Shown here piece by piece: positions 1 through 64,000 of a DNA stretch of 64,000 bases. Positions within the stretch are counted from its first letter, which is position 1; each line of letters starts with the position of its first letter. Source of the DNA: Lepidodermella squamata (taxonomy: Eukaryota > Animalia > Gastrotricha); assembly GCA_047495785.1 (NCBI GenBank), contig JBLDXI010000009.1, forward strand, positions 4,402,001 to 4,466,000, read 5' to 3'. The position numbers were made by a program, and so were the translations under genes. A model generated the notes under the pieces. That model had not been told where the DNA came from and did no database searches. It saw only the letters and a list, made by a program, of their open reading frames with translations.

Positions 1-3000
1 TTAACATTCTTGTTAGATGATCTGTCTAATGATAATCGAGACGCAGAAGTCGCGCGAGTAAATGCTGATTTTCAGCGATATGCAAACGAGCTGAAACTAT
101 TTCAAGAGATGAGGCTTCAATCCCTCAATTGGCTCTTGGCTGTTGGAGTGGCCTCGAAAAGTGTCCAATCTCTCAAGAGCTACTGCGCAGTCCTCGGAAT
201 GCTGCAAGCCGTGCCGGAGCAGTCGCTATCCGAAGAATTTCAATCTAAAGTCTTACGAGCTCTGAAACCAGCAGTTACGTTGCTATCCAACCTATCAGCC
301 GATATAACTGTCGACTCTAATGATATGGATATGGCTACCAGTGCTGCAGTGTCTGCGTTAGGAAAGCTTTCAGACGTGGTTGAATACTCAGCTAGCTACT
401 CACCTCCATGGAACCCTACTCAGTCCACTACAACCATTCAGCCCGAAGATATTTCCAACGAGCTCCTTACAACGACAAAATCCCCTAGAGTCTCAGTTAT
501 TCTTGAAGAAATGGCAACTTTGAGAGACGATTTGATGAGACTAGTTCTGCGTCGAAAGGGAGTGCAAGAAAGCCGAAGTGTCGTCGGCGGTCAAAATGCG
601 AAGTATTCGCTATCCCTAGACTTTGTTGGGAATCTTGATAACGCCACAATTCAGAACGGGGATGACGACGATTGCGGCCAGTTCAAACTAGGCCTTGCAT
701 CAGACACATTTGGACCATCGATTATGCCCACTGTTCTTAAAGACTCCGGGTCAAACAACTCGGAAGTCTTCAATGCTGCGAAAGTAACCATCAAAGCTTC
801 CATGACTTCTGGGAATATGTACGCCAATATCGGCCAGAGTAACTACGCTATCAATTCAATGATTCAGTCTCTCACTCTCAGCGATGAAAATGGTCGGGAA
901 ATTGTGGTGAAGAATCTAAATGAGCCCATAGAGATACTAGTCGAGTCGAAGAACAAAGACTTGCCTCAAAGCATTCTTACTGCTGTTTTAGGGAGATCTG
1001 TCTCGAAGCCTTTGAAATACATCGAACTTCCTATAGCTCGATCCTCAGCTGCTTTCATAACTGTTGATCAAATTACTGATCTATCGAATACCAAGCTTGA
1101 GATCAACGCCACTTGTAACACGACGGCGGATAAAAACTGCGGGCATCCATATGAAAATTCGCTTTTAACGGTTGGCGGTCGAAATATGACCATAAAGCAA
1201 ATAAACCCGACCAATGAACCTGTTGCAATATTCGTCTTCATCAATCGAGATGGGAAGTTTCCTACTGAAAGCTTGTCTTCGAATGCTTCAAATTTGGGAT
1301 GCATGCTGCCAAATAATCTAATTATGGAGCAGCAGATGAAGTCGAAGTCGGTAACAGTGAACGTTTCAACAACATATTCGCCTGAAGGAACAGGAAATGC
1401 TACGAATAACACGACTACTCGAAATAATTCAGCGAAAAAGAAGGAATGCAAGTTGAACAATGAAAAGCCTGATAACACATGTTTCTTCTCTGAGCGAGAC
1501 CTTGGTGTAAAAAATTCCAGCGCGACGCTCTTCGTAGGAATGAGGGCCCTCCCACTGGCCCTTGTTCGTTCCGTAATACAAGGCCTCATCGCGGAATATG
1601 GTTCGAGTCTCAACGAAACGATAGTCATACAAAGACTGATGTCGGGTTATCTGAACGAAACAGTTGCTGCTTTGATAAGTTATGAAAGCTTCACGACAGC
1701 TTGCGTGTTCTGGAATGACGAAATCAAAGACTGGTCGACAGACGGTTGTAGGGTTGGCTCGTCATCAACCCCCGGCGGTAACCCCAGCTTGACTCAGTGT
1801 TTTTGTAACCACCTCACCACTTTCGGCACCAATTTCAACATTCCGATGAACACGTTCAAACCTGGTGATTCCGCCTTCACCAGGCTGGATCAAAACCCGG
1901 TTTGCTTCACGTTCGGAATCTGCATCTTCTGTCTTTATTTTGCGATTTTGATCTGGGCAAGGAGGAAAGACCGAGAGGATGAAGTTAAATGGGGAGCCCT
2001 GCCTCTGATAGACAATCACCCGAAGGATAAATACGCCTATGAAATCACGATATGGACTGGTCAAAGGAAAGGAGCTGGTACGACTGCTAAGGTGTCATTC
2101 ATCCTGAGTGGCGATGAAAGTGAGACTGAACCTCGTTTGCTCGAGGACTTCTGCCGGCCTGTTCTAAAACGTGGCCAGGTCGATTCTTTCTTGATGACTG
2201 TGCCAAAGAGCCTAGGCAAGATCAGTCAACTCAGGATCTGGCATGACAACTCGGGCCGGCATCCTGCGTGGTATTTCGCCCGAATGATGGTCCTGGACAT
2301 ACAGCGTAATCAACACTTCTTCTTCCTATGTGATCGATGGCTGGCTGTTGAGGAGGACGACGGAATGGTGGAACGAATCCTACCCACCGCGACGAAGCAT
2401 CAAATGGCAACATTCGAGCATCTCTTTGTTACGACTACGCAGAGAAACATGTCTGATGGCCATCTATGGATTTCGGTATTCAACAGGCCGGCTCGTTCAG
2501 TTTTCACTCGGACTCAAAGGCTTACGTGCGTCTTATCAGTAAGTTTGGCAGTTGGGGATTACATCTTTATCTTTTCATCGTTTTTAATACCACAGATTCT
2601 TTACTGTACGATGCTGTCGAACATAATGTTTTTCGGCTTTGAACGAGACAGTCCCAATACCCTTCAGTTGAGCCTCGGCCCAGTTAAAATCAGCACTGAC
2701 AAGATCAAGATTAGCATCATCTCAGCTCTCATCGTCATGCCAATCAATTTGTTGATAATCCAGCTCTTCAGGCTCAGCAAACGACGCATCTCAAAGGCAG
2801 AGAATAACGCGCAACAAATTATCAAAAAATCACAGAAAAATCGCATGGCCGCGAGGGAAAAGCTTTCCAAAAAAGTTTCCATCGACATTGAAACTGTTGC
2901 TGCAGCACGTCAGATGAAGATGCCAAAGAAAAAAGTTCATAAGAGGAAAGAGGCGAAAAAAGCCTTCCGACTCCCTTGGTACTGCACGGTCATCGCATAC

Positions 3001-5339
3001 TGCCTCGCAGCTTCGACTTGCTGTGTTGCATTTTGGGCTATCGTCGAGTACGGCGGGGCTCTAGGGCCTGAGAAAGCCATTGAATGGGTGGCAGCAATGG
3101 TTTTATCACTGTTCACAGACATTTTCTTCCTACAACCGTTGAAAATCATCGGAATCGCGATTTTCTATGCCCTGATCATCAAAAATCCTTCGAAAGATGA
3201 CGATGTCGATGAATTGATGGCTCTTCGAGATGATGAATGCTACGTAAGGCCTGTAAAGTTCACAAAAGCTGAATTGGATGAAATGGAGAGGAATCGGCGG
3301 GAAGTTCAAGCCAAAAGAAGGGAATACGTGTTCCTACCACCTTCACCAGAGGAGTTACGAGTAGCGAGAGAAATCCGCTTCAAAGAGCTCGAAACATGGC
3401 GTGTTGTAAAGGAAATCGCTGGCTACGTAATTTTCCTGTACCTGGTCATGTTCGTTGCGTACAACAACATTGATACATGGGGCTGGCAGTTCCAAAAATC
3501 AGCGCGTCACATGTTTTTCGAGGGAGTTATCGGTGATCTAGCTGCACCTGCTTTCAGTAAGGACAGCTCCAAGAAATCAGTTTCGGCTGGGACTCAGTTC
3601 AAATCTGGAGAAGGCGCAATCTGGCAAATCAGCTCGTTGCAAGACTTTTGGTTCTACTTCAATCATACAGTACTTCCGACGTTAACGGACTCGTCTTGGT
3701 ACAACGGAGATTCTGACGACCAATTGGGGTCGTATACAAAGGATAAGGCTGTGTATTTAACCGGGACCATACGACTACGACAACTAAGGGCTAAAAGTGA
3801 CGGATGTAGAGTGCCATGGAAGTTCTACACGATGATATCTAACTGCAGTCCGGATTACTCGATGTTCGACCAGGAAACGCGGAACTACACCATAGGTTGG
3901 CAAGACGTCGTCGAAGGCTACAATTCGACTTATAACAACATTACATCTCTAAATCCTGGTTGGTCGTTTTCGTCAGTCCTTAAAACCGGAAGTTCGCCAA
4001 CTATGGGTAATCTGGCGATGTATGACGGGAGTGGTTATGTAGTCGATTTACCGAAGAACCTTATAAAGGCACGGATCTTCCTACAACAGCTTTTCGATAA
4101 CAAATGGCTGGACGAAAAGACGAGAGCTGTTTTCATGGAGTTCAATCTGTATAACCCAACCAGAAGCCTGTTCGCTGTTTCTCAGAACATCCTCGAATTC
4201 CCGGCGATGGGCGGTTGCGTTATCTACGCCTACTTCTACGTCCTGAAATTTCAGGCCTACAGCTCTGGGAGTGAGATGGTCACACTGATATTGCAACTAC
4301 TCACTCTTTTAGTTGTGATTATCCAATTTTCACGTGAATGCAACAGAGCACGGAAGATTGGCCGTAGTTACTGGAAATCATGGTGGTCCGTCTTCGACTT
4401 TGTCCACCTCTTTGGCTGCATCATCTGGGCAGCTATGTTTGGAATTCGATACTATCTGTTCACGCTGGTTGCAGGCAGGTTCAGGAAGCGAGCGAATACC
4501 TACACGAACATGGATTTGATTGTTTACTACGACTTCATAGTCTCGTGTTTCGCAGCTGCGATCGTTACCCTAGGCACGTTACGCTTCATTCGCTTGCTTC
4601 GATTCGATAGAAATATCATGCTGATGCTGCAAACCCTTGCAAATACTGGCAGATTTCTGTTGAGTTACTTCGTTGTTTTCGCTGTCGTATTCATGGCCTT
4701 TGCCAATCTGGGACTGTTGGCGTTCGGAGCTCAGATAAAGGCCTATTCGACCTACATAACGGCTCTTGAGACGTTGTTCGCAATGCAGCTCGGAGTTTAC
4801 GATTACTCGGCTCTTCGGATGAATTTCAGAACCCTAGGACCGGTATTCTTCGCCTTCTACTCTTTCATGATATCGATTTTGTTAACGAATTTCCTGATGG
4901 TTTTTATTGTCAACGCTTATCAAGAGGCAAGTCATAATTAGACGTTTAATCCAATTAAAAAATCCTCATTTTTAATTCAGGCCTCTATGAATGAAGAGAT
5001 TTTCAAGAATCAACAAGCTGTTTTCTCATTCATGCGTTCAAAAATCAAAAAGCTATTCGGCCTCGAGGAGAAACGACCGCCAACTCTGGGAATCGATCGC
5101 CGATTCATGTATTTCGATTCAGGTTAGAGCCGATTCTATTAGCTATCAGGCGATATTTTCATTATTTGTTTTTATTGACAGCTATTAAAGAGGACAACAT
5201 TGATAGATTCACGAAGCGCATGGATGACTTACTGCTGAGGCTTGACCGGCATTTGGATAAAACTAAAGTTCAGTTCTCTGAAATGTTTGATGAGAAAACG
5301 CTGCGGCGCAAATCAAGAGAATGCTATGTTTCTGAATGA
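1..5339 (+). CDS. PKD1L: Polycystin-1-like (PKD1L/REJ-type) protein, 5' end outside the window; exons <1-2538, 2596-4926, 4981-5122, 5182-5339
   Basis: GPS motif CVFWND..WSTDGC...CFCNHL|TTF, TM1, PLAT domain (YEITIWTG..GAGTTA.V...HDNSG..P.W), multi-TM polycystin channel region (RLRQLR, WLDEKTRAVFMEF), C-terminal coiled-coil-like F..RMDDLL.RLD. A 57-nt in-frame intron (2539-2595), a GC-AG intron (4927-4980) and a GT-AG intron (5123-5181) give a continuous frame to TGA at 5337-5339. Confidence 0.93.
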
Positions 5340-6131
5340 CATTGCAGTTACTTATTACTATTCCAATTTGATAAAAATCTTTCTAATGAACTCATAGCTT
5401 TTCTTATTGCTATTTATCATACTAATGTAAAACTTTACAACATTTCGACCATTAACACTAACCTTTCCTTAATCAACAATTTTCATGATTGCCGTGCATC
5501 GTAAGCATTTAAAAATAAAATTATACCTTTCTGGTTTATTCCACCTTAATATTATTAACTGTTGCTATGTTGCCATGTTGCCAGCTGTTGTCATAAAGTT
5601 TCGGAATTTGATTGAGATTGGGATAGGAATCGGGAATAATTGCCAGCTCCATTGTTTGCTGAGAAACTATATGCACAAAGAGCACCTGTTATACAATTAA
5701 TTAAAAACTATTTGACTTATTATTTTTGCGCAATTCATGTTCCATTTTATAATTTGAAGCTTGCGCAATCAGAAATTTCATTAAAAAAATTGAAACGCGG
5801 GCTATTAATTGGTCTGTAATCTATCTATTCAATCCTATTTTCTTATTGGTTATTGGGTATTGGGCCGAATTTCCTAGACGATACCTTAAAATGACCCGAC
5901 TAAGGTTCTAAAATTGACTTGTGGGATGGTGTTTATAGCTTTCATCCTTCATCCTAATAAAATTGAGCAATCTCAACACGAAAAAATGCCCTAAAACATG
6001 TTGAATCCCTCGTAAAATTCGAAAAATAAAATAAGAAGAAATAAGTCTGATTCTTTCATTTATTGCACAAAACTCAGTAACCACACGGTGTTTTATAGGG
6101 TCGAAATTTGATAATCGCGCGAAAAAGTATG

Positions 6132-6596
6132 TCACATAAAAAATGCGACAAAGTTGGCGTTGAATGTCACTTGTTGATGACGCCACTCGTGATGATGAAA
6201 CAGCCGGCGAGGTTCGATGTTGGCGCTATGAACATATCGTTTAAGCGGGCACCTGCCACCGCAACTCGGACACTCGCGTCTGCCGCCGTCACGCTTCAGT
6301 GAACACGCATACCCATGACCGTCACACTTCGTAGCTTTATGCTGTTGGTTTCTCACTTCGCCAGGCCCGTTTTCGCTGCTGCTGCTGTTCACATAAGGCT
6401 GGTTCGAGCTGATGAAGAACTGGTCACTGCTAGCCGGCTTGATTTGCTGTTGTTGCAGATTTGTCGTCGGACAGCCGGCGTTTTCGACCGAATGCTGGCG
6501 GCATTTGAAGTAGACACGAACCAGTGAACCACAACGCGAATTTTCGCCCGAGCTCGTCGGCGTTGTCGGTCGGCTTTCTTCGATTTGCTCAGCCAT
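6132..6596 (-). CDS. Small Cys-knuckle/RxLF family protein, copy 1 (subfamily A, 154 aa)
   Basis: MAEQ..RPTTPT..LVRVYFKC...LKRD...CPSCGGRCPLKRYV...IEPRRLF. Start placed at ATG 6596 by alignment with paralogs; the ORF-track extension runs through a probable 5'-UTR intron. Confidence 0.8.
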   Translation of the reverse strand: MAEQIEESRPTTPTSSGENSRCGSLVRVYFKCRQHSVENAGCPTTNLQQQQIKPASSDQFFISSNQPYVNSSSSENGPGEVRNQQHKATKCDGHGYACSLKRDGGRRECPSCGGRCPLKRYVHSANIEPRRLFHHHEWRHQQVTFNANFVAFFM

Positions 6597-7239
6597 TGCC
6601 CAAACTGACCATCGCAGGGTGACAAGAAATGACAAAAAATAATCACATTTTTGCAACGAAATTTCGAGAAAAAACATATCAAAATTGGTGGCTCACATTA
6701 GGACTGTAAAATATGAAAAATTTAGTTGAAAAAAGCTGTCAAGACTCACCCGTATCGCGGCGAGGTGAAAATACATTTTTTAAATTAAGGTGGGCAATAA
6801 CAAATGAATGTTACACCAGGAAAACAGGAGAAAAATTTGTTGCCAACTTCACTTCGAAAAATTTAAGCTTACGTTTCACCCTGACTTATAACGGCCTATC
6901 GATACCGAGGCGATAAATTGGAAATATCAAGCTGATTGGTTTTTTTCGAAAAAAAGTGAGGAAAAGATGAGAATTAGCTTGTTGAAAAAATTGAAAACTG
7001 AGAAAGATGGCAACCACGTGCGAATTCCGAGAATCTAACAAATTAATCACAGTTATAAAGCATGAAGTCGCGATCATGACCACGCAAGTGGCGTCCAAAC
7101 AAACTGTGAGCCTCAAAAAAATAATTGGGTTGTTTTCCGATTACGTAACAATCGAAAATTTGACGACAGCTGATGCCGTCTTTTCAAAGCATCCTTATAA
7201 TTTAATAAAAAACTTTAAAAAATCATTTAAAATAGAGCA

Positions 7240-7817
7240 TTCCGCCACTTTTCGGGTTTTTCCTACTTTAGCCAGGTGAAACTTTAGGAAATATTCGACA
7301 AAAACAGAATTATAAAGGAGTTCTTTGGCTATCGAATACCGGTTTCCGGAAGTCCCGACGGATTTTACCTTGTTTTATGGCTAATTTTGTAGTCACCTAT
7401 GTAGACTCCTCCCCGGAATTAGGGAAACTCAGTAACCTAATTTCGGCCACCTCATCCAGTAACGCTAATACCCTAATTTTTTACTGTTAAATTCGTCTTG
7501 ACAAGCTTAGTGTGAAAATCGCCTTTGTTGCTTAACATGTAAGCTTTTCCTTGACGGCGTGATTCCTGAACCTGTGGTGTTTGTGGTAACAAAGCATTCG
7601 CGAAGCAACATGAGCCCCCTCGCCCGCATTTAGGATCATTTTTTGCGATCACGTGCTTGAAAAATCATGAAGCAGATGGGCTCTACAATGCAAATTTCTT
7701 GATTTGCGTGCAAAAAAGTGCTGCTCAGCACTTAGTGTCCACATTTTGACTGGTCGCCGAAGTTAGGTCGCAGCGACCGAATTTAGGAAGTGGCCGAAAT
7801 TAGGAATTTCTACTGTA
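7240..7817. mobile_element. Non-autonomous DNA transposon (MITE) copy, inverted homolog of 16402-17673
   Basis: Recurrent (a)atttcggccac/gtggccgaaat motifs, right end ...tactgta; 7430-7680 is reverse-complement similar to 16480-16720. Boundaries approximate. Confidence 0.5.
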
Positions 7818-8518
7818 ATAAAAATAGCTAGGGGAACGTTGTATTAGTACGTGTCTTTTGAAAGTTGAAAATCAGCGTTACAAAAATTGTGTTATTTCAA
7901 ATAAATGTGATAAATGTGGGCCACGTGAATCTTTGATTTTCCGTAAATTTTGAGAAATTATTCCTATTTTTCTTGATTTTTAGCAATTTTAAAATAATTT
8001 GTAATTTAATAAAAAATAATATTTAATCTATTAATTGTGGACTCTCATTTAATTATGTAGCGGCCTTGTGAATTTCAAAATTTGCTGTTGTTGATGAGAG
8101 AGCCGAATAACGATTAATAGCACTGCTGGTTGTTTTTTCTATTCAAGAAACTTGAGTTTATCGCCATTGGTCGCAGCCGAGAATGCCAAATTGCCGGCTT
8201 AAAATTTCTTCAAAATTCAGTTTTTCATTCGATTTCATTAGAAATAAAGTACACATACCGATTTGTATTCGAAATTACGCGTTTTGTTCAAAATATTTTA
8301 TCTGAATCTGAACCTGAGATAGCTTTTTTAGGTCGAAAATTTGAATTTCTACCGTTATTTGAAAGAGTTTGTTCCCAAATGTAGTCCGGAGTAGAAACAA
8401 CACTTTTTCACTCTTGAATCTTTATTCCTATCGCAAAATTTTACAATAAAGTATAAGTATAATGAGATGTGTGACAAAAGGAGTGGAAATTCGACTCGTA
8501 AAATGATCGCGGTAATAT

Positions 8519-8836
8519 TCATTCGTCATGGTCGAAAAGGCGACGCGGCTCGACGCGATGGGCGTGTTGAATGTAGCGACGACGTGAACATTTCAAATAA
8601 TTGCCGCCGCATTTCGAACAACATTGGTAGTGCTTGCTGGCGTCACGCATCAGCAGTGGCAATGAACACCCGACAGCGTCACGCTTCGCTGATTTCTGCT
8701 GATTTTCGCCTACCGATTCGACGGGCCCAGATTCGGCCTTTTCGAACAAATTATGGCGACAAGGAGCCAGTGAACCGGAACACGAATTTTCACCGAAGAA
8801 TTTCGTCGGCGTAGTCGGTTGATTATTTTCAGCCAT
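8519..8836 (-). CDS. Small Cys-knuckle/RxLF family protein, copy 2 (105 aa, divergent)
   Basis: PTTPTK, KRD..C...MRD, CSKCGGNYLKCSRRRYI, VEPRRLF; lacks the F of the F-x-C box. Confidence 0.75.
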   Translation of the reverse strand: MAENNQPTTPTKFFGENSCSGSLAPCRHNLFEKAESGPVESVGENQQKSAKRDAVGCSLPLLMRDASKHYQCCSKCGGNYLKCSRRRYIQHAHRVEPRRLFDHDE

Positions 8837-9095
8837 TTTTAAATATTTCTTAAAAGAGCCAAAAATTTTAGATTAAATTTAAATAATTTATATAGAAAAT
8901 CTGGAATTTTAGAGAGTTTGCTCGAAAGCAAAGGTTTCGACCGAACAGGCAGCTCCAAAACTATTCAGCCTGGGGAACTTGAAAAATTGCAATTAAAAAG
9001 AGGAAGGTTATCGAAGTAGAAAACAAATCCTGGATGAGGCGATATGAAACCAGAAAGATTTAACCACGTTTTATATAGCATATTTTGGCCCAACG

Positions 9096-9151
9096 TTAAG
9101 ACAAAAAAGTACCGATTCGACAATGCGGCACACAGAAAACTTGAACAATGG
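9096..9151. promoter_or_regulatory. Conserved upstream module of the small-gene family (TTAAGACAAAAA...CACAGAAA...AACAATGG)
   Basis: Same ordered module at 16301-16354, 32364-32418 and 37995-38044; minus-strand TATATAAA at about 9070-9078. Confidence 0.55.
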
Positions 9152-10034
9152 TTGTCATATTTTATGGCATAACTAATAACTATTTCTAAAAGTGGCCGAA
9201 ACTAGAATGGGTTATACTTGAAGTTGGAATTTCAAAACGGGAAAATCAACTCCGGTGCCTGTTTTCAAGGAAAAAATGCCCCAATAAATTAGAAACAATA
9301 TCGCTTTTGCTCCGGCGTGCAAGATTATTTCTTCTAAAATCCAAGCTGAGAATTTCGAAAAATTCCTGACTTCTGTTTTCGCTATTTTCTGGGCTTGGAC
9401 TTGTATTTTCGCCGGAATTTCTCCAAGCAGTACCTGCAAATTGGCGATTTTAGAGGTACAATTTTGACAACTCGTCAGTACAGATGATTCTGCAGCAGGT
9501 ACAATTTTGAGAACTCAAAAAGTGCCCGCCTTGAAAGACTTCTTTTTTCGATTTTAAAATGGTACATACTTGTCTAGTGCAGATAATTCTAGAATTTCTT
9601 CCTAAATCCTAGCACCGTTCGTTTCTTTTTGGTGAAGCTCGCAAGCAATATCTTCAAAACAGCGTGTAAATGCAAGAAGTCGAAAACCCCAAAAAATCTA
9701 AATTTTCATCTCGCAGGCCGTGGAAACAATACAACAATTATGCCCAGGACTAGGGAGATCTAGCGGTGTAAAAATTTGCAAAGAATTCACCTGAATTGAT
9801 TTTCTGTAATTTTTTACAAAGTTGGACAAATGGTTCCCCGGTAGCTGTTTCAACAAATTTATCAACGAATAAAAGAATTGAACAAATAAAATTGGTGATC
9901 AATTTTTCTTGCTAATCCTGTAATAACGAAACTTTTATTGCGGTCAAACTAAGAGAACAATTGTTAATTTTACACATGAATATATCTGCAAAATATTTTT
10001 TCTAATTCTGCATAATTCTGCATAACTGTTATGG

Positions 10035-10421
10035 TTATTCTCCGAAAAGCCGCCGTGGTTCGATCCGGTCGCGGTTGATGAACCGCTTGCGACGGCAATC
10101 CCCGCCGCAGTACGGACAGTCGCGCCTGTTGCCGAGCAGCGGACAGCAGGCCTTGATCGACTCGCGATAATGAGTAGGATCCGTGCGAACTGCATTACAG
10201 CCACTCGTCAGGCGCGGTTCTTTTTTCGCGATTATACAAACGTAATCGCTGTAATAGAGCTGGCGAGCAGTGGTGGGATTCAGTATCAGGGCGGTGTCGT
10301 CTTGCGAACGTTGGCACTGAAATCGCTTCGCCATCGTGCTCTTTGAACCGGAACGCCGAGGCGTCGATACCACCAGTTCTTTATTGCATTTTTCGAGATT
10401 CGTGCCAATCTTGCTCGCCAT
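10035..10421 (-). CDS. Small Cys-knuckle/RxLF family protein, copy 3 (subfamily B, 128 aa)
   Basis: STPRR, RFQC, CPYCGGDCRRKRFI, IEPRRLFGE*; splice acceptor just 5' of the ATG. Confidence 0.8.
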   Translation of the reverse strand: MASKIGTNLEKCNKELVVSTPRRSGSKSTMAKRFQCQRSQDDTALILNPTTARQLYYSDYVCIIAKKEPRLTSGCNAVRTDPTHYRESIKACCPLLGNRRDCPYCGGDCRRKRFINRDRIEPRRLFGE

Positions 10422-11755
10422 TTCATTCCTGAATCAATGAAAAATAATGTGTTTTCTTAATGAGAATAATAATAATAATTATTATTCAACTAATATTATT
10501 GTCTGTCTGAATAAAGAAATATCTGAATAAATAACAAATTGGGCACAATTATTATTTTTCGAGGGTTGAAAATCAATTTTCGCTCGAAAATTCTGAATTC
10601 GAGCTCGAAATATTAAATAACATACGGCGATTAAAAAATCAACGTCACCTTGATGATTTTACTGTGAAGCAAAAGGAGAATTGTATGTAAAAAAATGTCA
10701 CGCTGCAAGAGTTCAATTATGCACCCGCAAAACCTTAATTGCCCAAGGCTAATTAACCCTCGCTACGGTAAGTATTATTTATTACTTACCACAGATTCGC
10801 TTACCAGCTTTTGAAGTTGAACAGGACGTGAAAGAGACTCCTCAGTTTCTTTAATATAGGTTTTAAGTTTAAAGTAGAAGAGATCGATTTTTGGTTGTTA
10901 CAGGCCGAAGCGTTTATTATATATAGGTATCTGTAACCCAATTTTTATTGCGGTGTAGAAACTCTATTACATGATCGGGACAATCATCAATGTGTGTCCC
11001 TTTGCGATCGAAAAACTGCGACAATCCGCCGTGGTAAGACTATGGCGCTGAGCCGCGCGCAGCGATACAGCAATATGTCCCACACAATATATAGCTATTT
11101 TCAACAAAAATCACAGGTTATGGTGGGAAATGATTGGAAACTGAATTTGGACAGGTATTTTTTCCAATTATATTAGAACAGAAACAGCCAGTTAGGTGAA
11201 TAAAAAGGTAAAGGAGAAGTTCGCCGGAAATTAAAGATGAGATGAAAATCAGGGGCAAAAAATGAACTCATTGCTTTTCTGATTGCTATGTATCTTAATT
11301 TTAAGTGAAACTTTTCAACATTTCAAATTTCGACCTTTAATTTTCCTGCATCAACAATTTTCATGATTTCCGTGCATCGTAAGCATTAAAAAATAAAAAT
11401 ATATCCTTCTTGTTTATGCAAAAATTAACGCGTTTATTTTTTGTCCGGGTATTCGGTTATTCATTTGCCCATCTCGCGTCGGACACAGAAAAATATATGG
11501 TTCTGGAATCGATTGGAGCCACGGATCGAATATAAAGAACTGAGTTTTTAGGTTCCTGGACTTGGCGATTAGGCACATTTCATGTCAGTCACATTTTCAA
11601 TTCACATTTTAGGCTGTCGGATGAAAAAGTATGTCTGATATGAGCAAAGTTTTTCTCCATTTATTGCGGTAAAAATGAGAGAAAAATTGGAATTTTACAC
11701 ATGAATAGATTTATACATTTTTTCTTCGACAAATTTAACGCTCGAAAAGTTATCA

Positions 11756-12154
11756 TCACGGCTGGTTAGGATTCAGTTGTTCTTCGAAAAGCCGCCGTGG
11801 TTCGATCCGGTCGCGGTTGATGAACCGCTTGCGACGGCAATCCCCGCCGCAGTACGGACAATCTCGCCTGTTGCCGAGTAACGGACAGTCCTTGAGCGAG
11901 TCGCGGTAATCGGAAGGGTCTGTTTTAAGCATTGAATATTTCTGGCGGGGTTTTCCTTTCGCGAGGCACCGCTGGGCGATAATACAGGTGTAGTCGCTGT
12001 AGCACTGGCGAACAATAGGATTCAGTAACAGGGCGCTGTCATCTTGCGACCGCTGGCATCGAAATCGCCTCGCCGTCACGCCTCTTGAACCGAAACGCCG
12101 AGGTGTCGATATTTCAGGCTCTTTTTCGAGATTTGGACCAGTCTTGCTCGCCAT
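11756..12154 (-). CDS. Small Cys-knuckle/RxLF family protein, copy 4 (subfamily B, 132 aa)
   Basis: Close paralog of copy 3; identical CPLLGNRRDCPYCGGDCRRKRFINRDRIEPRRLF block. Confidence 0.8.
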   Translation of the reverse strand: MASKTGPNLEKEPEISTPRRFGSRGVTARRFRCQRSQDDSALLLNPIVRQCYSDYTCIIAQRCLAKGKPRQKYSMLKTDPSDYRDSLKDCPLLGNRRDCPYCGGDCRRKRFINRDRIEPRRLFEEQLNPNQP

Positions 12155-13800
12155 TTCATCCCTGGGTAAATAAATTGAAGTATTTTTCTTATTTTTTCCG
12201 TATTAGTAAACGGGATTTTAAATTCTATAAAATGTTATAAGATGTTCCTATGATTGTCACGTTTCATTCAATGCCCTAGCTATTAGGAATTAGGACAGGT
12301 TAATTAGCGGGAAATTTCCCCATGTTTTTAAAATTAAACCTCCCCTAAGTCCGCGACTCACCCCAGCGATTTAACACATCTTTCCCGGGGAAAACCCGGA
12401 AAAATCCGATTGGTAACTTTTGGTATTTTTCCCGATCGGGCCGAATTTCTCCGGATTTTTTTATTCTCATTGACAAATGTGATATTTCTTACTTCTTATT
12501 ATGGGACGCTAATCGGAATTTACAGCTAAAGTAAAATGGTTCATTTTACGAAAAATCTATTTTCGCAAGGTAAACCGTAGGATATTTCCCAAGAGTATGC
12601 AAAACTGGATATTACAGCGTGTCGCATAAGTTGCGCAAACATTTGTAATGTAGGACATTTTTTGAGGAGAAAACTTGTAGAAATCAGGGAAATTTCCATC
12701 CTTTATCCACGATTTTACCGAAAAAATTACCGAAGAAAACCCTGAAAACTCCAATGGTAACTGGTTCGGTAATTTTTGGTTTTTACCTGATAATTGAATT
12801 CAATTTTTAAATTTCTTTGGATTTATTTTACCCTATTCATAATAGACGCAATAGACATACTTGATTACTATTTGTATGGCATTTTAAATTTTATTGCCAT
12901 GGCCATGAGCCATGAGATATGACTTCTCCTCTCATTTTAGATTTTAGAGCTTCTGATCCCATTTCCGTATATTTCCTTGGTTTCCGTTACTTATGGGACA
13001 ACAAGGGCGATAATTTTCCGATTTTTCCATTTTTAAAAAAATTAACATATCCCTGGCCATGCCATTAAACGTGATTTCACCGGAGTGATTTGAAACCCAC
13101 CATAGAATATTTTTTCCGGCCATAATCGAAGTCACCCCTGAGTCACGGTAATTTTTTGAACAAATCATTCCACGGCGATTAGTTGATAATTGGAGCGTAA
13201 GATTTATTGATCAATTAAGAATGTTTTATAATTTCAATTTTAATAAGTAATCATAAAAATTTCAGATTCACTTACCGGCTTTTAAAGTTGAACAGGACTT
13301 CCAAGGGACAGATTCTTTGGATTCTTTGATGAAGTTGAAGAGATCGATTTAGATTTGGTACAGACCAAATAATGAGAGAATGATTTTCATGATGAGGAAA
13401 GCGTGCATGACATGCCAAAATTAATTGTTCAGTAGAAGCTCTATTACATGGTCGGGACAGTCGTCAATTTGTGTCCCTTTTCGATGAAAAAATTCAATTT
13501 CGCAACAATCCGCCTCGCGTGTATCCGGTCTCAATTGGGACAATCCTCGGTTTTTTCTGAGTTTTTTTTTAATTTGCGATTCAAGCAACAGACGGCAAGT
13601 CATAGGTTGGCTCATCCTCGGCGGCTAATATCGAATACCGGTTTTAGCTTTTCAGGGCGATTTTACCTTAACCCTTTCATGGCGGAATTATTTATCTGCT
13701 GGAGAAAAAATATTTGACGGCAATTCTAGGGGTTTTAGAGGGCCCTGATCACGATTTTGAAACCCGTTTATCTCTATCTATCACCGTTAATGCTGTACAA

Positions 13801-14100
13801 AAACTGGCCGAAATCGTCCTATCCGCCCAGCTGATTTCAGCAGATTTTTCGAACACCCTAATTTCTGTGTCAGGGGCCTCCAGCTTTGGAATTTTAGATT
13901 ATAAATTACTCCCATGAATGTCCCCAAAATTCTCCCTCACCTAAATCGCCGAAAACATTCAGTTTAAAAAAGTTTCAGAGGCTCAGCATTCAGATCTGAA
14001 TTCAGCTTTTCCAGTTTTTGCTCGCGACAGTTTTTGCAGCACAAAAACCACGCACTCCGCCTGTATGAGTCCTGGCGGATAGGACGATTTCGGCCGGTTT
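13801..14100. repeat. Inverted repeat pair (probable MITE)
   Basis: aaactggccgaaatcgtcctatccgcccag (13801-13830) versus ctggcggataggacgatttcggccggttt (14072-14100). Confidence 0.5.
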
Positions 14101-15321
14101 GATTAAATCTCAATAACGTCGGCATTGTTATTTTCCAACTCGAAAAAATTTACACAGAGGTCAATGAGACTATGGCGGACACGGTGGTATTTTTTGTTGG
14201 ATCAAAAAATGATCAGAAACCTATGAGATTTCAAGTTGAAAAAAATCGAAATTTCAATCTCAGGTTGACTATTTTCAAATGGCTTGTATGTCCTGACCAT
14301 GCAAGATAACGGCGCCCTGGTCTCAAAACCTTGTAGCCAACATCGAAAAGCAATATTCCTGAAAAGGGCGATCAAAAATTCATCGAATTCAATTTTCTGT
14401 GAATTTTCAAAGTCGAAATTCCGAAATCGTCCTTCCCGCCGTGAAAGGGTTAATTTTTGCCAAATTTCGGCGGCGCCACGCTTAATTCAAGCCAAAATTA
14501 GAGCGAAATTAACATCAGGAATCCTAATTTGAGTCACCCTAATAGGAATCAAAGACCTTAAATCGCTTTCAGAACAAGTTACATGCAGGACCGTTCAGGA
14601 CCGAACGATTTTTAAATTGCCGATAACCAGGTGATAGAATAGAAAAATTAACTCAATTCACAGAAAAATCAGGAATCTTTTTCCCTATCGTTGCTTGAAA
14701 ACTCCAGAATTGTTTGAGCAAAATCTGTTTGTTTACCCTCGAAAAACATGGTCAATAATATTATAGTCGAACTTCGAACAAGTTTTTATATACTATTCGT
14801 GGTTGAACGGCTTTCCGGTTGCGTAATATTCAAAAAAATTTCAAACTCAGTAAGACTCATAGATATATCATATAGAAGGCTGAGATAACTTGGCATTATC
14901 AAATTTGTATAGGCAAAATCCGGAATCTTCCCCATATTTTCATTAAGTTCGATCTAAGGCTCGGGACCTTTTAGGTTCCTGAGCTTTCCAACCCTAATAA
15001 TTTCAAGCTTTTGCCAGTAAATTTGATCTTGCCAAGTAATCCAAGTAATATTTATTTGAAATAATATTCCGTGCAGATCTTTTCAAAAAAAATAATGAAC
15101 AGCACAGACTGAACACGAAAATAACAGGTTTTTTTTAGCAATGATTGCCCCTCCTCATACAGGTAATTTCTCACACAAAAAACTGGCTCACAACTCTCAG
15201 ATAAAATTGACGTGGCTCAACATGAGAAGTGCCGCGAGTAAATGAATAATATCGAAAAAAATTCGTTGCCATATTTTTATGTTATATAGTCACATTATTT
15301 TCCGCGATGATGATGAGATTA

Positions 15322-15618
15322 TCACAGATTGAATAGCTGCCGCGGTTCGACCTTGGCGCGTTGAATGTAGCGCCGAAGCGGGCAACTGCCGCCGCAATGC
15401 GGGCAACAACGCTGCTTGCTGGTGGCGTCACGCATCAGTGGATACGCGTGCCGCTCGCCGTCCTCGTCGGATGATTTGCCCTGTTCAAGATTTTCGCCGT
15501 TATTGATCTCGCCGCCGCTGTCGGCTGAATGCTGACGGCATTTGAAATACGCACGCACCAGTGAACCGGAACGCGAATTTTCGCCCGAACACGTCGGCGT
15601 TGTCTGTTGATTGGCCAT
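15322..15618 (-). CDS. Small Cys-knuckle/RxLF family protein, copy 5 (98 aa)
   Basis: MANQQTTPT..SLVRAYFKCRQHS...LMRD...CPHCGGSCPLRRYI...VEPRQLF; ATG at 15618. Confidence 0.8.
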   Translation of the reverse strand: MANQQTTPTCSGENSRSGSLVRAYFKCRQHSADSGGEINNGENLEQGKSSDEDGERHAYPLMRDATSKQRCCPHCGGSCPLRRYIQRAKVEPRQLFNL

Positions 15619-16300
15619 TTGCCAAAAATGTCTGATCACGTGACAAAAAAATTGAAAAAAATATAAATCCGATTTTTCAACGCGAAATTTTGGTAAATAT
15701 CGATTTTAGCAAAAATGGTGGCTCACAATAACGGGTCTGCAAAATATGACAAAAATTTAGTTAACAAGCGAAAACTTGATGGCTTACCCATATAAGTCAC
15801 GTCGTTAGAAAAGTAATGCATTCTATATCAGGTGTTTTTTACGGGCAATAACAATATGATGTTATCAGAGAGAAAACAGGAGAAATTTTGTTTAGCAGTC
15901 ATACTGCAGAACTCATGTTTTACCTTGTTTTTATTTGATCTGTATAATTGAGTAATTGTTAAGTGCAGATTGAGTAATTGAATAGAACATAAATAAAGGT
16001 ATGTTAGTTGTGTTTTGTTACTTCAGTTAGGTATAGGTATATTGGAAAATTTCAAGATGGATATGGTGAAAAGCGCTATCTTGATTTGTAGCTCGTAAAG
16101 TGCCATAGTGAATTAGACGTGATTGTATATAGAATATTCACATAATTTCTACTGAAAACGGATTTAAGAAAAATTAGCAACAAATTAATTGAATTTGCTA
16201 AACTGTAGATGAGTTTTTTTGAAGGATTTTAGCTATTTGAGGTAGAATTTGTAGCCACGTGCTATGAATTTTACGGCAGCCGCGTGTTCTATTTTTCGAT

Positions 16301-16354
16301 TTAAGACAAAAAAATTGTAATCCGACTACGTAACACAGAAAATGTGAACAATGG
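16301..16354. promoter_or_regulatory. Conserved upstream module of the small-gene family
   Basis: ttaagacaaaaaaattgtaatccgactacgtaacacagaaaatgtgaacaatgg, about 700 bp upstream of the copy 5 ATG. Confidence 0.55.
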
Positions 16355-16401
16355 TCATTAAATATAATGTCCCTTTTCTAATTTTTTTGATTTTTTTAGA
16401 G

Positions 16402-17673
16402 CACCCCGCCCTAAATTAGGCCACCGGCTGTGTAGCAGTTTTTTTGAAAATAAATCAAATTTTTTGAAATTTTCAAAGTTTCTCCAATCTAGTTCAGGAT
16501 TTTTTAAGCACGTGATCGCAAAGAAAATCATTAAAATGGGCGAGCAGGTTAAGGTTGTTTCTGCAAGGGCTTTGTGGCCGTAAACACCAGAGGTTCATGC
16601 ATCTCGTCGTCAAGAAGATTTCACGCGTAAAGCAGCAAATGCGGCTTTAAATTCAGCTTGTCGAGACGAATCCAACGATACCAAATTTATGGTATTAGCG
16701 TACCTGGACGAGGTGACCCAAATTTAGGGCACATTTTCAGGCCCGCCTAAGTTTCCTCCACGCGCGCGCTCCTATTGGCTGGCGTTTTGTGCGTGCGATT
16801 GCGTAACACGCGTGCACAATGCGAGCAAACAAATTCCCGAATTATACCCCAATTTATTTTTAAAATTAAATTCGTCCACGATCATGATAGCACATTGGAC
16901 AGAGCAGTTAAAACTGAATATTCTTATCTAAAATTCGTATGGAATAAATTATTTAAAATTGAAATTTAATGAATCGTTGGGACTTGCAGAATTGCGCGCG
17001 CACAAGTTTAAGTCGTGCCTCCACATGGTTTTTAGTATTTTAAAACCGCGCGCGGCCGTTACAAAGGCTAACTTTCGAATTTATCGGCGGTTTTTGTATC
17101 AAAATGAAATTCATCAAATTTGGAATCGATTGAATATGGGGTTCTCGCTCGAAAAATGTAAAGCGAAAATGTTTTACGTGTGATGAAAATTTGTCGTCTG
17201 CATTTTCGTTAACGCGCGCGCTCACAAGTTACTAGTACATGCGCGCATTACTTTGAATGCACGTAAAACATTTTCGCTTTACATTTTTCGAGCGAGAACC
17301 CCATATTCAATCGATTCCAAATTTGATGACTTTCATTTTGATATAAAAACCGCCGATAAATTCGAAAGTTAGCCTTTATCATTCATTGAGCGCGTGGCCG
17401 ACCAATCAGAGTGCGCGCGTGGAGGAAACTTAGGCGGGCCTGAAAATGTGCAAATTTAGGTCACCCTGTTTCCTAATTCCGGCCGGAAGTCTGTGGGAGT
17501 AAATAATTAGCCATAAATCAAGATAAAATCGTCCGTATTATTTTTGGATGCCGGCATTAAATAGCCTAAAAACTTGACTCGAATTCTGTGTTTGCCAATT
17601 ATTTTCTAAAAATTCACCTGGAAAAGCTCAAAGTGGGAAAAGCCCGAAAAGTGGCCGAATTATTGGGGCGGTG
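16402..17673. mobile_element. Tc1/mariner-like MITE hosting a nested insertion
   Basis: Imperfect TIRs caccccgccctaaattaggccac / gtggccgaattattggggcggtg followed by TA; internal homology with 7240-7817. Confidence 0.5.
16729..17451. mobile_element. Non-autonomous Mutator-like (MULE) element with 9-bp TSD
   Basis: About 40-bp TIRs GCACATTTTCAGGCCCGCCTAAGTTTCCTCCACGCGCGC; exact flanking direct repeat AAATTTAGG (16720-16728 and 17452-17460); internal ~118-bp inverted repeat 17063-17180/17260-17377. Confidence 0.75.
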
Positions 17674-17888
17674 TATTATAAATGTTTAGTGTAAAAAATC
17701 GGGGGAAAATGTCTGAAAAGAATCACCGGAATATAGTACAAGGCCATCGATATTTTTTCCGATTTCGATTCGATCATCGATCGGGGAAGCAGACGTTCCG
17801 AAAAAATCACCAATCGATGGTCGCATCGAAATCGGAAAACGAGCATTACAGCTTTTCATAATTTATTTAATTTAATTCTTACTACTAA

Positions 17889-20318
17889 TTAAACAAGCGA
17901 TCGTGTTTTAACAGTCATTCCCTTGAGCGTGAAATAGCTTAGGGCTAGGCTGGTGGAGAGAGACAGCAAGAGACAGGCGAAAGCAATGGCTGAATGCTGA
18001 CTGGATTGGTTTTGCAACGTAAAAATTATCAGTATCGAGCAAAGTAACAATGACAAAGCATTCAGCGGGCCAATAACAATTCCTCCAATCTCCTGGCAGC
18101 AACTATTAACCATAAGTTTCATGCCCTGTTTAACACGATAGCCTTGATAAGAACAGAATGCCAAGACCGCCATGTGTAAAGCAGCTAAGCTTGCCATCCA
18201 CGCAATTGCGTTCGGCGATGAGCAAACGACTTCGGATATTTCAAAATAAGTGTCCGTAATCGGGTCATAATTCTTAATTCGCGATGCGACTATCAATTCA
18301 CAGGAGAATGAATCAGAGAGCAGCCAAATGATCAGGAGCAACATGTTACCATTGATAAAGGCTAAAGTAGCCAGAAATGTTCGCTTTTGGATCTTGGCTT
18401 CAAACTCAACCGCTGGACCTTTCGCAGAATCGCGGATGCTTGGGTAAACCGAAACAATTGTGCTGCGCGTCTTTGCGTCAGATCTCGATCTATCCCTAGT
18501 GTTGTTTTGGCCAGTGGATGCATCAGAGCCCTCAACTACTGCCAATATGTGCACAACTTTGCCGTTCTGCATAACTTTAACACGTTTGGGTAGAGGGGGC
18601 AATTTCCTCGCCAGGAAAAAAGTTCGGAATGAAACCACGCCAACAACGAGCGACATCGATAGAACAAGCAAGACAAGTCGAGTCATTGATATCGCCAAAC
18701 TGTAAAAGCTGGTCTTCATCGAAAACGCAACTGCTGCGCCATTCAACACTATGCATCCAGCATACCCGGCTATTTTCATGAAAGGAGATGTGCCAAGTTC
18801 TGGTTTCCCGCTTTTCTTTATGGTCACGAAAATGATTCCAAGCTGAAACAATGTAAGGAGAGCTGCAATCGTTATGACAGCTGTTGAAACTTCAGAATTA
18901 ACCTCTCGCACCAGCGAAATTGAAAAAGCAACGTCCCTCGGCGGGTTTCCGCCGTTGTTCCAAGCAGCCCAATCCATCGCCTCGAGAGGGGAGACTTTAT
19001 AGCGGCCGTAGAACATGAAGTCCAGGCTGGCATTAACCTCAACGGAAGCGAACTTATTGCGATATCCTTTAGGATTGTAGTGCGAGTAAAGAATCATGTC
19101 ATTCTCGGAGTAGCCGCGCTTGCTGAAACGAAGTTGGCCCCTCAGGCCTGATATGTTGACAGCCAAAACAGATTCATTTACAACCTTCATCACAAATTCG
19201 GCGTTTGTGTTCATGTCTCGCAATGACATGTTGTAATCTCGTTTCAATCGCTTATCGGCTTCATGCATGGCGTAGATCCCCATCATAGTGGCATCATGGC
19301 AGACATATTTCAACGATCCTGCAGTTGCAGAGCGAGGTACTTTTAGAATTTCAAGCATTTTCTCCTCGAAGTAAGTAGTATTGTAGCCCAGTTCGCTGAC
19401 TCTGCTATCATCGATGACCTGATTGACCGGACCGAAAAACATCGAGTACCTGAGTTGCGTTCTGATTATCTCCCTATCACACCAAGGATCCAAGAAAGCA
19501 CTTGGTGAAATGTTGTTCGGGTCCGCAGCAAGTGAGTTCGACATGAAAAACATGTATCTTTGGCCGGTTATTCCAGCGTGAAAAGCCTTGCAAAGAAATC
19601 GCCAGAGCAGCGGCTCATTCGTAATGTACGCCACGATGATTCGAATGTCGTGAAAACGAATCTCCTCAATAGCGTCGTCTGTTATGTCCAAGACAAGGTT
19701 GAAAGTTGGAACCTTTATGCCGCTCTCCAGCGCGTATCTGTTGACGTATGTTGCTGAAATATAGTCGTTCGGAGCGCTGGCCAGCGTTATAATTCCTATA
19801 GTCGACCATTTCCCTATGTCTTTGAAGAAATGAACCAAGGATATAGCATTGAGCTCTCCGTTTGACTGAACGTTGTAGAGATTCGGATAGGTCACGTGAT
19901 CAGCGAGAAATGGAGCCGAGCATGCTATGGCTAGTCCGACCATGTTGAAGTATTTCAACGGCTTCCCATATGGTTTGCAGCCAATGGAGAAAAATGGTCC
20001 GATGAAAATCGGCGAGCGGATGAGACCGTTATCTGTTCTGTTTTCCCACGCTCGGCCGTATCGCACGAGTTCGCGGACTGGGGCGTAGCCTTGCGTGAAG
20101 CCCTCTTCATCACGATAGTCTGGTACGATGTTGTAGTCAGGTAAGACATCAGTTCGGTTGTTGGCGTGATCTATTGCGATTTTCACGGCTGGCGCGCACG
20201 CTATATGCACAACGGGGAACACATGAAGCATAGATATGTTGAATTTCTTATTCTGGCAGTTGCATTGTGGTGACGAAAATGCAATCAGAATCAAGAAAGT
20301 GTACCCTTTTAGCGACAT
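17889..20318 (-). CDS. Class C GPCR, GABA-B receptor-like (Venus flytrap domain + 7TM), intronless, 809 aa
   Basis: Signal peptide; ANF-receptor-type motifs (AVKIAIDHANNRTDVLPDY, FIGPFFS, A.FLAD...YPN, HDATM, GLRGQLRF); no Cys-rich domain; seven hydrophobic segments with WLL.D in TM4 and ECL2 EVVCSS. Confidence 0.8.
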   Translation of the reverse strand: MSLKGYTFLILIAFSSPQCNCQNKKFNISMLHVFPVVHIACAPAVKIAIDHANNRTDVLPDYNIVPDYRDEEGFTQGYAPVRELVRYGRAWENRTDNGLIRSPIFIGPFFSIGCKPYGKPLKYFNMVGLAIACSAPFLADHVTYPNLYNVQSNGELNAISLVHFFKDIGKWSTIGIITLASAPNDYISATYVNRYALESGIKVPTFNLVLDITDDAIEEIRFHDIRIIVAYITNEPLLWRFLCKAFHAGITGQRYMFFMSNSLAADPNNISPSAFLDPWCDREIIRTQLRYSMFFGPVNQVIDDSRVSELGYNTTYFEEKMLEILKVPRSATAGSLKYVCHDATMMGIYAMHEADKRLKRDYNMSLRDMNTNAEFVMKVVNESVLAVNISGLRGQLRFSKRGYSENDMILYSHYNPKGYRNKFASVEVNASLDFMFYGRYKVSPLEAMDWAAWNNGGNPPRDVAFSISLVREVNSEVSTAVITIAALLTLFQLGIIFVTIKKSGKPELGTSPFMKIAGYAGCIVLNGAAVAFSMKTSFYSLAISMTRLVLLVLSMSLVVGVVSFRTFFLARKLPPLPKRVKVMQNGKVVHILAVVEGSDASTGQNNTRDRSRSDAKTRSTIVSVYPSIRDSAKGPAVEFEAKIQKRTFLATLAFINGNMLLLIIWLLSDSFSCELIVASRIKNYDPITDTYFEISEVVCSSPNAIAWMASLAALHMAVLAFCSYQGYRVKQGMKLMVNSCCQEIGGIVIGPLNALSLLLCSILIIFTLQNQSSQHSAIAFACLLLSLSTSLALSYFTLKGMTVKTRSLV

Positions 20319-21746
20319 GTTTTCGAAAATTTACTTTGAAGGCAGGTCAAGAATGCAAAAATGATGTTAAGCGGCCGCTGCACTTCAACAGTCGCCGCCT
20401 AGTTTTCCGGATCAACAAGATCATACGTCATAACTTTTTTTCAGAAGCAATGGAGCCACCTACCTACTGTAACAAATCAATTTCAACATCCTCTGCTTAG
20501 TCTGCTGGCAAACTTAAAACGGAAAGCGAGGTATGCGGACGCCCTGGGTTCGATTCTTTCAAATGTTCCAAGATTTCAAATGCTCGGATTTCCAATTTCA
20601 TTTTTTATTTCATAACTAGGAAATTTGAGCTTACTTGTGAACTGCCAATGCGGTTTACGGATGGGACAGAGTCGCGCTTTTTACATTGCACCAGCCTATT
20701 CATACATATTGTTGATGAAGTTTTATATAATATGTTTCCACTCTCGAAATTTGAGAACGTCACCAGAAAAAAAGTTGTCTGCCGTGCACTCTTTTCCCAT
20801 ATCGCGACTTGCGCGCCGCAAAGGTGTGCCGGAAATAGAACAAAATGGCGTTGACTCGGCGACTGAAAATTGAAACTGAAACTGGCGACTGACTCGGCGA
20901 TGATGCAAAAACTTAATTTTACGCTTACGCTATTTGCTTCTATTTCCAGCACGCAAATCGCGACATCAAGTCAGATGAAACCTAAAACGCAAGCATTATC
21001 ATCTCTACGATCAATCATCTAAAACATCAAGCTACTTATCCAGTTGGTTGTTGGTGTGAGAACTAAAACCAGACCTTTTTTGTGATGTAATTTTACATGA
21101 AATGAGAGAGACGCGAAATGTTGGTTCAAAGTTCTCAAGTTTCTGAGATAATGGCTTGATGTATCCTTTTGATTTTTAAAGAACGGGACGGCGATGATGT
21201 CCCCGCAGCCAATGAATCTGCTAAACGGCTCGGGAGTAGGTCCCGAGAGGGATCGTCAGCTTCAGTTATTTGAGCAAAGAAAAGAAGCGTTTAACTTTCA
21301 TTTTGCCACTGGGTGCATAGGTATTGCATTCTGCTGAAGCTCTGATGCATGATTCAGGCATTATTCTACTGTTAACCGGCAGAAGATACAAGAAATGGTA
21401 TTATCGTTACTATAGTCATTGATCAAATCAATATTAGCAGAAGCGACATTCCACCTGATGATGTTGATTGTGGATGTACATTCAAGTCAGAAAGTTATTC
21501 GGGAACCGCTGCCCTATCAGCCGGAAGAATCTGAGGCTTATATTTTCCATGTCAAACGCCGGGTTGTTGAGGAGAAATGTATGTTCAATGCCAGAAGAGT
21601 CCGAAATAGAACCACACTGCAGCAGATAAGCAAAGGAATTTATCCATACTTTATTAGAAATTAGAAATTTTCACATCGCTATAGCCTTACAAGTGACAAA
21701 TTTGGCGTAGGAATTCAGAAAACTTGTTCAAAGAAATCGGAGAAAT

Positions 21747-22196
21747 TCAGCTTTTCTCGTCAAATTTACGGCCTGGTGTATCGATATTTTCGTCCTCAGC
21801 GAATAGTTTCCGCGGCACCACCGGCTTGGCGGCAATGCGCCGGCGGCGCGGGCAGTCGCCGCCGCAGAACGGGCACAAGCGCTTCTCGCGGCAGGCCGGG
21901 CCCGTGTAGTGGCCGTTCGGGTTGCGGTACTGGTACGGCTCGTCTCGCTTCATGATATTGATGCGGCCTTTGGCGGTGGCCCGGGCGCGCGCCTCGCATG
22001 GGTTCTCGCTGAGCGTGAGGCGCGGACTGTGCAGCAGCGCCTCGCACGAGAACTGCAACTTGGTGACGACGGCTTTTTCAGCGGCTTTACTGTCGTGATG
22101 GTTCATAAGTGAACTGCCCGCCGATTTTGAACTCGTCGGCGTGTTGGTAGCTGTTGTGTTAGGGCCATCGTTACCAGCTCGTTCCGAACCCGACAT
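21747..22196 (-). CDS. Small Cys-knuckle/RxLF family protein, copy 6 (subfamily C, 149 aa)
   Basis: NTPT, KLQFSC, KRDEP, CPFCGGDCPRRRRI, VVPRKLF; second TP site (TPGRK) after the motif. Confidence 0.8.
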   Translation of the reverse strand: MSGSERAGNDGPNTTATNTPTSSKSAGSSLMNHHDSKAAEKAVVTKLQFSCEALLHSPRLTLSENPCEARARATAKGRINIMKRDEPYQYRNPNGHYTGPACREKRLCPFCGGDCPRRRRIAAKPVVPRKLFAEDENIDTPGRKFDEKS

Positions 22197-24015
22197 TTTA
22201 TCGAAAAAAAAGTTCTATAGTAAATTCTATAGTATCAAATTCTTAAAAAAATGATTACTTCACATAGTTGGAAGAATTACTGTTATCAGTATAGCAAATT
22301 TTAGGAGATTCGGGTAAAGAGCAAGGTAAAATTGTGTCATGTCCGTGATCGACCAAAATTCGCTAAAAGAATTGAGAGAATCTAGCGCCGATTCGCCGTG
22401 GTGCAAATATTTGGAATAAATCTTGATTAATTAGCCAAAATTGTTTTTTTTAATTTCATCGAAACTTCGGGGCTAAAAATTGATAACAAAATCAAGGTTT
22501 AATTTGCATTAACCCAGCTTTATGCTAGTTCAATCTCGAGATCGACTTGTAGCAATTAAAAGTTAGTTTTGCGGGTATAAATATTAGCATCTCCCGGCAC
22601 TAAAATTTTTCCGATTTTTTTTACGATTTCGACTTATTTTCGATTAATAACAAGCTCCTAATATTTTCACTAACATTAACTGTTACCCTCAGATATCATT
22701 GTCGTAAAAATCACTGGTTTGTAAAATCGATATCGGCGCAGAAGGCTAAAACACATGCATAATAATGAGATCTCTCGTTAGGGCATGATATAAAGTTGAA
22801 AATTTGAGGTTAAATAATTGATTTCAAAAATTACAGATCAATAATTGAATCGAATTTAATGAAACGTAAGTAGAAAGTTTCACTTAGGATTCGATGAAAT
22901 TTCCAATGGCAACGCATGTTACACGTATATACAGTAGGAAGAGACGAGTCGCAGGAAAAGGGACTTGTATTATATTGCGAAACAACAAAAAATATAAATG
23001 GCCGGCGTTTACGTAGAGTGGTCTGCTCCAATTTTCAGACACGAAGTTTAAAAATGGGACTCAGCTTTCAATTCCATCGAACCTTTATTTTTTCTTGGGC
23101 CAATTTGGTTATTGGGCCGAGTGAATTGCTGTTTCCTTGGTGGTACCATGGAAATGACTCTATAATTTTCTAAAATCGAAAACAATATTAAAAGACAATT
23201 TTTCGGCTGTCCATAACCGAGAAATGTAGAATTATTATGTAAAATTCCTAACCGCGCCCGTTCACAAACTGATTTCTGTTTTCCTCGTATGTAATTTCTA
23301 ATCAAAAGCCACTGAAAAAATAATGGCTAACTTTGACGTCCGCTTGTTGAACAGGCCAGCATAATATAGTAACTGCACCATCACATTTAGTTATTACTCT
23401 AAAGAGGCTGAAGCAATTCGTGTTTTCTGGGTCAAATGCGGGCATGCGTCATTACTATTCTTGACCTAAATGCTGGCAATCAGGGCATTTTTTGCCTTAA
23501 AGCGCCTAAATTATATAGGTCTGACATTAAGCTTGACGGCCTAGCCAAGTCGATATAATTATCGATGCTTGGGTCGTCTCACGTGCCGCCATTCCTTTTT
23601 TCGAGGTCTTATCGGAGCAAAAAGAAAATTACATACGAGGGAAAAAGAAATCAGTTTGTGGGTGTATGCAATTCGCTGTGTGCGTATGTAGATACTTTGA
23701 TGGTGCATACAGCGTTCATCTTTCATCCTAGTAAATAGGTATATCCTCAGCTGTTCCCTCAAATCACTCGTAAAATCTTCTTTGAATGAGACGAAGGGTA
23801 TAAATTAAGTCTGATTCTTTCATTTATATTGCACAAAACTCAGCAACCACTATTATTGAAATTTTCAATATTTCAGACGCGGCACAGGAATAACTCAACT
23901 CTGTCATAAAAATGTGATATTATCGATTCTCATCAATGTTATATACAAAAATCGGCAATCGAAAAAAAAATGCGACAGAGTTTGTGTTCATGTCACTTTT
24001 TGAGATGGATGGTGG

Positions 24016-24423
24016 TCATTCGAGATGATGAAACAGCCGGCGAGGTTCGATGTTGGCGCTATGAACGTACCGTTTAAGCGGGCACCTGCCACCGCAACTC
24101 GGACACTCGCGCTTGCCAGTGGTCAAGCCGTCACGCTTCAGCGAACACGCATAACCATGCCCGTCACGCTTCATTGATTGTTGCAGATTTCTCACTTCGT
24201 CAGGCCCGCTGCTTCTGTTCACATAAGGCTGGTTCGAGCTGAAGAACTGGTCTCTGCTAGCCGGCTTGATTTGCTGTTGTTGCTGATTTGTCGTCGGACA
24301 GCCGGCGTTTTCGACCGAATGCTGGCGGCATTTGAAGTAGACACGAACCAGTGAACCGCAACGCGAATTTTCGCCCGAGCTCGTCGGCGTTGTCGGTCGG
24401 CTTTCTTCGATTTGCTCAGCCAT
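24016..24423 (-). CDS. Small Cys-knuckle/RxLF family protein, copy 7 (subfamily A, 135 aa)
   Basis: Near-identical to copy 1 including flanks; ATG at 24423. Confidence 0.8.
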   Translation of the reverse strand: MAEQIEESRPTTPTSSGENSRCGSLVRVYFKCRQHSVENAGCPTTNQQQQQIKPASRDQFFSSNQPYVNRSSGPDEVRNLQQSMKRDGHGYACSLKRDGLTTGKRECPSCGGRCPLKRYVHSANIEPRRLFHHLE

Positions 24424-25582
24424 TGCCCAAACTGGCCATCGCAGGGCGACAAGAAATGACAAAAAATAATTACATTTTTTCAAACGAAATTTCGAGAAAA
24501 AACATATCAAAATTGGTGGCTCACATCAGGGCTGTAAAGCATGAAAGATTTAGTTAAAAAGCTGTCAAGACTCACCCGGATTCGGCGAGGTGAAAATACA
24601 TTTTTTTAATTAAGGCGGGCAATAACAAATGAATGTTACACCAGGAAAACAGGAGAAAAATTTGTTGCCAACTTCACTTTTAGCTTACGTTTCACCCTGA
24701 CTTAAAACGGCCTATCGATACCGAGGCGATAAATTGGAAAGGTCAAGCTGATTGGTTTTTTTCGAAAAAAAGTGAGGAAAAGATGAGAATTATCTTGTGG
24801 ATAAAATTCGAAACTGAGAAAGATGGAGATGAAGTTAGTTAGATAAGTTAGTAGCCACGTGTGAATTATGAAAATACAACAAATTAATCACAGTTATAGC
24901 ATCCTAGCTATACTAATTGCGCAATAGGCGTCCGAGGAAACTACTTTCGTCTAACTGGGTTTTTTTCGGTTTCGTAACAATCGAAAATTTGAGGAATAAG
25001 CTGGCGCCGTCTTTTCAAAGTGTGATTTTTAATACAAATTTCAACTCTTTTTCAAAAACGATTGAGCTACCTAACCGTAACGAGGGGGAATTTCGGACAA
25101 GATCTAAGGTAAAAATTTGTGAAATTTGAAGTCAAGGTAAGCAGCGATATTATCCTTGATTTGTCTTTAAAATGATTGAAATTCGCCCTATTTTAACTTG
25201 ATTTTTTTTGGAATTTCACGATTTTTTCTAATTTTGGAAAAGCTAAGTAAGCTAAAGTAAGTAAGCAAATAAGTTTTAGGCTGAATTCACTGATTATTTT
25301 TTTATAATTATTCTGATCAATCTTGACCCGCGAAAAATATCCGAAAAGTTATTTCAGGCCACTATAGAAAATTATTTAATTCCGAGATAACTTTTTCAGT
25401 CGAAAATTAGAAATGCGAACACATTTGGAGAAATAGATGTAAAGAAAGAACGTTTTTTCACTATGATTTCTTTATTCCTATCGCACAACGTTACATTAAA
25501 TCTACAAAGTGAGATGAGTGGCAAAGTATTGAGAATTTGTTTCATGTAAAGCTATCGAAAGATGATCATGGATCATGGTCAT

Positions 25583-25627
25583 TCATTCGTCATGGGCGAA
25601 AAGCCGACGTGGCTCGACGCGATGGGC
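25583..25627 (-). pseudogene. 3' fragment of the small family (AHRVEPRRLFAHDE*)
   Basis: Matches the end of copy 2 (AHRVEPRRLFDHDE*) and its 3' flank (25450-25530 versus 8400-8480); similarity stops abruptly at 25627. Confidence 0.65.
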
Positions 25628-25761
25628 TACAACAATGTGTCCCACATCATTTTAAAATATTAAAAAAAAACGAAAAGTGTACTTCGTGTAATATGACATT
25701 TTTACGTTTCATATATATTTTTTTCATAAAATTTTGTTTTTCACGGAAACGACGAATAGGA

Positions 25762-25822
25762 GTTAGGGTTTGGGGTTAGGATTAGAAGTCAGGGTTAGGG
25801 TTAGGGTTAGGGTTAGTTTAGG
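25762..25822 (+). repeat. Interstitial degenerate (TTAGGG)n telomere-like repeats
   Basis: gttagggtttggggttaggattagaagtcagggttagggttagggttagggttagtttaggg; shorter copy at about 56523-56543. Confidence 0.7.
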
Positions 25823-26230
25823 GCTTGGTGAGGGTTCAGGGGGGTTAAGGTTGGAGTTATGTTTAGGTCGATTTTCAAGTTTTTTTAAAGTTCGAGGTCT
25901 ATCAATTATAGACGTGATAATAAAAATGTTTATTCAATCGAAAAACCATAATTTGGCTGGAGTGGAGCATTTTCTCTAAGGGCTGCAGTTTCTAATTTAG
26001 TGCTGTAACCATAGATTTAGGGTGGGCATAAGACACACCCCCAAAAATGTGCTTTTTTAAATATGCCTCCAAGTTTGAAAAAAAACTCAAATAAGCTATT
26101 GCAATCTTCAGTTTTTATTACTTGTATCACTAAACTCATCATCAAGCACGCTTTCAATGAGGTTGGTAACATAAAAAAAAGTGAAAATATGCGGATATTA
26201 AAATTATCGTTAGTATTATTAGTCGGAGCC

Positions 26231-26562
26231 TTATTCCATTTTGCAATCGTCCTGACTGAAAAGCCGACGCGGTTGAACACGGCTGGCGCGTGGAATGTAG
26301 CGCCGGCGCGGGCAGTTGCCGCCGTAAAACGGGCAACACACCTGCCAGCCGGCGTCACGCATCACTGATCGACACGCTGTGCCGCCACGCTCCACTGATT
26401 TCACTTGTTGTTAGCAGGCTTGTTATTAGCCTCTGGACAGCCGGAATTTCCTACCGAATTTAGGCGACATTTGAAGTAGATTCGAACCATTGAACCGGGC
26501 GGCGAATAACCCCACAAATTCGTCGGCGTCGTCGATTGATTATTTTCTCCTTTCTCAACCAT
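26231..26562 (-). pseudogene. Frameshifted copy of the small family
   Basis: Frame 1: MVEK..STTPT..MVRIYFKC..NNK* (stop 26401). Second frame: ..VMRD..CCPFYGGNCPRRRYI..VQPRRLFSQDDCKME*. Frameshift near a short tandem duplication (about 26405-26430) and a knuckle Cys-to-Tyr change. Confidence 0.7.
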
Positions 26563-27982
26563 TTTATACTCTAAATTCACATAATAATTAACCGAAAAAT
26601 TCATTTTTAACACTGGAAGAAAAAAAAAGAAAGGGAAATTTTATGAAGAAACTTGAATCTGCAGTCATCAGTCATCCGAAGCGAAATGCCACGAGAAAGT
26701 GAGCATTTTATGCGAGTTTTACTTGTCCCATATATTTTGGCCCTCCCATCGGACAAAGGAGTTACCGTCAAACACAGAAAATATCGGCCAGATGTATGTA
26801 TCAATATATTCTAGATTTTTTCAAAATTCCTCAAGTCGCACATGCATTCAGCCCTAGTTTCGACCGAATCCTAGTTACGGCCTTTCTATAACCAGCCGAC
26901 GAAAAAGGGATAAAGATAAATCCCGGTAAAATCGCCTGAATTACCGGAAACCGCTATTCGATAGCTCATGAGTTACTCTACTACCTCGCATTTTTCGTTA
27001 ATTTCAGAAAAATCTATCCGATTCCTGGTTCCAGAATTCGCGAAAAACTCGAAAAGTGGCCTAAACTAGGGCGAGGTTATTAATCGTTGTCATGATACCA
27101 TGGTACGTCTCATGATCGTTGTTGGCGAAATTTTCAGAGCTTAAAAATCACTAATTATTATGGCGAGCTCTCTTTCGCACCAAATGTAAAAAGCATGTCG
27201 TCGAATTTTCTCGAATTGTTTCGCAGCATTATTGCCGCCAAAAGAAACCCGATCACTTGGGTTTTATATGGCGACGAAAATGAATGCAAGCATGGCATCA
27301 AGTCCAAATAATCTACGAATTCTTAAACGCCTTGATATTTGTACTGATGAGGCGCCGAAACCTAGCAAGTGATTATTGTTGGTTATATTCACCAAAAAAC
27401 CCGTTGTGTTCATTTATTTATTATTTATTTGGTCTAATTTGCAGGCAGAGAGCTGATAGTCATATATCAACCTTCCCTAAAAGTATCACCCTTGAATTCC
27501 CGATTGAACAGTCTGAAAAAGAGCAGAACCAAAAACACTCTATCGGACCATCCCATCGGCCAGGTGATGGTTGGGGAGACGGTATTTGACCCACAAATAG
27601 GACTCATTACCATGCGCTTATATCTGCCGCAAATTTTGAGTACGCGTAAAATTTCCGTGTAATTTTTTCGAGCGAGAACCCCACATTCAATCGACACCTA
27701 CACCACCAACAATAATTAGTATAAAATCTGAATCAATGTAATATCCTATCCTGTATGCAGAGAACACGTACAATGTATAATATATATACGTCGGATGCGC
27801 CATAAGCCCACCTGTGGCCGGTGCTTAACTTTACTTTTTGAAATAAAACATTGCTTGCTTCAATCGACGGAGAGACGGTCAAATTTAATTTTGGCCTGAA
27901 AACCGACAACATTTTCGAAAAGTCACCATTGAAGGATTACGCCATCAACCTAATATAGGAGTGCGCGCGCGGACGAAACATA

Positions 27983-28658
27983 TCGTCGTCGGTGCGGCCA
28001 AAAGTATTATATCCAAGAGAATTAATTTTGAGATAAATCGAAAAAACATATTTATTTTCGAAATTTTCAGTAAAATATGTCACTAAGTCGAACATGAGGG
28101 TAGTTGATCACGGCGGATCGAATGGCGCCAACCATGTTTACCGGTGATGCACCGTTTTTGCGCTATCGAGACATATGATGGATATAATACTGTTTCGTAC
28201 TTTTTTGTTTTTGTGTGATGGTGTTTTTACATAGAGTGGTTCGAGTCCCCGTGCTTGCATACATTTTTTGGCGATTTTTCTTTTTTTTAGCGTGGACAAA
28301 GAGGGTTAATTTTTGTTTGGCATCAACATCGCACTGCTGTGGTTCGATTCCTCATGCAGGCATTTACTTTTTTGCGATTTTTACATCACCATTTTTCTCG
28401 CGATTGAGTGATTTTATGCTGGATATAATACTTTTTGTGCCCTTTCGAACTCATGCCATGGAGATAATACTGTTGATTCTGCCGATAAAGTGACCTAGTA
28501 AAAAAGGCAGGAAAGTGGATATAATACTTTTGATCCCTGGCGAATTTTGAGATGCGGTTTTCAGAATAATAACGGGCGTTAAATTCCGAGCCCGAAACTG
28601 TAAAAATCTCATTTTCGATTTTTTATGGATATAATACTTTTGGCCGCACCGACGACGA
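27983..28658. mobile_element. Tc1/mariner-type MITE (TA-flanked) nested in the right end of a second MULE copy
   Basis: TIR TCGTCGTCGGTGCGGCCAAAAGTATTATATCCA at both ends, TA on each side, internal ggatataatact repeats; flanks gagtgcgcgcgcggacgaaac / ttaggcgggcctggaaatatgc reconstitute the 17409-17451 TIR. Confidence 0.75.
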
Positions 28659-29013
28659 TATATTAGGCGGGCCTGGAAATATGCAGCCCAAATTCTCAGC
28701 AACCCTTATGGCTATCAACCTATTTTTGATATCGTCAGACTCCCCGTTATAATTGATCATGAAAGCAACATCAAAATCTCACGATGCCAACATTTTCGTC
28801 ATACCCCAATTTTCACTTGGTGAGCTAGTCTTGTTAAACGGCCAAATTTAACGCAGGAATGTCGAAGGGACTCAAATAGAATGCATAAAATAGTTTATTC
28901 ATATTCCATTAATGCTTGAGAATATTTATGCCAGCAGAAAACAACACAACACAGCAAACGCTACACTAAAGCAAACCGCTAATTTCTGCTCAACTCTCCT
29001 CTCACACGGTCTT

Positions 29014-29276
29014 TCATTCATAACCGCTGTTTGATGAACGTGGCATGTTTCTCTTGTAGAAGACGCCGTCTTTATTCACCGCCGAGTCCTCCACGGTCGT
29101 CGGCACTCCGCATTGTGCGTAAAACTCACACGCAGTTGCACCCTGGAGGCGGAACCCTTTGCAGGGTGTCTTGTCGTTGAGGCACGCCGTCGCACATGCC
29201 TCAAGTCCATTGGCACTTGCCGTAGCTAAAATGTCTTTGCATTTATAACTGATCTCAAAGAAGCTATTGAGGCTGG
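29014..29276 (-). CDS. Terminal exon encoding a PAN/apple-like Cys domain (5' exons unresolved)
   Basis: Acceptor tttcacag ending at 29277; C...LEACATACLNDKTPCKGF...C.FY.C pattern typical of PAN modules; GC-rich relative to flanks. Confidence 0.5.
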
Positions 29277-29593
29277 CTGTGAAATAAACAGATATATTAT
29301 AATTTCGTAAGATTTTTCTAAAGAATTGGCATACTTTTAACTCTAGCGTTGAATCTACCGAGAAAAAACATATGCAAGCTCGTTGTTTAAGATAAAATTC
29401 AACTTTTGCATTGAAATCTAAAAAATTGAATATTGAAGACGATGATTGGAATCGTATTTTATGGCGTTGAAAATTCCCAACGTCTAATTCTCTGGAATGT
29501 GCGAACGGGGGACGAAAACGCGAACGGGAAATTTCGTCGAAACTTATATAGTGCATGCGCTGAAATATTGCAGCATTTATTCGCTGGTTGTAC

Positions 29594-30071
29594 GACTTTT
29601 CAGCTTCAGCAGTGAAATTTGAGCAAATGAGGGTCAACTCATCAGTGACTTTTCATCAGTGACAAATGAGCAGTGAAATTTGAGCTGCGACATTTGCGCA
29701 GGGATTTTTGCTTATATTTTTCCAATTTATTATCTTTATCTCGGTGACATTTGCTCAGTGACATTTCAGCGGAGACTTTTCATCAGTAGAATTTCAACTG
29801 TATTCAGCAGGGGACTATGCGCTGCATTGAAGTTGAGCTCAAAAAGCGCTAGTTCAATGCCCGAGATCGATAAATAAAAATTGATGAAGTGTCACTTGCT
29901 CATTTGTCGCTGCTGAAATGTCACTGCTCAATTGTCTTCAAGGATTATTTAAATTAACCCCAAAAACCAAACGTTGATTATTATAAATTTACTACTGACA
30001 AGGTGTCACTGATGAAAATTATTCACTGCTGATTTGGCCCTCATTTGCTGAAGTGTCACTGCTGAAAAGTC
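29594..30071. repeat. Palindromic MITE-like element with internal cagtgacattt repeats
   Basis: gacttttcagc..cagcagtgaaatttgagcaaatgaggg at left mirrored by ccctcatttgctgaagtgtcactgctgaaaagtc at right. Confidence 0.55.
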
Positions 30072-30319
30072 AGACCACGGTTTTAAAAAAGATTGGTAAA
30101 AGAAAAAATATGCGAATAAGTATTAAAATTATCCTTAGAGTACTTAGGTACTTAGGTACAAATTTAGGCGACCTTTACATTAGATTCGAGCTAAAATCGA
30201 AAAATTAGAGATGAGTCATTTTTCAAGCTTTGCGAGCTGATTTTTATTGGCTGATTTCGCTCGAGGTAATAATAAATGGCAAATTTCACTCCTTTTGGCT
30301 TCCCGATCAATAAAGCGTC

Positions 30320-30990
30320 AAGTTATCCCTAAAACTCTAGCGACAAATTAGCCTGCGACAAAATAGCCTTATTTGAATTTCTTTAGGTAACATTACAGCT
30401 AGCGACCATTTCGCCTGCGACAATAACGCTGACCTTGAGAAAATAACATTTTTCTTCGCGACAAATTAACTGGCGACATTTGATAAAGCGACAACAACGC
30501 AGGAATGCCGGAAAACTAAGCAGCACTAACTTTTTTTTTAATTTAGAAGACTGCATGCTCCAGCTCCAGGATACAAGATCGCACCCTGCATAGCCCTATC
30601 TCGAATAGAAGCCTAGTCTTGAATGGATGCTAGTTTTTGCTGGTTTTCGAGGCTTCAATTTTGCATAATTTGGCATAATGACAAATCATTAAGCGAGGGC
30701 AGCTTATATAACGCCCAAACCATTGTTGGGCGATTTTGTCGCGTGTGAACAGGTCGCTAGCGCTCCTGTCGTTTATGTTACAGGTCTTTATTACATTAAT
30801 TAAATTTGTAGGCTCGCGACATTTTCGCCCCGCTTCCAGCTATAATGACGCTTTTTGATATTTTTAATCAATTAAATTATTTTTACTACTTCGTCGCTGG
30901 CGTACTCGTCGCCAGCTAAAATGTCGTGGGCGCATTTGACGGGACGCAAACTTAACCAGCGTACTAGTCGGGGCTTATTTGACACCCGAC
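30320..30990. repeat. MITE-like element with gcgaca(a) subterminal repeats on the left and tgtcgc/gtcgc on the right
   Basis: Multiple gcgacaaa/gcgacatt units at 30340-30495 and inverted units at 30735-30930; boundaries approximate. Confidence 0.4.
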
Positions 30991-31291
30991 CCTTTGGTTT
31001 CCTAGCGCTAATTAAATCGCTATAAAAATATTTTAAAATTAAATTTTCTCTTTTATCGTTGCTGGCTCTTTTTCGAAATGGGTCTTAAGTTGTCAGTTTT
31101 ATCAATGACTTTACCAGGTTTCGGCGAAACGAAAACTGCTGCAATGTTACTTCTTTATTCCTGTCACTAGAAACTCGGAACTTTCATAATAATGTATAAA
31201 AGTGGCGTGGCTTGTTGAGAGAAAATAAAGAATATAACAAAAAGGAAAAGAAAAATCATCAAAAAAAGATGAGTCATCGCTGTAATAATAT

Positions 31292-31777
31292 TCAAGCGTG
31301 GTGATGATTGAAAAGCTGGCGCGGTTCAACGGTGCGTTGAATGTAACGACGGCGCGGGCAGCAGTTGCCGCCGCAGTGCGGGCACTCGTTGTGCGCACTG
31401 GCGTCACTCATGAGTGGGCACGCGCGGCCGGCGGATCCGCCCTCGTCACGCTTCATTGACTTGATGCGCTTATCCTCGCCATCATCCAACTCAACGTCAT
31501 CAGGTGCTGCGTTGTTCAAAGGCCGTTCGAAGGCCCGCCCATCTAGATCCATCGGCTCAGTCGGCTCGTCACGCTTCACTGGTTTCATCTGCTGATCAGC
31601 AAGCCCGATTTCACCATCGTTCGAGCAAAAGTTAGACGGCTGTCTGTGGTTCATTGCTGGACTAGCGGTGTTGTCGACCGATTGCTGGTGGCATTTGAAG
31701 AAGGTGATACGATGGGCCAGTTCGCCATACCTCGTTGGCGTTATCTGTTGATTTGTTGCATTTAGCTCCTCGGCCAT
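31292..31777 (-). CDS. Small Cys-knuckle/RxLF family protein, copy 8 (161 aa)
   Basis: ITPTR, RITFFKC, two KRDE repeats, CPHCGGNCCPRRRYI, VEPRQLF, His tail. Confidence 0.8.
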   Translation of the reverse strand: MAEELNATNQQITPTRYGELAHRITFFKCHQQSVDNTASPAMNHRQPSNFCSNDGEIGLADQQMKPVKRDEPTEPMDLDGRAFERPLNNAAPDDVELDDGEDKRIKSMKRDEGGSAGRACPLMSDASAHNECPHCGGNCCPRRRYIQRTVEPRQLFNHHHA

Positions 31778-32363
31778 TATCTCGATAACATGCTGTAAGC
31801 AAACTTCGAAAATTTGAAAGAAATTCGAAGCGAAAGAAAGCGATGGGGTCGTAGAAAATCACGTTAGCTGACCTTGGGGGTGTAAATATTATAGGGGATA
31901 TGTTCTCTTGATATATTAACAAAATGACGTAAGCGCCATAAAACGGGTCATCAAAAGCTCTTCAAGTAAAAATAATAGAGATGGGCAAAAAGACTTGAAA
32001 ATGTAGAAAAGTTGGAAACGAATTGGAAACTAATTAATTTTTTAGCCAAAAATCCTAGCTATTTTTTTTAATTTGAAATTCTTCTAAAAATGAAAATTGT
32101 AATTAAATTATAGAGTGGTACATTGCATTTTAAAGCTGTTTGATCTGAATAGGTCTACAATTTTAAGGGAACAATGGTAAAATTTCTCTGTCGCTCCTAT
32201 TCAAAATTTGGATAAAAATAGGATCTGCGCCAGCACGTCTCATTTTTCTAGACCGCGATCGTGAAAAACGCGGGCAAAAACGGGGTCAGAAAACGAGAGA
32301 TTCGCTACAATTGGAAGTTTTCTTATTCGTATAAAGTTTGTTGGCTCAGCCTTTTAATCTTAA

Positions 32364-32418
32364 TTAAGACAAAAATAGCCCGAGCCAGTATTACGTAACA
32401 CAGAAACTCAAACAATGG
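32364..32418. promoter_or_regulatory. Conserved upstream module of the small-gene family
   Basis: ttaagacaaaaatagcccgagccagtattacgtaacacagaaactcaaacaatgg, about 600 bp upstream of the copy 8 ATG. Confidence 0.55.
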
Positions 32419-33622
32419 CTGAACGGTGAAATGTCCTGATTTTTCAGATCGTTTTATTTTCACTAATTGACAACAATACAGTTAAATTAAAGCCACGCTA
32501 TAGAATGATAGAATGATAGAAAACAGGACGCTTGATTTTTGAGACGAAATAAATGATGAAAAAACGTCGCATTCGAGGAATTTGGCAGCCGTCCCTAATT
32601 AAACGCTTTGTTCAGACCAATTTCCATCAGATATATTCGATCAATCATTAATTTTGCTCTTTTGTCGTTGCGCAAATATCAACTTACGTGTATTTTAATT
32701 TGTTACCGACTTTCGAGCCGCAATTTAAAAAATTATGGAGAAATTCAGTTTAATCATCGTGTTTAAACTCGAAACACGCTTTAAAGTGCCTGAAATAAGG
32801 AATTAATAGGAAATAGGACTAATTTTCGGGAAAATCACGAATTACCTTGCGCACCTCTGGTTTAAATTTCAGAATTGTTAAGAAGGGGCTGATTTTTAAG
32901 CTTCAAATAAGTAACAGGTTTTGTCCAAGGTTGCCCCTTGTTACGGTTTATATGTAAGTGGAAGTTCTCAGAAAGGTCACAAAATCTTTGGAACGAAAGG
33001 AAGCAAAAAATTGGCTTTTTTAATACAGCGTGCCGCAAGTAACGCAGAAAAAGAAAAAATACACGACATAATGGGATGAGAAAATCTACGATGAGTGACG
33101 TAAAATTTCAATTGCAATATCTGAATTCACAATAAAGTATAATATGAAACTTGTCCACGCGAAAAAAAGGTGAATGTTTGTCCGACCAGGTAAAATACCG
33201 AAAAATACCAAACCTGTTTTACCATCGGGTATTTCCGGGTTTTCTTCGGTAAAATTGAAACTTGCACGGTGAAATTGCAAATTGAAATTGGGGAAAGTTT
33301 TATTTCAAAAAATGTGATGATAAAAATAGCCAAAAACGCGTTTTTAATTTTTCGCAAGCAACTTGTTCAAGCTTAATTTGAAGATATTAAAACTGCTAAA
33401 AAAACCCTGGCATTTTCAAGACTAACACTTAGACCTCATCAAATTTGACAACCAATTTTTTCGCTTTACAGTTTACTAAAAAATGTAAACATAATAGAGG
33501 AACGCACTTGCATAGATATTCCTAAGAACATGTTATTGATAAAACAAACAAGCGCAAAAAAATAACTGATTTACAAAATTTCAATGTGATAATAAAACGG
33601 GAAGTCATAATAGCATGTCATT

Positions 33623-34288
33623 TCAAGCTTCGATCTCCAGGTCGAGGCGGCATTTTTGTAGACGAACCCGGCTGTGATGAGGCATCATACTTTTCGACAC
33701 CTTACCACAATATTTCCCAGGCGGGGTCGATTCGATAACGGCTTCAGGTGGCGAATTCGAACACCGATCGCTGTCGACCCTGCGCCGCCACGCTCGTTGA
33801 TCGCCGTCGCGCATGGTTACGTAATAGCTGGCCCGCTGTTCGGCGGCGGTCGATGAAGCCACAGGCCGTGTAATCAAATCGAGACGGCCGTTAGCCTCGC
33901 ACAGCTCGACAAATGCCTTGTAGCCACCCTGGAGTAGGTAGACCTCCGGGTAGTCCAACTTGGGGTAGTTTTCTCGGTTGAATGCGCGGTCTTTGTTGCG
34001 GAACCAGCGAAGCGCAGCCGGGGCGCGCTGGCTGCTGAATTCGCAGTGGAAAATCAGAACGCGGCGGTGCTGTTGTTGTTTCACGATGGGGAAAGCCGAC
34101 TCGAGTTGCGACAACAACGGCGTGTTGATCGCTCCGCGAATGTGGCCGCCTTCGAATTCGTACGGGTAACGGCAGTCTGCAATGTCAAATGCGTCGATTT
34201 TCGACGCGAATCGCCCGTCCAACAGGTCGATGAGAACCTGAGGCGAAATGGCGGTCAAGCTTTTGGCTGGCGAGGTCGGTAAAAGAGT
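33623..34288 (-). CDS. cdc25: Cdc25 (M-phase inducer) phosphatase catalytic exon; 5' exon(s) not identified
   Basis: LPT...ISP, DCRYPYEFEGGHIRGAIN, active site HCEFSSQRAP (HCX5R), DR..N..YPKLDYPEVYLLQGGYKAF; phase-0 acceptor tttcag ending at 34289; no in-frame ATG before the catalytic Cys. Confidence 0.92.
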   Translation of the reverse strand, partial: TLLPTSPAKSLTAISPQVLIDLLDGRFASKIDAFDIADCRYPYEFEGGHIRGAINTPLLSQLESAFPIVKQQQHRRVLIFHCEFSSQRAPAALRWFRNKDRAFNRENYPKLDYPEVYLLQGGYKAFVELCEANGRLDLITRPVASSTAAEQRASYYVTMRDGDQRAWRRRVDSDRCSNSPPEAVIESTPPGKYCGKVSKSMMPHHSRVRLQKCRLDLEIEA

Positions 34289-35882
34289 CTGAAAGTATAA
34301 AAAAAAATCATTTTTTTCATATTTTGAGCATGGATTTTTTTGAATTTTCGATAGCTAGCAGCATGTCCCAAAATTGTTGCGGAAATAAAAAATTTTGGAG
34401 GTCGCAAAATTAATTCGCCAAAAAAGCCGTTTCGAGAATTTTATGGCGAATTGCATGATTAATAATAAATTAATAATATAATTAAAAAAATTCTTAAATT
34501 TTGCCTTCTTAAATTCTTAAATTTTGCCTTCCTTCGCCTTCCACAAAACCCGGAAGGGTATAGACGCCTTAGTCGAGTGGAAGTCAAATAAAATCATTCG
34601 TATTCGTATAATTAAAAAAATAATCAATTAAAAGAAATTTAAAATTGCCGTAATATTATGGTGTAATGAATAATTTTCCATTGTCCTCGGCATTTTGGGA
34701 CACTGCTCTAAAGTAGCCTCAAATAAGGATTCTCACCTATGATAATTTCACGATTTATTATGAAATTTTGAAATCATCAGTGATGATATCATAATTTGTC
34801 GAGAATTTTCCAAGCTTATCTGTTGTTCGATCTGATCGCTTCGATACATCTGTATTGCCAACAAGTCGATAGACATATTAGCGATCGATTTTTCTATTGC
34901 TTCGATTTCAATAGCATCCGCTTGATTGCAATTGGCTACTAGAACAAGCGCCATAATATATAATATGCGTCATAAAAGTCGCGATAAATAAAATCTGAGA
35001 TGACAAGTTTTTCATCGGTGATTTGCAAAGCTTTATATAGCACCTCATATCAACGCTGTCGCCGTTTACAAGAAATGGCCCTGTAACATAACGTCCCCAA
35101 CTTTTATAGTCGGGTCCTTTTTTGTCTTAATAATTGTCTTAATGCGATAATTATTCTATCTAATCGCGAATGTCTTTTTAAATCTATAAATTGCCGCCGT
35201 CCAAAACTAGGAGACATGCTGAAGAATGAGGGCCAATGAGCGATTTCGGTAAGGAAAAGTAAGCTGGTCTCGGCCGGTATCGCTGTTTGGGCCTCAAAGG
35301 ACGTAGCCGAGTCGAAAACCTGTGTGGCGCAGGTTGAATTGTCAACTCTATATTGTGAATTAGGTAGCGTGATCTCGTCTTGGACACCATTGTTAGACGA
35401 GGACACCTTTTCGCTTCTGATCCAACGTTTTTGGCCAAACTTTTTATCAGCAAAAAACTTGTTGTCTTATTTAATGGTTTTAGTTAACTTTTGGGAAAAT
35501 CATGTTTTTCGAAGGTTTTAAAATTTCGTACATTCCAACGGACAAGCGGACAAGATTATTCCTGATTTTCCGGAATATTGTTTTGAGCTGGGTCCTTTTC
35601 TGAATATATGTAATACTTATATAATATTGTACACGTAATATTAATAACATTAATCACATTTAACCGAAGAATTTGATATTTTCCCGAGAAAGTAATACGG
35701 TATTTTCGGTATTTTGCCCGGTTGAACCGAATTTCTCGGATTTTTTATTTCATTGACAAATGTCATGCTTAATAATTTTTCTGACCTAAAAATGCTGACC
35801 TCGCCTCTCATTTTAGACTCTCTACCCCTTATCAAGGACTTCTCTTTTTGTTAGCGCATATTTAGGACGCAATGTATAATTA

Positions 35883-36328
35883 CAGTGAAAGTTGTCTAAA
35901 CCGGACTTTCTCTAAACCGGACGTTTTCGGGTGGCTCGATCCAAAAGTGTGGACTTCACATTATAATTTTACTGTCCAAACCGGACTCTCTAGACCGGAC
36001 TGGTGCTATAAACCGGACGGATTTTGAGGTCTGAGTCCGATTTACGCATAAAAAGGGCCAATTTTGTAGGGGATTTGGGGGAAAAGCAGGCGCCTGCCTG
36101 TCATGAAACACCTCGAAAATGTTAAAAAAATTTTAATAGGCCAATCATCCCGGATCTAGCATCTATAGTCTATGTAGTTCAATTATTTATATAGAAAGAT
36201 ATAGCTTAAATGACTTTGAAGTTCGTAAAATGTGAAAAATCCTAGGGTTTATATTTCCCTCTTTCCCATTTCTAAACCGGACCATTTCGACTGGCGCGAC
36301 CCGAGTCCGGTTTAGACAACTTTCACTG
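35883..36328. mobile_element. Tc1/mariner/pogo-type MITE
   Basis: TIR CAGTGAAAGTTGTCTAAACCGGACT, TA on both sides, internal aaaccggac repeats. Confidence 0.8.
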
Positions 36329-36363
36329 TACTATCTCGTTCACTATGTTTCGATTTCATAATA

Positions 36364-36549
36364 CAGGGTGGCCAAAAAATTGTGCAAAAGGCGAATTCGT
36401 TGCGCAACGATTTAATGCTTGATCGATTTTGAGAAATTGAGGAGTTTCATTTTGGCAAAATAATGCTTGAAATTCTTCAACTTCTTAAAACTCCTCATTA
36501 AATTGATACGCATCGAATTCGCCTTCTGCCCAATTTTTTGGCCACCCTG
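36364..36549. mobile_element. Short mariner-type MITE
   Basis: TIR CAGGGTGGCCAAAAAATTG..., TA on both sides, near-palindromic body. Confidence 0.75.
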
Positions 36550-36835
36550 TATAATTCATAGTCATAGAGCTTGAAAATCACAGACTTGCAATAATTATCC
36601 TTTATTTTTGTCATAGAACTCTGCATGCAAATGGATATTTAGTCGAAATTATACTGGGTATATAAGTATCATCAAGCAGTTTTTCCAAGGCACGTAGCAA
36701 GAAAACCAAAATCTCCAGGTAATAAATTCTATTTTAAACAGTTTAATTTCTTCAGAAAAACTGTGAAAATTTAGATTTTATTTGTGCCGTGTCTCAAATA
36801 ATTTGGTCACAGTTATAGTATCAACGCTCGTAAAT

Positions 36836-37246
36836 TCATTCTTGATGATGATGGTGATGAAACAGACGGCGAGGTTCGATTTTGGCGCGTTGAACGTACC
36901 GCTTTCGTGGACACTTGCCGCCGCAACACGGACACGCGTGCCGGTCACGCTTCAGTGAACACGCGTTCAATTCTTCACGCTTCAGCGGTTTTCGGCGGCG
37001 ATTTTCAGGCCCATCAGCATCATTTTCCCGACAAGCATCAGGCTGGTTCGAGCTGATGAAGAACTGGTCATTGCTAGCCGGCTGGATTTGTTGTTGTTGT
37101 TGCTGTTTTGGCGTCGTCGGACAGCCGGCGTTTTCGACCGAATGCTGGCGGCATTTGAAGTAGACACGAACCAGTGAACCGCAACGCGAATTTTCGCCCG
37201 AGCTCGTCGGCGTTGTAGGTCGGCTTTCTTCGTTTTGCTCAGCCAT
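36836..37246 (-). CDS. Small Cys-knuckle/RxLF family protein, copy 9 (subfamily A, 136 aa)
   Basis: RPTTPT, RVYFKC, LKRE/LKRD, CPCCGGKCPRKRYV, IEPRRLFHHHHH. Confidence 0.8.
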   Translation of the reverse strand: MAEQNEESRPTTPTSSGENSRCGSLVRVYFKCRQHSVENAGCPTTPKQQQQQQIQPASNDQFFISSNQPDACRENDADGPENRRRKPLKREELNACSLKRDRHACPCCGGKCPRKRYVQRAKIEPRRLFHHHHHQE

Positions 37247-37994
37247 TGCCCAACTTATTGAAAAACAAAATTACATAAAGGGTCAAAAATGTGTTATAAA
37301 CCTGTCCGAAAATGAAGCTTACATTTCACCCCTGCCTAAAAAGTTCGCTACATTGAATGACAAAATGGAGAGTTGAATAATTTTGGAAGAAATAAAAAAT
37401 AAATGCAATTGAAAGTGAACGAGATTTCGAATGCGGAATTTCAACTGGAAAATGTTGCTAAAATTCGTTAATTCCAGCCACATGCTGAAACTTTGTGTTA
37501 CGAAATAATCATGTCAACATTTTAATTACGGGGATGAGTGAGGGATTGTCTGTAACTAGGTCAAAAAAAGCGCGTAAAAAAAGCTGATGACCCGGTTAAA
37601 TTTCGTGAAAAAAAAATATTTTTGTAATTTTTAACCTCGAAAAATTTATGGCCTGACAAAAATCCGTATGCCGCCATCTTCAACTGAAGGTCAGCCTCGC
37701 CACGCTCCACTGAAGCCTGGGTGATGCGAGCCAGTGATGCGGAAATTTCGCCACATACTTCGTAAAGCTATTATTGCCGGATAATTCTGTCCATTTTCAA
37801 CCCTACGCCATTTTTTCCAAAACTTTGAAAACAAAAGGAATAAAGAGTTTAAAAATCTCGCAGAAAAAGCGCAGAAACTGAATCCAAAAGTGAACTTTCC
37901 AACTTTCAAAATACCGGCAATCACTTTAAATGAAAATCGAAATTACGGTTTATGGCTTGGTCATTGCGGGTAATGGGGGACATAGCCCTCAAAA

Positions 37995-38044
37995 TCAGAC
38001 GCAAATTGTCTGATCCACCACGTAACACAGAAACCGAACAATGG
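37995..38044. promoter_or_regulatory. Conserved upstream module of the small-gene family
   Basis: tcagacgcaaattgtctgatccaccacgtaacacagaaaccgaacaatgg, about 770 bp upstream of the copy 9 ATG. Confidence 0.5.
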
Positions 38045-38317
38045 AATGTCCCCAGGTTTTCCCAGGTTTTGTCTTATTTTTGGAATTGAAAAGGACAAAA
38101 ATTGTGCTGGCATTTTTCATTATTTTACGTCGAAGAGAGCATATCATAATACGTAGCGATTCAAAAACCTTTTTACGAAATAATTTTATCATTCAGAATT
38201 TTAGGCAGATTTTTCACTGATATTTTTCCACGTCGTAGTATTTTATATTTTTTAGGTACATTTCACAGCGCTAACAGAGCCTTCTTACAAATATTTATCA
38301 GAAATTATAGCAAAAAT

Positions 38318-38782
38318 TCAATTTTTTGCATTATATTTTCCGCCGGATCCATTGACGTGTTGATTTTCATAAAACAGCCGGCGCGGAACAACCGGCTTGG
38401 CGGCGATTCGCCGGCGCCGCGGGCAGTCGCCGCCGCAGAACGGGCACACGCGCTTCTCGTGGCAGGCTGGGCACGTGTTGTGGCCGCCCGGGTTGCGGTA
38501 CTGGTACGGCTCGTCTCGCTTCACGGCATTTGCTCGGGCCTTGGCGGTGGCGAGGGCGCGCGCCTCGCACGGGTTCTCGCTGAGTGTGAGGCGCCGGGTG
38601 GCGCCGGGCGATGATGAGTCATCACGCGGCGGGTGGCGGCACGTGAAGTGCAGCTTTTCTGCAACGCTGGCTATTCCGTGAAAGATTTTACCGTTAACCG
38701 CCGCGTTCGAACTCGTTGGTGTGCCCATGTTTGTTGAATTCGGGCCATTGCTACCGGATCCTCGCCTTGAGTTATAGGCCAT
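38318..38782 (-). CDS. Small Cys-knuckle/RxLF family protein, copy 10 (subfamily C, 154 aa)
   Basis: Paralog of copy 6: GTPT, KLHFTC, RLTLSENPCEARA, KRDEPYQYRNP, CPFCGGDCPRRRRI, VVPRRLF. Confidence 0.8.
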   Translation of the reverse strand: MAYNSRRGSGSNGPNSTNMGTPTSSNAAVNGKIFHGIASVAEKLHFTCRHPPRDDSSSPGATRRLTLSENPCEARALATAKARANAVKRDEPYQYRNPGGHNTCPACHEKRVCPFCGGDCPRRRRIAAKPVVPRRLFYENQHVNGSGGKYNAKN

Positions 38783-38874
38783 TTTTATTTAGCAACATTT
38801 CAAAAAAATATAATTTGTTTATTAGACACGAGATCAATTATTGTCATCACGCAGCTAAAGGGACATGGAGTAAA

Positions 38875-39633
38875 CATTATAGTCCGGATCTGTCGAGTAG
38901 ATGAATCATAACAAGTTTTTTTTCTACGCTGCAAAAATGTATTGCTATTATTTTTTGTATTGCGTCGTTCGGTCAATCGGTCACTCCGTCAGTTGGTCAT
39001 TTTTTGCAGCCCTGGGTTCGATCGTTCGTGATAGTTCAACGGCTGTTTTTTTACGATTACAGGCCCATACAGTAATAAAACACTATGACCTACTAAGCAC
39101 TTAGGTGGTTAAAACTACAAATGAAAATTTTGCGAGTTGGAAGTATTTCATTTGAGTAGGAAAATTACGATGAGGGAAATGCTCAAAGTATGACGAAATA
39201 TCCGATTGTTTTAGGTTGCATTCACGTTGGTATAAGTCGGATACGCTTCATTTCAACCGGCAATTGTAGATTCCACTGATTTCTGCTCTCAACGCCGTTA
39301 CGGATTCATTAATTATGTGAATCGCCCAATTTTTCCTCACACCATTAAAATGTATCCTCGATAACATCCGTTGATAATTACTTGTGTGCAGTAATATTTT
39401 AAGCACCTAAGTGCTTGGCGGTCATAGTGTTGAGTACGGTATAAGCATGTACTCGTAAAAATGCCAGCCGTTGAACCATCACGAACGATCGAACCCAGGG
39501 CTGCAAAAAATGACCAACTGACGGAGTGACCGATTGACCGAACGACGTAATACATAAAATAATAGCAATAAATTTTGCAGCGTAGAAAAAAACTTGTTAT
39601 GATTCATCTACTCGACAGATCCGGACTATAATG
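38875..39633. mobile_element. Foldback/MITE element with ~235-bp terminal inverted repeats
   Basis: CATTATAGTCCGGATCTGTCGAGTAGATGAATC... (38875-39113) mirrored at 39397-39633; AAA on both flanks. Confidence 0.75.
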
Positions 39634-40204
39634 AAAGAGTAACAAAAAAGGACTCTCTTAGATAAACTTAAGTTGCGTCAATGATTATATTCTAGTTTGG
39701 TGACACGGGAGATTCCCACAAAATTCCCACTCGCCCAACATTTTCGCCCAACCGCGCACTCGCCCAACCAATTCGGACAAAAACGCGTTTTTCGGGCTTC
39801 GTTTTTCGAGGTGAAAATTTTTTTTGACGGGCTTTATGTCAATTAAAGTTAATCGTCGTATTTCTGGCGAGGAATTCTCTACAACGTAGGCCAGAAAATT
39901 GAAAAGGTTGCAATTTGATTGAACGTTGAGTGATATCTAGCAAAACTGCAACCTGTGCACAGTGGGTTTTCCTAAAAGGTTCCTCGCGAGACGAATAATA
40001 GGTAATAAGACAGTATAATATATACGCAACCCTTTATTCACTCAGTAGATAAGCTTATTTTGCCTGGGTTCCTCGCTCATCATCTACTAAGCAATCCAGA
40101 AGGCTACAAGACAGTCACGCCAAGAGCTTATTCAATCAATTCGAGTGCAGGAAAGCCAGATGACGTTAGTGGCTATTGGTGTGATTGCGCCTTTCTCCCA
40201 TCAC

Positions 40205-40518
40205 TCAGATTCCGAAGGTTCCCATAATACTGCGAAATATTGACTTTCCAACCTTGCCCGAATCTGACCCTTGCCCAGCCAGATCAAAAATTGACGAGCC
40301 GGCTTTATTGGCTTTAGTGCTTGTCTTTTTGCCAATAGATTCAGATATTATTTTGGTTGTCGTGGTTGGTTTGGTGGTTGTAGCTGCCTTTTTGGTTGTC
40401 GCGGCTTTACAGCTTACAGCTACAGCAGCCTGTTTCGCGAAACATATTTGAGGAGGCTGCATTTATACGCGTCATCGAAACTTACCACTACTAAGATGGT
40501 TAGCAGGAGCTTGTTCAT
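40205..40518 (-). CDS. Small secreted Thr/Lys-rich protein, copy A (exons 40518-40486, 40429-40205)
   Basis: MNKLLLTILVV, 56-nt GTAAGT..CAG intron, AAVAVSC (signal peptide), TK-rich stalk, amphipathic end KVGKSIFRSIMGTFGI*. Confidence 0.7.
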
Positions 40519-41385
40519 TATTAGAGCTGGAAAAGACTTGTTGGATGAATTAAACGATTGTTGAAAAGTGAATTTTTCGGTGGTTGCTGCGGGTATTTAT
40601 GGGCACCTACCATCGGAGGGTGGGCATCTGGCATCTGATCTAACAAAGATCCAAGAGAAAAACACGTGAAACCGAGCGCCAGGGCTTGAATTTATCTAAC
40701 GGAAAGATGATTCGAGGCATTTTGACGCAATGATGGCGCCGCTATAGCAAAAAGATGAAAACATAGGATAACAACAGCATTATAAGTCTAAGTCAATAGA
40801 TAAGGAGTTTTTACCTTTGTCAAAGCGCTCATTTTTGACAATTTTTATGATGTGTTCGTCTTTTAACCATAGTTCAAAGTCCATTTTTACCCAAAGAAGT
40901 GCAAATACAGGTCGCTTACTAACGATATTTCACTAACAGTTATCGTTATCAAAGTTATAGTTACGAGCAAGTTAAAAGAGGTGCCCGCGAAAGTTGGTTA
41001 AGCCGCTGCTCAAAAGCCGGCATAATCGAGAACGTCCGTGCTTCTTCTTGGTCTTCCTCCAGCCGAAGGCCCTTCAAAGGCCTTCTCAACAGATTACCCG
41101 ACGGCTACTTTGAAGAGCCGCCACTTCCCCACACGGAGAATATTGACTTTATCTCGATATCCTTCAGCTTGTCCTGTGCCGATTTTGTGAGCACCCTTTA
41201 AGACGAGCCACTGCCCATCGAAGAAGCGCTTACCATTATCAGACGTCGATCAGGGCATCGATTGTCAATTATAAACGAGTTTCCATCCGGCTTCCTGCGC
41301 ATTCTTAGTCTTTATTTTATGAGATTCATGGATCGCAAACAAAGTTGATATCATGGTCTCTTCTAAAGGTAAAAGTATGCAAAAG

Positions 41386-42657
41386 TCATCCTTTGAATTC
41401 ATGCATCGATATGACAGAAATTGATTTGTGTCGAGGAGCGGCCCATTTGCCGCTGGTTCGGCTAATTTCCTCTGGAAGGAACCTCACCGTACGAGTGATA
41501 TTGCTAACGCTCGTTGTTCGGCTGTCCAGCTGCTGATCAACGTCCTCGATATCTTCACCATCCTCAACTTGGCCTGAATTCAAGATCATTTCGCAGCAAA
41601 ATACATCGGAAATCGACGCGAAAAACTGTTCGATAAGATTTCGGTAGATTTCTAGCAGAGCGCTCGCGAAAAATACGCCGAAAAATAGCCAGAAAACCAC
41701 AAAGAGTCGATACAGGACGAATTCCTCTTCTTCGCTGTAATTTGATCCGCGATTCATAGTCGCGATTTTGTCTCCAAATCCTGGGGAAACATTTTCAGGG
41801 CAACTCTTTCATTTTTTCGTTAATTTTTTACCTATTTTACTCAAGCTGATAAAGCTGTAGTAAAGAGAGTCTTCATAACCCCAATTTTCCATATATGAAA
41901 AGAGCCCAGAAGGAGCGAACAGGAACAGCGCATAACCCAAAGCGAAAATGCCAACAGAGACCCAATTGAAAGGAAGTCGATTGATGCTACAAATCTTAGT
42001 AGTAAAATGTATCAATCCAAGGCGTAAATGTTCGATGGTAATTAGGAACAAGGGAAATCCTAGCATGGCGTAAATCACACTAACAACTTTCCCAGGCTCA
42101 GTTTCAGGACATAGACTACCATATCCTATAGTTGAGACTAATGTCAAACTGTAGAGTAAAGACCCGGTCAAATCCCATCTCGGGGTTCTACCCATAATTT
42201 CCCAATTAATCTTAACCTCATCAGATAGGAATTGTAATACAAAGGCACCCATTTGGTCCTGAGCGCAATTTTTTCGAATGAAATGCAGTACGGCTTTCGA
42301 TGCATTTAAGGGGTCTACAAAAAGTCCGATCACCGTCACTCCGTCAAGATTAGAGTCCAGTCGCTCCGAGCTAATCAATCGCCACCATTTGTTATTGAGA
42401 GGTTTTAGGAGTAAGGATAGACTTTCGACGTTTTGAGGCGCTTGTCTGACGAGGCTTTGCTCGGCTTTAGTGCGCTGCAGTGCTCGTAGCGCTGAGGCGT
42501 AGTCCCTTCGAGCCTTGGCGACGGCCTTTTCTTCATTGGGTGATTCGATTGCGTTGAAAATGAACATTCCAATAAGGAGATAAACTGCGAGAGCTAGAAT
42601 GGCTATGCACCGGTAGTGTAAGCAACATGCTGAGGTTGAAGTCTGGCAACACGGCAT
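41386..42657 (-). CDS. Two-pore-domain K+ channel (K2P/KCNK) A; exons 42657-41832, 41780-41386
   Basis: M1 YLLIG..IF.AIESPNE, P1 STIGYG, P2 SKIG|FGD split by a 51-nt intron, M4 YRLFVVFWLFFG. Confidence 0.85.
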
Positions 42658-42890
42658 TTTCACGAAAAAATTGTTTGAAAATTTGCAAAGGTGCAAGTTC
42701 AATAAAAGAATACTGTACTGCAAGACTGGACCGGAAATCGGTTGGCGGAAATTATGTCCCAGGCTGGTCTCGATATTACAAGGCGAACAGGAAGGTAGGT
42801 AAATAGGACTAAATGCCTACTTTTCCGGTGCTTGTTCCTCAATTCAAAGAGAGCTGAAAATGGGAAATATTACATCATCTGGTGTAAAAA

Positions 42891-42970
42891 AGCGCTGCCA
42901 GGATTTGAACCTACACGCGCGGAGACCGCATCTGATTTCTAGTCGGACCCCTTTTCCCGCTATTTGCAAT
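42891..42970 (-). pseudogene. Degenerate tRNA-Ser(AGA)-like sequence (tRNA pseudogene or SINE head)
   Basis: Minus strand TCCGA-CTAGAAA-TCAGA anticodon arm, long variable arm GCGGTCTCCGC, T-arm GGTTCAAATCC; D arm and acceptor stem are degraded. Confidence 0.4.
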
Positions 42971-43374
42971 ATTTTTTTGAAATATACATCAATCCTTCAG
43001 AGGAATACACTTAAATGGGAAGTTGAGAAATAATAACAAAGAAACAATTTTAGATTTCGTTTGCACGAGCACCTTCAAGAAAAATCCCGCGCAATCCTTT
43101 ATTTAATGAAACACGCCTAATATTTTTTTAAGTTGACAGGTCGTAAGCCTTGTGATGATGTCTGATACCAAATGCTAAATGTCGAAAGGCAACGAAAGGC
43201 GTAAGTAAAGAGTATGAGAATGAGTATGCGCTATTCAGAAAAGTTAACATCCTCGCTCATCCAGAAGGCTATAAGAGAGTGACAACAAAAGCTTATTAGA
43301 ATAATTTGAGTTCAGGGGAACCAGATAACTTGATTAGCTATTGGTGTGGTTGGGCCTTCAACTCGTCCTCTTGC

Positions 43375-43723
43375 TCACCCGCCGAAGATGCCAAAAACGC
43401 TCTCAAATATTCCCTTTCCAACCTTGCTCGATTCTGACCCTTGGCCAGCCTGGCTGGTTTTATTGCCATTTGTGCTTGGCTTTTTGCCAATGCCAATAGA
43501 GCGAAATGTTGTTGTGGTTGCTTTGGTTGTTGTGGTTGGTGCTTTGGTTGTCGCGATTGATTTTTTGGTGGTAGCGGCTCCGCGAGCTGCCTCCATGTTT
43601 ATAGCTTGAGTCGCCAATACAGCTACAGCACCCTGTTTCGCAAAACACATTTGAGGAGGCTGCTTCAAAAGCATTATCGTAATAACTTACCACTACGAAG
43701 ATGGTTAGCAGGAGCTTGTTCAT
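43375..43723 (-). CDS. Small secreted Thr/Lys-rich protein, copy B (exons 43723-43691, 43632-43375)
   Basis: MNKLLLTIFVV, 58-nt intron, GAVAVLA; same layout as copy A, ends KVGKGIFESVFGIFGG*. Confidence 0.7.
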
Positions 43724-44534
43724 TTTTAGAGCTGGAAATGACTGATTAGATGAATTGAACGATTGTTGAAAAGTGAATTTTTCGCTGGTTGCTGCAGGTA
43801 TTTATGGGCACCTACCATCGGGGGGTGGGCATCTGAGCTAACAACGATTTAGCCTGGCTTTTACATCCACTTCATAATATCTAACGGAATGAGGATTCGA
43901 GACGTTTCGATGCGATGATAACAGCGCTTTTCATTGATGAAAACACAAGATACCAACAGCGGTAGGTTCAAGTAAATAGAGGGCGCTTTTTGCTAGCTGC
44001 CAAAGGACTCGTTTTTGACAATGCTTATGATGGGTGTTCGTCTTAAAGTTGAAAAGCACTAATTCACTGTAAATTTATGTTTCGCTATCAAATTATAGTC
44101 GCGAGCATAAAAGAGACACTCGAAAAATGGTTAAGCCGCTGCTCAAATTTTATCTTGTGTTAGAGTCAGGTAAGAGAATCGAAAGCTTCTATGAATGCAT
44201 TATGGGACCCGGGGCTTCTTCTGGCCTCATTCCAGGCAATTACCTCTTCAACAGATTGAGCGACAGCTATTTTTAAAAACCGCCGACTTTCCACACGGAG
44301 AATTTTGACCATAATTCGATATCATTCAGCTTACCAGGCGAGCAATTGCCAATTATGGGTTCTCAGCTGATCAGTGCTCGAGTTTCAAAGTAATTATACT
44401 GGGTTGGCCAAAAGAGCTATACAGTAAATAATATATTGCCATAATTGAGAACAAAGCCCATAGTTCATGACCAAAGTAGTAACCAAACTTTTAATACTCA
44501 GCGGTATATTCAAGTATCATCATATTCGGCAAGT

Positions 44535-46211
<1,677 letters not shown>

Positions 46212-46728
46212 TCAAAAAGCATGAGCAACAGTTCACAATTCCAATCGCTATTCGGTGAACAAAGGCAGAAATAGCATGTGCAACAAGATTACGATACGTT
46301 CTTCATCGATTTTAAGACAGCTAATTAAACACTAAGCGGCGCGAGTCATTTGTGCAGACTATTATACGGCGTACCAGAGCTCGGTGAGGCGAGTTTTAAT
46401 CTCGAGAAGAAAAGTAGATAGAATAGTACGTACGACTTGTTTTCATTACTTTGCTCACTTCTTTCCGCTCAAAAAGCAGTAGGAAGCGAACAGTATGGAT
46501 TTTTAGGAAATTGAAATTATATAGCGTGCATTTCGCAGTCTGATTATCGCTCTTTTTTCTTTCATTTCGTCGCTGGCTTTCACAGGCCAGAAATGGCCCC
46601 GGAAACAGCCGGGCCCTTTTTCTAAACATACTCGATGAAAAAAAACGAATCTTTTATTACTATAGATGCCTGAGATGAATAGCTAAAGCGTAAAATAATT
46701 TGATAAAAATGCTAGAGATTTTCAAGTC

Positions 46729-48430
46729 TCATTCCTTAGAAGAGCTGCTGCCGTTTTCTGGACGCACTGACCTATTTTTGTTATCTTGCTGCTTCTTCTT
46801 GTCACAGAGCAGGTCTTTGTCGATAATTTCCAGCAAATTGATCGTATTGGGCTTTTCTTCATCTGGCTCGTCAATTTCGCCTGGATTTTCTTGTTGGCTC
46901 CTAGCACGAATGCTTTTTCGTGTAGCTATCCTCCGTTTCCAATGAATTCGTTCGATAAGGCGTTCAACCAAGGTCTGCATAATTTGAATGAGAGTCGCGA
47001 CGAACGCAATGCCAAAAAACAGCCAGGTGCATAAGAACAGACGGTAAAGGCCGTATGAAAGGCCGCTTGTACCGCCACTTCTTTGCCCAGCAATCAAATC
47101 ACCGAATCCTGAAAAAGGATCAATTGAAATTTTTTTTGGAATATACTTAACTCTGAATTTAATTACCAATCGTTGTAAGGCTAATGAATGAAAAGTACAA
47201 GGCCGAAAGGTAGTCCCAATCTTCAGTAGAAGCGAAGAAAATTGACGGCAGAAATATGAATAAGCAGCATCCGACAAGGGCTACAACGCTAGTTGCAACT
47301 CGAATTTCAGCACGCCTCAACGCCTCTTCATGCCGTTCTGACATGGAAACAGATCGATGCACTTTATTCAACGGATTTCTCACAATATTTGGCGCAATTT
47401 CCGCAGATCTTTCGATGATAGTCGAAGAATGCCGTTGAAAGAACCTGGCAAGAGTGTAGAATAGTTTGTGCAGCTTGCACGCATACCGCGTCAACATTCC
47501 CCTCATCTGAGCTACAACGACCAGAAACAACGGAATTCCTATCATTGCGTAAAACACGCAAATGAATTTCCCGAAATTCGTCGCCGGTGATAAATTGCCG
47601 TAGCCGATTGTTGTTACAACAGCCAGGCAAAAGAAGAGCGAACCAGGCAAATCCCACTTCAAATTCTCCTTTTTCGCAGTATCGTTGAAATCTGCGCATG
47701 AATCACTGTGCTTAGTCATTCCACCGTGTTCGCCGCTCTTCAATAGCTGGACTTTGGTTCGATTCGTGAAAAATACAGTGAGAGTCAGTAGCTGCCTGCT
47801 TTGCCCCTCATCTGATACGACAGGTCTTCCAGCTTTAACTCCTAGAACGTCGATTTCCTTGCTGCCGTAGTAAAAGAGCTTGTTAAATGAGCGAATTAGG
47901 ATTTCGTTGTAGTTGAGGTAGGATGGATCTTCTGAGGAGTTGCCTTTTGACGAGTTGATAATCGGCTCTTCAACCAAAGGACCGGCAGTGAGATCGATAA
48001 TGAAAGTTTGCTCCTCGACGTGAGGTCCGAAACGAGAGTTGACCCAAGCCGAATTGTCGAGATCTTCACTAGACCGAACATTGGCGATTTTTATGCTCTT
48101 AGTCTCAGCAGCCAATCTATGCCGGTATAATTCAGCCGGTGATTCGATAACGTAAAACAGAAGCATTCCGAAGATCAGCCAAACAAAAAGGCAGGCGAAG
48201 GGTGTGCAAAACCGGAGTAATGTCTCGCGATTCCACTTAGGCCAATAGTTATCGAACTGCAGTTTACCTTGGTCGAGCACGACTTGCTTAGCATGTTTCA
48301 TGCCATCTTTGGACTTGTCGATTTTCGAACTTATTTGTTCGGATAGGGCGCGTGACTTGCTATGGATTGACGTAGCTAGTGAACCCATACGGTACCCGGT
48401 CGCAGCTGCATGTTGCTCCTCGTCCATCAT
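46729..48430 (-). CDS. K2P channel C; exons 48430-47167, 47108-46729
   Basis: P1 [11 protein letters not shown]2 TTIG|FGD split by a 58-nt intron, M4 YRLFLCTWLFFG. Confidence 0.9.
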
Positions 48431-49794
48431 TCCTCAAATAACCAATCTATGAATATAAAGTAACAGGTAATAATCATAACAATCGTTCGGCTTCATCCAA
48501 ACGGCCTCATTTGCGCCGTTCAATGGAATGTGCGTGGTAATTACGCAATCGCTCTTATTCGTTACAGCGGGGTATCAAATGTAAATAGGTCTGGTATAGT
48601 ACGCAGAAACCCAATCAATATTTATTTTTTGCTACGCTAACGAAAATTTGCTTCATCTGCAGTTGTTGAGCAGGTATGAGTAGTTTCCATGCTTCGAAAA
48701 AGCTATCAACAGCCGTTCCGCTCGAGTGAGTGTGCCGGGCTTCTGGCAGCGATAAAGCAATACATTATTACTATTACACAAACCACGCCACCGTTATCTT
48801 TTGCACGATTCTTCTCGCGCTTCGATTTCTGCATACATAAAACGCGGTATTAATGTTGCGAACACCAGTAAGAGATATATAACCTGTTTGGCGCCTCGGG
48901 GCTTGGCCTCGAAAGCAATTACATTTTTTTGCGCGTTTGTTTATCGCTCAAAATATTATATATTTAGAGTACCTCATAGTGTGGATTTCGATGTCTGGCA
49001 TAAGTAAAAATAGATAAATATATCGCGTGTTTATTTTCCATTGTCGTTTTTTTGAGAGAGTGTGCCTTTTACGATAATAAAAAACGCCCTTGTTTCTGTT
49101 ATACATACCCCTTGGCGCTTATAGTCGCGCCATATTTTTTGGGATAACCTCATAAAATCGAATTTAGGTTATTGTTACACCGTGATGCTTTTATCTATAT
49201 GGCATTGATTTGTGAAGTACGCCATAAACCACGTTCGAAGAGCCTCCAGCACCGGAAACCGGGTAACCTGCTTTTGGATATGAACTGCTTTCGAGCATGT
49301 TCCGGACAATATTCTAATATTCCGTATTTCCAATAATGAGCATGATTTCATGCAAACAAATCTGAGTGAAAACAAGGAATTGCCAAATATAATAAAAAAG
49401 TTGCGGTCACCAGCTTCTCTAACTCAAACTACTGAGGCACCGGTGGGCGATTAATGGCGCTGTGGTCAAACAACTTACAGAACGATTCATTTATTACAGC
49501 TGGAGTGGGGCTGCTTTTCTCGAAAAAAACTTGTTGCGTGTTTATTTGATAATTTCATCTCCTCGTCAACTTTTCTCCACCGTGGCCGCGGCTGACTCGA
49601 GGCGATCCAGCTCAACTCGAGTACACACCTGTGCTATGCGTGCAAAACACACACGCTACACTTCAACTCATTTAACACAAAGAAATACTATAACGCAAAT
49701 GAATTCACGAAAAGATGCTTCGCAAGACTTGCTCAGATGATTCCGGAATCAATCATGGCCATTTTTTGTCTTTAGAATTCATTAAATCTCGAAA

Positions 49795-50397
49795 ATGTCT
49801 GACACAATTCCAATCACGATTACAGTGAATGTTTCGAAGCGGGACATTCTCCAGGTGGCGAAGAACAGGGCCGCTCTGGCTGACAAGGCTCTCCGAGATC
49901 GAGCAATTTCACAAACGGTAGCTTCCTTCCTTGTTTGCCAATCTTTCGCCTTGATTCATGTTGCGATCGGTGCATCAAAACTCGACCTGATCGAGGACGA
50001 ACAGCCAATTGCGACCCTTAGAACGCAAGACCAGGTCAACACCCGTTGGCGAGGTATCGAAGAATTGGTCCCAGGCTGCGTTGGTTCGGTATTGGCTTGC
50101 TTAGTCTTCATGCCGATTATCCGCTACATCCAGCGACCTGGTTCATCGACGAAAAGCCACAAAACGGCTTTGTTTGTTAGTTTCTGGATGAATTTCTTCT
50201 GGTGTGCTTGGTTTGCAATTCTTTGCGGCGTTTTCTCGCGTCAAAATTACGAGGATCCACCGCGCGTTGCCGACGAGCCGGGCATTGATGCCTTGAATCT
50301 TGTTCTTGCTATCATCAATTTTGTCTTCATGATTGTTAACGTACTGTCTTCGCTTTCGACGTTGCGAGCCAATAAGGCGGCTCATGGCGACGAATAA
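49795..50397 (+). CDS. Uncharacterised four-TM membrane protein, copy A (200 aa)
   Basis: Four hydrophobic segments; strong similarity to 51117-51779 (ALRDRAISQTVASF.VCQSFALIHVAIGA). Confidence 0.8.
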   Translation: MSDTIPITITVNVSKRDILQVAKNRAALADKALRDRAISQTVASFLVCQSFALIHVAIGASKLDLIEDEQPIATLRTQDQVNTRWRGIEELVPGCVGSVLACLVFMPIIRYIQRPGSSTKSHKTALFVSFWMNFFWCAWFAILCGVFSRQNYEDPPRVADEPGIDALNLVLAIINFVFMIVNVLSSLSTLRANKAAHGDE

Positions 50398-51116
50398 TTG
50401 TGCGAACTAATTGTGTATCAAAATTCATCATTCGATATTACACCGCTTTTTGGGTTTTTATATCAAATATCTCTGCTGATATGAATATGAAGCTTACTCG
50501 TTCGATTTTATTGTGAATTAAAGAAAACTGAAGCTTTACAATTCAGTGGTGTTTTATTTCTCTCAACGATGGACAAAGGCGTGAATCTTGATCTTTGACT
50601 TGGTTTGATTTGCCTTAGTGCTTATTGAATATCAGGAATGAATTGGGTACTCCAATTCCGGTGTAATCTAGGTAAGTAAGCTTGAACTCATTTCACTGCG
50701 CAGGAGAGCTGCTTTGGTCAACAATTTCATTATTATTTTCGACTTATTGTCGTAATAATAACAATTATAATGATAATAATAAGACAGTTTGCATTTCTAG
50801 AAACCACTTTTTATATCATCATGCTGTTTTGTGGCGAAAAGAAATTTCACACCGGCCGAGGCGATTCGCCGCGTCAACTCGAGTACACACCTGTCAGATG
50901 TACCTGAAGACGTTAAACACACGCCATGCTTTAACTCTTAACCAGTGTGTTGGAGAATGGAGAATTACACGAAATTTTCACTGGGCTGTAATAGCCATAT
51001 ATTGGTCTAGCGAGAGAGGGCATGCGGTCGTGTTGAAAGTAGAGGAATTCACCTTTTCTCAATTCAAAGTGATTAATTTGACCATGTTGTAATCCATTTA
51101 TAGACATTTATCAATC

Positions 51117-51779
51117 ATGACAAAGACAGTGCCAATCACTGTTGTTGTTAACGTACCGGCAGACGCGCTGCTTGAAGGCGCCAAGGACGAAAAAACCGCG
51201 GAAGTGGACGAGGCTCTTCGCGATCGAGCGATTTCACAAACAGTTGCGTCCTTCATCGTTTGTCAGTCATTTGCACTGATCCACGTCGCAATCGGAGCGC
51301 AGAAAGTTGATTTCGAACAAGAGCAAGAAGATGCATCTATTTTGAACTTCATGGAGCAGCCAACCTACAGCCCGAGACCGCCACGTACCTGGAATTACAC
51401 TTATGCCCGCGGTCTTGAGGAACTTATCCCCGGCTGTGCTGCATCACTTTTAGCTGCCGTAATCTTCCTGCCGCTCATTCGATTTATTCAACGGCCTGAT
51501 TCGACCCGCAAGGGCCACATTGCTGCCCTTGCTGTCAGTTTCTTTATGAACATGCTGTGGTGCGCGTGGTTCGCTATTCTAACAGGCATTTATTCGCGCC
51601 AAAATGAGCCCCCGAACCTTGTTGACGGAGAGAAGGGAGTTGACGCCCTCAACCTCATCCTGGCTATTATCAACTTCATTCTCATGTTTGTCAATGTTCT
51701 GTCATCATGCTCGACCATTCGCAAGAAGAAAGATACGGATGATGATTACGATGTCAAGACTGAGAGCGGGTCACTATAA
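51117..51779 (+). CDS. Uncharacterised four-TM membrane protein, copy B (220 aa)
   Basis: Tandem paralog of copy A; conserved protein despite many synonymous differences. Confidence 0.8.
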   Translation: MTKTVPITVVVNVPADALLEGAKDEKTAEVDEALRDRAISQTVASFIVCQSFALIHVAIGAQKVDFEQEQEDASILNFMEQPTYSPRPPRTWNYTYARGLEELIPGCAASLLAAVIFLPLIRFIQRPDSTRKGHIAALAVSFFMNMLWCAWFAILTGIYSRQNEPPNLVDGEKGVDALNLILAIINFILMFVNVLSSCSTIRKKKDTDDDYDVKTESGSL

Positions 51780-53217
51780 ATTGCCGCAATAAATAATCGT
51801 TGAACAAAAGCTTACAACTGATTGCAATTAATCGACGCACGTTTTATCAAAATTTTGACGTAATTTTGGACAACACTTGAATCGCCACGTTCTGCTTGAA
51901 ATATTCTCAGTACCGTTTAGTTTTTGATATTCTACCCAAAGCAGCAAGTCGGAAATAAACTCATACGATGCTTTTAATAATTTTTTATTTATTATGGCCT
52001 CAAGACAGATGTCATGTCAGAAGACAGTAGCAGATCCCTGAGTAGCGCCAGCTATAAATTTGATGTCCACAATCAAATACAGGAAAGTATTTGAGCTGAC
52101 AGCCGAGGTCGCGGCGAATCGGAAGAAAATCTGCCAATATATCTGGCATTTTCCTCGTTATAGGCTACAGCAAGTCGTTCAGAAGTCGTGAAAAAGAAAT
52201 GGAGATTCAAAAAGTGGGCGCTACTCAACGAAGCGTAGGTAATTGAGAAAAATTAGCGCCAAATCAGCCATTTCCTGCGATGTTTTATCAATGTATTATT
52301 TGATCAAAAACTAAATAAATATGCAATAATTTTAATACAATATGAAATCTTAACATTTTTATTTATTATCTGTAACCTTCAACTTTGCCTAATTTTTCAA
52401 ATCCCCGAGTTTTTCCAACGTTGAGTTGGCCTGGCTGATCGCCTATATGTTGGCTCGTACTAGTGCGTGGCTGATGTCTGCAAAGGAATTTCGTGGGCGG
52501 GTTGTGTTGGGCTTACGTCTTACGCCGGTTTTTATCTGTGCTTTATTATTGATTTTTCGAGTAGAAAACAGTTGACTCTTGATTCCCATCTTCACTGTTT
52601 TAGTCATGGTTTTCATTTACAGATTTTTTGAGGCCGTTTGCTGTTAGCTATCAACTCATATTTTGCGATCTACATTAAGCACGCCTTGATTAGCTTCTCT
52701 CGTAGTTGTTATGACTCTTGGAGTTACGACTGCTACTGTGTTACTTCGGGGAAGTTGCTCCAAGCTAAGCCTTATGCCGTTCTGCAGTTGTTACTTGTTA
52801 CTATTCGGGGCGCTAAAGGGATGCGCGCATATTACCCCAGCGTTCACCCTTGAAAGTTGAAAGTAGGCATCGGTAGCGCCCAATTCACAATTATACTGGG
52901 ATTTCATGCGATGGCGTCCGGATCCTGGCATGAATTATGACTTGCACGGAGTACAATCGCTTAGGCTAGGCACTCGAAGATGCATGATGCATGCGTTGAG
53001 TAAATCTGTCTATCTTGATCAGTGCCTCTATTTCTACATCTACTGAGTATGCATTGTTAATGTCACTGAGACTTGACACTTTCAGCTATCCTTCATGAAA
53101 TGTTCAATCATCTATGAAAGTTGAACATCGGACATTGCGAGATGGACTCCTCTAATTTATCCATTAAGTAACTATGCAAATATCAGCGTTCATTTTCTAT
53201 TTTCTTATTTATTATAG

Positions 53218-56200
53218 ATGATTATATGTATTCGTTTGTTGCTGTGTCATCTGATCGTCGTCTTAGTTACCGCTGAAGCATCGAATGAAAAATTTATTGC
53301 AATTAACCTCTCGGCGGACGAAGAAACAACGATTACTAAGCTGTCTCCAGTACCTAACGCAGGGTTTGGCTATTCATTAGCAATACACGCCGACAGTTCT
53401 GATGGAAAATGGTAAAAGATGCCAGATTTTTGGCTAATCTTCGTTGCTAATGTGAATTATTTCAATTGTAGGTTGATCGTGTCAGCTCCAATGTCGCGAC
53501 TAGACAATCTTGTGGAATTAAGTTATTCAGAAGAATATGGCCAGCCGAACCGGCCAGGGTCAGTGTTTCGGTGTCCCTTTTCTGGTCTACCTAAAGACTG
53601 CGTGTTACTCGAGTATGGTTTCGAAACGCAACAGGGAGTCGTTAGAGCCAATGCATCTCACATGTTACTCGGCCAAACTGTTGTTTCGTCGAGCGGCGGT
53701 TCCACCGGTTTCAGATCTCCAGCTGCTCCTAATGCTAGGCCACGCCACTCAGCGGCCTGCGCTCCGTTACTCAAACCATCCGCATCTTTAAATCACCCGA
53801 CGGGTTCTTGCGTTCTATGGGACTCAAATTTCAGAGCGAAAGTCTTAAAAACCCGCCTTAATACCGTTCAATACGCCGATTATCGCAACATGTTCGGGTT
53901 TTCGAGTGCGAGTTACGGTCACACAACCTCAGATGTTTTTGTTTTTGGAGTCCCTGGCCATTCCACTGTTTATTCTGGGTAATATTTTAGTAATAAATTG
54001 TGGCTTATGGTTGTAATTTTAATTTTATAGTGGCGATGATTATCGAGCGACTGATCAGGGTGGCATTGTGATTGAAGTAGTCGAGGCGAGGCGGACGATC
54101 GAACATCGAGTTTTAGGGTTTAACCCGACTCCGTTCGAAGCTTACGCCGGTTTTTCAGTCGCACTGTCTGATATTTACACGAACGACGCGCTCAATTTCA
54201 TCACAATCAGTAAGTAATTTTTGCGTAAATTATACGTGACTAACTGATAATTTTTCTAGTCGTTGGAGCACCTCGAGCTGGAAATCTCACCGGCCGTGTT
54301 TATTTCATCAATTTCGACATCTCAAAGCAGGAAGAAATGCGATTAGACGATCGGACAATTATTGGGAGTGACGAAGTACCAATGGGATCTCAATTCGGCT
54401 ACGCCCTACTACCCGTTGACTTCAACGGCGATGGATTCATCGACCTATTAGTCTCAGCTCCATTCGCTTTCGACCGCAATCAACTGCGAACATCGAATAA
54501 CTCGCCATTTTCAACCGGAGCCGTGCTGGCCTATTTAAATTTACCCGACCAAACCGGGCAAAGATCTCTTAATTTGTTAGATCCAGTCGTTTTAACACCA
54601 CCGACCTGTTCGGGTGAAAATCTACTATCAGCAGCGTGTTTTGCTAATTCGAAACGAGACGGGCTATTCGGGCTAAGTCTAGCCACCCCGGGCGATATCG
54701 ACGGCGATGGAATTTTCGACACGGCAATTGGCGCGCCGGGTGAAAATAACGGCCGGGGCGCGGTTTACATCTACCGAGGCTCGCCGTCCGGGCTAGTTTT
54801 CGCCGCTCGGTTAGAACCAGCTCAGCCGACGAAATTCTTCGGATTTTCACTCGCGGGCGGTAACATGGACATCGACGATAACGGCTATCCTGATCTAGCA
54901 GTCGGTTCTTTCAACTCGGATAAGGCCTGGATCTTGCGATCGCGGCCGGTTATTCGAATTCAAGCCACCTTAACAAACACAACAGGGCGTCGTTTCCTGC
55001 TGACGGACCAGACCTACCCGACTGAGTACAAAATCTGCCTAGAAATGTCTAGCCCCGCGCCGTTGTTGCTTCAAAACGCAGTTTCAGGAGCCACCTTAAA
55101 TTTTTCGATCATCCTAGACCTTGATTCGAGCCGTGGTGACGCGGGTAGGAGTCGTCGGTTGACTTTTCTCGACCAGTCTGTGACGATGAAACGAAGTATC
55201 CTGCTAAAAACCGCCCCGGCCAACCCCTGGACGTTGACGCATTGCATCGAGGGAATTCAGGTAGTAGCCGCTGCGTCGATTGTCAACCCCCTAGCGCCGG
55301 TTAACATCACGTTGAGATTCGCGTCTGAAATTAAAGTCAACCCTAAATCGGCCTTGCTGCTAAACGCGACTGATTTACAGGCCCTTGAGCCGTTGGTTCA
55401 TCCGGATAATTTAACCCACTCGTGGCTGGTGGAATTTGAGCGAGATTGCGGCGATGATTACAACTGCATTACAGATCTAGCTGTCCGGGCTGAGTTCAGT
55501 AAATCGATCGAAGAAGGGTTGATCAGCCAGGGCTCGAATAGCTACGAGTATGTTCGAGGCATTTCAACGGCTGAAAGTCTGACGTTGACAGTTCAAGTTT
55601 CAAACGCGGGTGAGCCGGCGTATGACGCCAAGTTATTCATCGCATTTTCGCACGGTCTCAGCTTCCGCTCGACCCCAAATTCCAACATCAAATGCGAACA
55701 GGTTGAAAATTCTGATCAAAATCAGAAGAAATCGGATTTGATGGTCGCCTGCCCGATTGGCAGTCCGTTTCCGTCGAAAGACTGGACTGGGTCGGTTGAT
55801 TTCATCTTCGAGGTGACGCGGTCGTTGAGCCAGAAGGAGCGATTTACGATTTTTGTCAATTCTTCGTCGAAAGAGCGCGATGTGAGTGATGACAAGGTGG
55901 TTGTTGAGTTGAACGTGTACACGCTGGCGCAGTTGACGCTCTCGGCCGCGTCGATGCCTGAGCAGTTGAACTACTCGGCGACGGCGTCGATTATCGGCGA
56001 GGCGGCTATGCAGTACCTGGACGAAGCTGGGCCGGCGCTCGAGCACGTTTTCGTCGTTGAAAATGCCGGACCGGCGGCGGTTCGCGGACTTGCGTTGCGA
56101 ATTGCGTGGCCTTCTCAGCAAGACTGCCCGAATACGGTAATTTTATTTTACGATTGGTGATCACAAATAATTGGCGTATTTCTACATTTTTTGTTTATTC

Positions 56201-58832
56201 TTAAATTGATCGAAAACTTGAAAAATTGGCTTAGAGCAAATAAATTCAATAAAATAGTAAAATAGTTGGAATATATCACATAATTTTTTGTAAAATTATG
56301 CGCTAAAGAATTCGAATAACATATCTTGAGCCAGTTAATAGGCAAAATCCGCCCAAGGTGTGAAAGGTTGTAAATTATCGTTCTCCCATCGGAAAAAGGG
56401 AAAATGGTTTCTGCTCTCAAATTTGGGCTTTTACCAACGAAACTTATATCGCCATCAATTATCGGTTTCGTTTTTCTTACTGCGGTACCAAATTTCATTT
56501 AATTTTAATCGGTTGTTCAACTGGTTAGGTTAGGGTTAGGGCTGGGTCTTAAAATTGAGGACTTGAAACTGATTGGAATAATTTGGTACGGAATTCACTA
56601 TGTGTTATTCTGAGTCCGAGTTCGATGATTCGTCATCATTATCGACGTCTTTACGACTTCCGGGCTGATAAGGCAGGGCCGCAACGGCTTCAGAGGGACG
56701 ACCACGCTTGCTTTGCCCTTCAAGTATTACCGAACGGTATTTCTTTGCGATTTTGTGGGTTTTCTTTTTCTTAGAAAAAGTCTGAGCGTGGCGAAATGTT
56801 CAGGTGTTGGGTGAATATTCGGAAAAGTTGGTACTATTTGCCGTTAAAATGGTTCACATGACTAAAGACTCATCTGAATTTAAGATTGTTTAAAGTGTTT
56901 AAAGTGGTATTAAAGTTCGTAGCAATTAGTTTCTCATAACTATAAAAATGCCCTGAGCGCGGCTCGAGTGTTCAAGAATTAAATTATTTGTGAAAATTCC
57001 AAGTTGATCAACCGGCGTTCGGATTTTTCACCTTTTCGCTATCCACCCAAAATATCCGCACATAATTCATGTCGAAATGGGGCTCGCATTGGTTTGTTGA
57101 TCACGTGAGAGCGCGGGCATTTTATCAATGGATGAACAATTTTTTTCGTTTTTAAAATGATCATAACAAAGCGGCAAATTACATCCACACGCACATAGCG
57201 TATACCTCGCCGCCGCAAGGGCAGCACAGCATCTCGAGGGTCTCGGTGACAGTTACGAAGTCTTCATTGCGATCGGCAATACTTCCATCGCCGGCTGTTT
57301 TACCGTCGGCCGTCTCCGAACTGTTATCAGTCGCCGTTGTCTGTCGGATGATCGGAATCCTCGTCCTCGGTACCGATTTATCTTTTTTAGACACTTGTTT
57401 CTCAGCTGGCCATCCGCTTGTAATAGATCAGAAATTTTGGCCAGCTTGAGACGGCCAATTTTCAGAGCAGGTGATATCCACTTGCGGACCTTGGGCATTA
57501 AGTTTCAAAAGCTTTCGGTTGATGTGTCCAAGGGCCGCGTGGTCAGTTTGCACACAGGAAAATCACAGGAAGATGCCATTCAACCTCAAATCCTGTAAAA
57601 TGTCATTTTTCAAAAATAAGAATTTTTCAAAAATCGCGGATAGCATTTTGGTCATCAATATTCTCTCTTGAATCCCATTCTACCGAAAATTTGAGGGAAG
57701 ATAACCCCAAACTGGATCTATCGACTGGCAAAAACCGCATTAAAAAATTCCTCATCGTTATGGAGTTATTCAAAAAGGCGAGGCAAAAAGTTTGCGCATA
57801 CTTAATCTGTTATTCCCATTCAAAAATACAGCTAAAAATCGATCGAAACCTTAGTCGAAGTCGCTGTTCGAACCGAAGAGCATCGTGTTCGATGAGGTAC
57901 AACTTTTCCAACTGTGTCTCACTAGCATTGCGAAAACACCTGAGTTTGTTTAGAGGAAAATTCGTGCAGTTTTCGGAATGATTTCATTCGAAATAATTTG
58001 TGTTCTTTCAATTACTCTGTAAAATTCGTAAAAAATGTTTCAATTTGCAAAAAATATGTTTGCTAGATTTTAGGGAAAATTGTAGAAATTGATTTTATTA
58101 TAATACGTTTTATTATATTTTTTTTAGCTGTGCGATCGACTTCTCTACCTCGCTGAAGACATCGTCGTATCCGGTGGCGGTGGCGGTTCGTGCGATGCGA
58201 GTCGCGACGTGAACCCAGCCAAACTGCAATCGCGCCCCGAAAACCTACTGAAAAAACCGAGCGCCCTCGCCTCGACCAGCCAAAATCAACGCCCGAAACG
58301 CTACGCAGCCCTTGAAACACCAGCCGGGTCAGAAATGAAGCAGAAATGCGCATCGAACCCGAAATTGAAGGAACTACAGAACAAAGTGAGATGCGAAACG
58401 TCACTGTGCCGCCTTAATCGACTGGAACCCGGCCAGAGGACTCGAATTACAGTTCGATATCGGATCTGGCAAGCGACCCTGGTCAAAAATTTCGACTCGG
58501 CCTCGCTTCTAGTGCTAGCCAGTACCGCTCGGCTGGAACACGCGGCGAATGTTCGACCGCATTCTGGCTCGAGTTTGGACACGAGTGCCAACACTGAGGT
58601 GTATACCATCCACTCAGCGGCTGCCGCTTCAGTCCTACCGCCGTGGCTGTTGGCCGTGCTATCCGTCGCTATTGGCCTGTTGATTGTACTGATTTTGGTT
58701 CTCATTCTTTGGTGTTGCGGATTTTTCAAGCGGAAAACACGCCCGCCGCCGCTTACGGCGAAAGTCGAGACGCAAAACGTGTATCCTTACGCGCCGGTTC
58801 CTCAGGACATTTTCGACTCGAGTCGGCTATAG
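53218..58832 (+). CDS. Integrin alpha chain (no I-domain seen); exons 53218-53411, 53472-53978, 54031-54209, 54260-56136, 58128-58832
   Basis: Signal peptide, FG-GAP repeats with Ca-binding DFNGDGFID, DIDGDGIFD and DIDDNGYPD, CGDD..C..DL genu, basic cleavage site RPKR, TM then GFFKR; all splice phases join in frame. Confidence 0.93.
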
Positions 58833-60318
58833 TTCAGAAATTTATGACCTCATGATAGGTTGTGGTCACCCTGCGAGCGTTTAAAGCAAAACGAAAAATA
58901 ACTTGAGGATGAAAGAAAAATCGGATTTTTTTCAATTTTCAGCAAAAATTAAAATTTTAGAAAATTTTAAAATTTCAACAAAAATTTGAAATTCTAGAAT
59001 ATTTAAAAAAATTCTGAATTTGAAAGGATTTTTCCGATTTTTTCATTCTCGAGCAAATATTTCGAAGTTCGTTATATATTAATATTTTGCTTACAATGTT
59101 GTTAATAGCCAATTTAGTCACGTGACCAGCCTGAAATTCACTATGCAAATATCAAAACAACCAACTAGTCTTTTTTAAATTGCAACCAATCAAAATTCAA
59201 TTTTTCCGTTCTCTTCTAATCACGTCTTCCTCAAATCTATTCATGCTTCTTATCAGTTCGATTTTAGTTCCGCTAAAACTGCTGCCTCACGTTTTTTTCG
59301 TAGAAACTCGACGCGTTTTTCTGCTATGTGTGCCTTTTTCTTGAACGTTATGTCAAAAGCAAAAAGCTCGGTTAACTTTTTTTCTGTTCTTCATTCATTA
59401 GCTTGAAAAAATCTTGATGTTAACAATAATCGTGTAGACATGAAAGCAAACTCGCGACATTCGCACTCTTGATAACAAAACATTGCGGTGGATTTTTCTT
59501 TCTGAATTTCTTCATTTCGACTAGTAGTGTAAATGAGAACCGTGTTTTGGTGCTAACCTCTCGATTTCTAGGATTTGTAAATTATTTGAGTTTTAGGCCT
59601 TGAAAATTATGATTATTCACGGAAGTTTTAAAGTTTGACTCGTGATTTCTTTCGACGAAAATTTACTCTCAATCACGCAAAAATTATATATATTATAACG
59701 CTCGATTTTTATCGATAACAACTATATGCTCTATTTATACCAGCTTTCAGTGTTGTGCTTTTTACAAATTTGAGATGAGAATTGAAATACTGTAGCATTT
59801 TCAGTGAAATTACGATTCGTCTTGTTGTGTCTTGTTCGTGGCGTTTTCTCTGCTCTCAGATGCCCAGCGATTTGATTTTTATTGTGAAAATTGTGAGAAT
59901 TATGCGATTTTTTATTGTTGTTGTTTTTTTTGCTCATAAACTTGGCGTTTTGCGTACTTTTTTACAAATGATGTTTTTGTCCCCTCGTAACTAGTCGCTG
60001 ATAATCAATCAATCAATGCATGTACAGCTGCTCAGCAATAACGAGTGAGAAAAAAATCGAGTTGTGTGTACCGTGAAATTTTCGCCCGGAAAAAATAACT
60101 CGAAATTATTGTGTTTTACTCCTCATATTATTATTATTACTATTATTATAAATTGCTTGCGCGCGATGTAAATTACTGTACCTAAAATCCTCAACGTGTT
60201 CGACCTTGTGAGAGCGTTTGTTATTTCTAATAATAATATAATTTACATTATATCACGTAATGTAAAACGCGAATTTTTCGAATAAAAATATTGAAATAAT
60301 TCGATGGTTTTTTTTGTC

Positions 60319-61752
60319 TCATGCCAGGACGCAGGTGATTGGTCGGCTGGACCAGTTGCCGCTCGACCGGCACGTGATTGTGTTTTCGCCGCTGTCAGCG
60401 CTCTTTTTGTAGCCGGGCTCGCAGGCGTGACGGATGAATTCGCCGATTTTGTAGTAGTAGGCGTTGTCTTTGAAAACGGGCGCTGATTGCGAGGAGATGA
60501 TGACGTGCTCGTGAACCGCAGGCCTCCGGCATGACTTTGGCTGCTCACCTGCAGGAAAATCAGAGAAAATTGAGTTTATTTTTTACTGGAAACCAGTAAA
60601 AAATCGAAGAGAAGTTATAACGAAAAAGTCTTTGTTCACAAGATCACATCAGAAATAGACGACGAGCCAAGGGCCCGAGGTGATATTCCAATTCAGGAGA
60701 GTGCTGAATCTAGTACAGTTCTACCGGATATCTTTTTCCGAATCCAAATTTACGGTATAAACAGAACTTAATTTGCTAAACTAGAAATTTGCGAAGAGTC
60801 ACTATTCGAATAATTTTAGGATTTCGAGATAAAGCTTGATTTCAGAATTGAACACTATACTTTACGCAGAATTTTACGCTTAATTAAATTGCTAATTATT
60901 TATAAGTATACTGGTCAATCGTGGGACCCTTGAAAGTTCTGAAAAGGGGTTCTAGGCCCATTAAAAATTCTTAATTTGGTTCCGTTAGGATCCGCTCGCC
61001 GTAAATTTAGTTCCGGTAAAAGGAGGACCCGAAGAAAAAATGCGGGGAAATCCAGGCGGTGCGAGCTGAATTTCAAATTATCAACCGAATGGAATATATT
61101 GGTTTCAATTTATCGTGTTCTTTGTTCGGGAAAGTTTCAAGAAATCTGTTTAACGCGTTGGGTAAATTCGTCTCAATCGAGCTTTTCTCGCTTGACCGGT
61201 TCAAGATTTTAGTGGTACTGGATGCTGGACTATTATTCGAACAATATGAATTTCTTATTAGAACCAACTGCGAGGTTAGGAAAATTCATTATGGAGCTAG
61301 CACAAGCCGTTCTTCAAAAAACAGTGTAAATAACACAGATGGCTTTAGGCGCATTCCGGGATTAATTCATAACGTTAAATCGGACAACAAACGTGGCAAC
61401 CGTTTCGAGTTTTAGATATATGTAAAATAAAGGGATTACGCAGTCTGCAATAGCCGACTGTCGGCACATCCCAGGAGCCAGTCCTGTCACAAATCGATTG
61501 CTCGGAACCAACTAGTTCGTAATCCGGCGGGCACTGAATCCGAAAAACAGTGCCTATCGGGTACGGTGGAATTCCTACGCTGGCAACTGGTGGTGGCAGG
61601 CATTCGCTTGGCGTGGGTAAAGTGGTCGCTTCTTGATAGCCATAATGCGGGAAGTCGTACTCATACCGGAAAAATCTGCCGAAAACCGCGTTGGCGTTGA
61701 AACATACCGAAGCAATCAGTGATACGATGCGTACATCGAAATATGACTTCAT
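60319..61752 (-). CDS. Secreted two-sushi (CCP) domain protein; exons 61752-61440, 60548-60319
   Basis: Signal peptide; CLPP...Y.IG....QC..DY.LVG....C..TGSW....C; phase-1 splice to a second CCP (CRRP...YKIG...HACEPGY......TCRSSGNWS.....C) in a frame missing from the ORF track. Confidence 0.8.
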
Positions 61753-61988
61753 TTTTACAACAATGCGCGAGTTTTTCCAAAAGTTCAATGCGACTTACCA
61801 GCCTTAATTTGCGTGTCTCATTGAATAGCTTTTATTTCTTTACTAAACTGTAGTTTATTCAAATATTTACTTCGGATGAATGCTGAATGCTGTTTTTCGT
61901 TTTTGAAACGCTATATGACTTTTGAAAAGTAAGTAAACCTAATCAAAGACTTAACAATTGCGGCTTTTCAGTCTTTTTAATTTCGTGA

Positions 61989-63169
61989 CTACTCGTCATC
62001 ATCATCGTCAGGATTTTGCGTTGTAGAAGATGGCCGAGTGCCGAGTACGGTCTCTTTGATCCATGGGATAGCCGCGCACATCTAAAATAGCAAAATTACA
62101 GGCATTCTGCAGACTAAGGATTGATTCCTTACTCTTGCGTATACTGTGGGAAGGCGCCCAGAGGTGTCATTGTCCGTGCATGATTTGCTGTCATCTCCGT
62201 AATTCGCGATTCCGAGGAGATAGGAAGTATCACTAACCCCATCTCCGCAAATCAAAGGCCCTCCCTGCTCACTAACACAGATGTCACCAAATCCTGAGCC
62301 ACCAGCGCAAATTGTTGCTCCAGTTGCAATACTCGCTGATTTCCACGCACTGCAGGCTGCATAGTTGAAAACGGGTATCAAGGCCTTTCTCACAGCATCT
62401 TTAACAGGACAATTTTTTAGAAATCATGGAGAAAGTTCGGAGTTGGGCATACCTCTTCCAAGACCCCATCCAAATGATGTCGCGAGTGATCGACATCCAT
62501 CTATGGGGAGAGTGGAGCTGTTGTATGGATTACTGCAATAGCCATCCTTCGGAAGGGGTATCAAGTTGATGTATTCCAGCTGGTCTATGCTTAACTGCTC
62601 GTTAAGGCGAATGATAGCGAAACTATAAGTAGGATTAGCGCTTCCGTAGTTAGGATGGATGAAGAGTGATCTTGAATCAACGGTTTGCACGACTTCGAAC
62701 AGAACTCTATCGTCCAAGTTGTATTTTCCAAGAGACACCTTCACCCTGCAAGATCGTAAATGCATTTGACTATCAAATAAATCCGGAAAACACCCACGTT
62801 TTTGCAAGCTGTCCTCGTTGCTTAACACATTGGGCTGCAGTGATGACCCATTGTCTCCCAATTAGAACCGCTCCACATGGATACACATCGCCGGGGGACG
62901 ATTCAAACGAACTCTCGATATGGCTCTAGGAAAGCAAAAATGCATGAAATTGCCAGCTAAGTACTGTTACTAACCAGCCATTTTGTTTGGCCACGCGTGG
63001 CAGGTTTTGCTACTTGGCGGGTTAATGAGGCATTGTTACGACCATAATTAGCGCCTGCGTTATCAACTCGCGATCGTGATGACAAATTTACTGGCAGCAA
63101 CTGACCAGAGCAAAGGTCACAGCCAAATATGAACGACAGCAGCAGAGTCAGAACGTGGAAGCCGTGCAT
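61989..63169 (-). CDS. Trypsin-like serine protease homolog, non-catalytic; exons 63169-62975, 62925-62798, 62745-62453, 62398-62133, 62081-61989
   Basis: Signal peptide; CGAVLI..QWVITAAQC, IHPNY....YSFAIIRL, GWG, ICAG, C.SEQGGPLIC, P.VYAR..AAIPWI; catalytic H/D/S replaced by Q/S/Q. Confidence 0.85.
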
Positions 63170-63629
63170 TTTTTCGAGCAATTCAACCAACACAAATGAC
63201 GTGGTAGCTAATTTTCTCGTGCACAAAAACACTTTCCAACAGAACGAGGCGTTACTAATCTCACGTTAATCATGTGCAGGAAAAACTGGTCTAATTTATC
63301 CAGGCTAACCGAAAAAAATACGACAGGGTGGCGCAAATGTCGTAGTTTATTCTTGCCGTGAAGCAATTTCCCCGATTACATATAAAAAAAACAGGCATCA
63401 AATGCTTTCAATATTTGTTGTGTTAAGCATCTATAACCGATCACCGGCTCTATGTTCTTGCTAAAAAGATTGAGTAAACCGGAATTCCTAATAATGATGG
63501 TTGATCGGCGGCAGTAAAGATTCGCACACTGAGCGAGAAAACAAAAGCCTATAAGACAGTTATACACAGAAAGATGATGATGAGAGAATGTATCTATCAA
63601 GCCGAGATATATGATTTTTCATCCATCCT

Positions 63630-64000
63630 CTATTCCGTTTGGTCCCAAGCTGGGAAAGCACCATCTGGCTGACCCTCTGGCGGCGGCGGCGCGGTGGTTG
63701 TTGTTCGCGGGGCTCGAGCGGTGGCAGCAACAACGCGGCGAGTTGTTACCTGTTGTTGGCGCTGGTAGTACGCATCGACTGACGTAGTAGTGTCGCGAAT
63801 CCAGGGCAGAGCAGCGCAGATCTATAATGAATCATGCAACAGTTTTTCCCGACTGAAATTCAGGGCTTACGCGTCCGTAGATAGCTGGCAGACGTTTCGA
63901 GGCATCGAGGGCGCAGTTGTTGGTTGTATCACCGTAATTGGCGATTCCGAGAAGGAACCAGTTGTCTTCGTCATCACGGCACATCAGAGGGCCGCCGCGC
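63630..64000 (-). CDS. 3' part of a second trypsin-like protease homolog; exons >64000-63871, 63821-63630
   Basis: RGGPLMC...W.LLGIANYG....C.......PAIYGR|ICAALPWI; same intron position as its neighbour; catalytic Ser position is Arg. Confidence 0.8.

Follow-up and report, generated by a model that had tools for sequence, protein, structure and literature searches.

A tandem array of small-protein genes whose conserved C-terminal module ends in a possible cyclin-docking PRxLF motif

Sequences of the form R-x-L-F bind the hydrophobic patch of cyclins A and E, as exemplified by p21 (RRLFG), p27 (RNLFG) and p107 (RRLFGE), and in the Cip/Kip proteins p21, p27 and p57 the chain extends beyond RxLFG into a helix and a hairpin that bind the CDK. 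Fruhstart (Z600) is the product of a single gene in flies. This small Drosophila protein is reported to restrain CDK1 by occupying the hydrophobic patch of the cyclin (PMC8228447), and the small, unstable HCMV protein pUL21a uses RRLF(Q) to bind the hydrophobic patch of cyclin A2 and carries only a minimal S/T-P site (PMC4231158). In Emi1 and Emi2, the C-terminal tail, which ends in RL, contacts the APC/C and competes there with the tail of UBE2S; the zinc-binding region of these proteins is of the C6HC IBR type, and RL forms the extreme C-terminus of a conserved 14-residue tail (PMC4141206).

What cyclins accept around an RxL core is described by measurements that paired about 100,000 peptides with 11 human cyclins. 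No core was stronger than RxLF, in which Arg occupies P-2 and Phe P+1; the preference is for Arg, Lys or Gln at P-1, strongly for a nonpolar residue at P-4, and mildly for acidic residues in the C-terminal flank (PMC12356897). The strict ELM regular expression for such sites (DOC_CYCLIN_RxL_1) specifies [^EDWNSG] at P-4, [^D] at P-3 and [EDST] 0-3 residues past PhiC; since fewer than 15% of its matches bind any cyclin, a match to the consensus is a weak predictor of binding (PMC12356897). The same work defines an alternative PhiN mode for a set of peptides that bind more strongly than expected, those of CDC6 and PKMYT1 among them: P-3 is Pro or Gly, and the pocket normally taken by P-4 is filled by a hydrophobic P-5 residue. 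Leu, Phe and Tyr are the favoured P-5 residues in this mode, and when P-3 is Pro, a small aliphatic P-4 is less strongly preferred and a basic residue is weakly preferred at that position (PMC12356897).

Here we describe a family of small proteins, encoded in a window of 64,000 nucleotides (the whole stretch of DNA that was analysed), whose C-terminal region carries a sequence of this kind. By combining tblastn with a six-frame motif scan, 12 paralogs were located, all on the minus strand and lying between 6.1 and 38.8 kb of the window; ten of them are intact (copies 1-7 and 10-12; 98-161 aa), copy 9 is frameshifted and copy 8 is a fragment. The copies, including the open reading frame under study (copy 3) and its main elements, are listed below.

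6132..6596, minus strand: copy 1, 154 aa, ...IEPRRLF followed by a 21-aa tail
8519..8836, minus strand: copy 2, 105 aa, the sole intact copy with a 24-residue spacing and with CSKC replacing CPxC
10035..10421, minus strand: copy 3, the open reading frame under study, intronless, 128 aa, ending in ...IEPRRLFGE*
10359..10364, minus strand: Thr20-Pro21 of copy 3 (STPRR), a candidate CDK site whose TP is kept in every intact copy
10095..10118, minus strand: Cys cluster of copy 3, CPYCGGDC (C102, C105, C109)
10044..10064, minus strand: extended motif of copy 3, I-E-P-R-R-L-F (P-5 to P+1)
11756..12154, minus strand: copy 4, 132 aa, with a tract of about 90 nt over the module that is identical to copy 3
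15322..15618, minus strand: copy 5, 98 aa, PRQLF
21747..22196, minus strand: copy 6, 149 aa, VVPRKLF, passing the strict ELM expression
24016..24423, minus strand: copy 7, 135 aa, a recent duplicate of copy 1 (dS 0.15)
25583..25651, minus strand: copy 8, a C-terminal fragment alone (...RVEPRRLFAHDE), the last 22 codons
26246..26562, minus strand: copy 9, a frameshifted pseudogene whose reading frame changes between the N- and C-terminal halves, with the second cluster Cys lost (CPFYGG) and QPRRLF kept
31292..31777, minus strand: copy 10, 161 aa, acidic (pI 5.9), PRQLF
36836..37246, minus strand: copy 11, 136 aa, PRRLF followed by a His-rich tail
38318..38782, minus strand: copy 12, 154 aa, VVPRRLF, passing the strict ELM expression and containing a second sequence, RRLTL

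The unit formed by copies 1 and 2 (5-9 kb) was apparently duplicated as the one formed by copy 7, the copy 8 fragment and the copy 9 pseudogene (23-27 kb). Copies 1 and 7, separated by a dS of 0.15, have upstream sequence in common, and the 21-aa tail of copy 1 was gained by read-through of the stop codon that terminates copy 7. The regions upstream of the copies otherwise align little and contain no shared TAGteam, TATA, Inr or DPE pattern; a search of the window against Rfam gave no match.

The proteins begin with hydrophilic N-termini (MAEQ.., MASK..) and no signal peptide, and nine of the ten intact members have a pI of 8.6-10.1. Each intact copy carries a single N-terminal Thr-Pro within residues 7-21, always with Thr and never as Ser-Pro, so that the dipeptide noted in the initial annotation is indeed present in all ten. 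The same annotation had assigned the full CDK consensus S/T-P-x-K/R to several copies; at the N-terminal site this is correct for copies 2 (TPTK), 3 and 4 (TPRR in both) and 10 (TPTR), whereas the TPGR of copy 6, itself a full match, sits in the C-terminal tail. A TPxxS pattern fits at the Thr-Pro in seven of the ten intact copies, and the -2 position is hydrophobic or Pro in six. Downstream of the Thr-Pro comes a block of the form [R/K]-[V/I/L]-x-F-x-C, in which the Phe and the next Cys are nearly invariant, and the middle of the proteins is variable and of low complexity, with one or two (L/M)KR(D/E)...C units. The block resembles an RVxF site and lies 10-25 residues past the Thr-Pro, for example at residues 27-32 of copy 11 (approximately 37151-37168).

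The conserved part of the proteins is a C-terminal module of 25 residues, C-P-x-C-G-G-x-C-[P/R]-x-[R/K]-R-[Y/F/R]-[I/V]-x4-[I/V]-[E/V/Q]-P-R-[R/K/Q]-L-F. In an alignment of 11 sequences (A1; mean column identity 33%, residue numbers of copy 3), nine columns are invariant, namely C102, G106, G107, C109, R113, P122, R123, L125 and F126, and conservation reaches at least 90% at T20, P21, C36, P103 and C105. The distance from the first cluster Cys to the Pro of the motif is exactly 20 residues in nine of the ten intact copies and 24 in copy 2; a further Cys upstream, at the aC[P/S]L position, is found in nine of the ten, the linker between cluster and motif is basic and contains an invariant Arg, and the tail beyond the motif Phe amounts to 2-21 residues and is in most cases acidic or His-rich. 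When the module is written as a degenerate DNA pattern, CPxCGGxC-N36-PRxLF, it matches nine times in the window against 0.00 matches expected from shuffled sequence. PRxLF is the end of a Cys-cluster module with fixed spacing and not a free-standing tail, a connection that the initial annotation does not draw.

Several features indicate that this module is maintained by selection on the protein. Pairwise dN/dS between copies is 0.24-0.56 over a range of dS from 0.15 to more than 1, indels among copies stay in frame, and mean pairwise identity is 62% in the C-terminal module vs 31% in the remaining protein. For the invariant Pro, Arg, Leu and Phe, the copies use three, three, three and two synonymous codons, respectively, which argues for protein-level selection rather than recent copying alone, and the codons of the cluster Cys and Gly residues likewise vary among copies. 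For one pair, gene conversion probably adds to the uniformity: between copies 3 and 4, a tract of about 90 nt that spans the Cys cluster and PRRLF shows 100% identity (10043-10133 vs 11785-11875), compared with a pS of 0.37 outside it. A search of sequencing runs found no RNA run containing the locus; the one DNA run confirms the assembly and has doubled k-mer depth over the common tract. In the DNA run, summed contig depth over 11453-12061 is about three times that of the flanks, with allelic or paralogous variants at 11728-11847, which suggests that further near-identical copies of the copy 4 region exist elsewhere in the genome. The array is best explained as a set of real, lineage-restricted genes for small, basic, apparently disordered multi-motif proteins.

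The sequence P-R-[R/K/Q]-L-F occurs in all 12 copies, as PRRLF in nine, PRKLF in one (copy 6) and PRQLF in two (copies 5 and 10). The invariance of Arg, Leu and Phe reported in the initial annotation holds, the preceding Pro is likewise invariant, and the translation of copy 3 does end, as had been stated, in RRLFGE*. With respect to the known requirements of cyclins, the core [RK]-x-L-x(0,1)-[FL] is present in the ten intact and both broken copies, always as R-x-L-F, and the residues found at P-1 (Arg, Lys and Gln only) are exactly the three that cyclins prefer. The mostly acidic or His-rich tails are in keeping with the mild preference for acidic C-terminal flanks. The strict ELM expression, on the other hand, is passed by only two of the ten intact copies (6 and 12), because the other eight have Glu at P-4. 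What a plain RxLF model leaves unexplained, namely Pro at P-3 together with Ile or Val at P-5, is accounted for by the known PhiN mode: the pattern [I/V]-x-P-R-x-L-F, with its hydrophobic P-5, is present in all ten intact copies, and Pro at P-3 with Ile or Val at P-5 was recorded for all 12; the initial annotation had not noticed this pattern. This fit is itself imperfect, as P-5 is Ile or Val rather than the favoured Leu, Phe or Tyr, and P-4 is mostly Glu rather than the weakly preferred basic residue.

AlphaFold2 models of copy 3 built with the family alignment (mean pLDDT 53, pTM 0.14) and of the C-terminal module alone (mean pLDDT 62, pTM 0.24) are essentially devoid of secondary structure and of a packed core, with the highest local confidence over ..EPRRLF..; the input was a shallow alignment of 11 paralogs and contained no zinc, so that a small metal-dependent fold remains compatible with these predictions. 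Burial of the motif in a folded core, which the initial annotation had named as an observation that would speak against docking, is accordingly not what the models predict. The cyclin-docking reading of that annotation is partly supported: it agrees with the RxLF core, the P-1 residues and the lack of a predicted fold, and disagrees with the strict expression that eight of ten copies fail.

Among the closest described systems, CDC6 and PKMYT1 (PMC12356897) share with the family Arg at P-2, Leu at P0, Phe at PhiC, Pro at P-3, a hydrophobic P-5 and a P-1 residue drawn from Arg, Lys and Gln, and the motif of the family, like theirs, would lie in a disordered region; they differ in that the family has Ile or Val at P-5 instead of Leu, Phe or Tyr and mostly Glu at P-4, their host proteins are unrelated to those described here, and docking by the family is a prediction from sequence. 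pUL21a shares the literal RRLF motif within a small protein, but it is viral, its motif is N-terminal, it drives the degradation of cyclin A2, it has a separate APC/C-binding site and it lacks the Cys cluster. Compared by description, Fruhstart differs from the family in that the latter forms a tandem array of at least ten intact genes whose products carry a Cys cluster. The likeness to p21 and p27 that had been proposed holds for the motif itself, the RxLF(G) core being common to both and copy 3 ending in RRLFGE, but not for what follows it: the Cip/Kip domain (Pfam CDI, PF02234) is unmatched in the 11 members at E up to 10, and the proteins stop 2-21 residues after the Phe. With nothing after the motif to reach the CDK and no CDI match, the family is not Cip/Kip-like.

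The best-supported reading, though a tentative one, is that the C-terminal [I/V]-x-P-R-[R/K/Q]-L-F docks onto the cyclin hydrophobic patch in the PhiN mode, as in CDC6 and PKMYT1, with Fruhstart and pUL21a as functional precedents for small RxL proteins that act on cyclins. In this scheme, the Pro at P-3 would kink the chain and thereby direct the hydrophobic P-5 residue into the pocket usually occupied by P-4, and docking would bring the single N-terminal Thr-Pro, which lies 85-139 residues further upstream, within reach of the bound CDK. If present at high dose, the proteins would act as competitors of other RxL substrates in the manner of Fruhstart, and competition of this kind is a plausible way, by analogy, in which the family could work; its members may be phosphorylated by the CDK at the Thr-Pro, may block the hydrophobic patch by competition, or may do both. 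The genes, the selection acting on them, the layout of the motif, the missing predicted fold and the neighbouring Cdc25 exon are observed, and from the protein sequences we infer cyclin binding, phosphorylation and an effect on the cell cycle. The fixed-spacing Cys cluster does not follow from a simple docking-motif model, and CPxCGGxC probably serves as a small element that binds zinc or a partner and cooperates with the docking motif.

The array also surrounds a Cdc25 catalytic exon, and the neighbouring genes with assigned coordinates are as follows.

17889-20318, minus strand: class C GPCR-like gene with an ANF_receptor domain, a single exon of 809 aa, inside the array
33623..34354, minus strand: Cdc25 catalytic exon, Rhodanese domain with HCEFSSQRAP, E = 3e-35 to human CDC25A, between copies 10 and 11
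41809-48430, minus strand: three tandem two-pore-domain potassium channel genes, Ion_trans_2, with long exons
49795-50397 and 51117-51779, plus strand: tandem multi-pass membrane proteins of 200 and 220 aa, respectively

The 200-aa membrane protein (49795-50397) has no Pfam match. The window looks like animal DNA. It further contains an integrin alpha gene and a polycystin-1-like exon that encodes GPS, PLAT, polycystin and PKD-channel domains; no cyclin gene was found in it. The presence of Cdc25 within the array, on the same strand as the copies, is suggestive of a cell-cycle role. Clustering of functionally related but non-homologous genes is uncommon in animals, and an unrelated GPCR gene is also located inside the array; for these reasons the linkage is given modest weight, and it may be a coincidence. 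Neither a regulatory N-terminus nor a start codon was identified for the Cdc25 exon. Possible upstream exons extend to about 35130, and the frame opens after a pyrimidine-rich, acceptor-like site; tblastn with all members detected no homology to the family in these adjacent exons.

The observations on the Cys cluster lend themselves to the main rival interpretation, in which the 25-residue block would be a single zinc-dependent module, made of three to four Cys ligands and a basic strand ending in Leu-Phe, that contacts a non-cyclin partner such as nucleic acid, chromatin or another protein, with RxLF as a structural or contact element whose likeness to a Cy motif is coincidental. The invariance of C102 and C109, the conservation of C105 (at least 90%), the upstream Cys in nine of the ten intact copies and the near-invariant C36 are all in line with such a module, as are the constant 20-residue spacing to PRxLF in nine of ten, the strongly basic linker with its invariant Arg, and the high pI (8.6-10.1) of nine of the intact proteins. 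The only copy that lacks a cluster Cys is the frameshifted copy 9, whose second cluster Cys is gone (CPFYGG), and most consensus RxL matches bind no cyclin at all (PMC12356897). Yet AlphaFold predicts no fold for the module, whether alone or within the whole protein, no zinc-finger match in Pfam or the PDB rises above noise, and both the restriction of P-1 to Arg, Lys and Gln and the combination of Pro at P-3 with a hydrophobic P-5 are left unexplained; we regard this interpretation as somewhat less likely than docking.

Recruitment of PP1 is improbable as the main function. According to this proposal, the proteins would be PP1 regulators or bridging proteins in which the N-terminal [R/K]-[V/I/L]-x-F-x-C provides an RVxF docking site near the Thr-Pro and the C-terminal module a second site of interaction. 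Using the RVxF expression [RK]-x(0,1)-[VIL]-{P}-[FW], a fit is obtained at one aligned position in six of the ten intact copies, as RVYF (copies 1, 7 and 11), RITF (copy 10), KLQF (copy 6) and KLHF (copy 12); pseudogene copy 9 also fits (RIYF), and the Phe and the next Cys are nearly invariant. The expression is loose and commonly matched, however, and the remaining four intact copies do not comply, with RAYF in copy 5, KRF and RRF in copies 3 and 4, and no such block in copy 2. As the proposal also ignores the far better conserved C-terminal module, it could at most be an addition to another explanation and not a true rival.

A more elaborate version of cyclin docking, which we hold to be highly improbable, sees in the family lineage-specific, expanded two-point regulators of cyclin-CDK that would form, together with a Cdc25 paralog, a gene cluster for timing the cell cycle. 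RxLF would then anchor the cyclin, C-P-x-C-G-G, 20 residues upstream, would reach the CDK cleft as a non-phosphorylatable Cys-Pro pseudosubstrate or as a zinc clamp, and the variable N-terminal halves would tune the choice of cyclin or stage.

That the proteins are APC/C inhibitors like Emi1 and Emi2, in which a short basic tail behind a zinc-binding region would engage the APC/C through Arg-Leu and compete with UBE2S, is extremely improbable: the layout is similar, as these cell-cycle regulators also carry Arg-Leu in a short basic tail that comes after a Cys-rich element and the family shows a Cys cluster, about 12 mostly basic residues and R-R-L near the C-terminus, but only three to four of its Cys are conserved, no C6HC IBR, F-box or any other Pfam family is matched, D-box and KEN box are missing, and RL is never C-terminal, always preceding the invariant Phe and 2-21 more residues. 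A scan of the family proteins for KEN, D-box, ABBA, PIP, APIM and LxCxE motifs found none. Two further identities were considered and set aside: an RFamide-like neuropeptide precursor, given that there is no signal peptide, that Gly follows the Phe in copy 3 only and that no dibasic site is present there, and a protamine-like sperm protein, judged unlikely since Arg and Lys make up only about 12-21% of the residues.

Searches for relatives returned nothing that would assign the family to a known group. Against Pfam, the 11 members gave only noise-level zinc-finger matches at E up to 10 (E ≥ 0.24), and a profile search of the PDB found no relative; nothing was retrieved from the ESM Atlas with copy 11 as query, from 5.8 billion proteins by a word search with copy 3, or from metagenome contigs scanned with the degenerate DNA pattern. 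Profile A1, searched exhaustively as an HMM against 1.84 billion representatives, likewise retrieved nothing, the block being too short for distant relatives to reach significance. The family is therefore an orphan within reach of the libraries searched. Look-ups of the exact proteins encoded by copy 3 and by the neighbouring GPCR gene returned no record. The 809-aa GPCR encoded inside the array has a single relative, at 26% identity, among 5.8 billion proteins, which indicates that the lineage is poorly sampled; considering this and the shortness of the conserved block, the absence of relatives is not strong evidence of a recent origin.

In summary, should cyclin docking prove to be the wrong reading, the locus would still provide a clear example of a 25-residue module under strong selection and without detectable relatives in about 1.8 billion representative proteins. 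If the reading is right, the array would represent a family of small cyclin-docking proteins that evolved independently, expanded greatly and use the recently described mode defined by Pro at P-3 and a hydrophobic P-5, beside Cdc25; it would lend evolutionary support to a binding mode so far defined only by mutational scanning of human peptides, and it would offer a natural example of docking-motif proteins arising from nothing and diversifying to tune CDK activity.
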